A stretch of DNA of 10,642 nt from Pseudomonadota bacterium (lineage in GTDB: Bacteria; Myxococcota; JACRCW01; JAFGSX01). Positions 1 to 10,642 of this stretch are shown one piece after another. Positions within the stretch are counted from its first letter, which is position 1. Every line of letters begins with the position of its first letter. The notes below the pieces were generated by a model. It ran no database searches. It was not told the origin of the DNA and worked only from the letters and a program-made list of their open reading frames with translations. The DNA lies in assembly GCA_043821645.1 (NCBI GenBank), contig JBDRCO010000017.1, positions 1-10,642 of the forward strand, written 5' to 3'. The position numbers were made by a program, and so were the translations under genes.

Positions 1-1
1 G

Positions 2-3000
2 GCCACGGTGCACGTCTTTGTCGACGTGGCCGGCCCCGTGGTCACCCTGTCTGGCTGGGCCAGCAGCGCAGCCAGTACGCGCCTGGTGGCCCTGTCCGCC
101 GCCTCGGGCTCGCCCACCCTGCTCGCCACCGCGACCCAGCCCGACCTGGACTACAACGCCACCACGGATGGCCTGCAGTTCGGCTTCAAGGTGGTGGTCA
201 CGGGCGAGACCGCGGCCAGCCTGGGCAGCAACCCGCAGGCGGGCCTGACCATTCAGGGCATCAGCCAGCCCATCTTCGCGCCCCTGGTGGCGGTGGGGCA
301 GACCTTCGAGGCCGTGTTCGACGCGGCCGGCGCCGGCATCACCCTGGCCGACGGACCGCTGAGCTTCGCCGCCGCGGTCACCGACGCCGCGGGCAACGCG
401 GGCAGCGACACTCGCCACGCCCTGGTGCAGAGCGCGCAGTACTACATCCGCATCGACAGCCCGGCGGACGGCGCCTACGTGCAGAGCGCCATCCTCGACG
501 TGGTGACCACGGGCTCGGTGTTCGACGGCGCGATGTGCGACCTGCTGCTCGACGGCAGCGTCAGCACCTCGCTGGCCATCACCGGCGGCGCCCTGACCTT
601 TGCCAACGTCAACCTGGGCAGCGAGGCCGCGCACACCCTGCAGGTGAGCTGCGACATTGGCGGCGGCGACACCGCGGACAGCGCCGTGCACACGGTGACC
701 GTGGACCTGACCGCGCCGGCGGCGCCGGCCTTTGCCTTTGCGGTCAGCGACACCGCGGGCCACCTGCCCACGGGCGGCTTCTTCAACCTGAGCTGGGCCA
801 GCGCCGACGCCGTGCGCTTTGTGCGCGACATCGACCTCGTGGCCCCGGCCACGGGCAACGCCTGCCTGTACGCCGACCCCGACCTGAACGCCACGCCCAC
901 CAGCCCCAGCGGCACCGCGGTGCACTACGCGGCGCAGGGCCAGAGCGGCGCGCAGTGGATCCTGAACGGCAGCGACTGCACGGCGACCTTCGCCGACGTC
1001 GACCTGGGCCTGCTCAATGATCCTGGCCAGCAGTGGACCCTGCGGGCTGACATCACCGACCTGGCTGGAAATCCCAACTTTGTCGAGACAAGCCTGTGGG
1101 TGGATCGTGTGGCGCCGACGCTGGTGCAGGTCCTCCCCGCATCTGGTGTGACCAATCTTGGCAACGTCTTCGACGATGACCCTGGAACGGCGGGTCTTCA
1201 GATGACGAGCGCGCACCGCTGGAATTTTACAGTCAATGACAGAGCCCTCACGGGTAGTCTGACGCTGTCATTTTCTGGGACAGCCTCAGGCACGGTCATT
1301 CGTCCTGCTGTGAGCGGCACGATTCGTGTCTCAACGAGTTGGGCATCGGATGGCATATACAACGTGACCGTGAGTGTCCCGGACGCTGCTGGCAATATCA
1401 CGGTTCTTGGGCCGACTGCGTACGTCGTCGATCAGGATGTTCCCACGCTGACTCTGCGAGACAGGAACAATGTTGTACTGGCCGAGGAAGACCGGAGCCT
1501 CAGTATTGAACAGGGCTCACCCCTCATGTGGGGCGCTGCCTACGACGTGAGCGCGACCGCTGGCGGGCAGTTCAATTTCAACGTGATCGTGGATGGCGTT
1601 CGCACCGGCTTCACCGTCAGACTCTGCGCCACCAATCCTGGACCAGGCGCGACTGTTGATTGTGCAATATCTGGTGGAGGCGCCGGAATTGCAGTGACGG
1701 GTAAGATCGTCGGTCAGCAGTTCGTGACACCAGGTACGTTGGGGCAAGGTACAGCCACTTTTTCTGCAATCACTCTTGAGCAAGGTATAGGCCAAGTCTA
1801 TGTCGGAACAGACGACGAAGCAGGAAATCATTCTGCGACCTATCCGGTCGAACTCAGTATCGACACTTTTGCACCTGCGCTGAGCACCATAGTGGTTGCG
1901 AACAATATTCCCAACAACGACACCGCCTGTGCCCCAGCCAGCTGTCTGGGAATCGGCGAGAACCCCAGCGACATCGTCGTCACCGTCAGCAGCGCTGGCG
2001 ACAACGAGGACCTGAGCGGTCGCACCGTGACCCTGACCAGCTCCAATAGCGGTCAAGCCGCCATCCCGACCGCCAACCTGACGGGCACACCGCCCACCTT
2101 TACCGCCACCTTTGCCAGCGTCACACTGGCCGAGGGGCAACACCAGCTCACCGCCGCCGTCACCGACGTCATCGGCAACGCCCTAGTGACCACCGGAGCG
2201 GTCAACCCCCAGCGCTTCGTGGACACTGTCGCGCCAAGCATCGTGGCGCACACACCCAGCGATACGGACCAGTACTCGGCCGCGACCTTTGACGTGACAC
2301 TCGAGGCCGCTGACGGCGCCAACCTGGTCGAAGGTTACGCCATCTCGCTGACCAACAGCACCACGGCCAGCACCCAGAACGCCACCATCGCCGTGGGCGC
2401 CAGCAGTGCCCAGTTTGCGGCCATGGCCATGCAGGACAACGCCAGCAACAGCCTCAGCGCCACGATCACTGACCGCGTGGGCAACGTGAGCGCGCCCTAC
2501 AATTTCACCTACGACGTGGACACGGCCGCGCCGGCGCTGGCCCTGCTGGCTCCCACCTCGCCACAGACCCTGAGCGGCAGTGGCGCCTGCCTGACCACCA
2601 ACATCTTCCACGTCTCGCTGACAGGCGTTAACCGTGCGGCCAACACCTTTGTGCAGCTACAGTCGCGCACCTCGGGAAGCGGCGGAAGCTGGGCCATCGT
2701 CACCGACAGCGATCGCGCGGTCAGCGCCGACAGCGCGGACCTGCAGTTCACGGCACCAGATCCCTGCCTCAAGCCTGGTCCGCGTGAGATCCGGGCCAGG
2801 GTGTACGAGACAGACACCCTGCACGAGACCCTGACCGGCTCGGTGACCGTGGACGTGGACCTCGGGGTCCCCGTTGTCACCATCCGCGACCTGAGCGCCA
2901 CCGAGGTGCAGACAGGGCACCGCTTCATCGCGGCCATGGACACCAATGCCACGGTTGGCGTGTACGAGACGGCGCTCGAGGTCGAGTCGCTCAACGCGGC

Positions 3001-5260
3001 CGTGGGCTCGACCGTGCGGCTCATCATCAACGGCAGCCAGGTCGCCACCGACGTGCTGGGGGCCAGCAACACCGCCACCTTCACCGGTGTGGTGCTGCGC
3101 GACTTCGGCGCCACGGGCCTGACCAACATCATCCGCGCCGAGGTGGTCGACGGGCTGGACACAGGCTTCAGCGAGGCCACGGACTGCTACGCTGACGGCG
3201 ATTTGCCGACCATCGCCTTTGTCAGCACGGCACCGCGAACCTACCTGTACGTCGACGACCTGAACCATGCCGCCGTGGGTCTGCAGACCGCCGCTGCCAA
3301 CGGCGTCTCCATCACCACCACGGGCCTCGACGTGGCCACGGTGACTGCGACCTTGAGCTGCACGGGCATGAGCCCGGATGCCACCACCGACGTCACCAGC
3401 AATGCTGGTGAGTTCGTGGACATCGCAGGGCTGCTCACCTCGACAACGGCCTACGTGTGCTCGGTTCGTGTCGCGGACATGACAGGCAACGAGGCAGTTG
3501 GCGCGGCGACCAAGACCCTGACCGTGGACATCGACAGGCCAGACTTGCCGCAGGTGGTGGCCTGCATTGGCGAGGATGCATGTTACGGAGCTGGCTGCAC
3601 ACCCACCGAGAGCTACGAAAAGGACGACAACACCGGCGCGGCCAAGTGCTACGTGGCAGCCGGTTTTGGTGGCGCCTGCGGCAACGGCGTGGACGGCATT
3701 GACGACACGCGCTGCTCACGACGTGGCACCTTCGTGACCCTGACCTGGGTGGCGCCCGGCGACAACGGGAGCAGTGGTGGTGCGGTCAGCGGCTACACCA
3801 TCAGCTACAAGCCCATGGCCATCGCGGCCAGCCCGGCCTGCAGCGACATGAGCGGCGCGACCACGGTGGACACCAACGGCATGACCATCGTGGCGCCAGG
3901 CCAGCAGCAGAGCTTCACCGTCACCGGCCTCGGCGTGCATAAGGACTACTGCTTCGAGGTCACGGCGCAGGACGCGACGGGCAACGCGGCCAAAGGGCCG
4001 CTGGTGCTAAGGCGGGTACCTTTGGTGGTCGCCCATGTCATCAACGGTGCGGGCTCGCCCTTCTTTGGAGCTAGGGTCAATATGAGTGGCGACCTCGATG
4101 GCGATGGCCTTGCTGACTTAGTGATCAGCAACTCAGGTTACACGACCGATAGCACGGCGAATCGAGGCCGAGCTGTTGTGCACTTCGCCGACCTATCGAA
4201 GCCCGATGTGCACATCACTTTCGCTCCCGCGCACGCTGGATCAAGGTTTGGAAACTCTGTCACCACCGGTGACTTCAACGCGGACGGCTACTCGGACGCA
4301 GCCATCTCAGAGATGGGCTGGGGTCGTGTCTACATCTACTTCGGCTCCGCCACGGGCTTCGCTCAGGCGGTGAATCCTGCGTCTCCCGACCCAGGTCATA
4401 ACCCTGATCTGCCGAGCCGAGTTCCCGACGTCATAATCCAGACGGCGACGACAGGTTCGATTGGTCTTGCCAACAGGCCGCTGAATTTGAACGGCGATTC
4501 TGTGGCAGGTCGTCCGCTTGAGGATCTCGTGATCCACAACATCTCCAACAAGGCCGAGTATATCCTCCTGGGCCGAACAACCTGGCCAAGCGCGCTCGAC
4601 ATGGTGAGCGATGCAAGCTGTGTCTTCAGCATCGCAGACTCCACGACTGGCAGCGTCATCATGCTGACTGGGGCAGACTTCGATGCGGATGGCATGGATG
4701 ACCTAGTCGTTCCCGCTACCAGTTCCTCGGCGACAGGTTACGCCTACGTCGTTTACGGCCGGTCAAGCTGGCCCACGTCTCTCGACTTCCAGGGCGCGAA
4801 CGTCTTCAGGTTGAGTAATGGCAACGGGCTGTTCGCTCAGAACGCAATTGCATATCAGGCCACCCAGGATGCCGCTGCTGATCTCGCCCTGTTCGACTCG
4901 ACTCTGGGTGCGCGCAGGGTTTTCGTCTATACCGGAAGCGCGGGTCAGAAGGTTGCGCCCGCGCTGGTCTCGACTATCACGGTCCCCAACGCACAGAACA
5001 ACGTCGAGTCTCTCGGTGATCTGACCTCGGATGGTATCGCAGATCTCTGCATCGCCGATCCGCAGGCCACGACTGAATCAGGCGACCTCCATTTCTACGG
5101 CGGTCTGGCCAGTAGTGTCGCGACCACGAGCGGGACCAGTTATGAGTCCACGCCACAGTTTGGCAGCAGTTTGTCAAGTGGTGGGGACAGCAGTGGCGAC
5201 GGCTATCATGATCTCGCAGTAACGAATGGAACAACGTTAGTAGTCACTATTCTTAAGTGA
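2..5260 (+). CDS. Large extracellular/adhesin-like protein (5'-truncated): tandem Ig-like repeats, Cys-rich insert, fibronectin type III domain, C-terminal FG-GAP beta-propeller
   Basis: The frame is open from base 2, so the real start is probably upstream; >=1750 aa, rich in T/A/G/V/D/S. Recurrent Ig-like motifs (TDAAGN, TDLAGN, PDAAGN, DDEAGN, TDVIGN, TDRVGN, ADMTGN), typically followed by a VDxxAP-like linker. FN3 signature VTLTWVAPGDNG...YTISY...TVTGL...YCFEVTAQD at ~3735-3990. FG-GAP Ca-binding loops GDLDGDGLADL, GDFNADGYSDA, ADFDADGMDDL, GDLTSDGIADL, GDSSGDGYHDL at ~4060-5260. Confidence 0.9.
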   Translation, partial: ATVHVFVDVAGPVVTLSGWASSAASTRLVALSAASGSPTLLATATQPDLDYNATTDGLQFGFKVVVTGETAASLGSNPQAGLTIQGISQPIFAPLVAVGQTFEAVFDAAGAGITLADGPLSFAAAVTDAAGNAGSDTRHALVQSAQYYIRIDSPADGAYVQSAILDVVTTGSVFDGAMCDLLLDGSVSTSLAITGGALTFANVNLGSEAAHTLQVSCDIGGGDTADSAVHTVTVDLTAPAAPAFAFAVSDTAGHLPTGGFFNLSWASADAVRFVRDIDLVAPATGNACLYADPDLNATPTSPSGTAVHYAAQGQSGAQWILNGSDCTATFADVDLGLLNDPGQQWTLRADITDLAGNPNFVETSLWVDRVAPTLVQVLPASGVTNLGNVFDDDPGTAGLQMTSAHRWNFTVNDRALTGSLTLSFSGTASGTVIRPAVSGTIRVSTSWASDGIYNVTVSVPDAAGNITVLGPTAYVVDQDVPTLTLRDRNNVVLAEEDRSLSIEQGSPLMWGAAYDVSATAGGQFNFNVIVDGVRTGFTVRLCATNPGPGATVDCAISGGGAGIAVTGKIVGQQFVTPGTLGQGTATFSAITLEQGIGQVYVGTDDEAGNHSATYPVELSIDTFAPALSTIVVANNIPNNDTACAPASCLGIGENPSDIVVTVSSAGDNEDLSGRTVTLTSSNSGQAAIPTANLTGTPPTFTATFASVTLAEGQHQLTAAVTDVIGNALVTTGAVNPQRFVDTVAPSIVAHTPSDTDQYSAATFDVTLEAADGANLVEGYAISLTNSTTASTQNATIAVGASSAQFAAMAMQDNASNSLSATITDRVGNVSAPYNFTYDVDTAAPALALLAPTSPQTLSGSGACLTTNIFHVSLTGVNRAANTFVQLQSRTSGSGGSWAIVTDSDRAVSADSADLQFTAPDPCLKPGPREIRARVYETDTLHETLTGSVTVDVDLGVPVVTIRDLSATEVQTGHRFIAAMDTNATVGVYETALEVESLNAAVGSTVRLIINGSQVATDVLGASNTATFTGVVLRDFGATGLTNIIRAEVVDGLDTGFSEATDCYADGDLPTIAFVSTAPRTYLYVDDLNHAAVGLQTAAANGVSITTTGLDVATVTATLSCTGMSPDATTDVTSNAGEFVDIAGLLTSTTAYVCSVRVADMTGNEAVGAATKTLTVDIDRPDLPQVVACIGEDACYGAGCTPTESYEKDDNTGAAKCYVAAGFGGACGNGVDGIDDTRCSRRGTFVTLTWVAPGDNGSSGGAVSGYTISYKPMAIAASPACSDMSGATTVDTNGMTIVAPGQQQSFTVTGLGVHKDYCFEVTAQDATGNAAKGPLVLRRVPLVVAHVINGAGSPFFGARVNMSGDLDGDGLADLVISNSGYTTDSTANRGRAVVHFADLSKPDVHITFAPAHAGSRFGNSVTTGDFNADGYSDAAISEMGWGRVYIYFGSATGFAQAVNPASPDPGHNPDLPSRVPDVIIQTATTGSIGLANRPLNLNGDSVAGRPLEDLVIHNISNKAEYILLGRTTWPSALDMVSDASCVFSIADSTTGSVIMLTGADFDADGMDDLVVPATSSSATGYAYVVYGRSSWPTSLDFQGANVFRLSNGNGLFAQNAIAYQATQDAAADLALFDSTLGARRVFVYTGSAGQKVAPALVSTITVPNAQNNVESLGDLTSDGIADLCIADPQATTESGDLHFYGGLASSVATTSGTSYESTPQFGSSLSSGGDSSGDGYHDLAVTNGTTLVVTILK

Positions 5261-5267
5261 GCACAAC

Positions 5268-5444
5268 ATGCAGAAGAAAAAAGAAGACGCGATCAGGAAC
5301 ACGCAACGATGCCTCTCTCGCCGACCCTACGAGCCACCAGCACTTTCATCCGAGCCGGTGTTCGCAGCAGTTGCGGCCTGCTCACAGGGCAGCGACACAA
5401 GCGGTGAAGGCGACTGCAATGGTGGACCCATTGTGTCTGGTTGA
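5268..5444 (+). CDS. Putative RiPP precursor peptide, 58 aa (MQKKKEDAIRNTQRCLSRRPYEPPALSSEPVFAAVAACSQGSDTSGEGDCNGGPIVSG)
   Basis: Translated by hand: ATG at 5268, TGA at 5442-5444; too short for the ORF track. Basic N-terminus, RRPYEPPAL matching the YxxPxL motif of RRE-dependent (lasso-type) leaders, and a Gly/Ser/Asp-rich C-terminal region with two Cys. Ends 15 nt before the rSAM/SPASM ORF. Confidence 0.8.
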   Translation: MQKKKEDAIRNTQRCLSRRPYEPPALSSEPVFAAVAACSQGSDTSGEGDCNGGPIVSG

Positions 5445-5459
5445 GCTCGCGCGCACGAA

Positions 5460-6620
5460 GTGACAATGGCTAGCTTCTTCGATAACATCGAAGCTCGATA
5501 CGCTGCCAGTTGCAGGCTCTTCGCTTTGTCCGTCGATCTGACTTGGCAGTGTAATCTCAAGTGCTTCCACTGCTATCTTTCGCGGAAATCCGCAATTGCC
5601 CAGGCTAGTCGCCTTGATGTCGACATCGCCTTGCGACTCCTCGAGGACGCAGCCGAATTGGGTGCGGTTTCCTTGCTGCTCAGCGGAGGTGAACCGCTAT
5701 TCCATCCCGATATCTGGAAGATACTGAGTCGCGCCAAGAGCTTGAATTTGTTCACGTCGATCTTCACGCACGCAGGGCTGATTGATGAGACATGTGCACG
5801 AGAACTCCGCAGACTGTCCATCCTGGATGTAGGTATCAGTCTCTACAGCAACAGTGCAATGATTCATGACAGCGTGACCGGTGTTGGTGGGTCATTCAAA
5901 AAAACGATGCGCGGCATACGGGCGCTGCTCTCTGAGGGAATTCACGTCACCATCAAGACGCCAGTGCTCGCCGGGTACAACGACAAAACTCTCGAGACCT
6001 TCATGGAATGGGTTGAAGCACTCGGTCCACGAGTGCGCCACTCTCTTTCACCTGATATCACACCCAGGGACGACGGTGACTGGAAGACTTTTCGCTACAA
6101 ACCTGATCTGACGCAGAGCCTCCGAGTCCTAGAGTTGCTAGGAAGGCGCGATCAAAAAGTGGTGCAGGCGAGCCGATTCGACCCTGCGCTCAGAGAAATG
6201 CGACTCGATTCATTTCCGTGCAAGGCAGGGATTAGCAGGCTTCATGTCCGTGCCGATGCAGTGGTCACTCCTTGCATGGAATTGATTCACCCACTCGGCG
6301 ATCTGCATACGGATCGATTGCCAAGTATATGGGAACGTATCAAGGCCCCCGGCGGAATGGCCTTCATGCCACGGCTCGGCGAGATCAAAGGCTGCGCCAC
6401 GTGCGAGCACATAGATCGTTGTAGTCCATGTGTCGGATTGGGGCTCAAGCAGCAAGGCGAGGCCGCCGACACCCCGATCACGAGCTGTTATAGCACCTAT
6501 GCGCGGCTGCTCCATGAGGACCCCGCTTGCCTTCCCCCAAAGCCGCTGCAAGGTGATTCGGTTCATCCCTCCAGTTTCGTGTGCGGATCGAGTTTCTGCA
6601 TGAGGAACTGCACAGACTGA
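5460..6620 (+). CDS. Radical SAM/SPASM-domain protein, probable peptide maturase
   Basis: CxxxCxxC (CNLKCFHC) and SGGEP motif. C-terminal SPASM-type cysteines: C-x17-C ... CATC-x5-C-x2-C-x18-C. The start may be ATG 5466 instead of GTG 5460. No room for an N-terminal RRE domain. Confidence 0.92.
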   Translation: MTMASFFDNIEARYAASCRLFALSVDLTWQCNLKCFHCYLSRKSAIAQASRLDVDIALRLLEDAAELGAVSLLLSGGEPLFHPDIWKILSRAKSLNLFTSIFTHAGLIDETCARELRRLSILDVGISLYSNSAMIHDSVTGVGGSFKKTMRGIRALLSEGIHVTIKTPVLAGYNDKTLETFMEWVEALGPRVRHSLSPDITPRDDGDWKTFRYKPDLTQSLRVLELLGRRDQKVVQASRFDPALREMRLDSFPCKAGISRLHVRADAVVTPCMELIHPLGDLHTDRLPSIWERIKAPGGMAFMPRLGEIKGCATCEHIDRCSPCVGLGLKQQGEAADTPITSCYSTYARLLHEDPACLPPKPLQGDSVHPSSFVCGSSFCMRNCTD

Positions 6621-7363
6621 AGCTGTGGTGGGTAGTAAAAAAAGTAGAGACGCTGGCGAGCGACGTACTCGGAACAGAGCCCGAAGAGCCGGTTCCATTC
6701 GTCGGTTGTTCGTTCGAACTTGGTCAGTTGCTCGAGAACAAGCGCAAGAGCCCTCTGTTCTGTCAGAGCTTCGAGTCTGGCGATGGGATCCTTCTCGAGT
6801 TTCATGAGGAACCTGAGTTGACAAGGTTCCGCGATCTGCTTGCCCGCGAAGTCGCTCAAGAAAGGGGTCATCGCTGTCTTCCATACCCCTGACTCTCTGT
6901 AGACCAACGAGCCGTCGTCAGAGTAGGCTTCTCCGATCAGAGATGAGAAGGTTGATTTTCCGGCTCCAGAACGTCCAGGGCAAAGGACGCCATGACCCAT
7001 GATGCGCGTCGATGCGGCGTGGACAAAGAACCCTTCTGCGTCGAGCATCCAGTGCTCGAGCAGGTGTCGTGTTGCATGAATCACAGCGTCTCGCGAGCCA
7101 AGAGTGCCTTGGTACAGACCGCGAGATAGCTGGACATGCGCAGTGGAGTCCGCGCTCAGTGAACTACCGCACGACGGGATTGCGGTAAAAAGCTGTCCAG
7201 GCCTCTCGGCCGACCTGTCAACCCAGGTGAGAAGCACATGATATGTCGTGTTCTTTGCAGACAGAAAGCCGTCAAAGACATGCGAAACAAGTGCGGCAAT
7301 TTCGGGAACGGATGTCTCGAAACCTACGGTGAGGGGTCCAATGGTGACAGGAAAGGTTGGCAT
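6563..7363 (-). CDS. HprK-related P-loop kinase-like protein (ScmC-like / RiPP-associated)
   Basis: 266 aa with the motif order VHAAS...GVLCPGRSGAGKST (Walker A)...YSDD...TPF, the His / P-loop / DD signature of the HPr kinase-PEPCK fold. Similar proteins are known beside PqqD and rSAM genes. Confidence 0.8.
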   Translation of the reverse strand: MPTFPVTIGPLTVGFETSVPEIAALVSHVFDGFLSAKNTTYHVLLTWVDRSAERPGQLFTAIPSCGSSLSADSTAHVQLSRGLYQGTLGSRDAVIHATRHLLEHWMLDAEGFFVHAASTRIMGHGVLCPGRSGAGKSTFSSLIGEAYSDDGSLVYRESGVWKTAMTPFLSDFAGKQIAEPCQLRFLMKLEKDPIARLEALTEQRALALVLEQLTKFERTTDEWNRLFGLCSEYVARQRLYFFYYPPQLQSVQFLMQKLDPHTKLEG

Positions 7364-7814
7364 TGAATTGCTTGCGCGACGCTACTGGTGTCGTGTTCGC
7401 GAGTTGCTTGAAGGCGGAAATCAGGTCACGATATCTGTCAGCTCCGGATCCATGAGACCACTTCTGCAATCGGGTGACACCATCACCGTGGTCAGAATAT
7501 CCAGAGAGTTACATGCTGGGGACATTTTACTTGTACACATCGGCCACAACAGGCTCAGGCTTCACCGTCTGCTCACGCATAGAGAGCACTTCATTCAGAC
7601 CAAGGGAGATTCATTGGGTAGCGCGGACCGTGAGCAGAGGGTTTCGGACATCCTCGGCATCTGCGTCGCCATCAACGGCCACCGCATCGACACGCCGACC
7701 TGGCGCTTCGTGAACCGGCAGATCGCTCGCATCTCGCCTTACTCCCACCAGCTTCGCGCTCCCATCCGGGTCCTCGGGCGCATTCGCCGCGCCCTGGGTC
7801 TTTGGTGGCTGTGA
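7341..7814 (+). CDS. S24/S26-family (signal peptidase I-like) peptidase, apparently without an N-terminal membrane anchor
   Basis: Motifs GSMRP (catalytic Ser), GD, LHRL (His, as in Ser/His-type S26 enzymes) and TKGD. Start uncertain: ATG 7341 follows GAGGGG at 7331-7336; TTG 7368 is an alternative; the ORF-track start at 7248 overlaps the kinase too deeply. Confidence 0.8.
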   Translation: MVTGKVGIELLARRYWCRVRELLEGGNQVTISVSSGSMRPLLQSGDTITVVRISRELHAGDILLVHIGHNRLRLHRLLTHREHFIQTKGDSLGSADREQRVSDILGICVAINGHRIDTPTWRFVNRQIARISPYSHQLRAPIRVLGRIRRALGLWWL

Positions 7815-7856
7815 ACCGGGACACCGTTCATCGTTTCTGGTGGCCCGGATCGCTCC

Positions 7857-7968
7857 CCTTGTCGCCCGCACGGGCCTCCTTGTCGGTCCACTGGCCTTCC
7901 TTGTCGCCCCGCAGGGCGTCCTTGTAGGCCTGTCAGGGCTTCCTTGTAGCTCGCGGCCGGGCGCTTGT
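7857..7968. repeat. Degenerate 21-bp tandem repeat with a CCTTGT core
   Basis: CCTTGT begins at 7857, 7878, 7899, 7920 and 7942, and GCTTGT at 7963 (spacings 21, 21, 21, 22, 21). Confidence 0.85.
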
Positions 7969-8020
7969 CACCTCTGTGCCGCGGCCGTGCACCGGGCCCG
8001 GGTTCGGCTGCGCAGCGGTG

Positions 8021-8237
8021 GGCTTCCGTCGCAGCGGAACGTGATCCGCGCCACGGGTCAGGGCTTCCGATACACCTGACTGTGATCCGCGCCACGGGTC
8101 AGGGCTTCCGTAGCGCCCGGAACGTGATCCGTGCCACGGGTCCCGGCTTCCCAATAGCGGGGGAGGGCTTCCCAATACCAGGGAAGGGCTTGCCAATGGC
8201 GGGGAAGGGCTTGCCAATAGGAGGGGAAGGGCTTGCC
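8021..8237. repeat. 41-42-bp tandem repeat (3 copies) merging into a 21-bp tandem repeat with a GGCTT(C/G)CCAAT core
   Basis: The 29-mer GTGATCCGCGCCACGGGTCAGGGCTTCCG is identical at 8041 and 8082 and degenerate at 8124. GGCTT begins at 8021, 8062, 8103, 8145, 8166, 8187, 8208 and 8230. Confidence 0.9.
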
Positions 8238-8263
8238 CGCAGGTGGGACCGGCCACTGGACCT

Positions 8264-8671
8264 TCATGCCAGCAGGACCTGAACGACCTGCTGAAAATCT
8301 CTGAGGCACTGCCTCTCGGTGCGCACCGCCTCGAACACCGTGTCGAGGTCCAGCCTGCGGTAGGCGTGGGCGACCAGGTTGCGCAGGCCTATCCAGCCCT
8401 CGATGGCGACCGAGAGCTCGGTCGTGAGCAGACCGGCCTCGGCAAGACGGCGCACGCCATCGCGGTAGCTCCCGGCTTGCTCGAGACCGCGCTCGACGAT
8501 GAGAAGATTGCACAGATCGACCAGGTCCTGCTGCACCCGGTACACCGCGAACAGCACCATGTTCTGCACGTCCCGGTCGCGCTCGAAGCGCTCGCCGGTC
8601 ACCTCGCGGGCGTAGCGATCCAGGTCGTCCAGATCGCGGCGCAGGGCCACCAGCAGCTCTTCGCGGCTCAT
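8264..8671 (-). CDS. HEPN (DUF86/HepT-like) RNase toxin, 135 aa
   Basis: MSREELL...GLRNLVAHAYRRLD carries the R-x4-H-x-Y HEPN motif. Its ATG (8671-8669) overlaps the stop codon of the upstream MNT gene (ATGA coupling). The ORF-track extension to 9040 is spurious. Confidence 0.9.
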   Translation of the reverse strand: MSREELLVALRRDLDDLDRYAREVTGERFERDRDVQNMVLFAVYRVQQDLVDLCNLLIVERGLEQAGSYRDGVRRLAEAGLLTTELSVAIEGWIGLRNLVAHAYRRLDLDTVFEAVRTERQCLRDFQQVVQVLLA

Positions 8672-9108
8672 GTCGGCGCCGTCCGCAGCATGCCGCTCAC
8701 CCGCTGGATCGACGCGGCCAGGTCCTGGTAGTCGCTGAGCACCCGCGCCTCGAACTCGATGCGGGCTTCGCGGTCCGCCTCGAACACCCGCACGCCCCCG
8801 CGCAGAACCGCAAAGGTGAACGCCACGTCGTCCGCGGTCAGCTCGCGCAGGTCCACGGGGAGGTCCGTGCCCAGAGCGTCCTCGAGCTCGCGCGTCAGCA
8901 CGGCGCGCTCGGACAGGCGAAGCGCGCGCTGTGACCTGAGGACGAGGCCGACATCCAGATCGCGCGCCCGCTGTGCCCGGCAGGCTGAACCGTACAGGTA
9001 GGCTGCTGCCACGTCGTACCGGCTGAGCACCTGGTTCCAACGCGTGCGCGCCCGCTCGAGCAGGTCGGGCGGCACAGAACGCATCGGGTGCTCGTCGTGG
9101 TCAGCCAT
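8668..9108 (-). CDS. Minimal nucleotidyltransferase (MntA-like antitoxin), ~146 aa
   Basis: AYLYGS-x8-DLDVG and VDLREL motifs of the Pol-beta-type minimal nucleotidyltransferases, directly upstream of the HEPN gene. Start ATG 9108 (alternative 9084). Confidence 0.88.
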   Translation of the reverse strand: MADHDEHPMRSVPPDLLERARTRWNQVLSRYDVAAAYLYGSACRAQRARDLDVGLVLRSQRALRLSERAVLTRELEDALGTDLPVDLRELTADDVAFTFAVLRGGVRVFEADREARIEFEARVLSDYQDLAASIQRVSGMLRTAPT

Positions 9109-9146
9109 GGGCCCAGTGTAGCTGACGCGCTTGACGGCCATCAAGC
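9109..9146 (-). promoter_or_regulatory. Putative sigma70 promoter for a leaderless MNT-HEPN transcript, overlapped by an 18-bp palindrome
   Basis: The minus strand reads TTGATG (9144-9139), 18 nt, TACACT (9120-9115), 6 nt, ATG (9108), with no SD. The palindrome GCTTGACGGCCATCAAGC (9129-9146) covers the -35 element. Confidence 0.55.
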
Positions 9147-9234
9147 CGCCGCAGGCACATCCGCCTGAGAGGCAGGCCAAGGCCGGAGAGGGCAAGGGCT
9201 CCAGGCAACTTCGGGGTACTGTGGGCCGCGGCCC

Positions 9235-9251
9235 AGGGTTGAATCAACCCT
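9235..9251. promoter_or_regulatory. Perfect inverted repeat AGGGTTGA-A-TCAACCCT, candidate transcription-factor site
   Basis: Perfect 8-bp arms around a 1-nt centre, in the divergent intergenic region between the TA pair and the sensor gene. Confidence 0.4.
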
Positions 9252-9354
9252 TCGGTCGAGCCATGATCGCGCATGCTCTGCGGGAGCACGGTCGCACCGA
9301 GGCATGGCACTCGCGCCACTGCAGCTGCAGGGTTGGGATGTTTCGGGGGGAAGC

Positions 9355-10642
9355 ATGGCAGCACCACCTACGCACTCTTCCCGCGGCCTCGGCTGGCTGG
9401 TGGCAGCCATCGCCCTGGGCGCGGCCATCGCGGTGGCGGGCTGGTGGTTTCAGCGTAGCGAAGTGCAGCGCCTGCGCCAGGTCGAGCTGGACAGGCTGCA
9501 CGCCATAGGCGACCTCAAGGCCCAGTGGATCGCGGACTGGCGCGAGGAGCTGCTCACCGACGCCCGGCGCGCGACGCGCGGACCCTACCTCGTCGAGCAC
9601 GCGGGGCTGCTGGTGGCGGGCCAGGCCTCGGACGAGGACCGCGAGCAGCTGCAGGCGCGGCTGCGGATCGAGCTCGAGGCCTTTCACTACACCCAGGTCC
9701 TGCTCGTGACGCCGGAGCTGCGCGTGGCGCTGGCCGTGCCTGACACACCCAGTGCGCCGGGCGAGGCCACGGCCAAGGCAGTGCGGGAGGCACTCGCGAG
9801 CCAGCGGGTCGCGCTGTCCGAGATGTTCCACAGCGACACAGGACTCATCGTGCTGGACGCGGTGGCCCCCATCCTCGATCCGCAGGGGCAGGCGGTGGCC
9901 GCCCTGGTGCTGCGCACCGACGCCTCGGTCGAGCTGTACCCGCGCGTGCAGTCCTGGCCCCTGCCGAGCCGCACGGCCGAGTCCCTGATCCTGAAGCAGC
10001 AGGACGACGCGTGCTCTTTCTCAACGAGCTGCGCCACCAGGCGGGCACAGCCCTGAGTCTGAGCTTGCCCATGAGCCGCGACGACCTGCCGGCCACGCGC
10101 GCGGTGCTGGGCCAGACCGGAGCTGTCGAGGGGCGCGACTACCGCGGCGTCCCCGTCATCGCCGACGTGCGGCCCATCCCGAACTCGCCCTGGTTCCTGG
10201 TGGCCAAGGTCGACCGGGACGAGGCCTTTGCCGAGATCAACCGCCACGCCCTGCAGCTCGCCTTGCTCGTCGGCAGCCTGATCCTGTTCGTCGTCGCCGC
10301 CCTGGGCCTGGTGTACCGGCAGCGGCACGCGAGCCTGCTGCAGGCCATGCTGGACAGCGAGCGCCAGCGCGCCCTGGCCCAGCACAGCCTGCGCACCACC
10401 CTGTACAGCATCGGCGACGCGGTGATCGCCACCGATCGCGAGGGTCGGGTGCAGGTGATGAACCCGGTGGCCGAGAACCTGACCGGCTGGCGCGAGGACG
10501 AGGCACGAGGGCGTTCCCTCGAGGAGGTCTTCGACATCTTCACCGAGGCCACGCGTGCCAGGGTCGAGAGTCCTGTGCAGCGCGTGCTGCGCGATGGCGC
10601 GGTGGTGGGCCTGGCCAACCACACCCTGCTCAGGGCCCGGGA
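9355..10642 (+). CDS. Membrane sensor protein (TM - Cache-like extracytoplasmic domain - TM - PAS), probably a histidine kinase or GGDEF protein; 1-nt frameshift at ~10010; 3'-truncated
   Basis: ATG 9355 follows GGGGGGAAG. TM1 is LGWLVAAIALGAAIAVAGWWF. The first frame stops at 10056, but the frame starting at 10011 continues VLFLNELRH...GRDYRGVPV...PWFLVAKVDRDEAF (Cache-like C-terminus), then TM2 LALLVGSLILFVVAALGLVY, then PAS TLYSIGDAVIATDREGRVQVMNPVAENLTGW, and stays open to the window end. Confidence 0.85.

Follow-up and report, generated by a model that had tools for sequence, protein, structure and literature searches.

The closest described counterpart of the locus presented here is the pathway of the linear polyphosphorylated peptides (LPPs) of Bacillota, encoded by the lppA-K-B-S-D-N cluster of Paenibacillus alginolyticus (Nat Commun 2026, PMC13381572). 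In the part of that paper on which we draw, experiments are described in which the precursor carries a YxxP leader, the HprK-like protein LppK polyphosphorylates Ser3 of the core and LppS, a SipW-like peptidase with Ser, His and Asp, acts as the leader peptidase. LppS made no cut without the RRE protein LppB. In the leaders of LPP and lasso precursors alike, this type of motif is bound by RREs, and the paper calls LPPs restricted to Bacillota. Phosphorylated lasso peptides of the paeninodin type, as cited in the same part, also combine a [Y/W]xxP leader with an HprK-like kinase that acts on a Ser of the precursor. A different kind of maturation is found in quinohemoprotein amine dehydrogenase. 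In the QhpC/QhpD/QhpE system (PMC7876137), a small acidic, Cys-bearing polypeptide with a leader receives Cys-to-Asp/Glu thioethers from a radical SAM enzyme, loses its leader to a dedicated serine protease and, once crosslinked, serves as one subunit of a larger enzyme that is secreted.

Two further groups are defined at the level of protein families or by their enzymes. SynChlorMet cassettes (TIGR04248-TIGR04251) combine an HprK-related P-loop protein with PqqE-like radical SAM/SPASM enzymes, without a characterized product known to us; our literature search found no paper on them. To our knowledge, their definition does not include an S26-like peptidase. The maturases of ranthipeptides and sactipeptides (PapB, StsB, AlbA, SkfB) are radical SAM/SPASM enzymes that act on Cys-containing precursors, and they usually have an N-terminal RRE. 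For a RiPP cassette combining an HprK-like protein with a radical SAM enzyme, the literature search returned only a paper on lasso clusters, and none of the papers found on myxobacterial RiPPs deals with this cassette, judged by title or abstract.

The window, that is, the whole stretch of 10,642 nt analysed here, is a contig from the 7.07-Mb genome of an uncultured myxobacterium. It contains a cassette (5268-7814) composed of a 58-codon ORF, a radical SAM/SPASM gene, a gene for a P-loop protein with the HprK/PEPCK fold and an S26-type peptidase gene, with 5.3 kb of contig upstream and 2.8 kb downstream. The first-pass annotation had described four tightly packed genes, and all four ORFs are indeed present at the coordinates it gave, but the HprK-like gene lies on the minus strand, which had been left unstated. 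It is convergent with the radical SAM gene, with a 58-nt overlap of the 3' ends, and divergent from the peptidase gene; it overlaps both neighbours and its orientation is inverted in comparison to every relative. Because of this inversion, the four genes do not constitute one co-directional operon. Immediately upstream (2-5260, plus strand) lies the gene of a giant surface-type protein, of which the 5' end is cut by the contig start and in which Pfam recognizes C-terminal FG-GAP repeats (7.8e-21), fn3 (1.4e-6) and the Ig-like domain Big_13 (1e-12). The ATG of the small ORF is situated 7 nt past the stop of this gene, and its end 21 nt before the ATG of the radical SAM gene. The GC content of the cassette is 55%, against 64-73% in the flanks. 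Four DNA runs contain only short contigs of the stretch, which in X1, X2 and X4 are identical or differ by one letter, while X3 has two additional partial pieces with five differences each; no RNA dataset containing it was listed.

The small ORF (5268-5444, plus strand) is very probably a real precursor gene, judging from its sequence and that of its relatives. Its exact 58-residue product is absent from a collection of 15 billion proteins, and the same collection holds, from the same contig, the radical SAM enzyme (384 aa), the peptidase (157 aa) and the kinase-like protein in a 161-aa form; the small gene was therefore missed by the gene caller, as the first-pass annotation had anticipated. 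Equivalent ORFs in G018, G040 and G003 have been called as genes by other annotators. In genomes of the same phylum (Myxococcota by source names), 26 small ORFs were found beside HprK-like genes, and they have in common a basic stretch, a [Y/W]xxPx[L/I/V] motif, a hydrophobic stretch and a tail that mostly bears Cys. The YxxPxL leader that had been proposed for the window peptide is likewise found next to the HprK-like genes of relatives. Among 24 aligned peptides, the Pro of the motif is invariant and the Tyr/Trp nearly so. A leader profile built from the 26 relatives, with the window left out, ranks 5268-5444 first among the 53,307 small ORFs of the genome, with an E-value (0.0022; next best ORF 0.081) that is modest and comes from training peptides chosen with a motif taken from this very ORF. 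Taken by itself, the loose motif is present in 381 of these 53,307 ORFs (0.7%). By codon-position GC, the 58-aa frame could not be told apart from two frames that overlap it, and a word-indexed protein search with the peptide gave no candidate.

In the window peptide, the leader motif occupies residues 18-26 (5319-5345, plus strand), a basic pair followed by the YxxPx[V/L] element YEPPAL (residues 21-26). Further on, a stretch of small residues, A-V-A-A, suited to a signal-peptidase-type cut, precedes the putative core Cys38-Gly58 (5379-5441, plus strand). The boundary of this core is drawn from the alignment with relatives, in most of which the first Cys comes after the hydrophobic end of the leader; its 21 residues agree with the length of about 21 that had been predicted. 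It has two Cys and is rich in Asp, Glu, Gly and Ser. The peptides of the trio-type relatives (genus g10 and G026) have the same acidic two-Cys tail, with acidic residues near both Cys, and C-x-G-G-P-I is shared between the window peptide and that of G018. The latter was located solely by walking from the end of the FG-GAP gene; no match was obtained with the G040 peptide in three other g10 genomes, and no precursor was found for G033 or G009.

The enzyme encoded at 5466-6620 (plus strand; 384 aa from the ATG at 5466, the ORF being open from a GTG at 5460 in a 386-aa form) matches Pfam Radical_SAM (6.2e-22) and, at 18.7 bits, stays under the SPASM cut-off of 21.5. The CX3CX2C motif (Cys31/35/38 of the 386-aa form) and seven SPASM cysteines (Cys254/272/312/315/321/324/343) are invariant in 12 sequences, namely the window protein and 11 relatives, and by these signatures it would be a radical SAM/SPASM peptide maturase. 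The radical SAM cluster begins at residue 31, and there is no N-terminal RRE. The protein is extremely divergent, being at most 31% identical to any other in a search among 5.8 billion. Its best matches in the same phylum (G018, G033, G009, G040 and G026) are 26-31% identical (E 1e-37 to 5e-45), and in all five HprK-like and S26-like genes adjoin the radical SAM gene. In a quick tree it sits unplaced on a branch of length 2.36 joined to other long branches, and for this reason we claim no clade. Its best peptide-maturase matches in NCBIfam are enzymes of thioether, PQQ and mycofactocin type, all sub-threshold.

The HprK/PEPCK-fold protein encoded at 6563-7363 (minus strand; 266 aa) is a putative peptide kinase. 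Conserved between it and its relatives are His115, a Walker A sequence at residues 130-138 (G-x-S-G-x-G-K-S-T) and Asp149. A sequence-profile search of the PDB matched it to HprK/P (1.9e-5), and its AF2 model (pLDDT 88.2) retrieves PEPCK (1.5e-6) and HprK/P (3.6e-6) with Foldseek; no winged-helix RRE is visible in this model. Fold and motifs thus make it a predicted kinase, at that level only. The HPr-kinase family scores remain below their cut-offs: TIGR00679, the bona fide HPr kinase/phosphorylase, at 16.2 bits against 240 and, of the HprK-related kinase families A and B (TIGR04352, TIGR04355; cut-off 200), HprK_rel_B at 15.2, with HprK_rel_A not among the families listed for the window protein. 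The precomputed Pfam assignment is PF27840, and a word-indexed search found the protein itself alone.

The third enzyme (7341-7814, plus strand; 157 aa) resembles S26B-type peptidases of the SipW/SEC11 kind and is a putative leader peptidase. Its longest ORF spans 7248-7814 (plus strand), and the start at 7341 is backed by annotation and homology. Comparison with 10 relatives shows no exception at Ser37 and His75, and Asp90/Asp96 are nearly invariant; the AF2 model (pLDDT 80.5) has Foldseek matches to LexA, SipA, human SEC11 and SpsB. The family scores are again sub-threshold (sigpep_I_arch 28.4 bits against 51.85; Peptidase_S24 22.4 against 23.3), whereas the L016 relative clears the sigpep_I_arch cut-off at 57.2. 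With a maximum KD19 hydropathy of 0.92, the protein lacks a membrane-spanning segment and is therefore not a true signal peptidase.

The gene set recurs widely. A profile of the HprK-like protein matches 223 of 401 genomes of the phylum and, in 1.84 billion proteins, 14,749 cluster representatives at E<=1e-3, with 204 proteins reaching E<=1e-30; for the ten best clusters, all seven names given by the source read 'hypothetical protein'. The family is present in Myxococcota and, by source names, in Acidobacteriota. Around the 30 best HprK-like matches, profiles found an S26-like gene in 26 cases, a radical SAM gene in 14 (two more with Pfam) and a leader-like small ORF in 23, the last with a profile trained on most of these very peptides. 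The conserved core is formed by precursor, HprK-like protein and S26-like peptidase, and the radical SAM/SPASM enzyme is a frequent addition. Like the window, the trio-type relatives are without PqqD beside the trio. No PqqD/RRE was detected in the window by Pfam and PqqD searches. Elsewhere in the genome, PqqD domains occur only on contigs C99, C3 and C87, with one sub-threshold match on C101. Contig C3 carries a second cassette, in which the PqqD domain is fused to the radical SAM enzyme and beside which no precursor was found.

How does this cassette relate to the described systems? With the LPP clusters (PMC13381572, in the part drawn on here) it shares a short precursor with a YxxPx[V/L] leader, a predicted kinase of HprK-like type and the absence of a lasso cyclase, and its putative leader peptidase resembles signal peptidase I of the archaeal/SipW type, a likeness drawn from description rather than from LppK or LppS sequences. 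It differs by the addition of a radical SAM/SPASM enzyme, by the position of the precursor gene behind a giant FG-GAP gene, by a core of 21 residues with two Cys instead of 45 residues, and by its occurrence in Myxococcota instead of Bacillota. There is no discrete RRE, nor did Pfam and NCBIfam reveal an NTP-transferase or an MsbA-like exporter among the ORFs of the window, where the contig ends are near on both sides. The gene set can be viewed as an uncharacterized relative of the LPP pathway, plus a radical SAM step and minus the RRE, the nucleotidyltransferase and the exporter. The term "undescribed" must accordingly be narrowed: the logic of leader, HprK-like kinase and SipW-like peptidase was published in 2026 (PMC13381572), while the novelty lies in the radical SAM/SPASM step, in the phylum, in the lack of an RRE and in the association with a giant FG-GAP protein, although the supplementary listings of that paper may include members outside Bacillota or linked to radical SAM enzymes.

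The other systems are further removed. The resemblance to SynChlorMet that had been put forward is remote, with ScmC at 18.2 bits (cut-off 125), ScmF at 91.3 (400) and ScmE at 82 (400), one radical SAM enzyme rather than two and no ScmD/PqqD in the window; none of the SynChlorMet- or HprK-related NCBIfam matches of the cassette reaches a curated family cut-off. A lasso cluster was rejected, as neither an Asn-synthetase-like macrolactam synthetase nor a transglutaminase-like B2 cysteine peptidase was matched by Pfam or NCBIfam in the window ORFs that were scanned, and an RRE is lacking as well. The maturases StsB (80.9 bits against 625), AlbA (49.2 against 850) and SkfB (47 against 300) score far too low, and PapB does not appear in the top 25 of the 71 families matched by the radical SAM enzyme. 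The Qhp system, likened here by description only, has no kinase, its protease QhpE is subtilisin-like instead of S26-like, and QhpC is larger and bears a quinone cofactor (PMC7876137).

Taken together, we consider it rather probable that the locus is a RiPP-type peptide-maturation cassette, as the first-pass annotation had proposed, with the 58-aa peptide as its most likely substrate. Translation of the peptide would coincide with that of the giant FG-GAP gene or follow it directly, and its leader, with the basic stretch, YEPPAL and the hydrophobic stretch, might serve as the handle of the enzymes; since the window copy has no RRE, the reader of this leader can only be inferred. The HprK-like protein may, as LppK and the lasso kinases do with their precursors, phosphorylate a Ser or Thr of the core. 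The radical SAM/SPASM enzyme, with two auxiliary clusters, would introduce a radical modification into the core, most likely a thioether that joins one Cys, or each of the two, to Asp/Glu or to some other acceptor carbon; ranthipeptides, sactipeptides and QhpC are the models for this. Finally, the soluble Ser/His peptidase of S26B type could cut the leader after the small-residue stretch and release a core of about 21 residues. The analysis establishes the genes, the folds and catalytic motifs of their products, the recurring gene combination and the conservation of the leader; crosslinking, phosphorylation and leader removal, as originally proposed, and the site of the cut are inferred.

Several observations weigh against this reading: the window has no RRE/PqqD and no exporter, the kinase-like gene is inverted and all three enzymes are extremely divergent. 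Given this divergence, the family scores that all fall short of curated cut-offs and the GC content of 55%, the cassette may be a decaying or recently transferred copy. That it is degenerating or incomplete, horizontally acquired, rearranged and deprived of its RRE, and makes no product even though its relatives do, seems quite unlikely to us. The deviating GC content, the inverted and overlapping HprK-like gene, the unplaced radical SAM branch and the absence of PqqD would fit such a fate; against it, all ORFs are intact, CX3CX2C, the seven SPASM cysteines, Walker A/His/Asp and Ser/His have all been kept, and both AF2 models are confident. Moreover, an adjoining PqqD is likewise missing in the trio-type relatives, and PqqD domains are available elsewhere in the genome.

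The nature of the radical step could also be different while the logic of precursor, kinase and peptidase stands: the radical SAM enzyme might epimerize or make a C-C or C-O link, and the two Cys might form a disulfide after export. We regard this as unlikely. Some relatives with a radical SAM enzyme have Cys-free cores, and their enzyme is nearest to the YydG epimerase family in NCBIfam (65.4 bits, cut-off 300). Conversely, Cys-bearing and even Cys-rich cores occur in loci where no radical SAM gene was found in the stretch examined, and so the cysteines do not prove thioethers. The window enzyme, however, retains a complete seven-Cys SPASM domain, its best maturase matches, sub-threshold as they are, point to thioether, PQQ and mycofactocin-type enzymes, and every trio-type core combines two Cys with nearby acidic residues. 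Highly improbable, in our view, is that the substrate of the enzymes is the giant FG-GAP protein, or some other protein, and that the small ORF is a chance frame or a regulatory leader. Radical SAM/SPASM enzymes that crosslink whole proteins do exist (PMC13692751, in the part used here), and no neighbour of the peptide gene is more constant than the giant gene. On the other hand, the small ORF has a leader that is shared by 26 loci and it heads the ranking of small ORFs in the genome, its counterparts are annotated as genes elsewhere, and its motif is the one that is read in LPP and lasso precursors (PMC13381572, in part).

The giant neighbour may bear on the destination of the product. In eleven loci, the precursor gene is located 1-18 nt downstream of a giant Ig-like/FG-GAP gene. 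In G018, G040 and G026 it is still found behind the giant gene, with the kinase, radical SAM and peptidase genes on other contigs. It could be imagined, as a tentative and rather doubtful extension by analogy, that the modified peptide, rather than being a free natural product, is made for the giant Ig-like/FG-GAP beta-propeller surface protein as its dedicated partner, be it a small crosslinked subunit, a plug or a ligand. This would account for the precursor staying so close behind the giant gene in these eleven loci, and a parallel is offered by QhpC, where the chain crosslinked by a radical SAM enzyme is a subunit of the amine dehydrogenase (PMC7876137, in the part cited).

That the precursor gene is so consistently paired with a giant FG-GAP gene suggests a function connected with a surface protein and not that of a free antibiotic. 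Members that are devoid of an RRE raise the question of what reads a YxxPxL leader when there is no PqqD-like domain. If the proposed reading is true, the combination of kinase and signal peptidase known from LPPs would be the core of a much larger family, many members of which have added radical SAM chemistry.

The window is a complete contig (C17, 10,642 nt) from a genome bin of 7.07 Mb (140 contigs, completeness 94.7%), the kin of which are placed in the Myxococcota according to the source names of related proteins. The cassette follows a giant gene with a cut 5' end (2-5260, plus strand), which in Pfam matches Big_13, fn3 and, at the C-terminus, FG-GAP repeats. The first-pass annotation had pointed to four genes here, and these are confirmed: a precursor ORF of 58 codons (5268-5444, plus), a radical SAM/SPASM gene (5460 or 5466-6620, plus), a P-loop gene for an HprK-like, kinase-like protein (6563-7363, minus) and an S24/S26-type peptidase gene (7248 or 7341-7814, plus). 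Three corrections are needed. The kinase-like gene is on the strand opposite to that of the other cassette genes, with a tail-to-tail overlap of 58 nt with the radical SAM gene and a head-to-head overlap of 23 nt with the peptidase gene; the start of the peptidase is most likely 7341; and no PqqD domain was found in the window. Tandem arrays with 21- and 41-nt units (7836-8241) fill the intergenic space between the peptidase and HepT genes: a 21-nt unit in about 4 copies (7857-7950), a 41-nt unit in 3 copies (8020-8151) and a second 21-nt unit in about 4 copies (8145-8234), with no inverted repeats in 7836-8241. Beyond them lies a type VII toxin-antitoxin pair (8264-9195, minus) of a HepT-like RNase (NF047751, 66.7 bits for a cut-off of 60) and an MntA-like nucleotidyltransferase (56.5 bits, under its cut-off of 60), the longest ORFs of both extending far upstream of the matched domains. 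From this pair to the contig end there is a PAS-domain gene.

The 200-nt gap that contains the precursor ORF is spanned by several open frames, so that the ORF by itself proves nothing and its relatives have to decide. A search for short leader-type ORFs near the HprK-like genes of relatives yielded 26 peptides that share a plan with the window ORF: a Lys/Arg run, a [Y/W]-x-x-P-x-[L/I/V] motif, a partly hydrophobic stretch and, in most of them, a Cys that precedes 10-30 residues with an excess of Cys, Asp, Glu, Gly, Pro, Ser and Thr. The window ORF has RRPYEPPAL, a hydrophobic stretch ending in A-V-A-A, and then 21 residues that include two Cys. When the 53,307 small ORFs of the genome (25-130 aa) were scored with a leader profile of 28 columns, made from the 26 relatives and excluding the window, this ORF ranked first (19.1 bits, E 0.0022; runner-up E 0.081); the training peptides had been gathered with a motif derived from the window ORF, and the loose motif is present in 381 of these small ORFs (0.7%). 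The suspicion that annotation had overlooked the gene is borne out by a collection of 15 billion proteins, which lacks the exact 58-aa sequence and contains, from the same contig, the radical SAM protein (384 aa), the peptidase (157 aa) and the kinase-like protein in a 161-aa form. The peptides of three relatives (genomes G018, G040 and G003) are annotated genes elsewhere, and neither the window's peptide nor those of 18 relatives matched any NCBIfam model. Five loci (L055, L056, L057, L065 and L036) encode a Cys-free sub-family of leader-type peptides with a conserved C-terminal G-P-[EF]-R-E-[AS]-P-[RQ]-R; the radical SAM enzyme of L055 has the YydG epimerase family as its top match (65.4 bits, for a cut-off of 300). 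This suggests that another chemistry acts on a shared leader, kinase and peptidase scaffold.

The kinase-like protein gives faint family scores (ScmC 18.2, hpr-ser 16.2 and HprK_rel_B 15.2 bits), and a profile of 23 relatives matches HPr kinase/phosphorylase chains in the PDB (1.9e-5). Its AlphaFold2 model (pLDDT 88.2, pTM 0.86) resembles ATP-dependent PEPCK (E 1.5e-6) and HprK/P (3.6e-6). His115, Ser132, Gly135, Lys136 and Thr138 are fully conserved across 23 sequences, and Gly130, Gly133 and Asp149 almost fully. The N-terminal half is predicted to be a beta-rich domain and not a winged-helix RRE. Public annotation has only the 161-aa form (6563-7048, versus 6563-7363), and a precomputed Pfam label assigns the protein to PF27840. 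The 266-aa form is favoured by homology and by the confident modelling of residues 1-50 (block means 89-96).

The radical SAM enzyme matches Pfam Radical_SAM (6.2e-22) and, under the cut-off of 21.5, SPASM (18.7 bits). An alignment with 11 relatives shows Cys31, Cys35, Cys38 and seven C-terminal cysteines to be invariant; since the radical SAM cluster begins at residue 31, there is no space for an N-terminal RRE. The enzyme is without close kin, the top of 758 matches among 5.8 billion proteins having 31% identity. Among 41 related genomes its top matches are in G018, G033, G009, G040 and G026, and in each of these trio-type relatives HprK-like and S26-like genes adjoin it. The peptidase stays below the cut-offs of sigpep_I_arch (28.4 bits, 51.85) and Peptidase_S24 (22.4 bits, 23.3); its G018 relative clears the archaeal signal-peptidase model with 57.2. 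Ser37 and His75 are invariant among the peptidase and 10 relatives, Asp90 and Asp96 nearly so, and the model (pLDDT 80.5) matches LexA, SipA, human SEC11 and SpsB. Because its highest 19-residue hydropathy is 0.92, the peptidase is taken to be without a membrane anchor and thus soluble.

The closest studied system is the linear polyphosphorylated peptide (LPP) pathway of Paenibacillus alginolyticus (PMC13381572). As described there, the precursor has a YxxPxVL leader, the HprK-like LppK places several phosphates onto core Ser3, and the SipW-like LppS (Ser29/His68/Asp93) removes the leader, in vitro requiring the RRE protein LppB; an NTP-transferase and an exporter complete the pathway, and LPPs are described as restricted to Bacillota. 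Radical SAM, SPASM and Myxococcota go unmentioned in the main text of that paper. Compared with the pathway as presented in it, the window cassette adds a radical SAM enzyme and is without three LPP core genes. The earlier interpretation as a RiPP-type cassette is upheld in part: the leader plan and gene set recur in relatives, whereas "undescribed" is too strong a term given the LPP pathway (PMC13381572). The literature search found no publication on this gene combination. The SynChlorMet cassette, to which the genes had been likened, is ruled out by its defining features, which are missing here; the HPr-rel-A system and the lasso cluster are ruled out by theirs.

By analogy, the cassette would follow the logic of an LPP cluster, supplemented by a radical SAM step. 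The kinase-like protein would phosphorylate a Ser/Thr near Cys38, the radical SAM/SPASM enzyme would modify the core, most likely through thioether links that join Cys to acidic or other residues, and the soluble peptidase would cleave after the A-V-A-A stretch. Among relatives, Cys-rich cores without a radical SAM enzyme and radical SAM enzymes with Cys-free cores both occur, and hence the cysteines do not imply thioether chemistry. The window cassette may also have been imported recently or be in decay: it is rearranged and highly divergent, an RRE is missing, the GC content of about 55% is unlike the 64-73% of both flanks, and the radical SAM branch (length 2.36) is unplaced in the tree; the catalytic motifs, however, are all intact.

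The precursor gene in the window begins 7 nt past the giant FG-GAP gene, and similar spacings from a giant gene are seen at L056 (1 nt), L059 (7), L021 (8), L065 (9) and L057 (12), while in two loci, L070 and L073, the longest small ORF and the end of the giant gene overlap. According to Pfam, 7 of 15 giant neighbours have FG-GAP, six of them with Big_13; the remainder have Peptidase_C25 (4), other beta-propeller repeats (2), TPR (1) or no domain (1). In the trio-type relatives no peptide gene was found beside the enzymes, and in G033 and G009 no leader-type peptide was found. Three trio-type relatives (G026, G040 and G018) have a leader-type ORF immediately 3' of an FG-GAP gene, on a contig other than that of the enzymes, which indicates that the pair of giant FG-GAP gene and peptide gene is kept even with the enzymes elsewhere. 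The acidic two-Cys tail of the G018 peptide closes with C-x-G-G-P-I, like the window peptide; the last residues of the G040 peptide are I-I-S-G, versus I-V-S-G in the window.

The HprK-like profile has matches in 223 of the 401 genomes sampled from the phylum, and the trio-type profile matches 14,749 of 1.84 billion cluster representatives at E<=1e-3 (6,828 at 1e-10, 204 at 1e-30). For ten top clusters the sources give seven names, each of them "hypothetical protein"; the MAGs concerned carry the labels Myxococcota, Deltaproteobacteria and Terriglobales. At L062, L063, L071 and L072, in large Myxococcaceae genomes, weaker matches lie between miaA and a beta-propeller protein (about 1020 aa), the C-terminus of which ends in a conserved Cys-bearing motif. 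Other PqqD domains occur in the window's genome, one of them fused to the radical SAM enzyme of another cassette, located on contig C3 (about 8640-16000; L066, 4641-11971). There, the enzyme with its N-terminal PqqD is accompanied by HprK-like and S26-like genes and then a giant 1434-aa protein (Peptidase_S8 and Peptidase_C25); no leader-type ORF was found next to it. At L054 the PqqD is discrete, and at several other loci the radical SAM enzymes have about 95 additional N-terminal residues. In many Myxococcaceae-type loci the S26-like domain appears to be joined to a GNAT domain, and a radical SAM gene was not seen within the stretch covered; the apparent fusions (L070, L059, L038-L042, L046, L049, L051-L053) are proteins of about 330 aa, encoded downstream of the HprK-like gene, with the acetyltransferase C-terminal. 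Custom profiles were used to scan the surroundings of the 30 best HprK-like matches, window included, of which 17 were stretches of 2.1-3.9 kb and 13 wider versions (7-13 kb) or the window itself. Of these, 26 have an S26-like gene, 23 a leader-type ORF (that of L069 doubtful, and the profile trained on most of these), and 14 a radical SAM/SPASM gene, plus two by Pfam alone. These counts suggest that the constant core of the family consists of the precursor, the HprK-like protein and the S26-like peptidase, to which the radical SAM enzyme is a frequent addition.

Follow-up and report, generated by a model that had tools for sequence, protein, structure and literature searches.

Linear polyphosphorylated peptides (LPP), made by the lppA-K-B-S-D-N genes of Paenibacillus alginolyticus, are the product of a pathway first described in 2026. 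This pathway uses an RRE that is a discrete protein and a precursor whose YxxP leader has its Tyr at -16. Its enzymes include a peptidase of the SipW-like kind and LppK, a kinase related to HprK that phosphorylates core Ser3 (PMC13381572). BsfK of Bradymonas likewise targets core Ser3 (PMC10368454), and the PadeK-type kinases act on a C-terminal Ser (PMC9266682). In the LPP supplement, radical SAM and FG-GAP occur solely as headings in a matrix of domains (PMC13381572). Radical SAM/SPASM enzymes are known from other systems: CteB, PapB and Tte1186 have three Cys on AuxI, leaving a site for the substrate thiol (PMC10177961), and anSME and SuiB have four AuxI Cys ligands and AhbD an eighth Cys (PMC10452713).

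The locus analysed here lies on a window of 10,642 nucleotides (the whole stretch of DNA that was analysed), which is contig C17 of a 7.07 Mb genome. By analogy with the systems above, its cassette is likely an LPP-type chassis plus a thioether-type radical SAM enzyme, standing outside LPP by its leader consensus and by the lack of an NTP transferase and an exporter among the window ORFs. The features on which this view rests are collected in Table 1.

Table 1. Features of the cassette, numbered by window position unless a contig is named
Feature	Position	Strand	Basis or detail
Giant Ig-like/Fn3/FG-GAP surface protein, C-terminal part	8..5260	+	Pfam
Precursor peptide, 58 aa	5268..5444	+	Translation, profile match, family conservation
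RRE-binding motif Tyr21-x-x-Pro24-x-Leu26	5328..5345	+	Tyr21 and Pro24 invariant, 71 aligned members
Ala36, predicted last leader residue (P1)	5373..5375	+	Ala at -1 in 140/148 (best-150 set); cleavage site predicted from LPP
Predicted core Ala37-Gly58, 22 aa	5376..5441	+	Predicted boundaries
Radical SAM/SPASM enzyme	5460..6620	+	CxxxCxxC at 31/35/38; no fused RRE
HprK/PEPCK-fold kinase-like protein	6563..7363	-	His115, Lys136, Asp149, Asp150; antisense to rest of cassette
Soluble S24/S26 (archaeal/SipW-type) signal-peptidase-like protein	7341..7814	+	Ser codon 7449, His codon 7563
Stand-alone RRE	about C99:2186-2491		PF05402, 72.7 bits; precedes giant gene's likely lipoprotein-type start

No RRE was found within the window. 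The 3' end of contig C99 aligns to window positions 1-277 at 95.7% (12 mismatches), and it is likely that C99 carries the 5' part of the giant gene together with the RRE upstream of the window, the two contigs joining across a gap. The genome has three PqqD genes, on C3, C87 and C99, and three cassettes; the two paralogous cassettes (C87:181837-187944 and C3:8400-15970) have three-Cys precursors ending in Ser, and each is trailed by a large secreted protein. In related genomes the RRE gene comes first, then those of the giant FG-GAP lipoprotein, the precursor, the kinase, the radical SAM enzyme and the peptidase, with the last three often inverted.

The 58-aa ORF is real and not a chance reading frame. 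It lies 7 nt downstream of the stop of the giant-protein gene and 15 nt upstream of the radical SAM start, and when the 118,907 stop-to-stop segments in the genome are searched with a profile of 148 relatives that leaves out the window peptide, the ORF scores E 7.8e-10 (runner-up E 0.1), these relatives having been gathered by a seed profile that included the window peptide. A contig of the public run X1, possibly the source sample itself, is identical to the window over 5294-5501. The precursor region yielded no informative repeats, promoter or terminator.

Judged by profile similarity, the peptide is a member of a large unnamed precursor family that lacks a Pfam or NCBIfam model among those scanned: neither the precursor nor any of 19 relatives matched an NCBIfam model, a Pfam scan of 71 family members gave no real family, and a similarity search with the precursor sequence directly returned zero homologue candidates. 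Our profile, built from 8 precursors, reaches 477 clusters at E<=1e-3, and family features were scored on 148 of the best 150 representatives among these clusters, two long proteins being excluded (the best-150 set). The equivalent of Cys38, which we call the junction Cys, occurs in 143/148 of these representatives, at least two Cys in 145/148, exactly two Cys in 132/148 cores and a terminal Ser in 140/148. The loop between the Cys residues is 5-20 residues long and unconserved, whereas the terminal Ser follows the last Cys at a distance of 5-8 in 122 of these 140 and of 7 in 72, the same as from Cys50 to Ser57 in the window peptide. Two representatives and locus L045 have the second Cys and terminal Ser without the junction Cys. 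Since a family-profile sample is biased to Cys and Ser features, a leader-only DNA-pattern sample, which carries no core bias, was added; its 66 matches left 17 non-redundant precursors, all with the junction Cys and at least two Cys, 13 with a terminal Ser and 2 with a penultimate Ser. Both Cys are thus conserved across aligned homologues, and the lack of conservation that the sequence-only reading had set out in advance as grounds against its proposal is not what we find. Its view that aromatic cyclophane chemistry is unlikely holds as well, because no aromatic residue is conserved (69/148 cores of the best-150 set are aromatic-free and Trp is present in 3). One protein, P0098 (738 aa), has ten stretches that match the precursor profile and is possibly a multi-leader polyprotein.

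The translation of the window copy bears out the composition first given for it: Tyr21-x-x-Pro24-x-Leu26 in the leader, then Cys38 and Cys50 (C-x11-C), and in residues 38-58 four Ser, one Thr, two Asp, one Glu, one Asn and one Gln, with no Trp, Tyr, Phe or His. The acidic residues are Asp43, Glu47 and Asp49, and the landmarks of the predicted core are Cys38 at +2, Ser39 at +3, Cys50, Ser57 and an extra Gly58. That earlier description had omitted a third Cys, Cys15, which lies in the leader and has an equivalent in merely 6/148 relatives of the best-150 set. The window copy differs from all 148 of these relatives at both ends, by the Cys at +2 and by Gly58: Cys at +2 and a Ser-Gly ending are each found in 0/148.

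Among characterised systems, the leader is closest to that of LPP rather than lasso. The sequence-only reading is supported in so far as the peptide is a precursor of the RiPP type and its leader is of the kind that an RRE binds. Its label of lasso-type leader fits less well, and neither a macrolactam cyclase nor a B2 protease occurs among the nine window ORFs. When Tyr is set to -16, Ala stands at -1 in 140/148 and Cys at +3 in 137/148 relatives of the best-150 set, and 56/148 have no Ser or Thr at +2 to +4. The window peptide is one residue short in this register, with Tyr21 at -16, Ala36 at -1, Cys38 at +2 and Ser39 at +3, and by analogy its core probably starts at Ala37 rather than Cys38. 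At position -2 it has Val35, where the family has Leu, Met, Val or Ala and lasso leaders have Thr (or Ile/Val). Two other readings of this junction were rejected. A lipobox in V-A-A-C lacks a hydrophobic stretch and is unconserved, and a cut right before Cys38, yielding an N-terminal Cys that would condense with a Ser-derived aldehyde, was abandoned because the LPP register puts the conserved Ala at -1.

As far as the available text of PMC13381572 goes, the likeness to LPP covers the discrete RRE, the YxxP leader, the HprK-like kinase, the SipW-like peptidase with its Ser and His and the lack of a lasso cyclase, and Ser39 of the window peptide coincides with the phosphorylated Ser3 when Tyr is at -16. 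The differences are that the window cassette adds the radical SAM/SPASM enzyme and the giant FG-GAP lipoprotein, that its precursor has a two-Cys core with a tail Ser, and that the LPP leader described there ends in Phe-Glu-Thr (-3 to -1), whereas here there is a conserved Ala at -1 and the family has Phe-Glu at -5/-4. No NTP transferase or MsbA-like exporter, both LPP features, was found among the nine window ORFs scanned, and the single PF14907 gene of the genome lies on C97, unlinked to the cassette.

The kinase shares the His-Lys-Asp-Asp motif with PadeK, ThcoK and PsmK (PMC9266682) and with BsfK (PMC10368454), and the precursor shares the YxxPxL leader of these systems as described in the available text; unlike in the lasso-kinase systems, Ser57 of the window peptide is not terminal, and the cyclase and B2 protease are absent from the window ORFs. 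The predicted kinase model has a PEPCK/HprK fold (Z 12.0 to 9.3). Its gene shares 58 bp with the 3' end of the radical SAM gene and, on the other side, touches or runs into the start of the peptidase gene (6563-7814), which is ATG 7341 or TTG 7368. The peptidase matches TIGR02228 at 28.4 bits (E 1.3e-6), under the cut-off of 51.85, with the Ser and His motifs kept. Members of the kinase family occur in 205/401 sampled genomes of the phylum.

SynChlorMet cassettes (TIGR04248-TIGR04251) also combine a PqqD protein, the kinase-like ScmC and radical SAM/SPASM enzymes, and their models score weakly against the neighbours of the precursor. The scores fall far below the cut-offs throughout (18.2 of 125 bits for ScmC, 39 of 100 for ScmD, 82 of 400 for ScmE and 91.3 of 400 for ScmF), and a SynChlorMet cassette has two radical SAM enzymes, against one in the window cassette.

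Relatives that match the radical SAM enzyme over most of its length do not exceed about 33% identity (the best is 31% over 89%), and a query with it against genome contigs found one locus only, unrelated. Its SPASM region holds seven Cys, at 254, 272, 312, 315, 321, 324 and 343; by analogy, Cys254, Cys272 and Cys324 would ligate AuxI, and Cys312, Cys315, Cys321 and Cys343 the other cluster. In this it resembles CteB, Tte1186 and PapB, which in the available text of PMC10177961 have a seven-Cys SPASM domain in which three Cys ligate AuxI and the spacing is nearly identical; it differs from them in having no fused RRE, and its precursor in having no conserved Asp/Glu/Thr acceptor. The spacings of the last seven Cys also resemble those given for AhbD (PMC10452713), and the eighth Cys is absent from the window enzyme. 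Among 44 relatives with the seven-Cys motif, 11 carry one more Cys, 15-45 residues upstream, which could complete the ligation of AuxI, and a subgroup (L030, L086, L090 and L097) has just the three C-terminal Cys of AuxI and no AuxII motif. The top NCBIfam scores belong to AhbD/NirJ2-type models, all far below cut-off, with MftC also among the top; the PapB model NF047865 is not reached. The predicted structure (pLDDT 89.7) aligns in VIA-align first with CteB (Z 26.5, rmsd 4.0, 311 aligned), to which its sequence identity is 14%, then with ChlB, anSME and SkfB at Z 25.4-25.1 (anSME 25.2), and far lower with EpeE (Z 18.9). Foldseek ranks PqqE and SuiB first. Because the Z scores are close and Foldseek prefers PqqE and SuiB, the fold leaves the chemistry undecided. 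In a FastTree-only tree the window enzyme sits on a long branch and its placement has no support. The seven-Cys SPASM domain fits thioether chemistry by analogy, and to this extent agrees with the Cys-to-carbon thioethers suggested by the sequence-only reading; the pairing of Cys38 with Asp43 does not share in that agreement, since Asp or Glu occurs four residues past the junction Cys in only 11/130 two-Cys cores of the best-150 set and Asp43 is therefore not a family feature.

Cassettes that lack the radical SAM gene amount to a natural knockout, and they indicate the junction Cys and the tail Ser as what the enzyme needs, as well as a site for the kinase. Our first set holds 12 cassettes that keep the RRE or giant protein, the kinase and usually the peptidase in a locus without the radical SAM gene. 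Their precursors have a terminal Ser in 0/12, Cys at +2 to +4 in 1/12 (4/12 allowing +5) and Ser or Thr at +2 to +4 in 11/12, against 7% Ser/Thr deeper in the core; the corresponding counts with the enzyme are 24/33 for terminal Ser, 33/33 for Cys and 13/33 for Ser or Thr. A second set comprised 40 new loci picked by the kinase alone, of which 22 yielded an adjacent precursor and were tallied manually. With the enzyme, the last residue is Ser in 8/9 and Thr in the ninth, and the junction Cys stands at +4/+5; without it, 0/13 end in Ser and 12/13 have Ser or Thr at +2 to +4. Pooled, a terminal Ser is found in 0/25 without and 32/42 with the radical SAM gene, and Ser or Thr at +2 to +4 in 23/25 without it. 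L046 has A-L-A-S in place of the A-L-A-C of typical members, and the cores of L217 and L218, both lacking the radical SAM gene, begin Phe-Cys-Thr (Cys +2, Thr +3), resembling the Ala-Cys-Ser of the window peptide. Precursors that have the enzyme and no tail Ser are found in L087, L135 and L143. The kinases of the first set without the enzyme retain intact His, Walker A and Asp motifs. In other words, the kinase is kept and the tail Ser is lost where the radical SAM gene is missing, so the tail Ser tracks the radical SAM enzyme and not the kinase.

Genome-wide searches found no cassette-type radical SAM enzyme in 11/12 genomes of the first set (best <=187 bits) and none above 225 bits in 12/13 of the second, where cassette-type enzymes outside the search model score 277-339 bits; the twelfth genome of the first set has such an enzyme in a separate cassette. 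These cassettes are not an independent sample, because 10/13 kinases from loci lacking the radical SAM gene group on a single branch (97% SH-aLRT in a quick search) of a tree that covers the first set, the second lying outside it; perhaps two or three independent losses are therefore represented. A Fisher test (p 1e-5) was set aside since the genomes are kin. Excluded from the tallies were L032, L045, L179 and L180 (at the end of a contig or with a context that is not clear), L083, L089, L096 and L098 (locus without a radical SAM or kinase gene) and L041-L043, L047 and L048 (without an adjacent precursor), as well as 18/40 loci of the second set in which no precursor was detected, and two candidates there that lie antisense. 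In L041, L042, L047 and L048 recA and one further gene are followed by kinase, radical SAM enzyme and peptidase, with no adjacent precursor or RRE detected. The cassettes L033, L034, L094, L165-L168 and L216-L220, which have the RRE, giant FG-GAP lipoprotein, precursor, kinase and peptidase and no radical SAM gene, resemble direct LPP counterparts; they have Ser or Thr at core +3 or +4, and several are in complete genomes.

We tentatively propose, at somewhat less than even odds for the scheme as a whole, that the window holds an LPP-like radical SAM cassette whose product has a thioether from a core Cys, with Cys50 favoured, to Ser57, a SipW-like cut after Ala36 and a phosphate on Ser39. The RRE on C99 would very probably bind Tyr21-Leu26. 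From the LPP register, the peptidase would probably cut after Ala36, releasing Ala37-Gly58, and a similarly good case can be made from co-occurrence that the radical SAM enzyme acts on a Cys and the tail Ser. That the product would be a thioether is only slightly favoured. We give a modest preference to Cys50 over Cys38 because of the tight Cys-to-Ser spacing and the members that keep only the second Cys. Use of core position 3 by the kinase, here Ser39, has perhaps an even chance, and use of Ser57 is clearly less likely; were Ser39 the phosphorylated residue, Ser57 need not be terminal in the window copy. From gene order, the mature peptide may act together with the giant FG-GAP lipoprotein, whose gene stands between those of the RRE and the precursor. 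A complex prediction of an FG-GAP domain with precursor residues 29-58 scored 0.02 (mark 0.32) and is evidence neither way.

Several observations count against this proposal. The two-Cys cores that make up most of the best-150 set, and the many Cys pairs in cassettes lacking the radical SAM gene, are compatible with a plain disulfide, and the enzyme has no characterised close relative. Moreover, in typical members position +3 is Cys and 56/148 of the best-150 set have no Ser or Thr at +2 to +4, and their kinase therefore needs another site; this is possibly the terminal Ser directly, or the terminal Ser after it has been tied to Cys3. A bolder hypothesis, which we consider rather unlikely in full, is a new RiPP class in which the radical SAM enzyme would bridge the C-terminal Ser and a Cys of the core, the kinase would read position 3, a Cys/Ser swap there would accompany gain or loss of the enzyme, and the ring would be a dedicated ligand or small subunit of the giant integrin-like surface lipoprotein in its operon. 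A link from Cys to a terminal Ser, if true, would add a new type of ring. The placing of the peptide genes on both sides of a giant surface lipoprotein gene suggests that the product has a role at the cell surface and is not an antibiotic. The family has at least 477 clusters and its kinase is widespread in the phylum, yet no description of the form bearing the radical SAM enzyme was found in the open-access literature, subscription papers lying outside the search.

The sequence-only reading had taken Ser57 as the kinase target by analogy with paeninodin, and a version of this idea is the alternative that survives best, although it is unlikely: the kinase would phosphorylate Ser57, Cys38 and Cys50 would form a disulfide or the thioethers lie elsewhere, and the tail Ser would follow the radical SAM enzyme by coupling or co-inheritance. 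The frequency of the terminal Ser in the best-150 set (140/148), the His-Lys-Asp-Asp motif as in PadeK and ThcoK, and the Cys at +3 of typical members, which offers no hydroxyl, all speak for it. In the window copy, however, Gly58 follows Ser57 and the paeninodin-type C-terminal Ser is absent, whereas PadeK-type enzymes act on the C-terminal Ser (PMC9266682), and it is Ser39 that falls at the Ser3 site of LppK and BsfK. Intact kinases also persist where no precursor ends in Ser (0/25), and in four related contigs, L104, L111, L112 and L115, the terminal Ser is kept while the locus lacks a kinase gene, though the kinase could act in trans. We therefore consider Ser57 a doubtful target.

Two further alternatives are quite unlikely, to about the same degree. 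The first joins the junction Cys to the tail Ser in a near head-to-tail thioether, brings the Ser hydroxyl to core position 3 for the kinase, and has Cys3 revert to Ser or Thr when the enzyme is lost. This single model covers Cys +3 and terminal Ser with the enzyme and Ser/Thr +3 without it; the A-L-A-S of L046 fits it, as do the three-Cys cores of the paralogous cassettes, in which one Cys is left unpaired. A loop of 5-20 residues would nevertheless give widely varying ring sizes, a few members without the junction Cys still have the second Cys and Ser, and the window copy has its Cys at +2.

The other has the enzyme oxidise the tail Ser without a thiol, to formylglycine as in anSME/AtsB or by decarboxylation as in MftC/AhbD, with the Cys pair forming a disulfide loop. 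Ser-to-formylglycine conversion and C-terminal decarboxylation are both among SPASM reactions (PMC10114670, available text), AhbD and MftC are among the top NCBIfam models, anSME trails the top fold match by no more than 1.3 Z, the last seven Cys have spacings resembling those of AhbD, and even Cys counts predominate. Yet AuxI of anSME is fully ligated and AhbD has the eighth Cys (PMC10452713, available text), which the window enzyme lacks; decarboxylation at Ser57 requires a free C-terminus and would be blocked by Gly58; and loss of the junction Cys together with the enzyme is left unexplained.

It is improbable that the family is real and the window copy a drifting or decaying cassette whose odd ends, Cys +2 and Gly58, mean nothing. 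Either oddity is found in 0/148 of the best-150 set, the kinase and radical SAM branches are the longest or near-longest (the kinase, in a quick tree, with no supported placement), the kinase is antisense, and GC is 0.55-0.58 in the maturase genes against 0.67 in the genome, the giant gene being a mosaic of 0.57-0.73 blocks (window 8-7814). Against this, every frame is open and the catalytic motifs are all intact, at least one maturase gene is antisense to the precursor in 15/28 other cassettes, and L217 and L218 share the Cys +2, Thr +3 start.

Least probable is an epimerisation, or a ranthionine of the PapB/QhpD type that links Cys38 with Asp43 or with one of the other acidic residues: Asp43, Glu47 and Asp49 are available and PapB takes C-x0-6-D in vitro (PMC9413430, available text), which also weakens the contrast that had been drawn between C-x4-D here and C-x3-D in PapB substrates, but Asp or Glu occurs at x3 to x7 past the junction Cys in just 11-15/130 two-Cys cores, the conserved C-x3-D/E motif of the PapB type is absent from the window core, and the epimerase EpeE is a far poorer fold match than the top one.

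Beyond the cassette, imperfect repeats of short length, spaced at 21 nt and 41 nt, lie just past its end at window 7836-8241, followed by a HepT/MntA type VII toxin-antitoxin pair at 8264-9195 on the minus strand. A membrane sensor-like gene shifts frame at about 10000-10056, by a frameshift or an assembly error, and is then open to the contig end.
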